Below, piece after piece: positions 1 to 64,000 of a stretch of DNA of 64,000 bases. Within the stretch, counting starts at the first letter, position 1. Every line of letters begins with the position of its first letter. The stretch is from an uncultured Verrucomicrobiae bacterium (GTDB lineage Bacteria; Verrucomicrobiota; Verrucomicrobiia; Palsa-1439), in NCBI GenBank assembly GCA_963812605.1, contig CAWEWF010000014.1, positions 384,001 through 448,000 on the forward strand. Direction: 5' to 3'. Position numbers and translations under genes: made by a program. The notes under the pieces were generated by a model, which was not told the DNA's origin, searched no databases, and saw nothing but the letters and a program-made list of their open reading frames with translations.

Positions 1-1
1 T

Positions 2-598
2 CATCACACGAAAGCGGTGGCGCGGGCCAGGCCAAATGCCCTGGTCGTCGCGGACATGCCGTTTCTGAGTTACGCGAATGTCGACGCGGCGCTGGAGAAT
101 GCTGGGCGCCTGATTCAAGCCGGCGCCGAAGCGGTAAAGATGGAAGGCGGCGAGTCGGTTGCCGAACAAGCCCGAGCGCTCGTGGCTTCGGGCATTCCCG
201 TGCTCGGTCACATCGGTTTGCTGCCGCAATCCATTCTCGAAACGGGCGGCTACAAAATACAGGGGCGCACGCCCCAATCGGCGGAAAGGCTTTTGCGTGA
301 TGCCCAGGCGCTGGAAAAAGCGGGCGCGTTCGCGATGGTTGTCGAGGGGACAGTCGCCAACCTGGTGGAACAGGTGACGAAGTCGGTGAGCGTGCCAACG
401 ATTGGGATTGGTGCGGGGGCGCATTGCGACGGGCAAATCCTGGTGAGTAACGACATGCTCGGGCTCTTCACCTGGTTCACGCCGAAACACGTGAAGCGTT
501 ACGCGAACCTGGCCGAGGAGATGCGCAAGGCGTTTGCGGCGTACAAACACAACGTCGAATCCGGCCAGTTCCCCGAAGCCGGGCAGAGTTTCCAATAA
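2..598 (+). CDS. panB: 3-methyl-2-oxobutanoate hydroxymethyltransferase (5' truncated by window edge)
   Basis: Frame open from base 2 (HHTKAVARA); motifs VADMPF.SY, AVKMEGG, GHIGLLPQS, PTIGIGAG..CDGQILV. Confidence 0.95.
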   Translation, partial: HHTKAVARARPNALVVADMPFLSYANVDAALENAGRLIQAGAEAVKMEGGESVAEQARALVASGIPVLGHIGLLPQSILETGGYKIQGRTPQSAERLLRDAQALEKAGAFAMVVEGTVANLVEQVTKSVSVPTIGIGAGAHCDGQILVSNDMLGLFTWFTPKHVKRYANLAEEMRKAFAAYKHNVESGQFPEAGQSFQ

Positions 599-675
599 AC
601 GCATCTAAAACTCCTCCACGTACGAGCTGACCATCTCGGTTGGTGAATCGGATTAGACGGACGCATTCATCGCCG

Positions 676-1923
676 TTAAAACTCAAACTCCAGTCCCGTG
701 AACCGCTTCTCGATTTCCCCGACCACGCGCCGTTCATCGGTGATTCCCTTCGCGACGAAAGTCACGGAGAAACGCAAGTAGGGCCCGGCATCGTCCCAGG
801 GCACCGTCGAAATCAGTTTCTGCGTGATCAACCATTGCGACACATCTTCCGCGGACTGGAATACCGTGCGGTTGCCATCGCCATCGGCGACCGCTTTCGG
901 CGCGCGCACGTAAAGAAAGAACGAGCCGTGCGGTTTCGTGGCGTCAAAACCAGATTTACGGAGGCACGCGACCAGCAAATCCATGCGGCGGGAATACTTG
1001 GCAGCGATCTTGGCGGTAATATCGGGATGCGCCAGCGTCGCCGCGCAAGCCTTCTGGATCGCCAAAAACTGCCCGCTGTCGCTGTTGTCTTTCACATTGC
1101 CGTAGGCCGAAACGAGCAGGGGATTGCCGCAGACAAACCCGAGCCGCCATCCCGTCATGTTAAAGGCTTTGCTCATCGAGTGCAGTTCGATGGCGACTTC
1201 CCTTGCGCCGGGCACGGAGAGAATCGACAGCGGCTTGCCTTCAAAAACGAGCGCGCCGTACGCCGCGTCGGAAATAATGACAAGCTTGTTCTTGTGCGCG
1301 AAATCAACGACTCGCGCGAAGAATTCCGTCGTCGCGCTCGCGCCGGTCGGATTGTTCGGGTAATTCAGGACGATGGCCTTGGCGCGCTTGAGCACGTCGC
1401 GCGGGATCGAGTCCAGATCGGGAAGAAAATCGTTCTCCGCCGTCAGCTTCAGGTTGTGGACCTCACCGCCGTACCATTGCGCGTGCGTGCCGAATACCGG
1501 ATAACCCGGCACCGTCATGATTGCCACGTCGCCGGGATTGATCAACGTCGCCGGCAAGACCGACAACGCGGCTTTGCTGCCGATGCTGTGCGTGATCTCC
1601 GACTCGGGATCGAGTCCCGCCACCCCGAACACGCGCTCCATCCATTGCGCCGCGGCGCGCCGGAACTCGGGCCCGCCATTGTCGGCGTAGCCGCGGTTTT
1701 CGGGTTTCTGCGCTTCCTCGCACAGCGCGCGCACGCTGAGCGGGAACGCCATTTCGTCCGGCTCGCCCACGCCGAGGTCGATCAACTCGCCATGCGGATG
1801 CGCCTCCAGCGCCGCGCGTTTCGCCCGCTTGATCTTCTCAAATTTATAGATGGCCGTGCCCTTGCCGAACGTCTTCCCCCCGATGCGTTCCGCCAGGAGC
1901 TGCTGAATGTACGATTCCGTCAT
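676..1923 (-). CDS. dapL: LL-diaminopimelate aminotransferase
   Basis: Class I PLP aminotransferase motifs (IDLGVGEPD, NYPNNPTG, SDAAY, SMSKAFNMTGWRLG) with the YKFEKIKRAK N-terminus seen in one DapL subtype. Confidence 0.85.
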   Translation of the reverse strand: MTESYIQQLLAERIGGKTFGKGTAIYKFEKIKRAKRAALEAHPHGELIDLGVGEPDEMAFPLSVRALCEEAQKPENRGYADNGGPEFRRAAAQWMERVFGVAGLDPESEITHSIGSKAALSVLPATLINPGDVAIMTVPGYPVFGTHAQWYGGEVHNLKLTAENDFLPDLDSIPRDVLKRAKAIVLNYPNNPTGASATTEFFARVVDFAHKNKLVIISDAAYGALVFEGKPLSILSVPGAREVAIELHSMSKAFNMTGWRLGFVCGNPLLVSAYGNVKDNSDSGQFLAIQKACAATLAHPDITAKIAAKYSRRMDLLVACLRKSGFDATKPHGSFFLYVRAPKAVADGDGNRTVFQSAEDVSQWLITQKLISTVPWDDAGPYLRFSVTFVAKGITDERRVVGEIEKRFTGLEFEF

Positions 1924-2123
1924 AAAGCACGATTACCTACGATGTTTAGTCAGCACAATGGAGCATTATACCCGAAAATTGTCCTGTCGTCCTCTCTAAT
2001 GCCGGCATGCGTTTTCTAAGGGTTTTTCCGCCGGTTGGATTCTCGTCGATGCCGCCGGTTTCTGTCCGGTTGTCTGGTTTCCGGCCACGGGGATGCAACA
2101 GTGGCGCGGGACGCAGGCGGCGG

Positions 2124-2450
2124 TCACGGTCTAAGGATTGCCGCTATCGCCCACGAGACTATCCAAAACACCAGCGCCCAAAGAGCGCCGCAAATGGAAA
2201 ACTTCGCCACGATGTCGAAGGCGTTGCCCCACGAGATGCGGACATCATGCACAATCACCGTTGCGTTGCCGCCAGCCTTGGACTTCCAATCCTCGCGTAC
2301 TAACGGCCTTGCGTAACCTTCAATGGGTGCGGGCGGAATCAGGACTTGCCCGTGGCAGCGGGGGCAGTCAATCACGGCACCGGATTGCGCCGCGTCAATG
2401 CTCATTTGCTGACCGCATTTCTCGCAGGAAAAGTCGATCTTGTCCGCCAC
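2124..2450 (-). CDS. Small Zn-ribbon membrane protein (hypothetical)
   Basis: GTG start after GAGG; CEKC..CPRC followed by a C-terminal hydrophobic helix. Confidence 0.6.
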   Translation of the reverse strand: MADKIDFSCEKCGQQMSIDAAQSGAVIDCPRCHGQVLIPPAPIEGYARPLVREDWKSKAGGNATVIVHDVRISWGNAFDIVAKFSICGALWALVFWIVSWAIAAILRP

Positions 2451-2476
2451 CGGAAACCTCCCCGGAACGGGCGGCG

Positions 2477-2638
2477 GATGCCAGCCTAAAAAGCAACGGG
2501 CGGGACGCAGTGACCTCCGTTTAGGTCTGCGCCCGGTCGCCGTGCCGATGCCAGCAACCAAGCAACGGCAAAAGTGAAGCCCGACGGGGGCGTGACATTC
2601 CGCACGCGAGCCGCAAGGTTGCCAGAACCAAACAAACC
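2477..2638 (+). repeat. Three imperfect ~22-bp direct repeats with 70-71 bp period
   Basis: GATGCCAGCCTAAAAAGCAACGG (2477), GATGCCAGCAACCAAGCAACGG (2547), GTTGCCAGAACCAAACAAACC (2618). Confidence 0.4.
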
Positions 2639-2802
2639 TTGTGCTCATTCAGTCCTCGAACGGATCGGTAATGCCCCGATCGCAACGCTGGTTGTCACTT
2701 TAGGCGCAGGCACTGCGGTTCATTAATCAAGCGTCGAACCTTAACCGTTTCTGATTTTATCCGTGACGCAGTCACCGACGGGCGCTATTTTGCCCGCAAC
2801 CC

Positions 2803-3678
2803 ATGGAGATCATCCGAACCGTACGGGAAATGCAGGCGGCATCGACTGCCATGAAGCGGGCGGGGCGGCGCGTGGCGTTTGTGCCGACGATGGGGGCGTT
2901 GCACGAAGGGCACGTTGCGCTGATGCGGCGGGCGCGGGAGCAGGGGGCGGCGGTCGTGGTCAGCGTGTACGTGAACCCGACGCAGTTTGGGCCGCGCGAG
3001 GATTTCGTGCATTACCCGCGCGATCTGGAGGCCGATGCACGATTGTGCGAGCGCGAAGAGGTGGAGGTCGTCTTCGCGCCTTCCGACGATGAGATGTATC
3101 CTGGCGTCACTGCGGTCGATGAAGATGCCAATGACGGATTATTGTATTTTACCTATGTCGAAGAAAGCCTTCTCTCGCGACGATTGGAAGGGGAGCGGCG
3201 TCCGGGTCATTTTCGCGGCGTATGCACCGTGGTGGCGAAGCTTTTCAATATCGTTCAGCCCGACCGTGCGCTCTTTGGCGAGAAGGATTACCAGCAACTG
3301 AAGATTGTTCAACGAATGGTACGCGACCTTCGGTTTGCGATTGAAGTGGTCGGCGTCCCGACGGTTCGTGAAACCGATGGCCTCGCCCTGAGCAGTCGCA
3401 ATCAACGGCTTTCGGGAGGCGAGCGCGCCGAAGCCACCGTGCTCTGGAAAGCGCTCAACATCGCGCGAGATCTTTTCCAGGATGGTGAACGCAACGTGCA
3501 CCGACTCGCAGCCGCCATGTCGCGCACCGTGCAGTTGGCGCCCTCCGCGCGCCTTGACTACGCGCAGATCGTCGACGCCGAATCACTCGAACCCGTCAAC
3601 GATGTCCAACACGCCAACATCGCCCTCATCGCCGCATATGTCGGCAAGACCCGGCTCATCGATAATTTGGTTCTGTAG
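2803..3678 (+). CDS. panC: Pantoate--beta-alanine ligase
   Basis: VPTMGALHEGH, VNPTQF, RPGHFRGV, FGEKDYQQ, GLALSSRN, RLIDN. Confidence 0.97.
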   Translation: MEIIRTVREMQAASTAMKRAGRRVAFVPTMGALHEGHVALMRRAREQGAAVVVSVYVNPTQFGPREDFVHYPRDLEADARLCEREEVEVVFAPSDDEMYPGVTAVDEDANDGLLYFTYVEESLLSRRLEGERRPGHFRGVCTVVAKLFNIVQPDRALFGEKDYQQLKIVQRMVRDLRFAIEVVGVPTVRETDGLALSSRNQRLSGGERAEATVLWKALNIARDLFQDGERNVHRLAAAMSRTVQLAPSARLDYAQIVDAESLEPVNDVQHANIALIAAYVGKTRLIDNLVL

Positions 3679-3691
3679 ACTTGCCGTCGAT

Positions 3692-3904
3692 CCCCTCACC
3701 TTCATCCTCTCCCCCGGAGGGGAGAGGAAAACGCTGCGACGACGGCAAGCGGGACGCTCGCCCTACCCGGAAGGGAGAGGAAAAGGCTAACCCGCTTTCA
3801 TAGTCCCCTCGTCCTTGGAGAAAAGGCCATGGTGAGGGGCCGCGGTCAGCGCCGGCGGCTACAGTGTCCTCCTCTCCCCTTGGGGGAGAGGGTTGGGTGA
3901 GGGG
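3692..3904. repeat. Cluster of REP-like palindromic units (CCCCTCACC..CCTCTCCC..GGGAGAGG type), two forward and two inverted
   Basis: Units at about 3692-3727 and 3757-3780 (forward), 3805-3839 and 3871-3904 (reverse complement). Confidence 0.75.
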
Positions 3905-3972
3905 TGTCGTCGTTCCTCAGCGCAATCGTAAAGCCACAACTATTAGCTAACACTAAGAATCATCCCACAAAT

Positions 3973-4040
3973 GGTGGGACAGGCCTCCGTGCCTGTCAAA
4001 ATCCGTCCACACAGGCCCCGAAAGCTTTCGGGGTGCCACT
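3973..4040. repeat. REP doublet (GTGGGACAGGCCTCCGTGCCTGTC type) with an interrupted right unit
   Basis: Left hairpin GACAGGC-CTCCGT-GCCTGTC; right unit CACAGG...TGCCACT has its centre replaced by CCCCGAAAGCTTTCGGGG. Confidence 0.7.
4016..4033. repeat. 18-bp palindrome CCCCGAAAGCTTTCGGGG (copy 1)
   Basis: Perfect palindrome identical to 22521-22538. Confidence 0.85.
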
Positions 4041-4046
4041 AAAGGT

Positions 4047-5036
4047 TTAGAAGACCACTTCTACGGGTACCAGCACAATTTTGCCGTAGGCGCCGGGCTG
4101 CATGAGTAATTCATGGGCGCGGGGCGCGTCTTTGAGCGGAAGCTCCTGGTTGATGACCGGCTTCAAGGAGCCGTTGGCCAGACCGGCCACCAAGGCGGCG
4201 TGGATGCTGGCGAGCTCGGTTTCGGAAGCGTTGGGTATCATCATGCCGAGGATCACCGCGTCCCGTTGCATGGTGGCGCGCGGATTGAACTCAAGCGCGC
4301 CGCGGTTGCCGATGATGACGATGCGACCATGGGGCGCGAGGACGGTGAGGTCCTTGACGAGATTGACGTTCGCCATCATTTCTAAAATCACTTCCGGACC
4401 GCGACCATCGGTGAGGGCTGTCAGCTGCGCCAGATAATCCGGAGCATGATGGTCAAGGACCTGGGAAGCGCCCTGTTGTTTCACCACATCTTGCCCGCGT
4501 CCACTGCTTGCCGTGCCAATGACACGCAACCCGCGCGCGACAGCCAATTGTACCGCCGCGATACCGACGCCGCCACTGGCGCCGTGAATAAAGACGGTCT
4601 CGCCGGGAATAGCCCGAGCTTTTTGGAAAAGCGCGCGATAGGCCGTGCTGTAAGGCGTCCCAATGGCCGCGCCCTGGGTGAAGGTGGCGTTTTCGGACAA
4701 GGAATGGACCTGCGATGTGTTACAGACCGCGAGCTGGGCGTACGCGCCTTCACGAATGCCGCTGGCGGTCCCAAAGACGTACACCCGGTCGCCGGCCTTC
4801 CATTCTTTTACGCCATCCCCGACCGCTTCCACGACGCCCGCGCCATCCGAGCCGGGTGTGAAAGGTAGTGTGGGATTGATCGCGTAAGTGCCGGCGCGAA
4901 CGTAGGCATCGAGAGGATTCACGCCGACGGCGTGCAGACGAACCAAGACGTGCCCGGGACCCGGCTTCGGGTCGGGCACTTCCTCCAGCTTCATGACCTC
5001 GGGCCCGCCAACCTGGTGAACGCGGATCGCCTGCAT
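4047..5036 (-). CDS. qor: NADPH:quinone reductase (zeta-crystallin/MDR family)
   Basis: GGPEVM, AVGVNP.D, PFTPGSDGAG, IHGASGGVG nucleotide-binding motif, GKIVL. Confidence 0.9.
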   Translation of the reverse strand: MQAIRVHQVGGPEVMKLEEVPDPKPGPGHVLVRLHAVGVNPLDAYVRAGTYAINPTLPFTPGSDGAGVVEAVGDGVKEWKAGDRVYVFGTASGIREGAYAQLAVCNTSQVHSLSENATFTQGAAIGTPYSTAYRALFQKARAIPGETVFIHGASGGVGIAAVQLAVARGLRVIGTASSGRGQDVVKQQGASQVLDHHAPDYLAQLTALTDGRGPEVILEMMANVNLVKDLTVLAPHGRIVIIGNRGALEFNPRATMQRDAVILGMMIPNASETELASIHAALVAGLANGSLKPVINQELPLKDAPRAHELLMQPGAYGKIVLVPVEVVF

Positions 5037-5041
5037 CGTCT

Positions 5042-6070
5042 TCAGTCTTTCCGTTTGGAGTCTTGCGGGACGATTTCCACGTCGAGCTTTTGCGCACGAC
5101 GCAGAACCGTCAAGCGACTCTTCGCGCCGATTTTCTCCATCGCCAACAGCCGATGCAGGTCATCAATGGTCGCGATGGGTTTGTCTTCCAACGCAACGAT
5201 CACGTCGCCTTCTTCCAGTTTGGCTGCCGCAGCGGGACTGTCCTTTTCAACAGAGATGACCAGGACGCCGGTCGGCTTCGCCAATTGGTGAAAGCGCACG
5301 AGCCGGCGATGCAGGTCGATGTTCTGGCCCGCAACGCCGAGATAGGCGCGATGAATCTCCCCATCGCGCATGAGGAAGCCGAGAACATACTTTGCGGTAT
5401 CCACGGAAACGGCAAAGCAGAGACCCTGCGCGGGCAGGATCACGGCGGTATTCACGCCAATGACCTCGCCGCGCGAATTCACCAACGGTCCGCCGGAATT
5501 GCCCGGATTGAGCGCCGCGTCCGTTTGGATCATGTTGTCGATGAGCCGTCCCGATTGCGAGCGAAAGGATCGTCCCAATGCACTGACGATTCCCGCCGTG
5601 ACCGTGCACTGGAAACCGTAAGGATTGCCGATGGCGATGGCGACCTGTCCGACGCGCAAGGAAGCGGAACTGCCGAGCGTCACCGGCGCGAGATCGGGCG
5701 CATCGATGCGGACCACTGCGAGGTCGGTGTCGGGATCATCACCGATCAAAGTGCCATCGACGGTGCGACCATCCGTCAGGGCGACTTCCAAGCGCGCCGC
5801 GTCATGCACGACGTGGCTGTTTGTGAGAGTGAAGCCGTCCGGGGTGAAGATAAAGCCAGAGCCACTGCCGGCTCGCGCCAGTCGTCCATTACGGCCACGC
5901 TGCTGCACGTCGATTTTCACGACCGCAGGGCTTACCTCCTCCGCCGTCGCCGCCACGGCATGGGAATAGGCATCCAGAAATTCAGCATCTGAACCTCCGA
6001 GCGGCGATGCCGCTTGTAACTCGGGGTCAGCCTGGGCCTGGTCGAACATAAACTCAAAGCGAGGTTTCAT
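5042..6070 (-). CDS. HtrA/DegS-like trypsin serine protease with one PDZ domain
   Basis: GSGSGF, LTNSHVV, DLAVV, IQTDAALNPGNSGGPL plus C-terminal PDZ; start set at MKPRF after AGGA. Confidence 0.9.
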   Translation of the reverse strand: MKPRFEFMFDQAQADPELQAASPLGGSDAEFLDAYSHAVAATAEEVSPAVVKIDVQQRGRNGRLARAGSGSGFIFTPDGFTLTNSHVVHDAARLEVALTDGRTVDGTLIGDDPDTDLAVVRIDAPDLAPVTLGSSASLRVGQVAIAIGNPYGFQCTVTAGIVSALGRSFRSQSGRLIDNMIQTDAALNPGNSGGPLVNSRGEVIGVNTAVILPAQGLCFAVSVDTAKYVLGFLMRDGEIHRAYLGVAGQNIDLHRRLVRFHQLAKPTGVLVISVEKDSPAAAAKLEEGDVIVALEDKPIATIDDLHRLLAMEKIGAKSRLTVLRRAQKLDVEIVPQDSKRKD

Positions 6071-6140
6071 TTTGGTTCCTACCGCATATTGGTGTAGTAA
6101 TGATGCCCAAAGTAGGCGATAGATTCGGTTTGGGCAAGTC

Positions 6141-7748
6141 ATGGCGGGCGATTCACAACGCAAATACGATTTTCTGGTCATCGGCAGCGGCATTGCGGGG
6201 CTGACGTACGCCTTGAAAGTGGCGGCGCTCGGTACGGTCGCGATTATCACCAAAAAGCAGCGCGCGGACAGCAATACGAACTATGCCCAAGGGGGCATCG
6301 CCGCCGTGATGGCTAAGGACGACTCGCTGGAGTTGCACGTGCGCGATACCCTCGAAGCGGGGGCCGGCCTGTGCAAGGAAGACGTGGTCCGCACCATCGT
6401 CAGCGAAGGGCCGGCGCTGGTCCGCGAGTTGATCGATTTCGGCGTGAAATTCACCGAGAAAGAGAACCAACGCGGCCAGTATGATCTGGGACGCGAAGGC
6501 GGGCACACGCGGCGGCGTATCCTGCACGCCGGCGACATTACCGGGCGTGAGATCGAGCGGGCATTGCTCGCACAAGTAGCCCGGCACCAGAACATCACCG
6601 TCCTTGAGGAATCGCTGGCGGTCGACCTCATCACGACCCAGAAGTTGGGGGTGAGCGGTCTGAACCAGTGCCTTGGTTGCTACGCCCTGGACAAAAAACG
6701 GGGCGTGGTCGAGGTGTTCACCGCCAAGATCACGCTGCTGGCGACCGGCGGTTCGGGCAAGGTGTACCTCTACACGACCAATCCCGACATCGCGAGTGGC
6801 GACGGCGTGGCCATGGCGTACCGTGCTGGGGTAAGCGTTTCGGACATGGAGTTCATCCAGTTCCATCCCACCTGTCTTTACGATCCCAAGGCGAAATCGT
6901 TTCTCATCAGCGAAGCGGTGCGCGGGGAAGGGGCTGTCTTGCGGGGCAATGATGGCGAAGCATTCATGAAACGCTATCACGCAATGGCCGATCTCGCGCC
7001 ACGCGACATCGTCGCCCGCGCCATCGACGCCGAGATGAAAAAATCGGGCGCGGACTGCGTTTTCCTCGACATCACGCAAAAAGATCCGGAGTTCGTGAAG
7101 AAACGGTTCCCAAACATTTACGCCAAATGCCTCGAGTACGGCTATGACATGACGAAGCGGCCGCTCCCAGTTGTGCCCGCCACGCATTACCAATGCGGCG
7201 GCGTGGTGACGAACGTCGATGGCGAAACCGAATTGGTGGGACTGCTCGCGGCAGGGGAAGTAGGCTGCACCGGTCTGCACGGCGCCAATCGTTTGGCGAG
7301 CAATTCGCTCCTGGAAGCGCTGGTCGTGGGCCACCGTGCGGCGGAAGTCGCCCTGCGCCAGCACGCGGTTCTGGAGACCCCGCGCACCGCGCCGCTTCCG
7401 TGGGAAAGCGGCGACGCGGCGGACGCCGATGAGCTGGTGGTTGTCACGCACAACTGGGGGGAGATTCGGCGTCTCATGTGGGATTACGTCGGCATCGTGC
7501 GCACGGACAAGCGGCTGTTGCGAGCGCGTTCCCGCATCCAGAACTTGCAGCGCGAGATCAATCAATTCTATTGGGACTACAAGGTGACACCCGACCTGAT
7601 CGAGTTGCGCAACCTGGCGCTGGTCGCCGAATTGATCATCGAGAGCGCGCTACAGCGCAAAGAATCCCGCGGTCTCCACTACACCCTCGATTACCCGGAG
7701 TGCGACAACGTGAACTGGAAACGCGATTCGGTCCTGCGCAAGGCTTGA
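6141..7748 (+). CDS. nadB: L-aspartate oxidase
   Basis: [60 protein letters not shown]. Confidence 0.96.
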
Positions 7749-7769
7749 ATCCGTGTTCTTTTTTGTTGG

Positions 7770-9980
7770 TTAGGGGGAAAGCGGCACTGCCGAGAAACCG
7801 TAGGACGAGATCTCAGCTTCCACTCCCGCGGGCATCGCGATGATAAACGTCTCCGCATAGTATCGATTCGTTTGCCACCGTGCAATGGGCCAGACACCTT
7901 GTCCGAGCGGTTGGAATTCCGTTGTATAGTTTTCACCGTTCGCAGGATTGCTTCCCAGATGAGCGACACAACGCACGGCGACATCGATATTGGTTTGCCG
8001 GGCGATGGCAAAAAATGCCGTCATGCCAACGCGATCCATCCCGGCTTCCGGCAGCCCCGGCAGCGCGCCTTGTGTAATCCCGACAACGTGGACGCCGTTG
8101 CCCAAATCCATCGGTGAAGGGATGGTGGCCGCGGGCAATTTGTCTCGTTCGACGAGTTTCTGCGCGTCCAATGTCGCGCCGGAGCGCGCGTAAAGCAGCA
8201 ATCCATCCTCGACCGCCGCCAGATGGAGACGCGGGTTGGCTTCAACCTCATGCTGGGTATCGCGGAGTCCCTGCAGCCAGGTAAGCTCGTCCGTTGCGCC
8301 CCGCCAGGAATCGCGCAAATCAAGAAGCGCGTAGTCGATCTCGTTGGGCACGGGACGGTCGAGATAGAGGTGATGTTGCTTGATAAAATGCGCGGCGACG
8401 CGCTGCGTGGCGAACAACGAGCCGTGCGGATCGATTTGCTCGCCGAAACGCTGGACGAGCCCAAGGCGTCCCGGCCAGAGATTGATCGTCAGCGTATCTT
8501 TGCTCCAGAAGGCGTTTCCGAAAAAGATGGACAGCATGGCGCCCGAGGCAATAATTCCCCACAGCACCGCTTGGCGGGCCCGGGTTTCGGTGTGCTGCAG
8601 GGAGGACACCAATGCCCAAAACACGACCGGCAAAAGGGCCGCCTGATAGTGATAGCAGATACTCTTCAGTGTTGGATTCAAACAGTCGAACAGGAACGTG
8701 AGGGAGCCGACAAACAGGATCGACGGCCTTCGCAACGGATAGAACAGCAGGGGCGCCAGGAGCGCGACTGCGAAATAGAACGAACGCGCTTCGAAAAGCC
8801 TTCCCCAAAATACGCGAGGTCTGGTCATGGGCGAGAGGAAGATTTCCCAGGTGGTATTGCCCAAATCCGAAAAAAACCGCAACTGCACGTAATTCCCCAA
8901 TTTCATCGAGGGAATGACGAAGGTGGTTACGAGTAGAAAAAATCCGAAGGCAAACACGGTCAGCGCAACGCCGGCGGCCCGCCGGCGCTCGAAGAAGGCC
9001 AAATAAAGACCGAACATCCCGATGGGGATGGCGGCTTCCTCCTTGATCAGCATTGCCCAGATGGCCATTGCCAATGCCCAGCGAGGGCGTCCGCTCAACC
9101 AGCAGGCCAGCGCCACAAAGTACAGCGGCAGGCAAATGTTCCCGAAGTGAAATCCATACGACGCGTTGTAAATGTATTGTGAGGTTGACGGATACACGAG
9201 CCACGCAATCACCAGCAAGACCGCGGCAGTCTTCTCCTGGAAAACCTGGCGGCCGATCCAATAAAGCGGCAGACTCACGCCAAGGATGCAAACAATCTGC
9301 AGCGCAATGATCATTTTCAGGCTCGGCCAGAGCAACCAAAGTGGCGTGAACACCACCAGGCCGGGAAAAAAATGGTCCCAAAACATGGTTTTTGTGGGAT
9401 TGACGCCCAGGAACAATTCATGGGGATTGCAGATGGTGTTGTAGAACAAACTGGCGTGTTCGCCGCAGTCCGCATAACCCAAGGCCAGGTTGTTCCAGTA
9501 GTGCACCTGTTGCCAGAAATAAAAGACGGCCAGCAGTAGCACGCTGATCCACACGCCCGCGCCCAGAAACTTTGCCGCCCGGCTCGGGCGGCCTGTTCCC
9601 CATTTGGACCATGCTGCGATCGCGTAACCGAACACGGTGCAAAAAAGGAGCATGTCATAACACTGAAGTGAAACGCCGGCCGCAATTTTGATCAGGATGA
9701 AAGCCGAGACAACACTCAGGGGAATTGACGACCATAAGATCCGTCGCCACAGGACGCGCTGCCGGGGCAACCAAACCACACAGACAACCGCAGTCACGAG
9801 GCCCAGGGCGCACCAAACAAACTCGACTGTACCGCGAATGAGCGGCCGCGCGCTGTAGGTCTCGGGTGAATATCGATATCCCAACAGCAGCCAGAAAGCG
9901 GTTGTATTGGCGACCGTGATTGCGACGAGCCCGAACAGCCAGAAAAAAGAGGGGTTCGTTTTGCTGTGATCCGCTTGCAT
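7770..9980 (-). CDS. DUF2079-like polytopic membrane protein (probable GT-C fold)
   Basis: Many TM helices; D.G....F, DHF.P, FH, KEE, HYQA motifs typical of DUF2079. Confidence 0.7.
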   Translation of the reverse strand: MQADHSKTNPSFFWLFGLVAITVANTTAFWLLLGYRYSPETYSARPLIRGTVEFVWCALGLVTAVVCVVWLPRQRVLWRRILWSSIPLSVVSAFILIKIAAGVSLQCYDMLLFCTVFGYAIAAWSKWGTGRPSRAAKFLGAGVWISVLLLAVFYFWQQVHYWNNLALGYADCGEHASLFYNTICNPHELFLGVNPTKTMFWDHFFPGLVVFTPLWLLWPSLKMIIALQIVCILGVSLPLYWIGRQVFQEKTAAVLLVIAWLVYPSTSQYIYNASYGFHFGNICLPLYFVALACWLSGRPRWALAMAIWAMLIKEEAAIPIGMFGLYLAFFERRRAAGVALTVFAFGFFLLVTTFVIPSMKLGNYVQLRFFSDLGNTTWEIFLSPMTRPRVFWGRLFEARSFYFAVALLAPLLFYPLRRPSILFVGSLTFLFDCLNPTLKSICYHYQAALLPVVFWALVSSLQHTETRARQAVLWGIIASGAMLSIFFGNAFWSKDTLTINLWPGRLGLVQRFGEQIDPHGSLFATQRVAAHFIKQHHLYLDRPVPNEIDYALLDLRDSWRGATDELTWLQGLRDTQHEVEANPRLHLAAVEDGLLLYARSGATLDAQKLVERDKLPAATIPSPMDLGNGVHVVGITQGALPGLPEAGMDRVGMTAFFAIARQTNIDVAVRCVAHLGSNPANGENYTTEFQPLGQGVWPIARWQTNRYYAETFIIAMPAGVEAEISSYGFSAVPLSP

Positions 9981-10026
9981 GAAGTGGAGTTGAAGCTTAC
10001 GATTCCAGGGCCATCGACTTCAAGAC

Positions 10027-10055
10027 TTGAAAACCCCGGCAGTGGCTGATAGTCT
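10027..10055 (+). promoter_or_regulatory. sigma70-type promoter of tRNA-Val
   Basis: TTGAAA-N17-TAGTCT with extended -10 TG, 16 bp upstream of the tRNA. Confidence 0.65.
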
Positions 10056-10071
10056 GCGGCCCGCTTGTGAA

Positions 10072-10148
10072 GGGCGTGTAGTTCAGTTGGCTAGAACGTT
10101 CGGATCACACCCGAAAGGTCACAGGTTCGAGTCCTGTCACGCCCACCA
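10072..10148 (+). tRNA. tRNA-Val (anticodon CAC)
   Basis: Acceptor GGGCGTG/CACGCCC, anticodon arm TTCGG-ATCACAC-CCGAA, T loop GGTTCGAGTCC, encoded CCA. Confidence 0.95.
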
Positions 10149-10155
10149 TTTTTCG

Positions 10156-11316
10156 ATGCGGCCACTTGCCTTACGACCGTTATGGATCTGTCTCCTCGTC
10201 GCGCTCGCTGCGCGCCTGGTGTTTGCCTTCGGCTTGTTTCCAATCCTGCAACAACGCTGGCACCTGCGGGAAGACGGCGACGGTTATGGTTCGATCGCGC
10301 AAACGATCCGCGAGGGACACTATGACGACGTCACCCGTGGCCCCGTCTATCCCGTGTTCCTGGCGGTGGCGGGTTCGCCGGCGATGGCGAAGTTTTTACA
10401 GGCGCTGTTGGACACCGTGACGTGCGGCCTGGTGTTTTTGCTGGCGCACCGAAATTGGAAGGCAGCAGCCTTGTGGGCAATTTACCCCTTCGCGATCTGG
10501 CGCGTGGCGTTTATCGGCAAGGAAGTCGTGGCGACGACATTGTTGGTGAGTTACGTGGCCTTGCAATTGGTGGCCCTGCGCAATGGCAAGACCTGGGCGT
10601 GGCTGGCGGCTGGTGGTTTCCTCGCCTTGGTGAACTTGTGCAAACCCACATTACTGGCATGGCCGCTTGTCGTCCTGGCGCTGGTGTTCCTGCATCGCGT
10701 GCCGCTCGCCCGCGTCGCCGCGTTGTTGGCCGGCATGGTCGTCCTGATTGCTCCGTGGACCTGGCGCAACGAGATCGTGACGCACGGCGCCTTTCTTCCT
10801 GTCGCCACTGAGCAAGGTGGTGTCACGACGTTTATCGGGAATTATCAGCCGACACTCGGGCTGTGGGAGGGACCGGGCAAAGCGATGTGGGTGCAGGCCG
10901 TGGAGGAGATAAAACTGCAACATCCCAGCGCGTCGGTTGTCGAACTTGACCATGTGTTCTATGCGGCCGCCTGGCAGCAGATCATCCGGGATCCGCTAAA
11001 GGCCGCGGAGATTTGCCTTCGCAAGTGCGGTCGCTTCTGGTTCCTCGCAGCGAAACGGCGGGAAGAGTTTGGCTCGGTCCTCATCCAGCTCGCCTATTTG
11101 GCGGCGCTGGGAATTGGCTTGCGGCGGCGCTGGCCGTGGGATCTTGAGACGGTGCTGATGCTGGCGCTCATCGTGTATGTGATGCTGATCCACGCGTTGG
11201 CGTATGCGGACTTGAGATTCAGCTTGTACGTGATGCCCTTTGTCTGCGTGCTGGCCGGCGGACTGTTTCAAACCAGGGAACGCAACACGGAATTGACAGC
11301 CGTTGCGGCGCCCTGA
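10156..11316 (+). CDS. ArnT/PMT-like (GT39/GT83) membrane glycosyltransferase
   Basis: ATG just after the tRNA; D..GY..IA, R.P.YP.FL, PWT.RN, TM-rich. Confidence 0.7.
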   Translation: MRPLALRPLWICLLVALAARLVFAFGLFPILQQRWHLREDGDGYGSIAQTIREGHYDDVTRGPVYPVFLAVAGSPAMAKFLQALLDTVTCGLVFLLAHRNWKAAALWAIYPFAIWRVAFIGKEVVATTLLVSYVALQLVALRNGKTWAWLAAGGFLALVNLCKPTLLAWPLVVLALVFLHRVPLARVAALLAGMVVLIAPWTWRNEIVTHGAFLPVATEQGGVTTFIGNYQPTLGLWEGPGKAMWVQAVEEIKLQHPSASVVELDHVFYAAAWQQIIRDPLKAAEICLRKCGRFWFLAAKRREEFGSVLIQLAYLAALGIGLRRRWPWDLETVLMLALIVYVMLIHALAYADLRFSLYVMPFVCVLAGGLFQTRERNTELTAVAAP

Positions 11317-12305
11317 ACGGTGAAACTCTTTTCAACGGCTTCGCGTCCGGCGGCGCCGAACCGTTGTCGCTGGCCCGGATCGGCAATCAAGGTGCGCAGG
11401 GCAATTGTCCACTCTTCCGTGTTCCTTGCCAGAAAACCGTTCACGCCATGCGCGAGGATTTGGGCATTTACACCGACCGGGGACGCGACCACAGGGATAC
11501 CGCAGGCCATGTATTGAAGAATTTTCACGCCGCATTTGCCGTGCTCCCAGGGCGCGTCTGGCAAGGGTGCGATACCAACGCCGAATTGCGCCAACTCCTC
11601 CATTTCCGTTTCGAGCCGCCAGGGACGGAACTCGGTTGCGAAGCCAAGCTGCGTCGGATCGCCGGACGCGACGATGCGTGGTTTGATGCCCAGCGTCTCA
11701 AAAACCGCCTTTAAAGGTTTGAGATAAGGCAGGGTGGTGCGACTGCCGATCCAGCCGACCACATCCGAGTTTGCGGCGGATCTATAAGCCGCAAGGTCAA
11801 TCGAACTGGGCACGATGGTTACGCGACGATTGAAGCGGGTCGCGTAATCGGCCAGAAAATTGTTGCCCGCGATAACCGCCGCTGCACGTCGCAGGATATC
11901 TTGCACGGCAGCCTCACGGTGCAACGCACGCAACACCCGTGAACCCCCGACACGCGGCAACCAGATCGCGTCGTCGAAATCGAAGACGACCGGTTTGCGC
12001 GCGGCTATTTTTCGTTCAAAGCCGGAGTACAAACCCGGGAAGACCCCTTTTTGCACGAACACCGCATCAAATTCGTCCACACGCCGCAGGTCGTCACGCC
12101 GTTGTCGCCAGGCGGCCAAAAAAGCCGCGCGGCGGGAGGCGCGCCCTCTCGAATCGAGGTAGAGGCCGCGATAGAGCGCGTCGTCAATCGCGGGTGAGAC
12201 TTCGCCGGCGATGCCGAGCTTCTGCAACCAGGGCAGCAACTGATAAACGCGGTAGCGGCTGGAGGGACCAAGCGCGCTGGTTTGCGTGAGAAAAAGGACC
12301 TTCAC
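11268..12305 (-). CDS. Glycosyltransferase family 4
   Basis: SSRYRVYQ, FDFDDAI, GWIGS, GKCGVKILQYMACGIPVVASPVG. Confidence 0.9.
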   Translation of the reverse strand: MKVLFLTQTSALGPSSRYRVYQLLPWLQKLGIAGEVSPAIDDALYRGLYLDSRGRASRRAAFLAAWRQRRDDLRRVDEFDAVFVQKGVFPGLYSGFERKIAARKPVVFDFDDAIWLPRVGGSRVLRALHREAAVQDILRRAAAVIAGNNFLADYATRFNRRVTIVPSSIDLAAYRSAANSDVVGWIGSRTTLPYLKPLKAVFETLGIKPRIVASGDPTQLGFATEFRPWRLETEMEELAQFGVGIAPLPDAPWEHGKCGVKILQYMACGIPVVASPVGVNAQILAHGVNGFLARNTEEWTIALRTLIADPGQRQRFGAAGREAVEKSFTVQGAATAVNSVLRSLV

Positions 12306-13183
12306 AGTTTCCAGGCGTACTTGGCGATCGACCAGTAGTCACGCTGACCAAACATCACGCGAGTAAACGCGGCAACTTGGACAAAGAACCGCAGAACCGG
12401 CAGTTGCCAGGGGGGATAGTGTTTGCGATAGAAGGCAAACAGGCTGCGGTAGCGATGGCCGAGGGCATTGCGTGGATCGATCTTGCTGCTCTCGCCGCCA
12501 AGATGCGTGACGGTGGCGTTCGCGACAAACACGACGCGCCAGCCGGTTTGGTGCAGCCGTCGGCACAAATCCACTTCCTCGAAATAAAGGAAGAACCGCT
12601 CGTCGAGAAGGCCGATGTGTTCAAGCGCCTGGCGGCGCAGGAGCAGGCAGGAACCCATCAGTTGATCAACCTCGCGGGTTTCATCGTGTTCCCAGCCGTG
12701 CATTCGATACTTGGCCAGGCGTCGGCTGCGCGCAAACAAACGGCCCAGCCCCAGTTCGTCGCAAATCATCGCCCCGAGTGTTGGGAATCGGCGACAGGAC
12801 GGTTGCAGGGAGCCGTCGGTATTGAGCACGCGCGGCCCGCAAGCGCCGATGTCCGGCTGCGCCCGCATGGTGTCCGTAAGTTTTTGCAATGCCGCCCGCT
12901 TCAGCAGGGTGTCAGGGTTCAATAACAGGATGAAATCCGAGGCGGACGCCCGGATCCCCTGGTTGCAAGCCGCGGCAAAACCGTAGTTTCCGGTGTTTTG
13001 AAGAAGTTGGACCTCGGGAAAATCACGCGCGATCATCTCGGCCGTATCGTCGGTCGAGGCGTTATCGACGACGAAAATAGGCGGTGTGTCGCCTTCCGCA
13101 GTCAGTTTGAGCAGGCACGCCTGCAACGCCGGGCGGCAGTTGTAACTGACAATGACGATGGTGACCGGCAGGGCGTTGTTCAT
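12302..13183 (-). CDS. Glycosyltransferase family 2 (WbbL-like)
   Basis: IVIVSYN, VVDNAS.D, N.GFAAACNQG, LLNPD, DERFFLYFEEVDLC; ATGA-coupled to upstream gene. Confidence 0.9.
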   Translation of the reverse strand: MNNALPVTIVIVSYNCRPALQACLLKLTAEGDTPPIFVVDNASTDDTAEMIARDFPEVQLLQNTGNYGFAAACNQGIRASASDFILLLNPDTLLKRAALQKLTDTMRAQPDIGACGPRVLNTDGSLQPSCRRFPTLGAMICDELGLGRLFARSRRLAKYRMHGWEHDETREVDQLMGSCLLLRRQALEHIGLLDERFFLYFEEVDLCRRLHQTGWRVVFVANATVTHLGGESSKIDPRNALGHRYRSLFAFYRKHYPPWQLPVLRFFVQVAAFTRVMFGQRDYWSIAKYAWKL

Positions 13184-14151
13184 GGTTTCCTTGCGTGTAG
13201 GACGCATTCTTCACCAGAAAATGGGTTCGCTGCATATGCCAGACGGGCGCGCAATTGCCACCAGAGCCCGACGCCTTGTATCCCGGGGCTATTGGCCGGC
13301 CGATTGTGCCGTAGGAACAAACTGCCCGCGGCGACGCTGAACGCATTGGCCGCGCTCGTCCGGCAGTGCACATCACGAAACCCGGCGCGTTCCGCTGCCT
13401 GGGTCAGTGTTCGGCGGCAGAATAGATGCAAATGACGGGGCGGATCGAGTGCCCGCCAATTCGCGCCAAAGCGACGGTGCAGGTAACTATCCACATTCGG
13501 CGTGACAACGATGAGGTCTCCCCCCGCACGAAGGAGTCGGTAGCTCTCGGTTAACAATCCAACCGGGTCAGGGACATGTTCGATGACATGATTCATTGCT
13601 ACTGCGTCGAAGCTGTTCTCGGTAAAGCCGGCGTCTTCCACCGGAGCGACCACGACGAGCAGATTATACGTCTTCCGCGCGACTTCCGCCGCGAGCGAAT
13701 CCACCTCCTGGCCGCACACGTCCCAACCGCGGTCTCGCAACCGGGCGAGCCTCGCGCCCGCGCCGCAGCCGATTTCCAGCAGTCGGCCGGCGGGTGTCTG
13801 GTCCAGATACAAGGATCGTGATCGTTCCCGTTCTCGATCGATCCCCATGAGAGACAATGCCGTGCGCAAGGCTACACGTTCGAGCCGGCGACGCACGCTG
13901 GGCGAAGACAACTCGTCGGTATGCGTGCAGTAGGTCTCATACGCTTTCGGTAGATCCTCCGCCAGGGGCATGGGATCGAGCCACCACAAACCGCAAGTGG
14001 AATTCAGGCAACGCTTGAAATTCCAACGGCCGGGCGCGCCAAAAAAACGGTCAGACAAATCAGTGTACATGTTCTTGCTTGCGCTTTCGCATAATGGGCA
14101 ACGGGTCAGGGAACGACTGCGGATTTCCCTCGGGTCGTTTGCGGCAGTCAT
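13180..14151 (-). CDS. Class I SAM-dependent methyltransferase with N-terminal Cys cluster (start uncertain)
   Basis: CPLC..C....CG, LLEIGCGAG, HVIEHVPDP, PPRHLHLF. Confidence 0.85.
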   Translation of the reverse strand: MTAANDPREIRSRSLTRCPLCESASKNMYTDLSDRFFGAPGRWNFKRCLNSTCGLWWLDPMPLAEDLPKAYETYCTHTDELSSPSVRRRLERVALRTALSLMGIDRERERSRSLYLDQTPAGRLLEIGCGAGARLARLRDRGWDVCGQEVDSLAAEVARKTYNLLVVVAPVEDAGFTENSFDAVAMNHVIEHVPDPVGLLTESYRLLRAGGDLIVVTPNVDSYLHRRFGANWRALDPPRHLHLFCRRTLTQAAERAGFRDVHCRTSAANAFSVAAGSLFLRHNRPANSPGIQGVGLWWQLRARLAYAANPFSGEECVLHARKP

Positions 14152-14195
14152 TGTCGCCTGATCGCCCGCCGGCGAAATGGACGATCCCATTGCAT

Positions 14196-15044
14196 CTACC
14201 GCTCCTTCCGCCAAAACGCGCCGGTCCAGTCGACATGCTGAAGCGGAACCTTGATTCCTTGTTGCTTGCGAAAATCATCGATGGCCAGTCGACAGCCGGG
14301 AAGCCCGTAATCGTCAATGACGCAGAACCCGCCGACGGATAATTTCGGATATAAATGGGTCAGTACGTCCATGGTGGATTGATACATATCACCATCCAGC
14401 CGCATTACCGAGAGCTTCTCGATGGGAGCGGTTGGCAATGTGTCCTTGAACCAGCCTTCCAGGAAGACGACCTGCTTGTCCAGGAGGCCGTATTTCGCGA
14501 AGTTGCGTTCGACTTCCTCCCGGGAAACAGCCAGATAGGAAACGGTGAAGAGTTTGTCCGGTCCGTCCTGTGGATACTTTTCCTTATCGGGCTTGGGCAG
14601 TCCTTTGAAGGAATCCGCCACGAAGACCCGCCGATCCGAAACCGCGTAGGCCAGCAGGATGGATCGCATAAAAATACAGGATCCTCCCCGCCAGACGCCG
14701 GTTTCAATCAGGTCCCCGGGAATTCCGTCGTGGAGCACGGTTTCAACGCAAAATTGAAGATTGTCCAGCCGCTTCTGGCCAACCATGGTGTCCGCGAGCA
14801 CCGGCCAAATCCGCCCTTCCTCCTTCGCGTTCTCGCTGGCGGGTCTTCGAACGACTTCCAATCCCGCCCAGCGGGCCAATTGGGCTGTTGCGTTAATCAT
14901 TGCGCGCACGACAAACGGGTACCGACGACGAAGATTCAACTCTTCGAGCGGGATTCCTGGATTCTTCCACAATGAAAAAGACAGGGTCTTTTTCATCAGA
15001 TCGAGATAGCGCTCCCGCAAATCGATCGTGTTCATATCAGTCAT
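14196..15044 (-). CDS. TylF/MycF/NovP-type sugar O-methyltransferase
   Basis: TMVG..RLDNL, GDLIETGVWRGG, ADSF.GLP, GWFKDTLP, RLDGDMYQST, IDDY. Confidence 0.92.
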   Translation of the reverse strand: MTDMNTIDLRERYLDLMKKTLSFSLWKNPGIPLEELNLRRRYPFVVRAMINATAQLARWAGLEVVRRPASENAKEEGRIWPVLADTMVGQKRLDNLQFCVETVLHDGIPGDLIETGVWRGGSCIFMRSILLAYAVSDRRVFVADSFKGLPKPDKEKYPQDGPDKLFTVSYLAVSREEVERNFAKYGLLDKQVVFLEGWFKDTLPTAPIEKLSVMRLDGDMYQSTMDVLTHLYPKLSVGGFCVIDDYGLPGCRLAIDDFRKQQGIKVPLQHVDWTGAFWRKER

Positions 15045-15186
15045 GGGTTTTGTTTTTGCGCCATTCAATCGGGGCGTTATGAATACTACCCGACCAATTG
15101 GATCCCGTCCAGCGCTCGCCCAACGGGTAAATAGTTTGATTGACCCGTGTTCGCACCCTTTTGTATGGTACACGGGTGTTATCCTG

Positions 15187-16329
15187 ATGACGAGGCGAAT
15201 TTTATTCCTCTACTTGACGAAGCATTCGGGTCATTACTCGGCTGCGGTGGCGGTTGAATCGGCCATGCGCGGACTCGACGTGCCGCTGGAATCGATGTTG
15301 CTCGATTCCTTCAGCCATGCCAACCCTGTTCTCTCGAAAGTGACCTTGCGGGCGTACCTGGCGGCGCTGAAGACAGCGCCGGAAATCTGGGAGTGGATGT
15401 ACGACAACCCGGAGTTCAAGGTGCGCACGGCGAGAATCCGTGAATTGTTGAATCGCGGCAATTCGCGCAAGTTGCAAAAACTGCTGAAGGAATTCGCTCC
15501 GGATGCCATTGTATGTACGCAGGCGTTTGCCTGCGGAGTGATGGCCTCGTGGAAACGCGCCACGGGACACAAAAAACCTTTGCTCGTGGGTGTGCTGACC
15601 GACTTCGTGGCGCATCGTTACTGGGCGGACCCGAATGTCGATTTGTATGTGGCCCCCAGCGAAGAGACTCGCCAGAAATTGATCGGGCAGGGCGTGCTTC
15701 CCGAACGCGTAAAAGCCTTCGGCATCCCGACCAACGAGCGTTTCCAACAGCCGGTTGACAAGGCCACCGTGATCAAGAATCTCGGCCTGAAGCCGGACCT
15801 GCCGAAAATTCTCGTGATGGGCGGCAGCCTTGGCCTCGGGCCGATGAAATCGGTGATTCGCAAGCTGAACAAACTCCCGCAGCCGTTCGACATTATTGTT
15901 GTCACCGGCAAGAACGAGGAGCTTCAGGACCGGCTGGCGCGCAAAGGCCCCAAGCTGCGCCATACGACGAAGATTTTTGGGTTCGTCGAAAATATCAACG
16001 AGTTGATGGAAATCGCGGAGATGATCATTACCAAACCCGGCGGCATCACGACGGCCGAGGCGCTGGTGAAGAAGCTGCCGATGATCATCATCAACCCGAT
16101 TCCCGGACAGGAAGCGAAAAACACGGAATATCTGCTTTCGCAAAACGTCGCGGTGGAAGCGCAGGACGCCAACGACGTGATGTTGTTCGTCGATGAGTTT
16201 CTCCGCGATCCGCGCAAGCTCTGGACCATGCGCGAGGCCGCCGCAGCGCTGGGCCGTCCCCGGGCCTCCGATCGCGCGGCCCAGGAAATCCTGCAGCTTC
16301 TGGCCACAAAATCCGCTGTTGCCGCATGA
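15187..16329 (+). CDS. MGDG synthase/UgtP-like glycosyltransferase (GT28)
   Basis: SGH.SAA.A, VLTDF..H..W, GIP, MGGSLGLG, ITKPGGITTAEA, PIPGQE..N. Confidence 0.88.
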   Translation: MTRRILFLYLTKHSGHYSAAVAVESAMRGLDVPLESMLLDSFSHANPVLSKVTLRAYLAALKTAPEIWEWMYDNPEFKVRTARIRELLNRGNSRKLQKLLKEFAPDAIVCTQAFACGVMASWKRATGHKKPLLVGVLTDFVAHRYWADPNVDLYVAPSEETRQKLIGQGVLPERVKAFGIPTNERFQQPVDKATVIKNLGLKPDLPKILVMGGSLGLGPMKSVIRKLNKLPQPFDIIVVTGKNEELQDRLARKGPKLRHTTKIFGFVENINELMEIAEMIITKPGGITTAEALVKKLPMIIINPIPGQEAKNTEYLLSQNVAVEAQDANDVMLFVDEFLRDPRKLWTMREAAAALGRPRASDRAAQEILQLLATKSAVAA

Positions 16330-17318
16330 AGTACTACTGGCTCAAGCTCGCCGAAGTGCTGGCCCGGCTGCTACCACGCCGCCTGAGCTACGGTGTCGCC
16401 CGCCGCGTGGCGGACCTCTACGTCGTGTTCGATGAGCGCGGCCGCCAGTGCGTTATCTCCAACCTCAAGCAAATCCAGACGAGTAGCGGCGTGGCCTTGT
16501 CCCAGCGCGCCCTGCATTCCCTGGCGCGCGAGAACTTCTTGAACTTCGCCAAGTACCTTGTCGATTTTTTCAAGTTCCTCCGCTGTGACCGCCAGCGCAT
16601 GGACCGCGTTGTCCATTACGGCAATCTGCCGACCGTGCTGGACGGCTTGTTGCAGCAAGGCAAGGGGGTCCTCTTTGTCAGCGCGCATCTGGGCAACTGG
16701 GAACTGGGCGCCGCGGCGCTGGCCGCCCTGGGCTACAAGTTCAATGCCGTGGCGCTCTGGGTGCCCGATCCAAAGCTGAATAACCTTTACCAGCAATATC
16801 GCATGTCCCGCGGGATCCATCCGATTCCCTTTGGCCGCGCCGCCCGCGAGTGCATTGCGGCGCTGCGCCGCAACGAAATCGTGGGCGTGATCGGCGATCG
16901 CGACTTTTCGGCGGCGAATCGCACCGTCGAGTTTTTCGGTCGCCCGGCGCGGTTGCCAGAAGGCCCCGCCAAGCTCGCGCTGGCGACCGGGGCGCCGCTG
17001 TTGCCGACCTTCATGATTCGACTGCCCGACGACACGTTCGCGTATATTGTTGATGAACCCATCTGGGCTGATAAATCCCGGCACAGCGTGGACGACATCA
17101 TGCGGCAGGTTGCCGTGGCCCTGGAGCGCGTCATTCGCCAGCATAGTGAGCAATGGTTCCTTTTCCACGATCTCTGGGACATCGAATCCGACCGCGCGTT
17201 GGCGACGGCTACCGCTTTCGGTACGTCCGCGGCTGATCCCGTGGCTGTGAATCCTGGTCGTAGCGGAGCGGAAAGTGCTGAAAAGATCTCGCGACGACAG
17301 GACAAGACGGGCGCATGA
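16326..17318 (+). CDS. LpxL/PatA-family lipid acyltransferase
   Basis: SAHLGNWELG, DRDF, VEFFGRPARLPEGPAKLA, EQWF. Confidence 0.85.
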   Translation: MKYYWLKLAEVLARLLPRRLSYGVARRVADLYVVFDERGRQCVISNLKQIQTSSGVALSQRALHSLARENFLNFAKYLVDFFKFLRCDRQRMDRVVHYGNLPTVLDGLLQQGKGVLFVSAHLGNWELGAAALAALGYKFNAVALWVPDPKLNNLYQQYRMSRGIHPIPFGRAARECIAALRRNEIVGVIGDRDFSAANRTVEFFGRPARLPEGPAKLALATGAPLLPTFMIRLPDDTFAYIVDEPIWADKSRHSVDDIMRQVAVALERVIRQHSEQWFLFHDLWDIESDRALATATAFGTSAADPVAVNPGRSGAESAEKISRRQDKTGA

Positions 17319-17986
17319 TCCGTCGGGTCATCGCGTTAATCCCCGCCCATAACGAAGCGGCACGGGTCGGTGAAGTTGTCGCCCGGGCGTGCCCGCACGT
17401 GGACGAAGTCATCGTAATCGATGACGGCTCGAACGATGGCACGGCAGCCGTCGCGGAAAAGGCCGGCGCGCGGATTCTCCACCACGAGCAGAACCGCGGG
17501 AAGGGCGGGGCGATTGCCACGGCCCTCGACTATTTCGGACGTTCGGAAGCCGAGTTTGCCGTGCTGCTTGATGCGGACGGCCAGCATGATCCGGCCGAAA
17601 TTACCAGGTTTGTTGAAATGGCGGGCCGCGAACAAGCAGATATTGTCATCGGCAATCGCATGGGCGATACCGCAGGTATGCCCATCGTGCGTCGACTCAC
17701 CAACCAGTTCACTTCATGGGTCACCAGCAAGTTGGCCCGCCAGCGCATTCCCGATAGTCAATGTGGCTATCGTTTGCTGCGACGAAGTGTTCTGAAGGAT
17801 TTGCGGCTCTCGACGGCGCGCTTCGAGACCGAAACCGAAATGCTCGTCCAGGCGGCCCGCGCCGGCCACCGCATCATCAGCATGCCGATCAGTACCATCT
17901 ACGAAAAAGGGCACGCCAGCCACATCCATCCGTTTCGCGACACGATACGGTTTTTCAAGTTTGTGCGGAAATACTGGAAAACCTGA
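17315..17986 (+). CDS. Glycosyltransferase family 2 (DPM1-like polyprenol-phosphate glycosyltransferase)
   Basis: IPAHNEA, IDDGSND, NRGKG, DADGQHDP, DSQCGYR, FETETE. Confidence 0.9.
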   Translation: MIRRVIALIPAHNEAARVGEVVARACPHVDEVIVIDDGSNDGTAAVAEKAGARILHHEQNRGKGGAIATALDYFGRSEAEFAVLLDADGQHDPAEITRFVEMAGREQADIVIGNRMGDTAGMPIVRRLTNQFTSWVTSKLARQRIPDSQCGYRLLRRSVLKDLRLSTARFETETEMLVQAARAGHRIISMPISTIYEKGHASHIHPFRDTIRFFKFVRKYWKT

Positions 17987-18143
17987 TGATTGAGCCGGTA
18001 GCCGCATGGATCTCATGGAAAGTAGGTGCTTGTCCTAGCCCCAGTCGAGCATAGCGCTGAAGAGATTAAACTTGTCATTCATAAGGAAGATGGCGTAGAA
18101 GACCCGCGGCTGGGTAAAAAACAGAACAAAGGGGAAGAATCTT

Positions 18144-20153
18144 ATGAAAATCACTCGAATTTTTGCGGTTATGACCTTGGCTGTGGCGGCAGGTGTTGGC
18201 GGCGCCTACGCGCAGACACTGACCACGCTCTACAGTTTCTGCAGCATTACCAACATTGGCGATATCTGTACTGATGGCAGTAATCCCAGTCACCTCATCC
18301 TGGGTAACGACGGCAATTTTTATGGTGCAACCTCATCCGGTGGCACCAATGACTTCGGGACGATATTCAAGCTCACGCCGGAGGGCACTTTGAGCACACT
18401 CCATCAATTTAGCGGAGATCTGGGCGTGGCCGACGGTACTTCTCCGTTCTTGAACCTGGAGAGTGGCGGTCTTTTTTACGGCGTGACGACTGCCGGGGGA
18501 ACGAACAATCATGGTACGATCTTCACCATCACGTCGGCAGGAACTTTCACCATCCTCCATCAGTTTAGCGGGACAAATGGCGTGGCCGACGGTTCCGGGC
18601 CGGAACTTCTTCTACCGTCTGGCTCCTCGTTTATCGGCAACACGGTATTAGGGGGGACGAACAACGACGGCACAATTTACACGATTACGCCCGCGGGAAC
18701 ACTCACTACCATCCGTCAGTTTAGCGGGACAAATGGCGTTGCCGACGGCTCGTTTCCCATAGTAACACTGGCGGACGGCGCTAATTTTATCGGCACGAGC
18801 TTCAACGGGGAAACGTTCACCACGGGCACGGTGTTCCAGATTACCGCCGGTGGCGTTCTCACACCGCTCCATACATTTGACGGCACGAACGGCAGCGAAC
18901 CTGTCATCCTTGCGAAGAACGGCGCGAATTTTATCGGCACCACCGCGAACGGGGGATCCAATGGCTTTGGCACGGCGTTCGAGATGACGCCGCAGGGGAC
19001 GCTGACCACGTTCTATCAGTTTAGCGGAACCAATGGCGTGATGGACGGTTCTACGCCTGGGTTGGAGCCCATTACCGATAGCGCAGGCGCCTATTACGGT
19101 GTAACGCAAGATGGGGGAACAAACAGTCAGGGGCTGATCTTCACCCTGACCACGTCAGGAACGCTGACGCATGTGTATGACTTCTGTAGCCTCACGAACT
19201 GCACGGATGGCACTGCACCAGACGGTTTTATATCGAGCGGCGGGGCTTTGTACGGCACGACGGATGACGGGGGAGCAAACGGCAGTGGCGGCACGGTCTT
19301 TAAACTCATTCCGGCCGGTGGCATTGGCGGCGGTGGCGGTGGTGGCGGTTGCACGTTTGAACTTGGCGCGAGCAGCGGCACGTTTACGGCGTCAGGCGGA
19401 AACGGTACCGTCAGCGTCATCGCGTCCAACGGCTGTACGTGGACAGCTACGAACAACGACAGCTTTATCACGATCACTTCTGGCAGCAGCGGCTCCGGCA
19501 ACGGAACGGTCCATTATACAGTCGCCGCTAATAGCAGCACCAATGCTCTCATCGGCACGATGACCATCGCAGGAAACACGTTCACGGTGAACCAAGCGGG
19601 AGCGGCGGTTCAGGGCGAGTGCACGTTTACGCTGAGCCCGACCAGCATCACACTGACAGACAAAGGCGGTAAGAAGAGCGTCAGCATTAAAGCCGTGGGC
19701 ACGAGCTGCATCTGGACGGCGGTCAGCAATGACGGTTTCATCACGATTATTGCCGGCACCAACGGCACGGGCAATGGCAAGGTTGAGTTCACTGTTGCCG
19801 GCAACACAAACACGACGGCCCTGGTCGGAACGATAACGATTGCCGGCCAGACGTTCACGGTCAATCAGGCTGCCGGGGGATGCACCTTCAAGCTGAGTCC
19901 CAAAGCCGGCAAGCTCAAGGCCACCGGCGGCACGAAGACGGTGAAGGTGACCCCGAACTTTAGCGATTGCACGTGGTCGGCGTTCAGCAATAGTGGGTTT
20001 ATCACGATCACCGGGGGGACGAACGGTGTTGGCAAGGGAACCGTCACTTACGTCGTATCGACCAATGCAACCAGCAACATCCTCACCGGCTCGATGACCA
20101 TTGCCGGGCACACATACACGGTGATAGAAGCAGCCGCGAAGCCGGCGCCTTAA
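18144..20153 (+). CDS. Secreted tandem-repeat (GloVer-type) protein with three C-terminal BACON-like domains
   Basis: Signal peptide; repeated FYG.T..GG.N..GTIF..T..G.LT.LH.F units; Gly linker; 3x C.W.A.SN..FITI..G..G.G.G.V...VA.N. Confidence 0.8.
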   Translation: MKITRIFAVMTLAVAAGVGGAYAQTLTTLYSFCSITNIGDICTDGSNPSHLILGNDGNFYGATSSGGTNDFGTIFKLTPEGTLSTLHQFSGDLGVADGTSPFLNLESGGLFYGVTTAGGTNNHGTIFTITSAGTFTILHQFSGTNGVADGSGPELLLPSGSSFIGNTVLGGTNNDGTIYTITPAGTLTTIRQFSGTNGVADGSFPIVTLADGANFIGTSFNGETFTTGTVFQITAGGVLTPLHTFDGTNGSEPVILAKNGANFIGTTANGGSNGFGTAFEMTPQGTLTTFYQFSGTNGVMDGSTPGLEPITDSAGAYYGVTQDGGTNSQGLIFTLTTSGTLTHVYDFCSLTNCTDGTAPDGFISSGGALYGTTDDGGANGSGGTVFKLIPAGGIGGGGGGGGCTFELGASSGTFTASGGNGTVSVIASNGCTWTATNNDSFITITSGSSGSGNGTVHYTVAANSSTNALIGTMTIAGNTFTVNQAGAAVQGECTFTLSPTSITLTDKGGKKSVSIKAVGTSCIWTAVSNDGFITIIAGTNGTGNGKVEFTVAGNTNTTALVGTITIAGQTFTVNQAAGGCTFKLSPKAGKLKATGGTKTVKVTPNFSDCTWSAFSNSGFITITGGTNGVGKGTVTYVVSTNATSNILTGSMTIAGHTYTVIEAAAKPAP

Positions 20154-20244
20154 TCCCGCAAGATAGTTGACGGAACGAGCGGTTGCGAAAAGTGGAGTGG
20201 GCGAGGGCCCATTCTAACGCACAGGAGGTGTGTCTCCTGCGCGT

Positions 20245-20716
20245 TTATGGAGACTTGGCGCCCGAGGCGGTGGCTTTCTCGATCTGGGCTTTGATGTCCG
20301 GCGGTTCGGTGGCTGAGGCAATTACTTTGTCCTCGGAAAACACCTGGACGGAATAGCCCAGGGCTTTGCCGTCCGCGCTGTCAGTATCGAACTCGTACGT
20401 CTTGCCGATTTCGACGTCCACGGTCTTTTCTCCCTGGGGCGCGGTGTATTTTTTGTCCGGGGTTTGCGCCAGGGTTTTCCATTCTACGCGGAGGCTTTTC
20501 AACGGCTTGTTGCCGGCGTTTTGGATGCTGATGGTGTAATGAGCCGAGGCGGGATCCCCGCGCACGGCCATGGTCGAGTCGCCCTTCTTGTTATATTTCT
20601 GCACCTTCATCACCGAGAGGCGGACGAGTTGGACCTGGGCCTCGGACGACTGTGGTCGTAGACGCCAGGAACAAAGAAATCGCCCCGACTGCAAAACAAG
20701 TATTCATCGTTCTCAT
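20245..20716 (-). CDS. Hypothetical secreted protein (frameshift near 20640)
   Basis: GGAG-preceded MRTMNTCFAVGAISLFLASTTTVVR signal peptide joins the QVQLVRLS frame after removing one base. Confidence 0.55.
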
Positions 20717-20864
20717 AAGCTCACTCCGTCCAGCCTGTAAACCGATTCACTTATACGCTTGTCGAATTCTCGCCGACAAGTGTTTTCGATTATGCGGGAC
20801 TCACAGTGTTTCTCGAATACAGAAGCTTTCATTGGTTGCGGACTTGTAGTAAATAGGCGGTGTT

Positions 20865-21361
20865 ATGAAAAATCTATGTGCTTACCTCGTTCTTGCAAGC
20901 GCTACGGTCTTCTGGTCGGGCTGCGCCAATCAACACAGGCTGGTCCTCAATCCGGTTGGGCGGCTCCCCAAATCTCCGGTACCGGCGTCAACGGCACACT
21001 CGTGGTTTTCTCGGCGTATGCGGTTACATCGCCCGGCGTGGGTGACTTTGAGCACCGCCAGCATTATTCGGATTACAAAATCCTATCCGAGGACGGGAAA
21101 ATCCTCCAAACCGTCCATAACGATCGCGGTACCATGATGAAGGAAGCATCGCGAGTGCATTTGCCCGCCGGGAAGTACCGGATCGTCGCCAACGCCAATG
21201 GTTACGGAACCGTCATCGTGCCCGTGGTGATTGCCACGAACCAAACGACCCTGTTGCATCTTGAGGGCGGTTATTCCTGGCCGAGCGATGCGGCGCTCAA
21301 CCAGGCGAATTCCGTGCGCCTGCCCGACGGAGAAATTGTCGGCTGGCGAGCCACAGAGTAG
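20865..21361 (+). CDS. Hypothetical lipoprotein (frameshift near 20960)
   Basis: Lipobox FWSG-C at residue 20; continues in the frame APQISGTGVNGTLVVFSAY...GKYRIVANANGYG. Confidence 0.6.
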
Positions 21362-21476
21362 AATCTCCCGCACGGCAACGAGCTATGAAGTTGGGTGGGT
21401 TCGCGCGGCGGAAAAGCGCGCGATAATCTTCGGGGCTGACAAGCCCGGGGCGGTGTGCTACACGTAGCGGCCTTTT

Positions 21477-22121
21477 ATGCAATGGATTCACCAATTCGCC
21501 GATCTGTTCCTGCATCTGGACAAGCATCTGAATGACGCGATGCAGACGCATGGGACGGCCTGGACCTACACGATTTTGTTCCTCATCATTTTTTGTGAGA
21601 CGGGACTGGTAGTGACGCCGTTCTTGCCGGGCGATTCGCTCCTGTTTGCCGCGGGAGCGCTGGCGGCGGCGGCAGGCAGCCCGTTAAGCGTGGCGTGGCT
21701 GTGTGGATTGCTTTGCGCGGCTGCCATTGGGGGAAACACAGTGAATTACTCGGTCGGCCGGCTTTTTGGTGACAAGCTGGCGGCGAAGTTCCCGCGAATC
21801 GTGAAGAAGGAGTACCTCGACAAGACGCACGCCTTCTACGAAAAATATGGCGGCGAGACGATCATTATCACGCGGTTCGTGCCGATTGTGCGAACGTTCG
21901 CGCCGTTCGTGGCGGGCGTGGGGCACATGACGTACCTGAGGTTCAGCGCCTATAATTTTGTGGGGGGAGTCTTGTGGGTGGGGTTGCTGCTGTTTGGCGG
22001 TTACTGGTTCGGGCAATTGGAATTTGTGAAGGCGCACTTTGGCATTGTGGAAGTGGCGATCATTTTTATCTCGATCCTGCCGATGGTGATTGAGTACTTG
22101 CGTCACCGCCAGAAAGTGTGA
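21477..22121 (+). CDS. dedA: DedA family membrane protein
   Basis: IIFCETGLVVTPFLPGDSLLF, RFVPIVRTFAPFVAG. Confidence 0.95.
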   Translation: MQWIHQFADLFLHLDKHLNDAMQTHGTAWTYTILFLIIFCETGLVVTPFLPGDSLLFAAGALAAAAGSPLSVAWLCGLLCAAAIGGNTVNYSVGRLFGDKLAAKFPRIVKKEYLDKTHAFYEKYGGETIIITRFVPIVRTFAPFVAGVGHMTYLRFSAYNFVGGVLWVGLLLFGGYWFGQLEFVKAHFGIVEVAIIFISILPMVIEYLRHRQKV

Positions 22122-22144
22122 TTAAGTAACGAGTCACCCACAGT

Positions 22145-22222
22145 CGGGACGTAGCGCAGTTTGGCTAGCGCGCTTGGTTCGGGACCAAGAGGTCGCGGGT
22201 TCAAATCCCGCCGTCCCGACCA
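22145..22222 (+). tRNA. tRNA-Pro (anticodon CGG)
   Basis: Acceptor CGGGACG/CGTCCCG, anticodon arm CTTGG-TTCGGGA-CCAAG, T arm GCGGG-TTCAAAT-CCCGC, encoded CCA. Confidence 0.96.
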
Positions 22223-22240
22223 TCTTCTCAAGATGGTCGA

Positions 22241-22510
22241 ATGCAGGATACCGCCGTATATGTGTATGTACTCTGTAGCGTAAATGACGACTGGTACTAC
22301 GTCGGCTGTTCGACCGACCCGCAACGCAGGTTCATCGAGCACAATTCCGGAAAGAGCAAATCCACGCGTCATCATCGGCCCTATCAGTTGGCCTACACGG
22401 AGCAATTTCCGAATTTGTCGGCTGCACGCAAGCGAGAGCAAGAGATCAAACGGAAGAAGAGCCGTCGGTATATTGACTGGCTGATTGCGGGGCGAATCGG
22501 AGCGGTGTGA
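22241..22510 (+). CDS. Small GIY-YIG nuclease family protein (UPF0213-like)
   Basis: VYVYVL.S, YYVG.S.D..RR..EHN.G..KST...RP..L.Y.E, A.KRE..IK. Confidence 0.9.
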   Translation: MQDTAVYVYVLCSVNDDWYYVGCSTDPQRRFIEHNSGKSKSTRHHRPYQLAYTEQFPNLSAARKREQEIKRKKSRRYIDWLIAGRIGAV

Positions 22511-22515
22511 AGTTC

Positions 22516-22574
22516 GCGCGCCCCGAAAGCTTTCGGGGAGGTCGTCCCGACGGATGTCGGGACCGTCCCGACCA
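22516..22574 (+). pseudogene. Partial tRNA-Pro copy with anticodon and T arms replaced by palindromes
   Basis: GCGCG|CCCCGAAAGCTTTCGGGG|AGGTC|GTCCCGACGGATGTCGGGAC|CGTCCCGACCA aligns to tRNA GCGCG|anticodon arm|AGGTC|T arm|CGTCCCGACCA. Confidence 0.8.
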
Positions 22575-22591
22575 TCTTCCCAAGATGGTCG

Positions 22592-23419
22592 CTAGTGCGG
22601 GAGCCAAACGGGCTTGCCCTGGAATTTGAACCCTTTGTGTTCAAGTGCCTTGATCAATTTGCCAAGCCAGTGCAGCAACATGTCGAACCGCCGGAACAAG
22701 GCGTCTTCGGATTTGCGCTCGCTGTCGGCGCCACCGGAAAGGAGCGAGGTCGATCCGGTCTGCTGGACATGAATCCCGCGCGAGCGGCGTGAAAGTTCCG
22801 TTTTCCAGCGCTCCAGCGCCACCAGTCGCGCTTCGAGGGTGTAATCAACCGGCTTGATTTTTTTCAGCACTTCCTTGTCCGCCGTGGTCAACTGCCCGTG
22901 CTTGACGAACGTATCGACGATCACCGGACACAGGCGTTCCACCGCTTCGAGATGCTCGAACGCAGGCGGCACGGCGGCGGCCGGAGCTTCGGGAAGGGCT
23001 GCCGGCGGCGCGGACGGTGCGGCCATCTTGACCGGTTCAGGGGCGGGGCCAAACGATTTGATCAGGCCGGTGCTCGCACGATGTCCACCGACATGCAACA
23101 CCTTGACGGCGCCATGCTCGGCCTTCAATTCCAGGTCGATTTCCTCCGGCGTGGCGATGGTCAGCGTGAGTGTTTGGGCCGATGGATCGATGGTCGAGCG
23201 CAGCGATTTCGCCCGGAACAACTCTTGCAGGCCTTCGACGTTATGGGCATTCTGGAAGCCGATGATGTCGAGGTGGGTCATGGCGTCGACCACGAGCAAC
23301 ACGTCATCGCCGGGCGGTGTGAGGTGCACGTTGAGGGTATTGTGGATGGCCAGCGAAAGCTGGTCAAGATTCGGATGCTTCTGCCCGCCGCTGCCGAACA
23401 TTCCGCCGAATAGTGCCAT
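22592..23419 (-). CDS. Hypothetical protein, two domains with a Pro/Ala linker
   Basis: 275-aa ORF, strong RBS (AAGGAG) before ATG; no family recognised. Confidence 0.75.
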   Translation of the reverse strand: MALFGGMFGSGGQKHPNLDQLSLAIHNTLNVHLTPPGDDVLLVVDAMTHLDIIGFQNAHNVEGLQELFRAKSLRSTIDPSAQTLTLTIATPEEIDLELKAEHGAVKVLHVGGHRASTGLIKSFGPAPEPVKMAAPSAPPAALPEAPAAAVPPAFEHLEAVERLCPVIVDTFVKHGQLTTADKEVLKKIKPVDYTLEARLVALERWKTELSRRSRGIHVQQTGSTSLLSGGADSERKSEDALFRRFDMLLHWLGKLIKALEHKGFKFQGKPVWLPH

Positions 23420-23519
23420 AAATGCTCCTTCCGGGGTAACAAGCCTACTTTACCGCTAACGCCCGTTGCGAAGCAAGCTCACAATCGGATGGGTGGTATC
23501 CCATTACTCTGCCCTTCGC

Positions 23520-23548
23520 TTGACTGGGTTGCAGTTTGTCGATAGTCT
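23520..23548 (+). promoter_or_regulatory. sigma70-type promoter of the acyP-ABC operon
   Basis: TTGACT-N17-TAGTCT, 14 bp before the ATG. Confidence 0.65.
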
Positions 23549-23562
23549 GACAGCTTGAGTTT

Positions 23563-23838
23563 ATGCGGAAGCGTGCGACGGTCTTTTACACGGGCAGGGT
23601 GCAAGGGGTCGGGTTTCGTTACACCGCGCGCGAAATCGCTTGTGGATATGAACTGACGGGATATGTCCGTAACCTGGATGACGGGCGTGTGGAGCTGGTG
23701 GCCGAGGGCGTGGAGGAAGAGGTCAAGGCGTTCCTGCAAGCGGTGCATGCCAGCCAGCTTGGCAGCCACATTCGCAATACGGACGTGAATTGGAGAGAGG
23801 CCGCGGAAGAATTCCGCGGCTTCGACATACGATACTGA
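23563..23838 (+). CDS. acyP: Acylphosphatase
   Basis: GRVQGVGFR, GYVRNLDDGRVE. Confidence 0.95.
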   Translation: MRKRATVFYTGRVQGVGFRYTAREIACGYELTGYVRNLDDGRVELVAEGVEEEVKAFLQAVHASQLGSHIRNTDVNWREAAEEFRGFDIRY

Positions 23839-24702
23839 TGGACGCGATTCGAACAGAACAACTGACCAAGAAATACGATTTGGGCTGGCACAAGGGCCGG
23901 CTGCTGGCGCTGGACAAGCTCAACTTGCGCGTGCACGAGGGCGAAGTCTACGGCCTGCTCGGGCCCAACGGCTCGGGCAAGAGCACGACGCTGAAGCTGA
24001 TCCTCGACCTGATCTCGCCAACCGAGGGGAGCGCCTGGCTTTTTGACATCCCCTGCGACAAGGTGGTATCGCGGTTGCATGTTGGGTTTCTTCCCGAGAA
24101 CCCCTATTTCTATCGATACCTGACCGGCGCCGAGACGCTGGTGTTTTACGGGGAACTCTGCGGCATGGGAGGCGCGTCGCTGAAAAAGCGCATCGGGGAG
24201 TTGCTGGATCTGGTCGGCCTGGCTCGGGCCCGGGACCGTGCGACTCTCGGGCTATTCGAAGGGCATGTTGCAGCGCATCGGGTTGGCCCAGGCGCTCATT
24301 CACGATCCCAAGCTCCTGTTGCTTGACGAACCAACCGCCGGCGTGGATCCCATTGGCAGCCGGGACATTCGCGACCTGATTCTGCGGTTGAAGGGCATGG
24401 GCAAAACGGTTTTGCTCAGTTCCCATTTGCTCGCCCAGGTGCAGGACGTGTGTGACCGCATCGGTGTGCTGAACCTCGGACAGATGATCTTGGAAGGCGA
24501 TGTCCAGTCGCTCATCAGCGATCAACGGCGGCTGAGCATTACCGTGCAAGATTTGCCGGAGTCTGCTCGGGCGCGGGTCGAGGAGGCCGTGCGAACTGCT
24601 GGCGCGTCGATCGTGTCGGTGGAGCATCCGCAGACGACGCTGGAAACGTTGTTTCTGGAAGCACTCAAGAAAGATGAACGCGGGATGGGACATCATGACT
24701 GA
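23838..24702 (+). CDS. ABC transporter ATP-binding protein (frameshift near 24237)
   Basis: Walker A GPNGSGKST in the first frame; YSKGMLQR, LLLDEP, SSH in the second. Confidence 0.88.
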
Positions 24703-25609
24703 AGTTACTGCTGTCGCCGCACCATCGGTAAGCCACGAACACGAGCGGGTCGGGTTTTCCCTGAAACGCGTCAGCGTGATTGGCGTGAACACGTTGACCG
24801 AGGCGATCCGGCAGAAAGTGTTTATCTTTCTGCTGGTCATCGGTTTGGTGTTCATCGCGCTGGCGATTTTTTTCGCGCAGTACAATCTTGGTGAACAGGA
24901 GCAAATCAAGGTCATCAAGGATACTTGCCTCGGCGTCATTTCGGTCATCAGCACTTTGATTGCGATCGTAGGAACCGCGCAGTTGTTGCCGAGTGAGGTG
25001 GAGAACCGGACGATCTACACGATCCTGGCCAAACCGGTGCGGCGCTTCGAGTTTTTGCTCGGTAAGTTTTACGGCAGCGTGCTGCTGCTGGTGTTGAGCA
25101 TCGTGGCCATGTCTTTGATGTTCAGCGCGGTGCTGTGGGTCAAGGAACAGGGCATGATCCGCGAGTTGAGCCAGACCTACCTTGGCGAGACCCACGATGC
25201 CACCGAGGAAGCCAACCGGCAGATCCAGCAACTTAAAATTGCGGTGCTCGATATGAATTTGGTGAAGGCGGTGGTAGCGGACCTGGTGAAGGCGGTACTG
25301 GTGGCGTCGATTACATTGCTCGTGTCGACCTTCTCAACGTCCCTGGTCTTTAACGTGGCGGTGCCGTTTATGATTTACATTGCGGGAATGTTGCGCGGGA
25401 CGGCCGTCGAGATGTGGGGCAGCCATCGGCTGGCCATGGCGGTGCTGGCGATTGTACCGGACTTCGGATTGTTTAGCCTGGCTGACGACATCAATCTCGG
25501 TAATCTCGTGCCGTGGACGCACGTCAGCCAGCTCATCGTTTACGGACTCGGGCGAATGCTATTCATTGTCGTCGCTGCCCACCTGATTTTCAGCCGACGT
25601 GAGATTTAG
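24695..25609 (+). CDS. ABC-2 type permease (PilI/NosY-like)
   Basis: NTLTEAIRQK, EVENRTIYTILAKPVRRFEFLLGK, C-terminal FSRREI; TM-rich. Confidence 0.85.
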   Translation: MTEVTAVAAPSVSHEHERVGFSLKRVSVIGVNTLTEAIRQKVFIFLLVIGLVFIALAIFFAQYNLGEQEQIKVIKDTCLGVISVISTLIAIVGTAQLLPSEVENRTIYTILAKPVRRFEFLLGKFYGSVLLLVLSIVAMSLMFSAVLWVKEQGMIRELSQTYLGETHDATEEANRQIQQLKIAVLDMNLVKAVVADLVKAVLVASITLLVSTFSTSLVFNVAVPFMIYIAGMLRGTAVEMWGSHRLAMAVLAIVPDFGLFSLADDINLGNLVPWTHVSQLIVYGLGRMLFIVVAAHLIFSRREI

Positions 25610-25613
25610 GCGC

Positions 25614-26411
25614 ATGCGCAACAAAATCCTCAGTTTCATCCTTCTCGTGGCAATCGGTTTGGTCTTCTTGCCGCTGGAGAACTCTGTCCGCGCGGAGCGA
25701 AGGCTATTGAAGTATGGCGGGGCCCGGGTTTCGATCAAACTCCGTGATGCGATCGGCCAGAACCTCGCGATTGCGCTGCTCGCGGGAATGCGGGGTGTAG
25801 TCGCGGACTTTTTGTGGATCAACGGCCATGGTTACTGGGAAAAGAAAGAGTGGCTCCGCCAGTACGGCAACATCGAGGCCGTGGCTGCGCTGCAGCCGCA
25901 GGCCGTGATGTTTTGGGACCTTGGCCAATGGCACATGGCATGGAACATCGGCTACGGAGTGCTCTCCGACCCGAAAAACCGCACCAAGGCCGAAGGGATC
26001 AAACGCGAGCGTGAATGGCATGAAAAGGCCCGCGAGTTCCTGGAACGCGGCATCGAAAATATCCCGAATCGCTATGATCTGTATTTTACCATGGGCTGGT
26101 TGTATTACGAAAAACTGAGCAAGGACTGCGACAAACCGCCGTGCCAGGAGGCGTTCTGCAAGGCGGCCGAGTACTTCCGCAAGGCCGCCAGTTTTCCCGA
26201 TGCGCCGCAGTTCGTCGCGCGCTTTTACCCGCGCGCGCTGGAGAAGTGCGGCCAACCAATGGCGGCTTACGAAGAATGGAAGCGCCTGTGGTTCCTCGAC
26301 CACACAAAAGTCCAGCAGTCTTGGAGTGTCATCGAACGCGAAATCCGCGACCTGGAAACCCAATTGCATATTCCCGACGACCAGCGTTTATTTCCTCCAC
26401 CGCTACCATGA
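25614..26411 (+). CDS. Membrane-anchored TPR-like protein
   Basis: N-terminal TM; LAG.RGVVADFLWI, LQP, WHMAWNI, FLERGI.N.P helical repeats. Confidence 0.7.
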   Translation: MRNKILSFILLVAIGLVFLPLENSVRAERRLLKYGGARVSIKLRDAIGQNLAIALLAGMRGVVADFLWINGHGYWEKKEWLRQYGNIEAVAALQPQAVMFWDLGQWHMAWNIGYGVLSDPKNRTKAEGIKREREWHEKAREFLERGIENIPNRYDLYFTMGWLYYEKLSKDCDKPPCQEAFCKAAEYFRKAASFPDAPQFVARFYPRALEKCGQPMAAYEEWKRLWFLDHTKVQQSWSVIEREIRDLETQLHIPDDQRLFPPPLP

Positions 26412-27154
26412 CGACGGCCAAGACAGAACTCCGCTACGCCATCCTGAGCGATATCCATGGCAATCTCGAAGGACTCGAGGCTGTCCTGAAGGATGCGCAG
26501 GAGCAAAAATGCACGCATTACGTTTGCCTCGGTGACATCGTCGGATACGGCCCGAACCCCAAGGAATGCCTCGACATCATCCGCGGCCTCGATTGCCCCG
26601 TCATTATGGGTAATCACGACGAATACTGCGCGTCCGACCTGGATCTGGTGGGTTTCAATGCCATGGCCGCCGAGGCGATTCGCTGGACGCGCGGACAATT
26701 GAGCCCCGAGGACAAGACCTGGTTGCGCGACCTCAAATACGTGCGCAACATCGAGTCGTTTACCATCGTCCACGCGACTCTCGATTTGCCCGAGAGATGG
26801 GCCTACGTCTTCGACCGGCTTTCAGCCCAGGCGAGCTTCAACTACCAGCACACCCCGGTTTGTTTCAACGGTCACACACACGTACCGGTCGCATTCGTCC
26901 GCGGGCCGACCGGCCTCCAGGGCGGCCTCTATTCGAAAATCAAGATCGAGGTGGGCCGCAAATACTTTGTCAATGTCGGTTCCGTCGGCCAGCCGCGTGA
27001 CCGCAATCCCAAGTCCGCCTATGTCATCTTTGATCTCATTGCCAATATCATCGAATTGCGCCGGGTCGATTACGACATCGGGATGACGCAAAAGAAGATT
27101 CGCTCCGCCGGCCTGCCGGAGTCGCTGGCGGAACGCATCGAACACGGTCGTTGA
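26408..27154 (+). CDS. Metallophosphoesterase (calcineurin-like)
   Basis: SDIHGN, LGDIVGYG, GNHD, GHTH, NVGSVGQPRD. Confidence 0.92.
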   Translation: MTTAKTELRYAILSDIHGNLEGLEAVLKDAQEQKCTHYVCLGDIVGYGPNPKECLDIIRGLDCPVIMGNHDEYCASDLDLVGFNAMAAEAIRWTRGQLSPEDKTWLRDLKYVRNIESFTIVHATLDLPERWAYVFDRLSAQASFNYQHTPVCFNGHTHVPVAFVRGPTGLQGGLYSKIKIEVGRKYFVNVGSVGQPRDRNPKSAYVIFDLIANIIELRRVDYDIGMTQKKIRSAGLPESLAERIEHGR

Positions 27155-27159
27155 AATAA

Positions 27160-27188
27160 TTCGTGTTTCTTCGTGTGCCTCCGCGGTT
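27160..27188 (+). repeat. Short ~10-nt periodic intergenic repeat
   Basis: TTCGTGTTTC TTCGTGTGCC TCCGCGGTT. Confidence 0.4.
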
Positions 27189-27202
27189 TACTATCCGCCC
27201 GC

Positions 27203-28156
27203 ATGCGGATTCTCATCATCAAGCCCAGCTCGCTCGGCGACGTGGTCCACGCGCTGCCGACCGTCAACCTGATCCGCCGGAAATTTCCGGAAGCGCACAT
27301 CACGTGGCTGATTAACGAGTCTCTCACTTCGCTGCTCGAGCATTGTCCGGTCATTGACGAACTCCTGCCGTTCGAACGGCAGCGCTTCCGTTCGCCGTGG
27401 CAACTTCCGGCCTTCACTGCGTTCCTTGGCGCGCTGCGGGGCAAGCGCTTCGACGTGGTCGTTGATCTGCAGGGTCTGCTTCGAAGTGGTCTGATGAGTT
27501 GGGCGACCCGGGCGCCTCGCCGCATCGGCCTGGGCGATGCCCGCGAGGGTGCACGGTTCTTCTACAATGAAATCGTCAAAGTCCCGCGCATTCATGCCGT
27601 TGAGCGCTATCTTTGCGCCGCGCGACATCTTGGATGCGATTCAACTCCCATTGAATTTCCCCTGGGAGTCTCCTCGGACGTCAAATGCGAGGGCCTGATT
27701 GGGGTGAATCCATCGGCGCGTTGGGTCACCAAACTCTGGGGGAACGACAAGTTCGCCGAACTCATTCGCCGTCTGCCTCGCGAGCGCGTGGTGCTTACCG
27801 GTTCTGCCGGGGAACGCGAGGAAATCGAGAAGATCGCGCAAGGTTGCCGCAACTCCGCCGGGGAGACCGACCTCTTTCAACTTGCCGGACTTTATCGCCG
27901 TTGCGCCGTCGTCATTACGAATGATAGCGGCCCCATGCACGTGGCCGCAGCCGTCGGCACGCCTGTCGTCGGTATCTTTGGGGCGAGTGACCCGGCGCTC
28001 ACCGGGCCGTACGGCAAGGAGCATGTTGTCTTGCGCGCCGACATTCCTTGTTCTCCCTGCCTTAAGGACCAGTGCACGAACAAAGTCCGCATGGAGTGCA
28101 TGAAATTGGTGACGGTCGATCAGGTCTTGGCAGCAACCAAGGCTTTTCTTGCCTAG
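27203..28156 (+). CDS. ADP-heptose:LPS heptosyltransferase (GT9, WaaC/WaaF-like)
   Basis: ILIIKPSSLGDVVH, DLQGLLRS, HAVERY, NDSGPMHVAAA. Confidence 0.9.
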   Translation: MRILIIKPSSLGDVVHALPTVNLIRRKFPEAHITWLINESLTSLLEHCPVIDELLPFERQRFRSPWQLPAFTAFLGALRGKRFDVVVDLQGLLRSGLMSWATRAPRRIGLGDAREGARFFYNEIVKVPRIHAVERYLCAARHLGCDSTPIEFPLGVSSDVKCEGLIGVNPSARWVTKLWGNDKFAELIRRLPRERVVLTGSAGEREEIEKIAQGCRNSAGETDLFQLAGLYRRCAVVITNDSGPMHVAAAVGTPVVGIFGASDPALTGPYGKEHVVLRADIPCSPCLKDQCTNKVRMECMKLVTVDQVLAATKAFLA

Positions 28157-28187
28157 TGCAAACGTTCGCATTATTCTTCCACCCCTA

Positions 28188-30458
28188 ATGCGAACTTTCA
28201 CTCTCTCCGGAATTCTCGTCTCGTTTCTAACCGTGTCTGTCCCGGGATTTGCCCAAACACAAACTTCTCCCGCAAAGCCGGTCTCAAGTTCTTCGAAGCC
28301 AGCGACCACTACGCGCTGGAGCGGCATGACCGAGAAACGTTTGGACGAATTGCTTGGCCAGATGACTCTCAAGGAAAAAATCGGCCAATTGTCCCAGGGG
28401 CAGGTCTATCGCTCGGACTCGGAGGCATCCGTTCGCGAGGGCAGCATTGGTTCGGTGATCGCCGGGGCTCGCCCGATGAGCAATGATCTCCAGCACGTGG
28501 CGGTCGAACAATCCCGGTTGGGAATCCCGCTGTTGGTCGCCTACGACGTGATTCACGGGTATCGCACGATTTTTCCGATCCCGCTTGGACAAGCCGCGGC
28601 ATGGAACCCGAAACTGACCGAGGAGGCGGCCCGTATTGCCGCGCGCGAGGCGGCTTCCGAATGGATTCGTTGGACGTATGCGCCGATGGTCGATATCGCG
28701 CGCGACCCGCGTTGGGGACGGATCGCCGAGGGCGCTGGCGAAGACCCGTATCTTGACAGCACGCTCGGCGCGGCCATGGTGCGCGGCTTTCAGGGGAAGG
28801 ATCTCAGTGACCCGGAGCATATTGCCGCCTGCGCAAAGCATTATGCGGCGTATGGCGCCGCTGAAGGCGGTCGCGATTACAATACGGTGGATATGTCCGA
28901 GCGCACCTTGCGCGATGTTTATCTGCCTCCATTCGAAGCCTGCGTGAACGCGGGTGTGGCAACCATCATGAGCGCCTTTGAAGAACTCAATGGCGTACCG
29001 GTGGCGGGCAACGCATTCCTATTACGCCAGGTTTTGCGAGACGAATGGAAGTTCAAGGGCGTGGTCATTAGCGATGCCGATGCCGTTCATGAGTTGGTGA
29101 CGCATGGACTTTGCGCGGACGACAAGGACGCCGCACGGATGGCGTTCTTGGCGGGCGTGGATGTCGAGATGTTCACCTCCACCTATCGCTCGAATCTCGA
29201 AGCGCTGGTCACCGAGGGTAAGGTGCCAATGCAAGCCGTCGACGATTCGGTGCGCCGCGTCTTGCGGCTGAAATGGGAATTGGGTTTGTTCGATAAACCG
29301 TTTGCGCGACCGAACCCCGACGAGGTTTTGCTAAGCAAAGGGCATCTGGATGTCGCCCGCGAGTTTGCGCGAGAGAGCATGGTGTTGCTGAAAAATGAGA
29401 ACCGCACACTTCCGCTGTGGAAGGACGTACCGTCCATTGCCGTGATTGGCCCGCTCGCCGACAGCGGGCGGGATCAATTGGGTACCTGGCCTGGCCATGG
29501 CGACGGCAAAGAAGCGCGCACCGCCTTGCAAGCCATCCGTGACGCCGTCGGGAAGACCGCTCGCATCAACTACGCGGTCGGGGTTGAGAATTGCCTGAGC
29601 ACAAACTGCAGCGGAATCGACGAGGCTGTCCGCGCCGCGAAGGAGTCGGCGGTCGCCGTCATGTTTGTAGGGGAGAATGCCACCCAATCCGGTGAGGCGG
29701 CGAGTCGCGCCCATCTCAATCTTTCGAGCGCGCAATTGGATTTGATCAAGTCTGTGAAAGCCACCGGGACGCCATTAGTAATTGTACTGATGGCTGGGCG
29801 TCCGCTGGAGCTGGACGAGTTGCTCGACGCGGCGCCGGCGGTACTGATGGCTTGGGATCCGGGCACGATGGGCGGACCAGCCATCGCCGACGTGCTTTTT
29901 GGCGAATACTCACCGTCGGGAAAACTGCCGATTTCTTGGCCACGCACCACCGGCCAGGTGCCGATTTACTACAACCACAAGAGCACGGGCCGTCCGTGGT
30001 TGGATCCGCTGAGACTGCCCAGTGCGACCCGGCATGTGTACCTCTCCGGGTACAATGACCTGGTAGCTGCGCCCCTGTTTCCGTTCGGCTACGGCTTGAG
30101 TTACACGCAATTCGAGTACACCAACATTCGGGTCGATCCGCAACATATCAAGCTTGGCGAGTCGGTCCATGTCACGGCGCGTATCGCCAATACGGGTGGT
30201 CGGCCCGGCACTGAGGTGGCGCAACTCTATGTCCGCGATCTCGTGGCGAGCATTTCACGGCCCGTGCGGGAACTGAAGGGCTTTCAAAGAATCACCCTCG
30301 ATGAAGGCCAGAGCCAGGACGTGGAGTTTGTCCTATCCACCGATGCGCTCGCTTTCCATAACGGCGAGATGAAACGCGTGACCGAGCCGGGACGGTATCG
30401 CGTCTGGGTGAGCAGCGATTCCGCCAGCGGCCAACCCGTCGAGTTCGACGTTGAGTAA
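28188..30458 (+). CDS. bglX: Secreted GH3 beta-glucosidase
   Basis: Signal peptide; DVIHG, RDPRWGRIAEG, KHY, SD, FPFGYGLSYT, C-terminal Fn3-like domain. Confidence 0.88.
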   Translation: MRTFTLSGILVSFLTVSVPGFAQTQTSPAKPVSSSSKPATTTRWSGMTEKRLDELLGQMTLKEKIGQLSQGQVYRSDSEASVREGSIGSVIAGARPMSNDLQHVAVEQSRLGIPLLVAYDVIHGYRTIFPIPLGQAAAWNPKLTEEAARIAAREAASEWIRWTYAPMVDIARDPRWGRIAEGAGEDPYLDSTLGAAMVRGFQGKDLSDPEHIAACAKHYAAYGAAEGGRDYNTVDMSERTLRDVYLPPFEACVNAGVATIMSAFEELNGVPVAGNAFLLRQVLRDEWKFKGVVISDADAVHELVTHGLCADDKDAARMAFLAGVDVEMFTSTYRSNLEALVTEGKVPMQAVDDSVRRVLRLKWELGLFDKPFARPNPDEVLLSKGHLDVAREFARESMVLLKNENRTLPLWKDVPSIAVIGPLADSGRDQLGTWPGHGDGKEARTALQAIRDAVGKTARINYAVGVENCLSTNCSGIDEAVRAAKESAVAVMFVGENATQSGEAASRAHLNLSSAQLDLIKSVKATGTPLVIVLMAGRPLELDELLDAAPAVLMAWDPGTMGGPAIADVLFGEYSPSGKLPISWPRTTGQVPIYYNHKSTGRPWLDPLRLPSATRHVYLSGYNDLVAAPLFPFGYGLSYTQFEYTNIRVDPQHIKLGESVHVTARIANTGGRPGTEVAQLYVRDLVASISRPVRELKGFQRITLDEGQSQDVEFVLSTDALAFHNGEMKRVTEPGRYRVWVSSDSASGQPVEFDVE

Positions 30459-30538
30459 ACAGCCGCTTGCGAACAAATCGATCGTCCGATGTTCGGCTTG
30501 CGTGTTGCGCAGGCTTTCGTTACCGTTTCGCCGCATCC

Positions 30539-31570
30539 ATGACGGAACTCGAACAACAACTTCAGTCCGCCCGCGCCGAAGCAGAAGCCGCGCTCGCAGC
30601 GTGCTCCGAACTGCCCGCGCTCGACCAGATCAAGGCCAAATACCTTGGGCGTAGCGGCGTGGTGTCAGTCGCGCTGGAGCAACTGGGCAAGCTCCCGAGG
30701 GAAGAGAAGCCGCGCATCGGTAAACTCGCCAACGAGATCAAGAACACGTTGACCGCGGCAATCGCGGCGAAGCGCGAGGAATTGGAAGCGAAAGTTGTCG
30801 CGTCCGGTCCGGCGATCGACATGACGTTGCCGGGGCGGCGTCATCATCTCGGCCATCTGCATCCGCTGACGCAAGTCTTCGAGCAGGCGGTCGCGATATT
30901 TCGCCGCATGGGATTCGCGGTGGAGGATGGCCCGGAGATCGAAGACGAGTGGCATTGCTTCGACGCGTTGAACACGCCTGCGGACCATCCCGCGCGCGAC
31001 ATGCAGGACACGTTTTATATCGATCCGCAAGCGATGCCGCCGGACCCGAAGCTCGGCCGGTACTTGTTGCGCACGCACACTTCGCCGGTGCAAATTCGCA
31101 CGATGATGAAGCAAAAGCCGCCGATTCGCATCGTCGCGCCGGGGCGCGTGTTCCGCCGCGATGAACTCGACGCCACGCACAGCCCGACCTTCCACCAGAT
31201 CGAAGGCTTGTACGTCGACAAGAACGTTACCGTCGCCGACCTCAAGGGCACTGTGGAGTTCTTCTTCCAGCAACTGCTTGACCCCGAGACGAAGGTGCGG
31301 TTCCGTCCGCATTTCTTTCCTTATACCGAACCGAGCTTCGAGATCGACCTCAGCACGCCGCATTTCCGCGCCCGTGGCAAGGAATGGATTGAGATCGCCG
31401 GCTGCGGCATGGTTGACCCCAACGTCTTCAAAGCCGTCGGCTACCCCGACGACGAATACACCGGCTGGGCCTTCGGCTTCGGCATCGAACGCCTCGCCAT
31501 GATCATGTGGAGCATCAACGACATCCGTTTATTTACGGAAAATGATGTGAGATTCCTGGAGCAGTTTTGA
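30539..31570 (+). CDS. pheS: Phenylalanine--tRNA ligase alpha subunit
   Basis: HPARDMQDTFY, LRTHTSPVQ, FHQIEG, FPYTEPS, GFGIERLAM. Confidence 0.97.
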   Translation: MTELEQQLQSARAEAEAALAACSELPALDQIKAKYLGRSGVVSVALEQLGKLPREEKPRIGKLANEIKNTLTAAIAAKREELEAKVVASGPAIDMTLPGRRHHLGHLHPLTQVFEQAVAIFRRMGFAVEDGPEIEDEWHCFDALNTPADHPARDMQDTFYIDPQAMPPDPKLGRYLLRTHTSPVQIRTMMKQKPPIRIVAPGRVFRRDELDATHSPTFHQIEGLYVDKNVTVADLKGTVEFFFQQLLDPETKVRFRPHFFPYTEPSFEIDLSTPHFRARGKEWIEIAGCGMVDPNVFKAVGYPDDEYTGWAFGFGIERLAMIMWSINDIRLFTENDVRFLEQF

Positions 31571-31636
31571 ACTCCGGGTTGTCAACCTGAACTGGTCGAC
31601 GCATGACAAAATCTCACTGGTGCTTTTGCGTTCGCG

Positions 31637-32485
31637 CTACATTCGCCGCGCGGGGGTCACCAACCTCGAACCAGGATCACGCAGGGCGGGTGGGGCGACG
31701 CGGCATCGCACCATATCCAGCAGCGTCCGCGCGATAATATCCCAGCGTCGCATGTGTGAGCTGCCGATGGTGCGCATTGAAAACGGGACCGCCACTTCAC
31801 GGATGGTGAAGCCCATGCGCCTGGCTTGCACGAACAACTCCGCGTCCACAAACGGGCTGCGGGAGCGCAACTCCAACAATTCCCAGACAGACCGGGGCAG
31901 CGCCTTGAGGCCGAAATTGATGTCGCGCAGCTTCAGGCCGAAGAGTGTGCGCACGAGAAAATTGTACGTCTTCGAGACCACTTTGGAACGCCAATTGGCG
32001 TGTTTCTCGCAGTCCTCCGCATAACCCGTCAAAACATCCGCATACTGGGATTCATGGACCAGAAGGGGAAGGCAGCTCAAACCAATCTGTAGATCGAAGT
32101 CCGTGTAAATCAGGAAACCATTCTGCGCCGCTGACAGCCCGGCGCGCAACGCACCCCCAAATCGCTCGTTGCGCGGAAGTCTGACCAGGCGAATGCGCGG
32201 GTCGCGAGCGGTCCATTTCTGGACAAGTGCGGCGGAATCGTCCGTACTGGCGTCGTCCGCGACGACAATTTCAAAGTCGGTGAAGTTCTGCTCGAGAATT
32301 TGGAGGGCAGTCGTGAGCGTCTGATCCACGCACAGCGCTTCGTTGAACATCGGCAGAACCAGCGAGACCGACGTGCGCGATTTAACGCCAAGCGGTTGGA
32401 CATTCGCTGGCTCAAACTGTCGGGTTCCCGGCCGTTTCATTTCGACCGTCGAAATCACTTTGCTCGATGTGGTTCCGTTATGCAT
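31637..32485 (-). CDS. Glycosyltransferase family 2 (DPM1-like), start uncertain
   Basis: LPMFNEA, DDASTD, GGALRAG, YTDFDLQ, DINFG.K. Confidence 0.85.
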   Translation of the reverse strand: MHNGTTSSKVISTVEMKRPGTRQFEPANVQPLGVKSRTSVSLVLPMFNEALCVDQTLTTALQILEQNFTDFEIVVADDASTDDSAALVQKWTARDPRIRLVRLPRNERFGGALRAGLSAAQNGFLIYTDFDLQIGLSCLPLLVHESQYADVLTGYAEDCEKHANWRSKVVSKTYNFLVRTLFGLKLRDINFGLKALPRSVWELLELRSRSPFVDAELFVQARRMGFTIREVAVPFSMRTIGSSHMRRWDIIARTLLDMVRCRVAPPALRDPGSRLVTPARRM

Positions 32486-32689
32486 GTGCGGGTTCAGGCT
32501 GGGCGCTTCCGCTCCTTGAGCGGATTAATACGCACGCTGGCACAAACAGACGAACAAAAACCCCCTCCTTAGTTGGCGAAAGTAAACAACTCTTGATTAC
32601 GGGCGCATTACAGCATAATTACCGCTACGAAGCAACACCTCACATCGCCTGTCAACCGGAATTCGAAATAGTGACCGCTCCCTAAAAGC

Positions 32690-32718
32690 TAGACGCCCGA
32701 AGTGCGAATCGTTACATT
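32690..32718 (+). promoter_or_regulatory. sigma70-type promoter of pheT
   Basis: TAGACG-N17-TACATT, 11 bp before the ATG. Confidence 0.55.
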
Positions 32719-32729
32719 GGCGGGCTGAG

Positions 32730-35012
32730 ATGAAATTCACCTACAACTGGCTGAAGCAGTACGTCGAGTTTGCCTGGTCGCCGACCGAGTTGGCGGAAAG
32801 GCTGACATTTGCGGGGATTGAAGTCGAGGAAGTTGTGACCATTGGCGGAGGGGCGTTGCAGGAGGTCGTTGTCTGCCAGATTCTCTCCAGCGAGAAGCAT
32901 GCGAACGCCGACAAACTCTCCGTGTGTCGCGTCAGCGACGGCCAGGGGGAACGCCAGATTGTTTGCGGCGCGAAGAACTACAAGGTGGGTGACAAAGTGC
33001 CGCTTGCCCTGCCCGGAGTGACCTTGCCCAACGGCATGACGATCAAAGAAGCGAAACTGCGCGGCATTGAGTCACAAGGCATGCTGTGCTCGGCGGAGGA
33101 GTTGGGCTTGCCGAAGGGTGAAGACGGTTTGTTAATCCTGCCGGCCGAGACGGCCGTGGGGATAAAGCTCAGCGATGCGCTGGGCGGCGCCGATACGGTG
33201 TTTGACATCGAGGTTACGCCAAACCGCCCCGACTGGCTGAGCGTCATCGGGATCGCGCGCGAGATTTCCGCGCTCACCGGCAACCCGCTCAAGCTGCCAG
33301 AGGTCGTCGTTCCCGAAGCTGGTGGACCAGTCGAAAAGCTCACCTCGGTGACGGTCGAAGCGCCCGATTTATGTCCGCGTTACACGGCACGGGTGATCCA
33401 GGGCGTGAAAATCGGGCGGAGCCCGCCGTGGCTGAAACAAATCCTGGAGAAAGTCGGTCTGCGTTCGGTGAACAACGTCGTCGACGTGACGAACTACGTC
33501 CTGCTCGAATGCGGTCACCCGCTGCATGCATTTGATCACAAATTGCTGGGAGAGCAGCGCATCGTCGTGCGTCGTGCGTCCAAGGGCGAGCGGTTCGTGG
33601 CCATCGATGGGACCCAGCACGAGCTGGCTCCCGACATGCTGGTGATTGCCGACGCCAAACGGGCCGTGGCGCTGGCCGGGATCATGGGCGGCAAAGAGAG
33701 CGAAATCAATGACCAGACGACCGATGTGTTATTGGAGAGCGCGTGGTTCCTGCCGTCGAGCATCCGCAAAACGTCCCGGCAATGCGGTTTGTCCAGCGAT
33801 TCGAGCTATCGCTTTGAACGCGGCGCCGACATCGGGCAGGTGATCTGGGCAAGTAATCGTGCCGCGCAGTTGATCCAGCAACTGGCCGGCGGACAAATCG
33901 CGCGCGGAATCATCGACACTTTGGCGAAGCCGATCGAAAAACGGCGTGTGCGCTGTCGCTACGCGCAGGTGAATCGCCTGCTGGGAATTGAAGTGCCATC
34001 GGAGACGGTGAAAAAGATTTTCGCAGGGTTGTCATTGAATGTTGTCGCCTCAGACGCAAATGGCTGCGAAGTCGAAGTGCCCACGTTCCGAGTGGACCTG
34101 GAACGTGAAGCAGATTTGATCGAGGAAGTGTGCCGCATTCACGGCGTGGAAAAGATCCCCGCCAAAATGCAACCGGCCACCGCCGCCGTGTCAAGATTCG
34201 ATGCGCAATGGAATGCGCGTGCGCGGGTGCGGCAGATTCTGGCCGCGCTGGGGTTTCACGAGGCGCAGAACCAGACGCTGGGCGAGCAGGGCCATCTGAA
34301 ACTGCAGAATCCCTTGAATGCCGATCAACAGGCGCTACGCTCGTCGCTCGTGCCGGGGTTGCTGGCGAACTTGCGAACGAACGTGTCGCGGCACGAGTAC
34401 GACGTGAGGCTTTTCGAAATCGGACGGGTGTTCGCCGCGGATGGCAAGGAATCCTTGCGGCTGGCCCTGGCGGTGACGGGACGGCGCGAACCTCAGTCCT
34501 GGGAGACGGGCGTGCGGGACGCGAAACTGGATTATTACGATGTGAAGGGAGCGTTGGAGGAACTGGAGGGGACGCTCGGCGTTTCGGTCAACGCCGAGAT
34601 CAAGCAAATCTCACCTGCCCAGGCAAAAAAACTCGATCTTCGCGACGCGGTACACGTGGCGGAAATCGAGTTGGATCATCTCCTGGCAACGAAAGAAGGC
34701 GAGCGAACCTTTCACGACCTCCCGAAGTTCCCGGCAGTAGTGCGGGACATGGCGTTGGTCGTCGAGGAGGGCGTCCAACATGGTGACGTTGCCGCGGCGA
34801 TTGCGAAAAATCCAAATAAATTCTTGGAACGGGTCGAACTTTTTGATATTTATCGGGGGAGTTCAATACCAACGGGCAAGAAATCAATGGCGTACTCGTT
34901 GACGTTTCGTGCGCCGGATAGAACGCTGACCGACGCCGAGATCAACGGGGCGCACGAGCAGTTGAAGCGTTCATTATTGCAGACATTGAAGTGTGAGATT
35001 CGCGAGAGTTGA
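32730..35012 (+). CDS. pheT: Phenylalanine--tRNA ligase beta subunit
   Basis: HANADKL, IVCGA.N, SQGMLCS, TPNRPD.LS, RFERG, DLIEEV.R, C-terminal anticodon-binding domain. Confidence 0.97.
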
Positions 35013-35147
35013 TGTACATGTGCGGGGTTACCAGGCGACGATACATGATTGTGACTGGAAATTACTTGAAATCAATGCAGAACCAGATTACTAAAGGTTC
35101 GTGTGGGCGACAGTGGTCGCCGGTGTTCTTTGCCAAAGCAAGTTTTT

Positions 35148-35330
35148 CGAAATACCCTGCCATGTTCGTGATAAACGAGGATTCTTTGAGCCAATACCGT
35201 CATTGACGGAGCTCGGAGTTCGGTTGTGGACTGCATGCCTTCATTGGAAGCACGAAGCAGCCGACAGAGCCCCCTATTAGTTAGGGGTTCAAAAGATATC
35301 GTTTAAACGGCATTACGGCGGGGTATTTCG
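35148..35330 (+). ncRNA. ssrS: 6S RNA
   Basis: 183-nt rod closed by CGAAATACCCTGCC/GGCGGGGTATTTCG; internal CTTTGAGCC/GGTTCAAAAG flanking a central bubble; pheT..5-FCL..rny context typical of 6S. Confidence 0.82.
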
Positions 35331-35420
35331 TTTTTGGCCCCTCCCGCGCGAGGCGTTCGGCTCCTGTCGGTCAACGTCACAGATTCCACACGGTTGCGAC
35401 GCCGGGTCAGATGGGTGACC

Positions 35421-36767
35421 ATGACCGAGAACCTATTCTCCAGCCAATCCGCGGAACCCGCCCCCACGGCAGGGGCGGCAGACCGCGCCAACGCGCCGCT
35501 GGCCACGCGGATGCGACCGCGGACCCTGGAAGACTTTGCTGGCCAGCGGCACATTCTCGGCGAAGGCAAACTGCTCTGGCGCGCCATCACCGCCGACCGC
35601 ATCAGTTCGATCATTCTTTACGGGCCGCCGGGCACGGGCAAGACCTCCCTCGCGCAAGTCATCGCCAACGCGACCAAGAGCAAGTTCGAGCGGCTCAGCG
35701 GCGTTGAGTCGAACGTGGCTGATATCCGCCGGGTCATCGCAACCGCCGCGAACCGGCTCGCCAACACCGGTCAACGGACGATCCTCTTTATCGACGAGAT
35801 TCACCGCTTTAACAAAGCGCAACAGGACATATTGCTGCCCGATGTCGAGAACGGCACGGTGCGGCTCATCGGCGCGACGACGCACAATCCGTTTTTTTAT
35901 GTGAACTCGCCGCTCGTTTCCCGCTCGCAGATTTTTCAGCTCAAACCCCTCACGCCCGCGGACATCAAGGAATTATTGAAACGCGCGCTTACCGACAAGG
36001 AACGCGGCTTGGGCGAGAGGAAGTTGAAGGTGGACGCCGAAGCCCTCGATTTCCTGGCGACGGCGAGTGATGGCGATGCGCGCAAAGCACTGAACTCGCT
36101 GGAAATCGGCGCGCTCACGACCCCATCGGGGCATATCACGAAGGCGATCGCCGAGGAATCGATCCAGAAGAAGGCCGTGGTGTACGACGGGGATGAGGAC
36201 GAGCATTACGACACCATCTCGGCGTTCATCAAGTCGATGCGGGGCAGCGATCCCGATGCGGCCTTGTACTGGCTCGCAAAGATGGTCGTCGCGGGTGAAG
36301 ACCCGCGATTTATCGCGCGGCGCATCACGATCCTGGCGGCGGAGGACATCGGTTTGGCCGACCCGCAGGCGTTGGTCCTGGCCGTCGCGGCGCATCACGC
36401 GGTGGAATTCATCGGCTGGCCGGAAGGCGAGTTGCCGCTGGCGGAAGCGACGGTATATTGCGCGACCGCGCCGAAGTCGAACGCCAGCGCCAAAGGGATC
36501 TGGAGCGCGAAGGCCGACGTGGAAGAGGGACGCACGCTTCCTGTGCCCGAGCACCTCAAGGACACGCACTACAAGGGCGCCGAGCGGCTCGGTCACGGCA
36601 AGGGATACAAGTACGCGCATGATTTCGAGGGGCATGTTGTCGAACAAGAACACCTGCCCGAGCATCGCAAGTATTACGAGCCGAGTGACCAGGGATTTGA
36701 GGTCAAGGTGCGCGAGCGGATGGAGAAATGGAAGCAGCTTCTCAAGCAGCACGGAGGCCGCGAATGA
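35421..36767 (+). CDS. rarA: Replication-associated recombination protein A (RarA/MgsA)
   Basis: PLA.RMRP, GPPGTGKT, FIDEIHRFNKAQQD, SAFIKSMRGSDPDAA, EDIGLADP. Confidence 0.95.
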   Translation: MTENLFSSQSAEPAPTAGAADRANAPLATRMRPRTLEDFAGQRHILGEGKLLWRAITADRISSIILYGPPGTGKTSLAQVIANATKSKFERLSGVESNVADIRRVIATAANRLANTGQRTILFIDEIHRFNKAQQDILLPDVENGTVRLIGATTHNPFFYVNSPLVSRSQIFQLKPLTPADIKELLKRALTDKERGLGERKLKVDAEALDFLATASDGDARKALNSLEIGALTTPSGHITKAIAEESIQKKAVVYDGDEDEHYDTISAFIKSMRGSDPDAALYWLAKMVVAGEDPRFIARRITILAAEDIGLADPQALVLAVAAHHAVEFIGWPEGELPLAEATVYCATAPKSNASAKGIWSAKADVEEGRTLPVPEHLKDTHYKGAERLGHGKGYKYAHDFEGHVVEQEHLPEHRKYYEPSDQGFEVKVRERMEKWKQLLKQHGGRE

Positions 36768-37355
36768 CGCTGGCGGCGACGAAGGAAGAACTGCGCCGGC
36801 AAATGCGGGCTCGCCTGGCCGTGCTGGGCGCCAGCGAGGTGCGGGTCAAGCAGCGCCGCCATTTGGGAGCGATTGTCCGTACTGGATGAGTTCGCCAGGG
36901 CAACGCGGTCGTTGATCTACATCTCGAAAGCAACGGAAGTGGACACACGCGGGCTGATCCAGCAGCTACTGGCGATGGGCCGGCAAGTATGTGTTCCGTG
37001 GTATGACGGAGCGAAGGAACGGTACGTCGCCTCCGAACTGCGCGACTTTGCGCTGGACCTGATGACCGGACAATTTGGAATTCTGGAACCCAGACCCGAG
37101 GCGGTAAGACCCCTTGGCGGCGATCAAATCGACGCCGCGTTGGTGCCGGGGTTGGCGTTCGACGAAGCAGGAAATCGATTGGGTCGCGGGAGAGGGTATT
37201 TCGACCGCCTTCTGCGAGACGTGCGTGGGGTGAAGATTGCCCTGGTGTACGATTTTCAGGTATTGAGCGAGGTCCCGACCGAGGCGCATGACGCCCGCGT
37301 GGACTTGATTGTGACGGAAAAAAGAGTGATTAAAATCAGGGGTAACCCAAAATGA
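36764..37355 (+). CDS. ygfA: 5-formyltetrahydrofolate cyclo-ligase (frameshift near 36851)
   Basis: K.ELRRQMR N-terminus; second frame has EVDT, FGILEP, VPGLAFD..GNRLGRGRGYFDR, HD..VD.IVTE. Confidence 0.88.
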
Positions 37356-38896
37356 TTGCAACCATCATCGGTTTCGTCGTTGCCTTGGTTGCGGGCCTTG
37401 CGATTGGCTGGTTCCTGAGCCGGGCGAAGACGCAAGCGGACACCAAGGCGGCCGGCGGGATTCTCGAAGCGGCACGGAAGGAAGTGGAAGACATGCTTCG
37501 TGACGCGCGGGCCAAAGCCCAGGATGAAGCCTTCAAGACACGCGAGCAGTTCGACCGCGAAACCAAGGATCGACGACAGGAACTGGGCGAGATGGAGAAA
37601 CGCGTCATGCAGCGCGAGTCGAACCTGGATCGCAAGGTCGATCTCCTTGACCGGAAAACCGAGGAAGTCACCAAAAAGGAAGCGCTCGTTGTCGATCGCG
37701 AAAAGGAACTTCACAAGATCCAGGGGGAAATTGATGAATTGAAGCGGCTGACCCAACAGGAACTGCAGCGCGTGGCGGGCCTGAGCGCCGTGGAGGCCAA
37801 GCGAGTGCTACTCGCGCAATTGCAGGAAGACGTTCACGCGGAAGCCGCCGCGATGACCCGGCGCATCCTGGAAGAGGCCAAGCTGCAGGCCGAACGCGAG
37901 GCCAAGCAGACCATTACCATCGCGATTGAGCGTTGCGCGTCCAATCACGTACAGACGGTCACGAGTTGCACCGTCACGCTCCCGAGCGAAGAGATGAAGG
38001 GGCGCATCATTGGACGCGAAGGCCGCAACATCCGCGCGTTCGAGTCGGCCACGGGAATCAACGTGCTCATCGATGATACGCCGCAAGCCGTCGTACTCAG
38101 CGGTTTTGACCCGGTGCGCCGCGAACTGGCCCGGCAGACCCTGGAGCGGCTGGTCCTGGATGGACGCATCAATCCCGCGCGAATCGAGGAGGAAGTGGCA
38201 AAGGTCAGCGAGGAATTGGAAACACTGATTCACAAGGCGGGCGAGGATGCGGTGCTGCGCGTCGGGCTGCAGAAAGTACATCCCGAGGTGATGAAGCTTC
38301 TCGGACGGCTCAAGTTCCGCCACAGCTTCGCGCAAAACGTGCTCGATCACTCGGTCGAAGTTGCCGGGATCGAAGGCATGCTGGCCGCAGAGCTGGGTTT
38401 GAACCAGCAGATCGCCAAACGGGTCGGCCTGTTCCATGATATCGGCAAGGCAGTCGATCACGAAGTCGAGGGCTCCCATGCCGCGATTGGCGCGGAATTC
38501 CTCAAGAAGTACGGGGAACCGGAAGAAGTGTGGCAAGGCGTGGCTTGCCATCACCATGAAGTGGAGCCGCTCACGACGTACGGTGTTCTCGCGAGCGCCG
38601 CCGACGCGATCAGCGCGTCGCGTCCCGGCGCGCGGAGCGAAAGCATGGAACTGTACCTGCAACGGCTGGAGAAACTGGAGGCCGTGGCGAACGCCTTTCC
38701 CGGTGTGGACAAAAGTTACGCACTACAGGCCGGGCGCGAGATCCGTGTGTTTGTACAGCCCAACAGCGTCACGGACGATGAAGCCATGCAGTTAGCACGC
38801 AACATCAGCAAGAAAATCGAGCAGGAATTGCAGTACCCGGGTCAAATCAAGGTCATTGTCGTGCGCGAAATGCGCGCGGTGGAGTACGCCAAGTGA
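37352..38896 (+). CDS. rny: Ribonuclease Y
   Basis: N-terminal TM, coiled coil, KH (MKGRIIGREGRNIR), HD (HDIGK), SRPGAR. Confidence 0.97.
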   Translation: MIATIIGFVVALVAGLAIGWFLSRAKTQADTKAAGGILEAARKEVEDMLRDARAKAQDEAFKTREQFDRETKDRRQELGEMEKRVMQRESNLDRKVDLLDRKTEEVTKKEALVVDREKELHKIQGEIDELKRLTQQELQRVAGLSAVEAKRVLLAQLQEDVHAEAAAMTRRILEEAKLQAEREAKQTITIAIERCASNHVQTVTSCTVTLPSEEMKGRIIGREGRNIRAFESATGINVLIDDTPQAVVLSGFDPVRRELARQTLERLVLDGRINPARIEEEVAKVSEELETLIHKAGEDAVLRVGLQKVHPEVMKLLGRLKFRHSFAQNVLDHSVEVAGIEGMLAAELGLNQQIAKRVGLFHDIGKAVDHEVEGSHAAIGAEFLKKYGEPEEVWQGVACHHHEVEPLTTYGVLASAADAISASRPGARSESMELYLQRLEKLEAVANAFPGVDKSYALQAGREIRVFVQPNSVTDDEAMQLARNISKKIEQELQYPGQIKVIVVREMRAVEYAK

Positions 38897-39685
38897 GGAT
38901 TCTTTTCATTGGCGATGTCGTCGGCAAACCCGGCCGACGAGCGGTCGCAACGCTCGTGCCGCGGCTGCAGGAGGAGCGGAACATCGATTTCATAATCGCC
39001 AACGGCGAAAACAGCGCGCATGGCGCGGGTCTCACGGCGTCGACCGTGGATGCGCTGCTGGCCAGCGGCGTGGAAGTGATCACGTCGGGCGACCACGTGT
39101 GGGACCAGAAGGAAGTCTACGAGGTCATTGACCGCGAGCCGCGCCTGCTGCGCCCGCTCAATTTTCCCGCATCGGTTCCCGGGCGGGGGTCGACCGTGGT
39201 GCAACGAGAGGGTCTGCCATCGGTCGGCGTGATCAATCTTATCGGTCGCGTGTTTATGCCGAATACCGATTGCCCATTTCGCGCGGCTGAGATGGAAGTC
39301 GCGCGTCTGCGGCAACAGACGAAGATCATTCTCGTGGACTTGCACGCGGAGGCCACGAGTGAGAAGATTGCGATGGGCAGGTTTTTGGATGGCAAGGTGA
39401 GCGCCGTGGTGGGGACCCATACGCATGTTGCCACCGCCGACGAGCGGATTCTGCCGAAAGGCACGGCCTATATTTCGGACGTCGGCATGTGCGGTCCCCA
39501 TGACTCGGTACTGGGGCGGGACGTTCGATGCGGTGCTGCGCCGATTCCTGACCCAGTTGCCGCAGAAGATGGAGGTTGCGGAAGGCGACGTCATCCTGTG
39601 CGGCGTGATCGTCGAGGTGGACGAGAACTCCGGCCACGCTCGGTCGATTGAGCGAATTCGGGTGCCGTGCGACAAGGAAAAATGA
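38893..39685 (+). CDS. ymdB: YmdB-like metallophosphoesterase (frameshift near 39525)
   Basis: IGDVVG.PGR, NGENSAHG.G, D.HAEATSEK, GTHTHV.TAD, DVGMCGP; C-terminus continues as DAVLRRFLTQLP. Confidence 0.9.
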
Positions 39686-39689
39686 AGAC

Positions 39690-40913
39690 ATGATTATTCG
39701 CGCTCGCTACATACTACCGATGGACCAACCGCCGATTGAAGACGGCGCGGTGGTGGTGGACGGCGGCAAGATTGCAGCCGTTGGCAAGACTTCGGACATT
39801 CGTGCGGCGCACACCGGCGACATCCGTGACCTGGGCGAACGCGTGCTTGCGCCCGGCCTGATCAATGCCCATTGCCATCTCGATTACACCCGGCTGCGCG
39901 GCGAGGTCGAATGGCGCGGCAGCTTCACCGGATGGATCCTGCAATTGGTCGCGGCGAAACAATTGCACCCGGAGAAGGAATTTGTCGGGGCCATTCCACG
40001 CGGGCTCGAGATGTTGGCGCGGTCCGGGACAACAACGGTGGTGAATATCGAGTCGTTTCCCCGGTTGATCGACCAGGTCCCGCCAACGAAGTTGCGGGTG
40101 TGGTGGTGCCTCGAACTCATTGACCTCAACCGGACGGACGAGGCCAAAGCCGTGGCGGACGGCGCGCTGGAATTCATCGCCGCGCACCCGGACGTGCGCG
40201 AGGGCTTCGGGCTTTCGCCGCACGCCCCGTACACGGCGAGTGGGGAGCTGTACCGGTTGTCCGCACAGTACGCGCGCGGTCGGAATATTCCCCTGACGAC
40301 GCATGTTGCGGAATCGGAGGAAGAGGATGAGATGATTCGACGGGGTACGGGACAAATGTACGATTACTTTCTGCGCGCCGGTCGCGACATGAGCGACTGC
40401 AAACGGGCCGGACCGGTTCAATTGTTGTCCGAGTATGGTGTGCTGGGGCCAGGCTGTATCGCGGCGCATGCGAATTGTCTCACGCCATTGGACATTACGC
40501 TGCTCCGACAGACCGGCACGCATGTGGTGCACTGCCCGAAGACGCATCGGTTCTTTCATCGCGATATGCCCTTTTTCCAGATCATGAAGGACCAGGGGAT
40601 CAATGTCTGCCTGGGCACGGACAGTCTGGCGAGCAACGATTCCCTGAATATGCTGGAGGAAATGCAGCAGATGGCGCAGGTCTTCCCGCGCCTGTCGTCG
40701 CAGGAGTTGTTGGAACTGGCGACGGTGAACGCGGCGAAAGCGTTGAACCAGGTCGGGAAACTGGGGAGGATCACGCCGGGTGCGTGGGCGGATTTGATCG
40801 CGGCGCCATTGGAGGGAGCGGGCGGCGATCCGTATGAGGCGATTGTGTTCGCAAACAAAGCGGTGAGCTTTTCAATGGTGGGGGGAGAGGTGCTTTTCGA
40901 TGAAACCAAATAG
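39690..40913 (+). CDS. Amidohydrolase family deaminase (MtaD/SsnA-like)
   Basis: PGLINAHCHLD, SPHAPY, THVAES, HCP, LGTDS. Confidence 0.85.
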   Translation: MIIRARYILPMDQPPIEDGAVVVDGGKIAAVGKTSDIRAAHTGDIRDLGERVLAPGLINAHCHLDYTRLRGEVEWRGSFTGWILQLVAAKQLHPEKEFVGAIPRGLEMLARSGTTTVVNIESFPRLIDQVPPTKLRVWWCLELIDLNRTDEAKAVADGALEFIAAHPDVREGFGLSPHAPYTASGELYRLSAQYARGRNIPLTTHVAESEEEDEMIRRGTGQMYDYFLRAGRDMSDCKRAGPVQLLSEYGVLGPGCIAAHANCLTPLDITLLRQTGTHVVHCPKTHRFFHRDMPFFQIMKDQGINVCLGTDSLASNDSLNMLEEMQQMAQVFPRLSSQELLELATVNAAKALNQVGKLGRITPGAWADLIAAPLEGAGGDPYEAIVFANKAVSFSMVGGEVLFDETK

Positions 40914-41529
40914 TGTGCGGGGTTGGTGCTGTGGCGGACTGGTGACGGCGATCTGTTTCGTGGGAAGCGGCACGCGGGTGTCCGGGCAGACAGCGCCAAC
41001 GACAGCCAATGCGGCAAAACTCAGCGATGAACAAATGGGAGAGATGTTGCAGGGTGCAATCCTGCTGGCGCGGATGGGGCTGTACGACGAAGCCGAGCAG
41101 CAATGCAACAAAATCCTGGCCCAGGACCCGAAGCAGCCGATGGTCAAACAGTTATTGGACGAGATCCAGGAAAAAAAGCGCCAGCAAGATTCCTCCTCGG
41201 ACTTGCGGCACAAGCTGGATGACACGGTGATCCGTGAGTTGAACGTGCGCGATGCGCCCGTGACGGATGTCATCGAGTTTCTGCGAACGGAGAGCGAAAA
41301 GGCTTCGACGGACAAGACCCCGGTCAACATTGTGTGGCAAGCTCCCGAGTCGTCGAAGGCCGCGAAGGTCACCTTGAATCTGCACAACATCCCGTTCGCC
41401 GACGTATTGAAGTACGTGACCGAGAGTGCGGGGCTCCGTTACCGCACCGACTCGCACGCCATTGTCATCTACAAACCGTTGCCGACCGCGCCGAAAGACT
41501 CCGCGCCTGCGAATGTCAAACCTGAATGA
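40900..41529 (+). CDS. Exported protein with TPR-like helix pair and STN/secretin N-domain-like fold
   Basis: Signal peptide; EL.VRDAPV.DVIEFL, VTLNL.NIPF.DVLKYV...AGL.Y. Confidence 0.6.
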   Translation: MKPNSVRGWCCGGLVTAICFVGSGTRVSGQTAPTTANAAKLSDEQMGEMLQGAILLARMGLYDEAEQQCNKILAQDPKQPMVKQLLDEIQEKKRQQDSSSDLRHKLDDTVIRELNVRDAPVTDVIEFLRTESEKASTDKTPVNIVWQAPESSKAAKVTLNLHNIPFADVLKYVTESAGLRYRTDSHAIVIYKPLPTAPKDSAPANVKPE

Positions 41530-42679
41530 CCAACTCGGCGCTGAACTCGACAAGTCTCGTGCGGAGGGCCTCTACCGGAGCCTGCGGACGATCACCTCCG
41601 CGCAAGGTCCGCGCATTGTGCTCGACGGCCGCGAACTGCTCAACTTCTCCAGCAACGATTACCTCGGACTGGCGAACGATCCCGCGTTGAAACGGGCTGC
41701 GGTGGCGGCGATTGAAAAGTACGGGGTCGGCGCGGGCGCCTCGCGCCTTGTCTGTGGCAACCTGCAACCATACGAAGACCTGGAGCGCAAACTCGCCGCG
41801 TTCAAGGCCCGGGAAGCGGCGATTGTTTTTAGCAGCGGTTATGCAGCCAATATCGGCGCCATCGCCGCGCTGGTTGGCGAAGGTGACATGGTCATCCTGG
41901 ACAAACTCAACCACGCCAGCATTATCGATGGCGCGCGGCAGAGCGGTGCGACGATTCGCGTGTATCCGCACAAGAATCTCGCGAAACTGGAAGCCATCCT
42001 GCAGCAGGGCGACGCGATTCGCCGCAAGCTGATCGTGACCGAGACGGTGTTCTCGATGGACGGCGATCTTGCGCCATTGGCTGAAATCGTTGCCTTGAAA
42101 GAGAAATACGGCGCGTGGTTGATGATCGATGAAGCGCATGCGACGGGATTATACGCCAGTAATCGTCGGGGCATCGCGGAAGCCGTCGGCGTCGAGGACC
42201 GGGTCGACATCATGCTTGGCACGCTCAGCAAGGCGCTTGGTTGCGCTGGAGGCTTTGTGGTGGGTTCGCAGGTGCTCATCGACTTTTTACGGAATCGCGC
42301 GCGCAGCCTGATCTACTCGACGGCGTTGCCGCCGTCGGTGTGCGCAGCGGCGGCGGCGGCGGTTGATTTCGTGATGAGCGAGGACGGCCACCAGCGCCGT
42401 GATCAGCTCTGGCGGAACGTGAGCGCCATGAAGAACGGCTTGTCGGCGGCCGGTATGGCGAATGAGTCGCGCAGCCCGATCATCCCGATCATTATCGGCG
42501 AAGAAGGCGCGGCGGTCGAAATCTCACGCCAGTTACAAGAGCGCGGTATTTTTGTTCCTGCAATCCGCTTCCCGACCGTGCCCAAGGGCAAAGCGCGCTT
42601 GCGTGTGACCGTGACGGCGGCGCATCAACAGGCGGACATCGAACAGTTTTTGAAGGAGTTTGGTGACCTCGCTCGCTGA
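41513..42679 (+). CDS. bioF: 8-amino-7-oxononanoate synthase
   Basis: FSSNDYLGL, GASRLV.G, SGYAAN, NHASIIDG, FSMDGD, DEAH, GTLSKA. Confidence 0.95.
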   Translation: MSNLNDQLGAELDKSRAEGLYRSLRTITSAQGPRIVLDGRELLNFSSNDYLGLANDPALKRAAVAAIEKYGVGAGASRLVCGNLQPYEDLERKLAAFKAREAAIVFSSGYAANIGAIAALVGEGDMVILDKLNHASIIDGARQSGATIRVYPHKNLAKLEAILQQGDAIRRKLIVTETVFSMDGDLAPLAEIVALKEKYGAWLMIDEAHATGLYASNRRGIAEAVGVEDRVDIMLGTLSKALGCAGGFVVGSQVLIDFLRNRARSLIYSTALPPSVCAAAAAAVDFVMSEDGHQRRDQLWRNVSAMKNGLSAAGMANESRSPIIPIIIGEEGAAVEISRQLQERGIFVPAIRFPTVPKGKARLRVTVTAAHQQADIEQFLKEFGDLAR

Positions 42680-43937
42680 CAAAGACCATCGTTACCTCTG
42701 GCACCCGTTTACGCAGATGAAGGATTGGCTGGCGGAGGAGCCGGTCATTATCGAGGCGGGGGAAGGCGCGACGCTGCGGGACACGAACGGGCGCGAATAT
42801 ATCGATGCCAACTCTTCGATCTGGACGAACCTGCATGGTCACCGTCATCTTGCGATTACACAAGCGATTAAGGATCAGCTCGACCAAATCGCCCACTCGT
42901 CGTTTCTCGGGCTTTCGAATGTGCCGGCCAGCCAGTTGGCGGAGAAGTTGATCAACGTCGCGCCGGGCGGGTTGACGCGCGTATTTTATTCGGACGACGG
43001 TTCGACCGCAATGGAAGTCGCCATCAAGATGGCGTTGCAGTACTGGCAGCACCGGCGAGAACCGCAACGCACCAAGTTTGTGGCGTTCGCCGATGCCTAT
43101 CACGGTGACACGCTCGGCGCGGTCAGCTTGGGCGGGATCGACCTGTTTCAGGCGGCGTTCAAGCCGTTGCTGTTCGATGTAGTCCGCGTGAAAGACATGG
43201 CAGGATTACGGAGTGCGGCGGACGGCACGCTGGCGGCGGTCGCAATCGAGCCACTGATTCAGGGGGCGGCCGGGATGAAGTTGTGGCCGGGCGGCTTGTT
43301 GAAAGAATTGCGCGCTTTCTGCACGAAAAACGGGGCGCTGCTGATCGTGGATGAGGTCATGACGGGTTTTGGGCGCACCGGAAAGATGTTTGCCTGCGAG
43401 CATGAAGAAGTGACGCCCGATTTGATGGCGGTAGCGAAGGGATTGACGGGCGGTTATCTACCGCTGGCGGCGACGCTGACCACGGAAGAAATATTCGCCG
43501 CGTTCCTCGGTGACTACAGTGAGTTCAAGACGTTTTTTCACGGTCACAGTTACACCGGCAACCAACTCGGCTGCGCGGCGGCGCTGGCGAACTTGCGGGT
43601 CTTCGAGGAGGAACGAACCTTGGAGAAGCTGCACCCGTTTTGCGAGCAGTTGCGGGGAGGGCTTGAGGCATTGCGTACGCTTCCGCATGTCGGAGATGTA
43701 CGTCATCTGGGGATGATCGGCGCCGTGGAATTGTTCAAGGACGTAACCACGAAAGAACCGTTCCCGCTGGCGGACAAAATGGGCATTCGTGTGTGCGCGG
43801 AGATGCGCCGGCGCGGCGTCCTGACGCGACCGATTGGCAACACGATCGTTCTTATGCCGCCGTATTGCATCAGTCACACGCAACTGGATCGGGTGTTGAG
43901 CGTTCTTGCGGAATCAATCCGGATCGTGGTAGCTTAG
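42660..43937 (+). CDS. bioA: Adenosylmethionine--8-amino-7-oxononanoate transaminase
   Basis: LWHPFTQM, SSIW...HGH, SDDGSTAMEVAIKMA, YHGDT, DEVMTGFGRTG, KGLTGGYLP, HGHSYTGN. Confidence 0.95.
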   Translation: MVTSLADKDHRYLWHPFTQMKDWLAEEPVIIEAGEGATLRDTNGREYIDANSSIWTNLHGHRHLAITQAIKDQLDQIAHSSFLGLSNVPASQLAEKLINVAPGGLTRVFYSDDGSTAMEVAIKMALQYWQHRREPQRTKFVAFADAYHGDTLGAVSLGGIDLFQAAFKPLLFDVVRVKDMAGLRSAADGTLAAVAIEPLIQGAAGMKLWPGGLLKELRAFCTKNGALLIVDEVMTGFGRTGKMFACEHEEVTPDLMAVAKGLTGGYLPLAATLTTEEIFAAFLGDYSEFKTFFHGHSYTGNQLGCAAALANLRVFEEERTLEKLHPFCEQLRGGLEALRTLPHVGDVRHLGMIGAVELFKDVTTKEPFPLADKMGIRVCAEMRRRGVLTRPIGNTIVLMPPYCISHTQLDRVLSVLAESIRIVVA

Positions 43938-43963
43938 GTTCGTGGTGGCCAGAAGGGTAAATT

Positions 43964-44782
43964 ATGGTCCGTCCACCCGCAGTAGCAGGGCAATTCTACC
44001 CGGAGACCGCATCGGAGGTCGATACGGCTCTCCAGGCGCTCATCCCTCTGTCGGCTTCCAAACGCCGCGCGATTGCGGTCGTTTGTCCGCACGCGGGTTG
44101 GACGTATTCGGGCCGCACGGCTGGTTTCGTCTATTCCCAGGTGGAAATCCCCGACCGCGTTATTCTCGTCGGCCCGAATCATCACGGCATTGGCAGTGAG
44201 TATGCCGTGTATGGCTCCGGTTCGTGGCACACACCCACGGGTGACGTGCCGATTGCCGAGCCGCTGGCCGCCGCGCTGCTGGACAATTGCGAATTACTTG
44301 CCGACGACCTGCGCGCCCATGGTGGCGAGCATTCCCTTGAGGTGCAGGTTCCCATGCTTTTGCGCGCCAATCCCAACGTGCGAATTGTGCCGCTGCTCAT
44401 CGGTGGTGGCTGGCCGGAGGGTGGCGGACGCCGCAACCTGCGGGAGATTGGCGCAGCCATAACCCAAACGATACAGGAATTCGGGAGGCCCGTCCTGCTG
44501 CTTGCGTCGACCGACCTCAATCACTACGAGGATCAGGAAACCTCGCACATTAAAGACAAATTGGTGTTGGACGCGCTGGTGAAATTGGATGAAGAGGCGT
44601 TGATGGACCACGTGATCGATGTGGAAGTATCGATGTGCGGGGTGGCAGCCACGTATATTGTGCTCCACGCCGCCAAGAAGCTCGGGGCGAAACGCGCCGA
44701 ATTGCTCGACTACCGCACGAGCGGCGACGTCAATGGCGATTTTGCGCGGGTGGTGGGTTACGGCGCGGCGGTGATTGAGTGA
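43964..44782 (+). CDS. amrB: AmmeMemoRadiSam system protein B (MEMO1 family)
   Basis: RPPAVAGQFYP, PHAG..YSG, GPNH, EHSLEVQ, STDLNHY, SMCG, TSGDV, VVGY. Confidence 0.9.
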   Translation: MVRPPAVAGQFYPETASEVDTALQALIPLSASKRRAIAVVCPHAGWTYSGRTAGFVYSQVEIPDRVILVGPNHHGIGSEYAVYGSGSWHTPTGDVPIAEPLAAALLDNCELLADDLRAHGGEHSLEVQVPMLLRANPNVRIVPLLIGGGWPEGGGRRNLREIGAAITQTIQEFGRPVLLLASTDLNHYEDQETSHIKDKLVLDALVKLDEEALMDHVIDVEVSMCGVAATYIVLHAAKKLGAKRAELLDYRTSGDVNGDFARVVGYGAAVIE

Positions 44783-44793
44783 GGGAAACTGCG

Positions 44794-45204
44794 ATGACAA
44801 GGGAAGAGTTTATTTCGCTGAAGACTGCAGCCGAGCACCAGTCAAACCGCCTCCCGCGAAATATCATTTGGGCCCTTTATGGTGGGTTCATCATGGCCTT
44901 CGTTTTTGTTCTCCTTATTTGGCTATTAGAACTGTGTGGTGTAGAAAGACTGGATCCGCGCTTCCGAAATGATCCCGCCGAGGTTATGGCAGATTTTCGA
45001 GTTGGAATGCTGTGGGTTTTCGGTATGGCCGTTGTTGTCCTCGGCTTAATACTGCTCGCATACTGGATAGCTGTTCGCAGATTCAGAAATAGATTTTGGT
45101 TGAGATGTCCGTCATGCTACAAATTCCTGACGGATGACGCTGAAAAGAGTGCTGTCGCGACGGGCTGTTGTGGTCATTGCGGACAACTAGTGTTCGATGA
45201 ATGA
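44794..45204 (+). CDS. Hypothetical two-TM protein with C-terminal Zn-finger-like motif
   Basis: Two hydrophobic helices, CPSC..CGHCG; visibly more AT-rich than neighbours. Confidence 0.55.
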   Translation: MTREEFISLKTAAEHQSNRLPRNIIWALYGGFIMAFVFVLLIWLLELCGVERLDPRFRNDPAEVMADFRVGMLWVFGMAVVVLGLILLAYWIAVRRFRNRFWLRCPSCYKFLTDDAEKSAVATGCCGHCGQLVFDE

Positions 45205-45265
45205 CTTTGAATGGCGCCTTGGAGGTAGTTTGATTTTAGATGAACCACTGCTATGGCCATCGGGT

Positions 45266-45294
45266 TTGACTTCCGGTGACGGGCTTGTTACATT
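45266..45294 (+). promoter_or_regulatory. sigma70-type promoter of the Fe-S carrier gene
   Basis: TTGACT-N17-TACATT. Confidence 0.65.
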
Positions 45295-45309
45295 CCGATG
45301 GAGAACAAC

Positions 45310-45627
45310 ATGATTACACTGACAGAGAACGCCAGGAAGCATATTAAGACACTGCAAGCCGATCAAGGCGCGCCGGGGAAAGCTTTGCGTGTGTACGTGG
45401 ATGCGGGTGGTTGCTCCGGCATGGAATACGGCATGGCGTTCGATGAGAAGAAGGCCGAGGACGAAGTGGTGGCGCAGGACGGCGTCGAGGTCGTGATCGA
45501 TCCGATGAGCATGAATTTTCTCAAGGGTAGCGAGATCGATTACGTGGACAGCCTGCAAGGGTCGGGGTTCAAGATCAAGAACCCGAACGTGCATTCGAGT
45601 TGCGGCTGCGGCAAGTCGTTCAATTGA
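45310..45627 (+). CDS. HesB/IscA/ErpA iron-sulfur cluster carrier protein
   Basis: GGCSG..Y, IDY, GF.I.NPN...SCGCGKSF. Confidence 0.93.
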   Translation: MITLTENARKHIKTLQADQGAPGKALRVYVDAGGCSGMEYGMAFDEKKAEDEVVAQDGVEVVIDPMSMNFLKGSEIDYVDSLQGSGFKIKNPNVHSSCGCGKSFN

Positions 45628-45642
45628 TAATTTAGGCAGATT

Positions 45643-45729
45643 CGTTTGGGGAGCCTTTCGGGGCTGAGATTCCGCACGAGGCGGGAGACCCATGGAACCT
45701 GACCCGGGTAATGCCGGCGTAGGGAAACA
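45643..45729 (+). promoter_or_regulatory. TPP riboswitch
   Basis: GGGGAGC..GCTGAGA..GACCC..GAACCTGACCCGGGTAATGCCGGCGTAGGGA consensus directly upstream of thiC. Confidence 0.93.
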
Positions 45730-45735
45730 TAGCGC

Positions 45736-45770
45736 AAGGCCGACTCCTGGATTCAGAGTCGGCTTTTTTT
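45736..45770 (+). terminator. Intrinsic terminator (riboswitch expression platform)
   Basis: GCCGACTC-loop-GAGTCGGC followed by T7. Confidence 0.85.
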
Positions 45771-45776
45771 GTTTGG

Positions 45777-45794
45777 CCCCGAAGGCTTTCGGGG
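45777..45794. repeat. 18-bp palindrome CCCCGAAGGCTTTCGGGG (copy 3, one mismatch)
   Basis: 17/18 identical to the copies at 4016 and 22521. Confidence 0.8.
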
Positions 45795-45806
45795 TAAAAG
45801 GAGTGA

Positions 45807-47579
<1,773 letters not shown>

Positions 47580-47604
47580 AGCATCTACCGAATCGGAATT
47601 GCGC

Positions 47605-48108
47605 ATGCCTGATTCTTCATCCATTCCGTTGGCGGAGATTCTGCGCGCCGCAAACAAACTGGTCGAGACAGGATTGATCGAAGATTATGCGTTGGGCGGC
47701 GCACTGGCGGCGATTTATTACGTTGAGCCATTTACGACGTACGACGCAGATTTGTTTTACACCCCCGTCGACAAGAGTCTCAGCGCTGGAATACCGGCCA
47801 TCTACGCCCAATTGCAGGCGGAAGGCTGGAAGCTCGAAGGTGACCACCTTACGGCGCACGGTTTCCCCGTCCGGTTTCTCGCCGCTCATGGTCTTACGGA
47901 AGAGGCGGTTCGCGAGGCGCGCGCGGTCGAATTCGAAGGCGTGCCGTCGAAAGTGTTCCGCGCGGAGCACATCGTGGCTATTGCCGCGAGCGTTGGACGC
48001 TACAAAGACCTCGCTCGCATCGAACAAATGCTTCAGCAAGGTGATCTGGACAAAATTCTGCTGGAAAAAATTCTCCGACGGCATAAACTAAAGCTGCCGA
48101 CCACATGA
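47605..48108 (+). CDS. Putative nucleotidyltransferase (Pol-beta superfamily-like)
   Basis: YALGGALA..YY.EP..TYDAD and late R.KD motif. Confidence 0.65.
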   Translation: MPDSSSIPLAEILRAANKLVETGLIEDYALGGALAAIYYVEPFTTYDADLFYTPVDKSLSAGIPAIYAQLQAEGWKLEGDHLTAHGFPVRFLAAHGLTEEAVREARAVEFEGVPSKVFRAEHIVAIAASVGRYKDLARIEQMLQQGDLDKILLEKILRRHKLKLPTT

Positions 48109-48254
48109 AGCTAGGAATGCGACAAAGATTGGCCAAGGAAAGCTTTGAGGAGAAAATCCGCAAAGTCAGCCAGCTCATTCGACTGGCCCGTTCCGTCCAA
48201 CGTCCGACGGCGAAAGCTGCGCCGTATAGGAGCCCCCGCACCTTTGCTCGATGA
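48105..48254 (+). CDS. Small basic helical protein (49 aa) coupled to the nucleotidyltransferase
   Basis: ATGA overlap; MKLGMRQRLAKESFEEKIRKVSQLIRLAR...; too short for the ORF track. Confidence 0.45.
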   Translation: MKLGMRQRLAKESFEEKIRKVSQLIRLARSVQRPTAKAAPYRSPRTFAR

Positions 48255-48284
48255 TACCCACAGGCCCGGTACGCCGCGTAGGGT

Positions 48285-48638
48285 CTACCCGCCTTGATAG
48301 ACCGCGTCACCGAAACCGAGAATCGGGTAAAAAATGAAGGGCAGGAAGATGAGGCCCAGGACAAAGCCAGCCCCTTTTCCGAAATTGGCCGCCACGCCGG
48401 CGATGGCCAGGATTCCCACGATGATGTTGACGATGGGGATCAGCATCAGGATCAGCCACCAGCCGGGCTTCCCGGCGACCTGCAGGAGCACATAGGCGTT
48501 ATAAATCGGAATTAACACCGCCCAGCCCGGTTGCCCGGCCTTCGTGAAAACTTTCCACATCCCGGCAATCATAATAAAGACGATTGCCAGTTCAATGATC
48601 AGAAAGAACCCGACTCCACCTGCGAGTAAACCGTTCAT
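48285..48638 (-). CDS. DUF5684/DUF805-like membrane protein
   Basis: WKVFTKAGQPGWA.LIPIYN, FGKG.GF.LGL, ILGFGDA.Y; GGAGG RBS. Confidence 0.8.
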   Translation of the reverse strand: MNGLLAGGVGFFLIIELAIVFIMIAGMWKVFTKAGQPGWAVLIPIYNAYVLLQVAGKPGWWLILMLIPIVNIIVGILAIAGVAANFGKGAGFVLGLIFLPFIFYPILGFGDAVYQGG

Positions 48639-48790
48639 CACTGTGGCCTCCGAGTTTAGTGGTTTATGTTTGGGCAACCGATCGGTGTCTTGGAAGGTCT
48701 GTATGAAAGCAAATTGTCAGCGTAGTATCAAGAACCTTCATCAAACGCACAGAACACGACAGTCGGTGGTGATGATGGCCAACTGTTAGC

Positions 48791-48828
48791 AAAAAAAGAA
48801 CCCCGACACCGGAGCGTCGGGGTTCTTT
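48791..48828 (-). terminator. Intrinsic terminator of the pilin-like gene
   Basis: AAAGAACCCCGAC/GTCGGGGTTCTTT stem with a T7 tract on the minus strand, 17 bp after the stop. Confidence 0.8.
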
Positions 48829-48844
48829 CGTGAGAATACTGGTA

Positions 48845-49471
48845 TTAATCCGCGGAGACAACCGCTGCCTGGCTGTTCGTGCCCACCAGGGCCGACAGGC
48901 TGTTATTCCAAGACACGTGTCCGTCGTTGTACAGAACGTTGCCGCCGGCATCTTTGTGAGGCGCGGGCATACCAACGCCACTGCCGCTGACGAGCCACTT
49001 GGCGCCCTTGGTATAGGTGGTGGGCGTGGTGTCCGCCATGCGATCCAACGCGAGGATCGAATCCGGTTGATCCTGCCAGATGATGAAGGGGCAGTAAGCG
49101 TAGCTGATGTTGCTATTGGCCGAGATTGAAGTGTCCAGCGGATAGCTTGCCGTCAGCTTCCGGGAACTGTCGCTCGGGCAGGTGAAGATCTTTGCGGATG
49201 TGATCGTGTTGCTCAACAGGTTAAAAGAAGCGCCCAGATTGGGGGTGCTCAAATTATCCAGGGGCACACGACCGTTGTAGTTATCGGCATACATGGCGAT
49301 GCCCAAGCCGATCTGCTTGAGATTGCTCAAGCAATTGGCGCGACGCGCCTTTTCGCGGGCCTGGTTAAGCGCCGGCAGCAGCATGGCCGCCAGGATCCCG
49401 ATAATTGCGATGACGACCAGCAGCTCAATCAATGTGAAGCCGCCGATCTTGATTCTTGTTAACCGTTTCAT
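48845..49471 (-). CDS. Prepilin-type N-terminal cleavage/methylation protein with H-X9-DG motif (DUF1559-like)
   Basis: [40 protein letters not shown]; CPSD; [15 protein letters not shown]. Confidence 0.92.
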
Positions 49472-49619
49472 TTCTGGTGATGCCTCCATGGTATTGGTTA
49501 GGAATGTGTGCCCATCCGCTTCTTCGGGACCGCCTCGCGCCGCCACCGACACCTCCGCTAGTCCCTGTCTAAAGACAACACCCAGATACCAATTGTGCTG
49601 CACATTTTCAACCCGTAAA

Positions 49620-49635
49620 TGCAAACACCTTGCCA
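49620..49635 (-). promoter_or_regulatory. sigma54 (-24/-12) promoter of the pilin-like gene
   Basis: TGGCAAGGTGTTTGCA (GG-N10-GC) about 150 bp upstream of the start. Confidence 0.65.
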
Positions 49636-49919
49636 TTGGCGCATTTCGCAACCCCTCGCTGCAAATGCTTCAATCGTGATATGAAGGGGTTACGTAAAGC
49701 AGTCATATCACCGGAAATCTTCATTACAAATTCGTAATGTGCCACCGGTTGACGATTTTGCAGCCTACCGCTTGCTGCGGGACAAGTGTGGGTAAACCTT
49801 TACCAGTTCGTGGTCGATGCAGCGCTTCGCGGTATTTGCCCGGAGAAGAAGCACTGCGGCAAAGTCAGCGAGCTTTTTATACTGGGAATCGCGAAAGATT
49901 TCTGTACCATCTGAAGATT

Positions 49920-50550
49920 ATGATTACCGTAACCCGCCGTGCATTCATTGTCGTGTCGGCCGCATTGGCGCTGCTGCCTTTGACGGGGCGCGCTGAGCTA
50001 CCGATGGCGCCGGAGAAAGTGCAACCGCTGGCCAAGGGTGTTCCGGTGCCAGATGTCACACTCAAAACTGTCGATGGGAAGAATTTCGCCTTGAGGGCGG
50101 AAACGGAGGCCCAGCCGACGGTCATTATTTTTTATCGTGGCGGATGGTGTCCGTACTGCAACGCACATCTGGCGGACGTGCAGAAGGCCGAGAAAGATTT
50201 GCTCGCCCTGGGGTATCGCATTCTCGCCATCTGCCCGGACCGGGCTTCAGCTCTCCGCGCCACCATGGATGACGACCACCTGACGTATACGCTCCTCTCC
50301 GACGCGGACATGCAAGCTACGGGAGCTTTTGGCCTCGCTTATGGCCTGGACGACGCGACGGCAGAAAAGTACAAGAGCTTTGGTGTTCCGCTGACCGCGC
50401 AACATGACGGGCATTTCTGGTTCCGGTACGGCCGTGTACATTGTGGGCAAGGATGGACGGATCGCCTTCGCGCATTGGGATCCTGATTACAAGGTGCGCC
50501 TGAGCGGCGCCGAATTGTTAAAGGCCGCCCGGGAAGCATCCGCAAAGTAA
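49920..50550 (+). CDS. Exported peroxiredoxin-like (AhpC/TSA) protein (frameshift near 50420-50430)
   Basis: Signal peptide; FYRGGWCPYC; C-terminus AVYIVGKDGRI.FAH..PDYKVR in another frame. Confidence 0.85.
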
Positions 50551-50551
50551 A

Positions 50552-51043
50552 TTGAATTCATCACGAGCCATTGATTCCGGGGTAAAAATCGGTCACGTGC
50601 ATCTCAAGGTGGCCGACCTCGAACGGTCGTTGGCGTTTTATCGGGATGTACTCGGTTTTGAAGTGACGCAGCGCCACGGGAACAGCGTGGCGTTTATCTC
50701 GGCGGGCGATTATCACCATCATATCGGCCTGAACACGTGGGAAAGTGAAGGCGGATCACCGCCTGAACCAGGCACGACCGGATTGTATCACCTCGCCATT
50801 CTCTATCCCACGCGTGCCCTTCTGGCGGATGCGCTGCGGCGACTTGCGAAAGCGGGGATTTCCCTCGAAGGCGCTTCCGACCACGGCGTGAGCGAGGCGC
50901 TCTACCTGCGCGACCCGGATGGCAACGGCGTGGAACTTTATTGGGACCGCCCCAAAGAGCAATGGCCGCGTTCACCTGACGGCGGCGTGGCGATGTTTAC
51001 CCATCCACTGGACCTGGATGCGCTGCTCAAGGAAGCGGCGTGA
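50552..51043 (+). CDS. VOC family protein (CatE/glyoxalase-like)
   Basis: IGHVHLKV.DL, YHHHIGLNTW, GLYHLAI, SDHGVSEALYL.DPDGNGVELY. Confidence 0.9.
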   Translation: MNSSRAIDSGVKIGHVHLKVADLERSLAFYRDVLGFEVTQRHGNSVAFISAGDYHHHIGLNTWESEGGSPPEPGTTGLYHLAILYPTRALLADALRRLAKAGISLEGASDHGVSEALYLRDPDGNGVELYWDRPKEQWPRSPDGGVAMFTHPLDLDALLKEAA

Positions 51044-51113
51044 GTGGATTGGTTGAGAGAGAGTGTGTGCGGTTAAGCTTTTCTCCAGCATAAATTACCG
51101 GTACAACATCTAC

Positions 51114-52756
51114 ATGGCAACGAACCCACTTTCCCTTACGCAACGGCCGGCATGGCGCGCGCTCGCCGCGCATCACCAGGAGATCAAGGACATTCACTTG
51201 CGGCAGTTTTTCGCCGCTGACCCGAAGCGCGGCGAGCGCCTGGTCATTGAGGATGCCGGGATTTACCTCGATTACTCGAAGAATCGCATCAACGAAGAAA
51301 CCATTCGGCTGCTCATCGCTCTCGCGGAGGAATGCGGTTTGCGAGCGCGCATCGAGGCGATGTTTCGCGGCGAGAAGATCAACGTGACGGAGAAGCGCGC
51401 GGTATTGCACGTGGCACTGCGGGCGCCACATGATCAGTCGATTCTGGTGGATGGCGAGAATGTGGTGCCGAAAGTGCACGAAGTCCTGGACCGGATGGCT
51501 GATTTCGCCAATCGTGTTCGCAGCGGCGCCTGGAAGGGGCATACTGGCAAGCGCATCCGCAATGTAATCAATATCGGGATTGGAGGATCGGACCTCGGGC
51601 CGGTAATGGCGTACGAGGCGTTGCGCCACTACAGCCAGCGCGAGCTTGTTTTTCGGTTTGTCTCGAACGTGGACGGCACGGATTTTGCCGAGGCGACACG
51701 CGACCTCAAGGCGGAGGAGACGCTGTTCATCGTGTCGTCGAAAACGTTTACGACGCAGGAAACGATGACCAACGCGCACTCGGCCCGCGAGTGGGCGTTG
51801 AAACAATTGGGCGACGAAAAAGCGGTGGCGAAGCATTTCGTGGCGGTATCGACCAACGGTCCGGAGGTGGCGAAGTTCGGGATCGACACCGCCAATATGT
51901 TTGGGTTTTGGGACTGGGTGGGCGGGCGCTATTCGATGGACTCGGCGATCGGTCTTTCAACGATGCTCGCCATCGGACCGGAGAACTTTCGCGCCATGCT
52001 CGCGGGCTTCCACGCGATGGACGAACATTTTCGCACCACACCGTTCGCCAGGAACCTCCGGCGCTCCTCGGCCTGCTCGGCGTGTGGTACAACAACTTCT
52101 TTGGCTCGCAGACGATTGCGGTTCTGCCATACGACCAGTATCTGAAGCGATTTCCGGCGTACCTGCAGCAGTTGACGATGGAGAGCAACGGCAAATCCGT
52201 CACGCTCGAAGGCGGGCGGGTGGATTACCAAACCGGCGCGATCTTCTGGGGAGAACCAGGCACGAACGGGCAGCATTCGTTCTACCAACTCATCCATCAG
52301 GGGACAAAATTGATTCCCTGCGATTTCATCGGTTTCGGTCGGGCGCTGAACCCGCTGGGCGAGCATCACGATTTGTTGATGTCGAACCTGTTGGCCCAAA
52401 GCGAGGCCCTGGCATTTGGAAAGACGGCGGCGGAGGTCAAGGCCGAGGGAACGCCGGATTGGCTGGCGCCACATCGGGTCTTCGAAGGCAACCGTCCTTC
52501 GAACACGATCCTGATCGAGCTGTTAACGCCTGAAGTGCTGGGCAAACTCGTGGCGCTGTATGAGCACGCGGTCTATACGCAGGGCGTGATTTGGAACGTC
52601 GATTCTTTTGACCAGTGGGGAGTGGAATTAGGGAAGGTATTGGCGCGGCGCATTACACCCGAACTACAACCCGCGACCGAAATGCCACTGAAACACGATA
52701 GTTCCACGAATACACTCATCCGCCGCTATCGCAAACTCAGGGGAAGCGCGAAGTAG
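51114..52756 (+). CDS. pgi: Glucose-6-phosphate isomerase (frameshift near 52058)
   Basis: [29 protein letters not shown]; second frame [25 protein letters not shown]. Confidence 0.95.
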
Positions 52757-52767
52757 GAAACATTTCT

Positions 52768-53310
52768 ATGAAAACTCAGGAATTGCACGTGGGGATGAAG
52801 GTCAAGCATCCCCATCACGGGATGGGCACGGTCAAATCCGTCACGGAGAACATGGCGGAGATTCGGTTTAACGATGCGACGCGAACCATTGCGCCCGAAA
52901 CGAGCGACCTCGAAGCCGCTGAAGCCCGGACATCCGTCAGCGGACTGGACATGCCGCTGGAGCAATTCGTCGAGAAGGTGACGCGCGTCTTGCTCGGTGA
53001 ACTCGGCGTGGAGAGGCCGGGAGACGTAGTGGAGCAACTGGGAAGCCGGTGGCATGGCGGGCGGCTGGCGCTTCATCCCGCAGACACGGGCTTGCAGGCC
53101 AAGGAAGTGCCGCTGGATGTGTTCTTCCACAAGGTCGTGATGCTCCGCAACAACCTGCGCGTGCTGGAGCAAAAGATCAACAGCCATGAGAAACTAAGCG
53201 ATGCCGACAAAGTGGAATTCCAGCAGTACATCACGCGGTCGTACGGTTCCTTGACGACGTTCAACGTGCTTTTCAAGGACAAGCAGGACCACTTCAGGGG
53301 CGCGGAGTGA
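52768..53310 (+). CDS. Hypothetical protein with SH3/CarD-like N-terminus
   Basis: VKHP.HG.G.V N-terminus; FFHKVVMLRNNLRVLEQKIN, YGSLTTFN. Confidence 0.75.
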   Translation: MKTQELHVGMKVKHPHHGMGTVKSVTENMAEIRFNDATRTIAPETSDLEAAEARTSVSGLDMPLEQFVEKVTRVLLGELGVERPGDVVEQLGSRWHGGRLALHPADTGLQAKEVPLDVFFHKVVMLRNNLRVLEQKINSHEKLSDADKVEFQQYITRSYGSLTTFNVLFKDKQDHFRGAE

Positions 53311-53800
53311 CCGTCGTCGCCGCCACGTCCTTCTTGGCGACGACGCTGATCTGGCCGTTGTTCTCCAGCATGGCATAGTGCACATCTTCGACATTGATGC
53401 AACCGGCGGCGCGCAAGGCGGCGCTCAATTCGTGGTGCGTCAGCTTCTCGCGCACCAGAACTTCTTCATACAGACGGCCGTTATGAATGAGGACTTCGGG
53501 ACGGCCTTCAATAAGGGCCTCTACTCGCTTGTTCCGATAGGCGGCGCGACCGACCAGGTAATTGACGAGCACAAGCGTGCAAGCCGAGAGGACGCCGGCC
53601 AGCACGGAGTTGTCCCCGCCATTCATGGCATTCTGCACGGCGTTGCTGAGAACGAGCAGCAGGACGAGGTCGAACGGCGCGAGTTGGCCGACCTGCCGTT
53701 TGCCGGTCAGGCGCAGCAGCACGATGAGGAACCCGTAAACGATCAGGGCGCGGACGATGAATTCCCACCACGGTAAAGAAAGCTGCCACATGGCGGTCAT
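53294..53800 (-). CDS. DUF421 (YetF-like) membrane protein
   Basis: RLTGKRQVGQLAPFDLV, EGRP.VLI.NG, LENNGQISV. Confidence 0.88.
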   Translation of the reverse strand: MTAMWQLSLPWWEFIVRALIVYGFLIVLLRLTGKRQVGQLAPFDLVLLLVLSNAVQNAMNGGDNSVLAGVLSACTLVLVNYLVGRAAYRNKRVEALIEGRPEVLIHNGRLYEEVLVREKLTHHELSAALRAAGCINVEDVHYAMLENNGQISVVAKKDVAATTVTPRP

Positions 53801-53827
53801 TCTAGCCGAACGCCCGGCAAATACAGT

Positions 53828-54829
53828 TCAAAACCGCAAGACCATTTGCAGGCCCACCGCATCGCGAGTGACGTAGGGCTGAAGGACACCGTCCGTGTTG
53901 CGGCGATAATGGAAGTGGACGATGTTTTTGCCGACGGCATCGCCAAGGAACGCGCCGCCAACAACGTCGCTGAGCCAGTGTTTGTTATCGGTAATGCGTT
54001 GAGCACCGACAGCGCCGGCGAACGCGTACAAGGGCCAGGTCACCCAGGGATTGTGCCAAACTTCACTGACACTGGAAGCGAATGCAAAGGCCACAGTCGA
54101 TTCTCCCGAAACGAACGATGAATTGAATGCTCCTCCGCTGGGTCCATCAAACTGAAACTGGTTTCTGGCTGAATCCGGCCGTTTCCGTCCCGTCAGGAAC
54201 TTAATTCCTTCTTCCAAACCACCGGCGTAGGCGACCGATTCGAACGCCAGGAAACCGGAGTCTGCCAGTTTCTCATTTTGCACGGCCAGCCCGGAGCCAA
54301 AGATCGCAGCGCTCGCGGCGAAGTAGTAGGTGCCGCCGCCGGTAATTGAGCGAACGGTATTCAGGCCGTCGTCGAGTGACGGGGATGGATTGTCGCGGAC
54401 AAAGTCGCGCACGGTGTTGTCCAGGGGGAACAACGCACCGGTAATGCCAACCTCGATGCCGAACGTCTGCCACTCCTCACTGCCCCAATACACCGGCCGC
54501 GTGACGAGATTAATCGGGTCTTTCCAAAGCCATTCCAGGTATTTCTGCGGCCAGTTCTGCGCCTGGTAGGGCAGTAAATACATTTGTCGTTCCCGCGGTG
54601 GCACGACTCCGTCATTATTAGTATTGCCGGCAACCATGAATTGAGCATCGTCCCCGTCAAGCCTGTAGGCGTCCGCACTGTCCATGACGCCCGCCGGTGC
54701 CTCATTTGTCCGGGTGAGCAGACCTGGCGGCAGATAGAAACCCGGAAAAGAATATGGGTCCGCGCACAGGCCTCGTTGGGTGCTGAAGAAGAGGGCAGCC
54801 AGAGTGATGGTGAGCAGCGAAGACTTCAT
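53828..54829 (-). CDS. PAP2 family phosphatase
   Basis: Signal peptide; K...GR.RP, SFVSG (E in place of the usual H), R....HWLSDV. Confidence 0.8.
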   Translation of the reverse strand: MKSSLLTITLAALFFSTQRGLCADPYSFPGFYLPPGLLTRTNEAPAGVMDSADAYRLDGDDAQFMVAGNTNNDGVVPPRERQMYLLPYQAQNWPQKYLEWLWKDPINLVTRPVYWGSEEWQTFGIEVGITGALFPLDNTVRDFVRDNPSPSLDDGLNTVRSITGGGTYYFAASAAIFGSGLAVQNEKLADSGFLAFESVAYAGGLEEGIKFLTGRKRPDSARNQFQFDGPSGGAFNSSFVSGESTVAFAFASSVSEVWHNPWVTWPLYAFAGAVGAQRITDNKHWLSDVVGGAFLGDAVGKNIVHFHYRRNTDGVLQPYVTRDAVGLQMVLRF

Positions 54830-54962
54830 CGCATCTTGTTCTTCCTGACTCGCGAATACTACCGAAGCGCAGAGTGCCGCAAGAAGAGCTTCAAGTCAAT
54901 CAGCGAAGGAACAAATTACCGTGCGGCTAGCGAAGCCGCAATCGTGTTGTCGTGGAAGCTTA

Positions 54963-55628
54963 CTACCAGGCGCTCATCGTGTCGTAGCGGAAAGTCATAT
55001 CGCTGGCGATGTAGCCGCCATACCATTGGACGTGTCCATCGGCGAAGAGCAGGTTCTGGCCGGCGCCATGGCGTTGCCAATCCATCCATACCCCAGCGCC
55101 GCCGGTCGGGCCTCCCACGCAGTTCTGCGTGAAATCATCCTTGTCGGCATCGACCGGCTGGAAACTGCTGCCGCTCGCCCGTTGGCCGCCCGTGTCCCCC
55201 GACAGCACGTAAGCTTGGGGATAGACAATGCGTCGGCGGTCGACGGAGACGAAGTGATTTGTACCCGCGGCGACGTATGCGGCACGCGCGCCGTTGAAGT
55301 AACTGAAAGCGGAACGCGTATCGAGAGGACAATGATAGATTACCTTGCTCTTGGTGTAGGGGAAGATCTGCTGCATCCAGCTCGGTAGTCCCGTCGTCGA
55401 GTCGGTTTGATCCCAAGGGATCATATCTCCCGAGCAAGGAAACATCTCGCCGTGCTCGTCGGCGTAGAGGCTCATGGCAACGTGAATCTGGTGGAGGTTG
55501 GAACAACATTGAGCGGCAGCCGCCTTCGCCTTGGCCATCCCCAGGACCGGCAGCAGCAACGCAGCCAGAACGCCGATGATCGCAATCACGACCAGCAACT
55601 CGATCAAGGTGAATGCCTTGCGGTTCAA
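54963..55628 (-). CDS. Prepilin-type N-terminal cleavage/methylation protein with H-X9-DG motif
   Basis: TTG start after AGGAGG; [37 protein letters not shown]. Confidence 0.9.
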   Translation of the reverse strand: MNRKAFTLIELLVVIAIIGVLAALLLPVLGMAKAKAAAAQCCSNLHQIHVAMSLYADEHGEMFPCSGDMIPWDQTDSTTGLPSWMQQIFPYTKSKVIYHCPLDTRSAFSYFNGARAAYVAAGTNHFVSVDRRRIVYPQAYVLSGDTGGQRASGSSFQPVDADKDDFTQNCVGGPTGGAGVWMDWQRHGAGQNLLFADGHVQWYGGYIASDMTFRYDTMSAW

Positions 55629-55756
55629 TGCAACCCTCCTGCTTCCATGGGCATGCATAATGATGGCAAAAACCATTGTTCGCGTCCAGCCATTTATGTT
55701 GAAACAAAGTGGGGCGTTCGAGCGTCTTACTTGTTGGAGAAAGAAGGTGTAGAGAT

Positions 55757-56484
55757 ATGAAACGGGCGATTTTGGATGTGGTGCTGGGGATGCTTTTGGT
55801 CGGAACTTCGGCGTACGCGCAAATGGGAGCCAGAGGTGGTTCGGTCAATGGTGCGAGAGAGAGCTTCGGAAATGGCGGTTCTGTCGAACGGGCTCCCGCT
55901 CCTTCGTTCCATGGTGGTCCTGGCCCAAGAGTTAATGTCCCGATGCCGGGTCACATGATGGTTGATCCGCGAAGCTTTGGGCATCCGGGTGTTGTCGGCG
56001 ATAGGGGTCCAGGTGACCGGAGAACGTTTGGTCAGCGGGGCGATTTTGGTGATCGGCGTGTTTTCCGCGGAGGGCTTTTCGAGCATGGTTTTGGTCGTGG
56101 GCGCGGCGTGGTCGTCTTTGCGTACGGCGTCCCGTATTACTCTTACCCTGACTACGGGTATGACGATTCAGCACCGTACTACGCGCCGGATTCGTCTTAC
56201 GTGCCGGATTCCGCAGTGGAATACACTTCGACCCAGACACGCAGACGCAGCAATACACGAATCAAGACGCCGATAGCTACTATCAGCCTGGTTATCAATG
56301 GGGTGGCGAAATGAAGCTGTACCACGTGACCATGGACCAGTTCGTGGTGTACTTGAAGTCGTATATCGTGAATTCATCGCCGGTCCAGCAGGCAGCTTTC
56401 CGCTCGGGATTTGTGGCGCACTTCGGCGCGGACGGGCAAACGATCTACGATCAAGCCGTGCAACAGGCCCTCCAGCCCAGCTAA
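55757..56484 (+). CDS. Secreted Gly/Arg-rich, Tyr-rich hypothetical protein (frameshift near 56230)
   Basis: Signal peptide, Gly/Arg/Phe-rich region, YYSYPDY; continues as QYTNQDADSYYQPGYQWG...ALQPS* in another frame. Confidence 0.6.
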
Positions 56485-56607
56485 ATCTCCACGCTGTCTT
56501 GCGACAAGAGAAAAGCTGATGGATTCGACAGGCAGTATCTTTCCCTTGAGGTGACGGCTGGCTCCGCATAACATTCCACGAATGGGACCCTCCAAGGAAT
56601 GCGGTCA

Positions 56608-56847
56608 ATGACGACGGTTGAACAGGAGCTACGGGACGCGCTCGCCAAATTCATGCGCGCCGCAGCCGATAAAAACAAGGCTGTGGTGGCCGCGACGCTG
56701 GCGCGCGTGACGGAATTACAACAACAACTTGGCGCCGATGCGCCTCCGATGCTGCGTCATTACCTCGAGCGGCGCAGTTACCAGAAAGCGCTGGATTTCC
56801 TGAACGCGGGCCGGCCGGAGACGGAAACGCCGCGGTGTGGGCACTAA
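56608..56847 (+). CDS. Small hypothetical protein
   Basis: Helical 79 aa, L.HYLERRSYQKAL.FL. Confidence 0.65.
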   Translation: MTTVEQELRDALAKFMRAAADKNKAVVAATLARVTELQQQLGADAPPMLRHYLERRSYQKALDFLNAGRPETETPRCGH

Positions 56848-57258
56848 CTACGCGGCATTCTTTGCGCGACGGCGCTCCATCGCCCAGAGGGTGATAATCG
56901 TGAGCAAATCGCTGGTGACATGGAACCTGCGGACGCCGTCGTAAGCCGGCGGCGTTAACGTAGGCTCAAGTGCCTCACGTACCTTCATATCGGGTGTGTC
57001 TGATCCTGTGGTAGAAGCCTGCTTGATTGCGTCCAGGGTGGCGAATCGCTGTAGCGTCGTGTCGTGAATGGCATCGAGGTTCTTGTAGGCAAAAAAAGCG
57101 AAGAGCACCGTAACCAGGGTGGTCGTAAAAAAGTCCCGTTGCTTGCGGAGAGACGAGAACGCCAGCAGGCCGCCGATCACGACAACGTAAAGGGTCCAAT
57201 ACGCCTGGAGCGCATTCGAACGCTCGAAGTAAAGTTGGATCAATTCGCTATACCGCAC
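56848..57258 (-). CDS. Hypothetical membrane protein
   Basis: GTG start after GGAGG; YFERSNALQ.YWTLYVVVIGGLLAF. Confidence 0.7.
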   Translation of the reverse strand: MRYSELIQLYFERSNALQAYWTLYVVVIGGLLAFSSLRKQRDFFTTTLVTVLFAFFAYKNLDAIHDTTLQRFATLDAIKQASTTGSDTPDMKVREALEPTLTPPAYDGVRRFHVTSDLLTIITLWAMERRRAKNAA

Positions 57259-57398
57259 GAACGCCTCCGTTTGAATTCTTACGAGGGGTGCAGCCCGAAG
57301 GCAAGCCGGAAGAGCCCAGGGACTTTTGCCTTGCTTGAGGTTTTGGCACGGCGATAGTCTGGCGCGCAACGCCGGGACGTTGAGGACGACCCGTAGTC

Positions 57399-58046
57399 AT
57401 GACGCAATATCAACCAACTTCTCGACGACCGATTGCCGATATGTTTCGAAGGTTCGCGCACGGCCCCACACATTGGTGTGTGAGCCATAATGTTCATCCC
57501 GATCAAATCTCCTATCTCTCAGTGGTTGCCGCGGCAGTGGCGGCGGTGTGTTTTTGGCGTTCGAGCGCATACCCGTGGCTGCTGATAATCGGGCCGGTGT
57601 TCTGTTACCTACGGCTCTGGTGTAACATGCTGGATGGGATGGTTGCCTTGGCCGGCGGCAAAGCCAGTTGGCGCGGGGAGATCCTGAATGATCTGCCGGA
57701 TCGCGTGTCGGATGTGTTGATCTTTGTTGGAGTGGCGCATAGCGGATTCGGCAATGTTTTCCTGGGCTACTGGGCGGCGATTTTTGCGGTGCTGACAGCC
57801 TACGTGGGAATGTTTGGGCAGGCAGTGGGAGTGCAGCGCGAGTTCAGCGGCGTGATGGCCAAGCCATGGCGGATGGTGGCACTGCACATTGGCGCCTGGC
57901 TGGCATTTGTTTGGCGGGGCCGATACGGCGGGCCAACCGTCCTGGACTGGACGTGTCTCGTCGTGATTGCCGGATGTGTGGAGACCATCGCCGTCCGGTT
58001 GACACGAATCTTCGACGCGCTGCGTGCGAAGGACCTGAAGCGATGA
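57399..58046 (+). CDS. ynbA: CDP-alcohol phosphatidyltransferase (YnbA-like)
   Basis: NMLDGMVA...G..S..GEILNDLPDRVSD. Confidence 0.8.
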   Translation: MTQYQPTSRRPIADMFRRFAHGPTHWCVSHNVHPDQISYLSVVAAAVAAVCFWRSSAYPWLLIIGPVFCYLRLWCNMLDGMVALAGGKASWRGEILNDLPDRVSDVLIFVGVAHSGFGNVFLGYWAAIFAVLTAYVGMFGQAVGVQREFSGVMAKPWRMVALHIGAWLAFVWRGRYGGPTVLDWTCLVVIAGCVETIAVRLTRIFDALRAKDLKR

Positions 58047-58996
58047 ACGCAACCTTCGCGCTACATGATCCCGTATTTCGCCTTTACTGCATCATCACCG
58101 CCGGGGCATTGGTTGTGGGGGGTGTCCTGCTGGTATTCCTGACGCTGGTGTTGAAGAAGGACCTGCAATCGGTTTGGGCGACGTATCGGAGTTGGTTGCT
58201 GATGGCGCCGATGGTTCTGGGGTGTGTGTGCGTCGGGCGCGTGACGACGATCGTGTTGGTTTGGCTGCTGGCGATGGGCGGATTCAAGGAATACGCGCGC
58301 GCGACGGGGTTGTATCGGGACTGGTGGATGACCGGTGCGATGTACGTCGCGATCTTCGCGGTTGCCATTGTTTCGTTGCTTCCGCGGCCGCCGGGTGGCG
58401 ACCGGGGGCCCGGCTGGTACGGATTGTTCATGACCCTGCCGGTGTTCGCCATCGCGATGATTTTGATTATCCCTATCATTCGCAACCAGGTGCAAGGTCA
58501 ACTCCAAAGGATGTCGCAAGCCATCGTGGGTTTCATTTACATCGGTTGGATGTTTGGCCATCTCGGGTTTCTGGCAAACTCCGATCATCCCTACGGCTAC
58601 CTGCTCTACGTGATCTTTGCCACGGAATTGAACGACGTGGCGGCGTTTACCTGTGGAAAGCTTTTTGGACGGCACACGTTGCGCGGCAACATCAGTCCAA
58701 ATAAGACCTGGGAAGGGGCGCTCGGCGCGCTCGGCGTCTCACTGGTGTTGCCATGGGTGTTACGGTTCTCATTCCCGCATTTCGGGACCGTGCAACTTGT
58801 ATTGACGGGTCTCATTGTCGGTGTCGGCGGTCAACTTGGGGACTTGTCCATCAGCGTCATCAAACGCGACATAGGCATCAAAGACATGGGCGCGGCAATT
58901 CCCGGTCATGGAGGAGTCCTTGATCGGATCGACAGCCTCATTTATGTCGCACCCCTGTTCCTGCACATGGTGGACTATTGCTATCGGATTTGGTGA
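58043..58996 (+). CDS. ynbB: Phosphatidate cytidylyltransferase (YnbB/CdsA-like)
   Basis: LNDVAAF..GKLFG, ISPNKTWEG, GDL..S.IKRD.GIKDMG..IPGHGGVLDRIDS. Confidence 0.85.
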   Translation: MNATFALHDPVFRLYCIITAGALVVGGVLLVFLTLVLKKDLQSVWATYRSWLLMAPMVLGCVCVGRVTTIVLVWLLAMGGFKEYARATGLYRDWWMTGAMYVAIFAVAIVSLLPRPPGGDRGPGWYGLFMTLPVFAIAMILIIPIIRNQVQGQLQRMSQAIVGFIYIGWMFGHLGFLANSDHPYGYLLYVIFATELNDVAAFTCGKLFGRHTLRGNISPNKTWEGALGALGVSLVLPWVLRFSFPHFGTVQLVLTGLIVGVGGQLGDLSISVIKRDIGIKDMGAAIPGHGGVLDRIDSLIYVAPLFLHMVDYCYRIW

Positions 58997-58998
58997 CC

Positions 58999-59712
58999 AT
59001 GGAAACGTGGCGCTACGAACCAGCCAGTGATCTCGACCAGCCCATGATCGAGCGCTTGCGGCGATTTCCGCGCGAACCCGATATGCTGGTCTACACAGTG
59101 CGGTCGCTGGCGGCATTGATGATGCGCGGGTGGTTGAAACTCTACCATCGTCTCGAAATTACGGGCAGCGAACATTTACCGGCCACAGGCTCGTTCGTCA
59201 TGGTCGCGAACCACGCCAGCCATCTGGATGCGCTGTGTCTGCTGTCGGCCCTCCCATTGCGCAAGCTCCACCGCGCATTCCCGGCAGCCGCGCGCGACTA
59301 TTTCTTCGTCACCGCCCCACGCGTGGCCGCGGCGGCGATTCTGGTGAACGCGTTGCCGTTCGAACGGCAGGTGCATGCTCGCCAAAGCCTGGAACTCTGC
59401 CGGCACCTGCTCGCCAACAACGGCAATATCATGGTCCTGTTTCCCGAAGGCACCCGCAGTCTCGACGGCACGGTCGGCAAATTCCGTCCCGGTATTGGCT
59501 GGTTGCTGGCAGGCACATCGGTGCCCGTGCTCCCGTGCCGGCTGGATGGATGTCACGCGGCTCTGCCGAAAGGCGTGCGCTGGCCACGACCCTGTCGGCT
59601 GCGGCTGACAATCGGCGCACCGCGGACGTATGCGGATGCAGAACCTGAAGCGATTGCCGACGATTTGCGCGGTGCAATACTAGCCATGGAGGCGAAGCAT
59701 GCACCACACTGA
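58999..59712 (+). CDS. 1-acyl-sn-glycerol-3-phosphate acyltransferase (PlsC-like)
   Basis: ANHASHLD, AARDYF, FPEGTRS, F..GIG. Confidence 0.88.
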   Translation: METWRYEPASDLDQPMIERLRRFPREPDMLVYTVRSLAALMMRGWLKLYHRLEITGSEHLPATGSFVMVANHASHLDALCLLSALPLRKLHRAFPAAARDYFFVTAPRVAAAAILVNALPFERQVHARQSLELCRHLLANNGNIMVLFPEGTRSLDGTVGKFRPGIGWLLAGTSVPVLPCRLDGCHAALPKGVRWPRPCRLRLTIGAPRTYADAEPEAIADDLRGAILAMEAKHAPH

Positions 59713-61399
59713 ACACACGTCGCCGAGTTGGGACGGCGTCGATTTGTTTTATCGGACGTGGCTGCCGGGAAAGAAGGCGAAGAAAGCGCTCCTGCTTTTC
59801 CATCGTGGCCACGAACACTCTGCGCGGTGGCAGGAAACCGTGGACGCGTTGGCGCTTGACGATGTGGCTGTGTTTGCATGGGACGCGCGCGGACATGGGC
59901 GCTCGCCCGGGGAGCGCGGGTCCGCCGACAACCTGGGGGTTTTGGTAAAGGACATGGACGCGTTCGTCCGACATGTCTCCAAAGAATACAACATTGCCGT
60001 GCGCGATATGATGGTGATGGCGCACAGCGTCGGCGGAGTCATTGCCGCGGCGTGGGTGCATGATTACGCGCCGCCGATCCGAGGAATGATCCTGGCCGTA
60101 CCGGCGTTTCGTGTGAAGCTTTACGTTCCCCTGGCGGTTCCGTTCCTGCGGCTGCGGCAGAAGCTGCTCGGCCATGGCTACGTAAAGAGTTACGTAAAGG
60201 GGAAGATGCTCACGCATGATCCGCTGCAGGCAATCGCGTATGCGGCGGACAAACTCATTTTTCGCCAGATAGCCGTTAATATCCTCCTCGACTTGCACGA
60301 TGCCGGCACGCGATTGGTCGCCGATGCCGGCGCGATCGCTACACCGACGCTGCTGCTGGGGGCCGGCAGCGATTGGGTGGTGAAACTTTCGGCGCAGCAA
60401 GAGTTCTTTGAGCGACTCTCGTCGCCGGTCAAGCAGATGGAAGTCTACCCGGGCTTCTACCACTGCATCTTCCATGAGAAAGACCGCCACCTGCCGATTG
60501 CCAAAGCGCGCGAGTTCATCCTCGAGCGATTTCGACAGCCAAGCCTACCGGGCGATACGACACGTTATACCCAGGCGGAGTACGATCGACTTGTCGCAAC
60601 TCGCGGGCTGCAGTTCTTGCCCGTCAAGCTCATGATGAGAACGATGGGGCGATTGAGCAGTGGTATTCGCCTGGGCTGTCGGGCCGGCTTCGATTCCGGT
60701 GTCATGCTCGACTACGTCTACGAGAATCAGCCGCGCGGGACCACCCCGCTGGGACGGCTCATCGACCGGCAATACCTCAACAGCATCGGTTGGCGGGGGA
60801 TTCGGCAACGGAAGGTGAACCTGGAAAAAATATTGCGCGAGACCATTCGGCGAGTCCACGAGGCAGGGCGACCGGTCCGCATCCTCGACATCGCCGCGGG
60901 CGCGGGACGGTATGTCCTGGAGACGATGCGGGCGCTGCCGGACATTCCGATCAGCGCGTTGTTGCGCGATTACAAAACGGAGAACCTTGAGGCGGCGCAA
61001 CGGCTGGCGGAGGAGATGTCCCTGAAAGACGTGATTGTGGTGCAGGGCGATGCGTTTGACCGCGCCTCGCTGGCGGGGGTGACACCGAAGCCAACCATCG
61101 CCATCGTCTCGGGCTTATACGAACTGTTCCCGTCGAATGAACCGGTCATGAACTCATTGCGCGGACTGGCTGACGCCATCGAACCGGGCGGCTTTCTCAT
61201 TTACACCAACCAGCCGTGGCATCCGCAGGTGGAATTCATCGCGCGGGTGTTGACCAATCGCGAGGGCCAGCCGTGGATCATGCGGCGGCGGACACAGACG
61301 GAGATGGACGAATTGGTGAAGACGGCCGGCTTCGAGAAACTTCTTCAGGAGAGCGATCAATGGGGCATCTTCACGGTGTCGGTCGCCCGACGAAAGTAG
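59699..61399 (+). CDS. ynbC: Bifunctional alpha/beta hydrolase + class I SAM methyltransferase (YnbC-like)
   Basis: HRGHEHS, WDARGHG.SPG.RG, AHSVG; GFDSG..LDYVY.N, DIAAG.GRY, YT.QPWHPQ. Confidence 0.9.
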   Translation: MHHTEHTSPSWDGVDLFYRTWLPGKKAKKALLLFHRGHEHSARWQETVDALALDDVAVFAWDARGHGRSPGERGSADNLGVLVKDMDAFVRHVSKEYNIAVRDMMVMAHSVGGVIAAAWVHDYAPPIRGMILAVPAFRVKLYVPLAVPFLRLRQKLLGHGYVKSYVKGKMLTHDPLQAIAYAADKLIFRQIAVNILLDLHDAGTRLVADAGAIATPTLLLGAGSDWVVKLSAQQEFFERLSSPVKQMEVYPGFYHCIFHEKDRHLPIAKAREFILERFRQPSLPGDTTRYTQAEYDRLVATRGLQFLPVKLMMRTMGRLSSGIRLGCRAGFDSGVMLDYVYENQPRGTTPLGRLIDRQYLNSIGWRGIRQRKVNLEKILRETIRRVHEAGRPVRILDIAAGAGRYVLETMRALPDIPISALLRDYKTENLEAAQRLAEEMSLKDVIVVQGDAFDRASLAGVTPKPTIAIVSGLYELFPSNEPVMNSLRGLADAIEPGGFLIYTNQPWHPQVEFIARVLTNREGQPWIMRRRTQTEMDELVKTAGFEKLLQESDQWGIFTVSVARRK

Positions 61400-61413
61400 C
61401 CCGGTTCGTTTGG

Positions 61414-62676
61414 ATGGTCGGTTGCGTGCTGCTGTTCGTCGTGGTGTATGGCGTGAGTAACTGGCTGGCGTCACAGCGCGCCCAGGTGGGCACGTGGTTT
61501 TATGATTGGGAAATGCGGATCCCGTTTGTGCCGGTAATGATCGTGCCGTATTGGTCGATCGACCTGTTCTTTCTTGGTTCCTTCTGGGTGTGCAGCGATC
61601 GCCGCGAGCTTGAAGTCCTTGGGCGACGGATCGCCTGCGCGATCCTCGTGGCCGGTATCTTCTTTGTGGCGATGCCGCTACGTATTGGGTTTCCACGTCC
61701 GCCGGTTTCGGGGGCGCTGGGCGCAATGTTTGGGTTGTTGCGGGCGTTTGACCAGCCGCACAATCTGTTTCCGTCGTTGCATATCGCGCTGTGGTTGATC
61801 CTGCGTACTGTGTACGTGCGGCACACGCGAGGAATGTGGCAGTGGGTGGTGAAACTGTGGTTCGTATTGATTGCCGTGTCGACTTTGTTGACGTGGCAAC
61901 ACCAGGTTGTGGACGTACTCGGTGGTCTTGGCTTGGCAGTGGTCTGCTTCTACTCGTTTCGCGAAACGCCGGCCTGTTTGCCCGTCACGCCGAATTACCG
62001 GGTGGGGAGTTATTACTCCGTTGGAAGCTTGGTGCTGGCGGGAACGGGTGTTCTTTGGCCGTGGTTGCTGTGGCCGGCACTTGCGCTGGCGCTGGTGGCG
62101 ACCGGGTATTTCGGGATCGGCCCGGCTGTGTTTCGGAAGGAGAACGGTGGTCTGCCCTTGAGCACAAAATTACTGCTCGGCCCGGTCGTGGTCGGGCAAT
62201 GGTTGTCGCTGGTGTACTACCGGCGGCAATGCCGGCCCTGGGACGAAGTTGTGCCGGGCCTGTTTATCGGACGACAATTGAGCGATACGGAAGCGGCCGC
62301 TGTCGGTGCGACAGCGGTGCTGGATTTAACGTGCGAGTTTTCCGAGGCGCGACCATTTTTGGCGGTAGTCTATTGCAATCTTCCCGTTCTCGATCTCACC
62401 GGGCCGACGCCGCAACAGTTGCGCGAAGCCGTGACGTTCATCACGGAGCATGCGGGGAAGGGGAAGGTGTACGTCCATTGCAAGATTGGTTACTCGCGCA
62501 GCGCTGCCGTGGTTGGTTCTTATTTGTTGGCCAGCAAACGGGCTGCGTCCGTGGAGGAGGCGGTCGCGTTACTGTGCGCGGCGCGACCGCCAATCATTGT
62601 GCGTCCCGAAGCGATGGAAGCGTTGCGAACCTTTGCGAAACTGACGGTGCCGTCATTGGGCGGGAGTTGCGGGTAA
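61414..62676 (+). CDS. ynbD: PAP2 + dual-specificity phosphatase fusion (YnbD-like); start uncertain (61360 or 61414)
   Basis: WE..IPF.P..IVPYWSID, D.P.N.FPSLH, QH..VD; HCKIGYSRS. Confidence 0.85.
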   Translation: MVGCVLLFVVVYGVSNWLASQRAQVGTWFYDWEMRIPFVPVMIVPYWSIDLFFLGSFWVCSDRRELEVLGRRIACAILVAGIFFVAMPLRIGFPRPPVSGALGAMFGLLRAFDQPHNLFPSLHIALWLILRTVYVRHTRGMWQWVVKLWFVLIAVSTLLTWQHQVVDVLGGLGLAVVCFYSFRETPACLPVTPNYRVGSYYSVGSLVLAGTGVLWPWLLWPALALALVATGYFGIGPAVFRKENGGLPLSTKLLLGPVVVGQWLSLVYYRRQCRPWDEVVPGLFIGRQLSDTEAAAVGATAVLDLTCEFSEARPFLAVVYCNLPVLDLTGPTPQQLREAVTFITEHAGKGKVYVHCKIGYSRSAAVVGSYLLASKRAASVEEAVALLCAARPPIIVRPEAMEALRTFAKLTVPSLGGSCG

Positions 62677-63999
62677 TGACAGTACCGGGCAATACGGGCC
62701 GATCAATTCCCGTCGCCACCAGGCGCCGGTCTTGCGGCGGGTGGCGAAGTCGGTGAAGTGATAATCGTACTCGGTCGCGCGGAGGTAGCGCGGCGGGGCG
62801 TTGGGGAAGGGGTCGGTTTTCAGGAGCGCGAGGACCTCCGGCTGGCCTTGCAGGAGCCGGGCGCAAAAGTTGATGAACCACGAGCTGGGTTCGCGGTGCG
62901 GGTTCAAGACGTTGAGGGCCTCGAACCACATTTGCCAATCGAGCCGGGGCTGGTGGGGCGCGACGAAGGCGGGTCGTCGGGTCGGATCTCCGGGCTTGTA
63001 CTTGAATTCGTAGGCCGACCACGTCTGACCGTCGTTGCTGCCTTCGATGATGATTTCGGGGCGGGACGTCGTCATCATGGCGAACAGGCCGTAGCCGTTG
63101 AAGCTCCGCAGTGGGGCCAGCGTGCGGTAGAGACTCACCATGGGGCTGGGCCATGAAATTGGTTCGCGGAAGGACCCCGCCAGTGTCATCACTGTGACCA
63201 GGAGCACTAGCGCTGCTACAGGCGCGGTGATCCAACAGGGACATCGCCAACAGCGAGGATTGGCTGTCAGGGTTCGCCAAGGCGACGGGGCGAACCGACG
63301 CAATGCCGCATCGTCCATTAGTAGCACGCAGAGCGCGAGGGCCAGGAGATTGAAGAAGCAATAATTCCCCGTCATCGCGATCAGCGCCATCAGTGTGACA
63401 ATCGCGCCGCAGGCGAAAAACCGCAGTCGGCGCGGGGCGAAGATCAGGAACGGGACAGCCAGCTCGACCGCGAAGAGAAATCCGCAAGAAAACTTTTGGA
63501 ACCACAGGGGAAGCTGGTGCGCATACCACCCGATCCAGGTCGGCAGCGGCTGCGTTTCGTAGTGGAAGGTCAGCGCGGTGAGGCTGTGCCACGTCTTGTC
63601 ACCTGTCGCGAGCTTGACCACGCCTGAGGCGAACATTAGCCGAAAGAGCAACCAACGCAGCAGCCAGAGCGCAGTGCGCGATGGCGGCGCTTCGCGGGCC
63701 AAGCTGGGCAGCAGTTGTCGTGGCGCGAAGAAGATTGCCAGCAAGCCTGTTTCCAAGAGCAGCGCGTCCCACTGGAAGTTCAGGAACGGTTCGCCGACAA
63801 CGCACAAGGATAAATAGAACAGCCACAGCAGCGCCAGCGAGGGGGCGGTTGCGATTCCGAGAATTACCAGCACGGCCAACACCGCGCCGCCACCGCATAG
63901 AAAATGCAAAAATCTGTCGCTGGCGCTGAACCAGCAAAGTGTCGGGGCGAGAGAGAGGGCGTCCCAAACGTTATGCGCGCGCGACCAGTTGTGGACGGC
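62653..63999 (-). CDS. Lipase maturation factor (LMF) family protein (5' truncated by window edge)
   Basis: FQWDALLLETG, LLFRLMF.SGVVKL, HYETQPLP, TGNY.FFN, YEFKYKPG, PHQPRLDWQMWF. Confidence 0.92.
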   Translation of the reverse strand, partial: AVHNWSRAHNVWDALSLAPTLCWFSASDRFLHFLCGGGAVLAVLVILGIATAPSLALLWLFYLSLCVVGEPFLNFQWDALLLETGLLAIFFAPRQLLPSLAREAPPSRTALWLLRWLLFRLMFASGVVKLATGDKTWHSLTALTFHYETQPLPTWIGWYAHQLPLWFQKFSCGFLFAVELAVPFLIFAPRRLRFFACGAIVTLMALIAMTGNYCFFNLLALALCVLLMDDAALRRFAPSPWRTLTANPRCWRCPCWITAPVAALVLLVTVMTLAGSFREPISWPSPMVSLYRTLAPLRSFNGYGLFAMMTTSRPEIIIEGSNDGQTWSAYEFKYKPGDPTRRPAFVAPHQPRLDWQMWFEALNVLNPHREPSSWFINFCARLLQGQPEVLALLKTDPFPNAPPRYLRATEYDYHFTDFATRRKTGAWWRRELIGPYCPVLSLPATPAQ

Positions 64000-64000
64000 T

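Follow-up and report, generated by a model that had tools for sequence, protein, structure and literature searches.

The nearest published system that we found to the locus described here is the Ssn family of hairpin-specific ssDNA nucleases, which corresponds to CDD entry cd10448, the site-specific single-stranded DNA nucleases (PMC11893778). As described in that paper, SsnA of Neisseria meningitidis is a 94-aa single-domain GIY-YIG protein. It recognises a hairpin repeat in ssDNA form, with cleavage immediately upstream, and these same hairpins flank its gene (Chenal et al. 2025, PMC11893778). A second relevant enzyme is SegB of phage T4, a free-standing GIY-YIG homing endonuclease encoded in a tRNA gene cluster, whose site includes the conserved tRNA T stem-loop motif (PMC2330249). 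SegB is reported to spread itself together with neighbouring tRNA DNA into genomes that lack it, and is in this respect a functional precedent. Our literature search found no description of tRNA-resident GIY-YIG cassettes with hairpin-patched tRNA copies, which is the arrangement reported here.

Integrase-borne genomic islands integrate at the 3' ends of tRNA genes and are bordered by direct repeats of the tRNA 3' end, and elements of the IS200/IS605 and REP/RAYT types rely on an HUH tyrosine transposase that both cuts and joins DNA. GIY-YIG enzymes hydrolyse DNA and cannot ligate it, so any paste step in an element built on such an enzyme needs host repair. The IS200/IS605 and REP/RAYT elements are also raised in the Discussion of the Ssn paper (PMC11893778).

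A GIY-YIG cassette behind a tRNA-Pro gene

We analysed a 64-kb stretch of DNA, referred to as the window, in which a GIY-YIG gene lies between a tRNA-Pro gene and a partial copy of it. The locus comprises the following features:

22145 to 22222, + strand: tRNA-Pro(CGG), functional, with CCA encoded; the resident site of the cassette (ARAGORN tRNA-Pro(cgg); Rfam tRNA, 69.4 bits)
22217 to 22239, + strand: trailer hairpin CGACCATCTT-CTC-AAGATGGTCG, in which the tRNA 3' end and CCA pair with the trailer; closes the left direct repeat
22241 to 22510, + strand: single-domain GIY-YIG gene, 89 aa (ORF; Pfam PF01541, E 4.6e-15)
22516 to 22520, + strand: linker GCGCG, identical to the 3' strand of the tRNA D stem with position 26 added, where the partial tRNA copy begins (direct reading)
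22521 to 22538, + strand: perfect 18-nt palindrome CCCCGAAAGCTTTCGGGG, which substitutes the 17-nt anticodon arm
22539 to 22543, + strand: linker AGGTC, equal to the tRNA variable loop
22544 to 22563, + strand: perfect hairpin GTCCCGAC-GGAT-GTCGGGAC, which takes the place of the 17-nt T arm
22563 to 22591, + strand: right direct repeat, made up of the tRNA acceptor 3' strand, CCA and trailer hairpin (28/29 identical to 22211 to 22239)

The tRNA-Pro gene, the 89-aa GIY-YIG gene and the arm-replaced second copy lie where the initial annotation had placed them, as judged by ARAGORN, Pfam, the direct repeat and direct reading. The repeat is 29 nt long with a spacing of 352, and comparison with relatives of the same genus shows that these 352 bp are an insertion, with tRNA-3'-end direct repeats at both borders. 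The insert has a single ORF, the GIY-YIG gene, and contains neither a tyrosine or serine recombinase nor an HUH (Y1) transposase, confirming the annotation's statement that no integrase is present; a discrete insert of this size and content at a tRNA gene also supports its proposal of a minimal element that targets tRNA genes. A public contig of 187 nt, which may come from the sample behind the genome assembly, spans 22443 to 22629 with 0 mismatches and includes both palindromes and the right junction. Four public runs contain the organism as short low-depth contigs only, which leave 22229 to 22423 uncovered, show no joint and do not bridge the left junction.

The PF01541 match covers residues 7-75 of the protein, and the only other Pfam match is to the related T5orf172. 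Residues Y9, Y20, G22, R30, H34 and E66 are invariant in an alignment of 7 relatives and paralogues, as expected for the GIY-YIG superfamily, and the protein has the size and single-domain make-up of Ssn nucleases, with no extra DNA-binding domain. NCBIfam has no family for it. The nearest solved structures by sequence are the UPF0213 proteins 1zg2 (BH0048; E 6e-9) and 1ywl (EF2693; E 7.5e-9), matched over residues 6-82; the predicted nuclease is most similar in sequence to UPF0213 proteins, for which we know of no tRNA context, while its size and its layout most resemble those of the Ssn family. As there is no promoter-like site between the two genes, the GIY-YIG gene is probably co-transcribed with the tRNA.

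Downstream of the gene, the partial copy ends with CGTCCCGACCA and the trailer hairpin at 22591. Judged by its sequence, this second copy is tRNA-derived: in the orthologous cassettes of the related genomes G012 and G007, where the T arm is intact and the tRNA homology consequently runs unbroken from AGGTC to the trailer, identity is 94.6% over 56 nt and 93.8% over 48 nt. The linker GCGCG likewise borders the hairpin in G012, G007 and G017. Folded as single-stranded DNA, positions 22500-22600 form three consecutive hairpins (-29.5 kcal/mol, z -5.0, equalled by 0/200 shuffles). We rejected the reading of the second copy as a folded tRNA-like RNA because it has neither the 5' strand of the acceptor stem nor that of the D stem. 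The trailer hairpin is kept, with compensating changes, at the cassette-free sites of G005, G009, G008 and G001.

The likeness to the Ssn system, as far as its published text describes it, extends to several features: a single-domain GIY-YIG protein of about 90 aa, a gene that has short GC-rich hairpins on both sides, giving an IS-like hairpin-gene-hairpin order, and a hairpin with a 7-bp stem, a 4-nt loop and a TCCCG core. The stem arms of the present hairpins agree with the two arm portions of the degenerate motif published for Ssn (YYVSBRH / WNVSBRG), and the residues mutated in SsnA (Y6, Y17, E64) have counterparts among the invariant Y9, Y20 and E66. The full Ssn SRM motif, HGTCWYN(0-2)YYVSBRHN(0-5)WNVSBRGN(0-2)RNCYNB, has 31 matches genome-wide, none of them at GIY loci, with 7 on contig C14 against 6-12 in shuffles. 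The systems also differ, in that the hairpins here are embedded in tRNA-derived copies with tRNA linkers as their flanks, the genes lie at tRNA genes, and hairpin copy number is low. The initial annotation knew of no description of such a system, which does not hold for the nuclease family with its flanking hairpins (PMC11893778) but does for the tRNA link, as the main text of that paper, the part covered by our count, has 0 occurrences of 'tRNA'.

With SegB the locus shares a GIY-YIG nuclease gene lodged among tRNA genes and presence/absence polymorphism among relatives; SegB, however, is a larger protein with a DNA-binding part, belongs to a phage rather than a bacterial chromosome and cuts double-stranded DNA, and it is not known to have a duplicated tRNA part with hairpin-replaced arms. 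Like tRNA-borne islands, the cassette has direct repeats of the tRNA 3' end, and an island in G016 uses the same tRNA-Pro(CGG), but the cassette has no integrase, measures only 352 bp, has a hairpin-patched repeat that reaches the D stem, and also occurs 5' of tRNAs. An enzyme gene accompanied by short hairpins recognised as ssDNA, with dispersed solo hairpin copies, recalls IS200/IS605 and REP/RAYT, from which the cassette is set apart by its hydrolytic GIY-YIG domain and its tRNA gene target. Taken together, we read the locus, with a probability of roughly 0.6, as one copy of a family of minimal tRNA-gene cassettes, this one comprising 352 bp, a sole GIY-YIG gene of 89 residues and a hairpin-patched partial tRNA copy as its right border, that would spread in a homing-like manner without a recombinase.

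Distribution of the cassette within the genus and beyond

The tRNA-Pro(CGG) sequence is 100% identical in G001, G011, G015 and G016, and the empty tRNA-Pro sites that the initial annotation had proposed to look for in relatives do exist, alongside filled, decayed and scarred ones. The site in G009 is clean and empty, with nothing between the flanks and the unit of tRNA and trailer on either side. Three species have an intact cassette, namely this genome (G000), G012 (protein 84% identical in amino acids) and G017 (73%), and two have a decayed one (an in-frame stop in G007, a 5' truncation in G006). G005, G008 and G001 are cassette-less, each with a scar, that of G005 being GGTCGCGGGTTC and lying downstream. 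Upstream, a decayed hairpin-patched pseudo-tRNA-Pro is found in G008, G001, G016, G007 and G017, and it starts at the exact position at which the real tRNA starts in G009, G003 and G010. Presence and absence are thus polymorphic at a conserved site among relatives, as for homing genes of the SegB type, and the tree of the neighbouring gene requires at least 1 loss plus either a second gain or further losses. The cassette is under purifying selection in some species and is decayed or lost in others.

The pattern extends to other tRNA genes. We searched for relatives with the 7-protein alignment against genomes and later with the single protein. Within this genome, 3/6 related GIY-YIG loci follow an intact tRNA gene and 2 more adjoin tRNA-derived fragments, and at the family level a same-strand tRNA is present at 22/26 loci (14 at 7-114 nt upstream, 8 at 12-122 nt downstream). 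Small GIY-YIG loci across the phylum have a co-oriented tRNA in 17/29 cases, 15 of which lie 92-302 nt upstream, with one further locus behind a triple tandem array and one with its tRNA 94 nt downstream; no tRNA was found at the other 12/29, of which 5 are <=290 nt from a contig start. A strong direct repeat of the tRNA trailer directly follows the gene at 8/16 loci. Among four distant relatives examined, three (two Patescibacteria and one Crocinitomicaceae) have a tRNA just upstream, and one of these has a CTCCGAAA.. hairpin within the T stem of the tRNA-Phe copy. Homologues in both the family and the phylum have flanks of the same kind, as the annotation had anticipated. GIY genes are also found on the upstream side of tRNAs, where the duplicates are 5' ones, and there are tandem arrays of three cassettes with a period of 364 and many copies at contig ends. 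The same layout at many tRNA genes in several bacterial phyla looks like a minimal selfish element that has been little described. A single circular intermediate was considered for both layouts (tRNA-GIY-copy and copy-GIY-tRNA) and was dropped, as no one model fitted the junction sequences. Neither the leaders and hairpins next to GIY genes nor the dispersed repeat described below matched an Rfam family.

Two other accounts of this distribution have to be weighed. The first is that the cassette is a domesticated, non-mobile module whose nuclease and hairpins serve the host, for example by keeping recombination or incoming DNA in check through cuts in ssDNA at marked tRNA loci, in line with what has been proposed for Neisseria SsnA, the tRNA duplicates being old by-products. 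The dN/dS of the GIY-YIG gene against its G012 orthologue is 0.13 (dS about 0.88), at the level of the neighbouring DedA gene (0.12), and a value as low as that of a host gene could reflect a host function. Cassette and flank have also diverged alike (82/71/74% identity for the GIY gene versus 83/73/72% for the downstream gene, with G017 looking mosaic across the whole locus rather than the cassette alone), so no recent transfer is visible, and long vertical descent fits as well as mobility does; near-identical cassette copies at different sites were searched for and none were found. A single old gain would account for the occurrence of the cassette in one clade, and a role of SsnA in transformation is described in the published text (PMC11893778). 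We nevertheless regard domestication as unlikely, given the patchy presence within one genus with its pseudogene, truncation, empty sites and scars, the tandem arrays and contig-end copies, the occurrence of one nuclease clade at many different tRNAs, and the presence of just 2 signature hairpins at this cassette and few elsewhere.

The second account is that a larger, integrase-bearing island at the 3' end of tRNA-Pro left its attL and attR and was deleted down to one cargo gene. The direct repeat does consist of the tRNA 3' end, and this site does receive such elements: G016 carries at this very tRNA a 13-kb element that encodes a tyrosine integrase (E 3.3e-7), a TrwC relaxase and AbiEii and has a 30-nt repeat, and other inserts are present at the site in G015, G003, G002, G013 and G006. 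However, it is the same small cassette, not a random remnant, that recurs in 5 species here and at many other tRNAs, and no tyrosine integrase was detected in any cassette examined. The tRNA homology, moreover, far exceeds the usual core site and carries hairpin patches, and the GIY genes upstream of tRNAs have 5' duplicates. An island relic is on these grounds very improbable, and we retain the reading of a minimal tRNA-gene cassette.

Hairpin classes, nuclease clades and the dispersed palindrome

Hairpin patches are present in copies derived from four tRNA species, opening with TCCCGA.. in copies of Pro-CGG and Pro-TGG, with CTCCGAA.. in Thr-CGT copies and with CCCCGAAT.. in Gly-CCC copies. 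The nuclease phylogeny comprises tRNA-specific clades, all well supported, and each of the related nuclease lineages keeps to a single tRNA species. The signature hairpin of the present clade has a stem that opens YCCGA and closes TCGGR. When the YCCGA label is mapped onto the nuclease tree it requires 5 changes, whereas shuffles average 14.4 and 0/500 of them were as low; hairpin class tracks nuclease clade, and the covariation that the initial annotation had suggested checking is real. This genome holds both hairpin classes, each with its own nuclease clade, and a genome-wide scan of it gave 15 matches, of which 4 were true patched copies, all of them at one of the two Pro cassette loci or behind tRNA-Pro(TGG).

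The same annotation proposed that stem-loops in DNA of tRNA origin are cut out at the base by the nuclease and replaced with its own palindrome, which is thereby spread. Several observations are of the kind that such overwriting would leave. The hairpins sit exactly at arm positions between intact linkers, and those at fixed arm positions differ between orthologous cassettes, indicating that they turn over in place. At the anticodon-arm position, the relatives G012, G007 and G017 have TCCCGAC-N4-GTCGGGA, or more broadly TCCCGA(C/T)-N4-(G)TCGGGA, as opposed to CCCCGAAAGCTTTCGGGG in this genome. The T arm is intact in G007 and in unit 2 of G012 and interrupted by an insert in G017, and in this genome it is TCCCGAC-GGAT-GTCGGGA inside a retained G-C pair; this hairpin (22544-22563) is 13/20 identical by manual count to a decayed T-arm replacement in unit 3 of G012. 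A near-identical hairpin with the same GGAT loop, GTCCCGAA-GGAT-TTCGGGGC, occupies the T arm of a tRNA-Thr-derived copy in G002. In 4/5 of the Thr cases, the two outer anticodon-stem pairs match the local tRNA.

Against overwriting, the process is without a biochemical basis, as the GIY-YIG domain has no ligation step, and on manual comparison the hairpins at the anticodon arm are set apart by the loop and two compensatory pairs, a change that ordinary drift constrained to preserve a hairpin, or gene conversion, could likewise produce. The distribution of the palindrome itself also speaks against it. CCCGA-N6-TCGGG occurs 4 times in the window versus 0.17 expected, and the recurrences noted earlier at 4016 and 45777 are present (at 4017 and 45778), but one base is changed in the 45778 copy (AAGGCT), which forms a 5'-UTR hairpin after a TPP riboswitch, and similar hairpins serve in 5' UTRs as well, while that at 4017 lies inside a dispersed repeat of ~75 nt. 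The 18-mer CCCCGAAAGCTTTCGGGG has 14 copies in this genome and at least 1 copy in 24/45 family genomes, and 9/15 copies of its 16-nt core CCCGAAAGCTTTCGGG in this genome fall within an unrelated dispersed repeat. Across the 45 family genomes, palindrome and nuclease occur together in 17, the nuclease alone in 8, the palindrome alone in 7 and neither in 13; because these genomes share ancestry and the query represents a single clade, we draw no dependence from this tally, in which the 7 palindrome-only genomes are those without a detected clade nuclease. We conclude that the abundant 18-mer is a genome-wide hairpin that is independent of this nuclease. Of the proposal that the palindrome is propagated by replacement, the turnover of hairpins in place is supported and its spread by this enzyme is not, and we consider overwriting as a whole decidedly doubtful.

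A candidate mechanism and its implications

For the preferred reading, a homing-like cassette, we envisage the following sequence by analogy with SsnA and its NTS hairpin. The predicted nuclease would bind its signature hairpins in single-stranded DNA and nick beside them, and the break would then be repaired through recombination. The flanking tRNA-derived repeats could serve as portable homology by which the cassette is copied into the same tRNA gene wherever a copy is unoccupied, the net outcome being homing-like spread without a recombinase. Two further observations weigh against this explanation: the functional tRNA retains normal arms, so immunity of patched copies to self-cutting does not explain the patches, and the same tRNA is also the attachment site of the integrase island in G016. 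We offer only tentatively a more specific version, in which a recombinase-free mobile unit based on an Ssn-like nuclease would recognise its signature hairpin in ssDNA of tRNA origin, with whole arms exchanged for this hairpin after cuts at the bases of stem-loops, tRNA-derived arms serving as portable homology for copying into tRNA genes, and the cloverleaf formed by tRNA DNA as the target structure of what would be a new class of minimal element.

If mobile, these cassettes would be among the smallest autonomous elements known, at about 350 bp with one 89-residue enzyme and no recombinase, and would be specialised on the most conserved genes of the cell. They would also account for many odd partial tRNA copies and 'tRNA-like' calls in bacterial genomes and draft assemblies, and for contig breaks beside tRNA genes. 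The record of repeated gain, decay and loss at one locus within one genus makes their life cycle testable. Furthermore, nuclease lineages appear to be paired with their own hairpin and tRNA, and may thus constitute a natural collection of small DNA nucleases specific for hairpins, the type of tool to which the work on Ssn points.

The cassette and its counterparts in related genomes

All of the elements listed in the initial annotation are present at the cassette, a 352-bp insert that carries a single nuclease gene at the 3' end of a tRNA:

22145-22222: tRNA-Pro(cgg) (ARAGORN; Rfam agrees, 69.4 bits)
22241-22510: GIY-YIG gene, 89 aa (ORF; Pfam GIY-YIG, E 4.6e-15)

The ORF begins nineteen bases after the tRNA, whose 5' neighbour is a DedA/VTT-domain gene (Pfam), and the 3' neighbour of the cassette is an opposite-strand gene without a Pfam family. 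Read directly, the sequence past the stop codon runs GCGCG, an 18-nt perfect palindrome (hereafter 18-mer), AGGTC, a GGAT-loop hairpin whose stem is 8 bp long, CGTCCCGACCA and a trailer hairpin. The final 29 nt of this partial tRNA copy repeat 22211-22239 (28/29, spacing 352), and the stretch folds as single-stranded DNA into three consecutive hairpins (z -5.0). The 3' end of the tRNA itself, including CCA, pairs with its own trailer at 22217-22239, and at the same site in loci L010, L016, L021 and L022; this hairpin is maintained genus-wide, with compensating changes, in the presence or absence of the cassette. Similar trailer hairpins were noted in the source genome, G000, at tRNA-Ser, tRNA-Val and one tRNA fragment.

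Comparison of the locus (DedA, tRNA and downstream gene) across relatives, designated by G numbers, revealed that within one genus the cassette has been gained, has decayed, has been lost and has left scars. Intact orthologous cassettes are found in G012 (84% aa) and G017 (73% aa), and decayed ones in G007, which has an in-frame stop, and G006, where a 6.3-kb insert encoding an RND efflux system has a 5'-truncated copy at its far end. An empty site, as the initial annotation had envisaged, exists in G009, where the tRNA and trailer hairpin stand directly between both flanking genes; the cassette is also absent from the locus in G005, G008 and G001. Different inserts of 0.6-1.4 kb occupy the same tRNA in G002, G013 and G003, and in G016 (L024, G016:C48:20900-35700) a 13-kb element at this tRNA-Pro(CGG), bordered by a 30-nt repeat of the tRNA 3' end, encodes a tyrosine integrase, a TrwC relaxase-helicase and an AbiEii toxin domain. 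Decayed, hairpin-patched pseudo-tRNA-Pro sequences lie between DedA and the working tRNA in G008, G001, G016, G007 and G017, beginning exactly as the working tRNA does in G009, G003 and G010, and G005 keeps a GGTCGCGGGTTC remnant downstream. Of the cassette-less genomes compared, G009 alone is free of scars on either side. In a neighbour-gene tree, G000, G012, G006 and G017 share a clade with the gene-less G002 and G005, and G007 falls in the other clade beside the empty G009. The GIY-YIG gene is under purifying selection, with a dN/dS of 0.13 against G012 (dS 0.88) and 0.12 for the neighbouring DedA gene.

The partial copies of G012, G007 and G017 read GCGCG, TCCCGA(C/T)-N4-(G)TCGGGA, AGGTC; those of G012 and G007 continue into an intact T arm, acceptor strand and trailer, and in G017 an insert interrupts the T arm. 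As the linkers are kept in all three and the T arm is intact in two, the copy is, judged by sequence, tRNA-derived beyond doubt, and the same copies show that the hairpins at both arm positions vary among orthologous cassettes. G012 has three copy units, one 5' of the gene and two 3', the third with a T-arm replacement 13/20 identical to that of the window (manual count). The initial annotation proposed that the nuclease cuts stem-loops and spreads its palindrome by such overwriting; in-place turnover of the hairpins is the single observation that favours this mechanism, which we regard as improbable.

A second type of tRNA-Pro 3' remnant, a GCCGTT-N8-AACGGC-type hairpin joined directly to AATCCCGCCGTCCCGACCA (from the 3' half of the T loop onward), was observed in G013, G007, G017 and G022 (L012 2250-2300, L019 1560-1610, L015, L023). 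The G013 remnant precedes a 0.6-kb insert that contains a non-GIY ORF.

Association of the nuclease with tRNA genes

A protein query identified five relatives of the 89-aa protein in the source genome. Two lie immediately 3' of tRNA-Ser and tRNA-Val, one 3' of a tRNA 3' fragment, and one amid tRNA-Pro(TGG)-like copies whose anticodon arm is TCCCGAGC-N8-GCTCGGGA. The working tRNA-Pro(TGG) precedes a patched copy that stands alone, with no nuclease gene. The query missed a seventh small GIY-YIG gene, located at C6:329335-329550, minus strand (PF01541, E 2.9e-13). In addition, a 5' half of tRNA-Pro(TGG), 42 nt long and ending at a break within the anticodon loop (C6:99679-99720), is separated by 67 kb from the intact gene downstream (C6:166888-166966), which is abutted by an integrase-like ORF (PF00589, E 2.2e-5, below the Pfam cut-off); a large integrated element probably split the old tRNA-Pro(TGG) from its GIY cassette. 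Outside the window, which spans C14:384001-448000 of G000, 19 tRNA genes, many duplicating isoacceptors located elsewhere in the genome, occur within 7 kb (C14:750058-756692).

At the family level, 25 of 45 genomes contain a match at E <= 1e-8, and a same-strand tRNA accompanies 22 of the 26 loci examined, 14 upstream (7-114 nt) and 8 downstream (12-122 nt), distances being counted from match ends rather than ORF ends. Matches occur in 73 of 151 genomes of the phylum. Among the 29 best loci outside G000, a co-oriented tRNA lies 92-302 nt upstream at 15 and 94 nt downstream at one, another is preceded by a tandem array of three units (period 364), and no tRNA was found at 12, five of which are within 290 nt of the contig start. 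In L028 (G092:C26:22075-25317), leader and GIY-YIG gene are repeated three times behind tRNA-Lys with a period of 364, and the array ends, after a fourth leader, with the opening bases of a further gene copy.

The expectation that tRNA-fragment repeats flank homologues was borne out at 8 of 16 loci tested, where the tRNA trailer recurs as a strong direct repeat immediately 3' of the gene (scores 42-100 vs a null maximum of <=27); a ninth, weak match was discarded as mere similarity to a second tRNA. In a scan of species genomes, the close relatives were Verrucomicrobia MAGs, and proteins 39-44% identical were found in two Patescibacteria, one Crocinitomicaceae and one gammaproteobacterial MAG, three of these four having a tRNA just upstream. 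Behind the Crocinitomicaceae gene, a CTCCGAAA.. hairpin sits within the T stem of a tRNA-Phe copy.

Hairpin patches, nuclease clades and the dispersed palindrome

Across family-level loci, partial copies of four tRNA species have the anticodon arm replaced by a perfect hairpin between native linkers.

Patch hairpins by tRNA species
Pro-CGG and Pro-TGG: TCCCGA..
Thr-CGT: (AC or GC)TCCGAA..
Gly-CCC: CCCCGAAT.. and CCTCGAA..

The two outer stem pairs match the local tRNA in four of five Thr cases (AC/GT three times, GC/GC once), and in a tRNA-Thr copy of G002 the T arm is replaced by GTCCCGAA-GGAT-TTCGGGGC, nearly identical to the T-arm hairpin of the window. Scanning G000 for a linker, a stem of at least 7 and a linker returned 15 places, four of them patched pseudo-tRNAs, all at Pro loci, and the others real tRNAs or chance.

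Nuclease lineages are tRNA-specific: a tree of 59 sequences contains well-supported one-tRNA clades for Pro-CGG, Pro-TGG, Thr-CGT, Gly-CCC, Ser-CGA and Ala-CGC, together with one large clade whose members sit at many different tRNAs. The predicted co-variation of hairpin and nuclease phylogeny was confirmed, the YCCGA class requiring 5 changes vs 14.4 in shuffles (0/500 as low); many rows of the tree were scored as lacking a perfect hairpin, since the count was limited to perfect stems of at least 7. The YCCGA class is restricted to the first group of the tree and a CTTCG-type leader hairpin accompanies the large clade. Since both classes occur inside G000, this link is not due to genome background. 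The tRNA-derived borders of the cassette carry clade-specific hairpins.

The abundant palindrome is not a private mark of the nuclease. CCCGA-N6-TCGGG occurs 33 times in G000, 15 times as the exact core (the inner 16 nt of the 18-mer), with nine of the 15 in one dispersed repeat; GGGCCCCGA..TTCGGGGTAAAAG-type 5'-UTR hairpins account for several variants. Both recurrences reported for the window were found, but the one at 4017 lies within the dispersed repeat, and the one at 45778, which has a single-base difference, forms a 5'-UTR hairpin 3' of a TPP riboswitch. Of the 45 family genomes, 24 contain the 18-mer, with a maximum of 30 copies per genome and 28-30 in two genomes of another genus; seven family genomes have it without a detected nuclease of the window's clade, and eight have the nuclease without it.

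Associated features observed were:

Window 3945-4050; C6:294258, C6:322340, C6:458756, C8:5671, C8:135466, C9:3448, C12:641, C12:28748: nine copies of the dispersed ~75-nt repeat, with two hairpins (GGTGGGACAGGCCTCYGTGCCTGTC, spacer, CACAGGC, 18-nt palindrome, TGCCACC); no match in Rfam
Window 35151-35328: 6S RNA gene, 89.9 bits
Window 45637-45742: TPP riboswitch, 73.1 bits; 3' of it lie a terminator-like hairpin and, immediately before the ribosome-binding site, a CCCCGAAGGCTTTCGGGG hairpin

Known systems and a proposed mode of movement

Our full-text literature search turned up no account of small GIY-YIG genes residing at bacterial tRNA genes, nor of tRNA copies patched with hairpins. The nearest work found, Chenal et al. 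2025 (PMC11893778), concerns SsnA, a single-domain GIY-YIG protein of 94 aa that binds its hairpin repeat solely in single-stranded form, cleaving the DNA a few bases upstream. The ssnA gene is bracketed by the same hairpins, an IS-like layout remarked on by its authors, and tRNA is absent from the main text. The cassette hairpin arms fit the arm parts of the Ssn motif given there, but the full degenerate motif does not occur at the cassette. T4 SegB, in turn, is a GIY-YIG homing enzyme within a tRNA cluster, with a T stem-loop motif in its site (PMC2330249).

We are much more confident of the nature of the cassette than of its mode of movement. We propose that the nuclease may bind its own hairpin in single-stranded DNA and nick nearby, and that the tRNA-derived repeats would then be used in recombinational repair, copying the cassette into free tRNA genes. 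Overall, we favour, with a probability of roughly 0.6, a tRNA-resident nuclease cassette that would be copied via hairpin nicking and recombinational repair.
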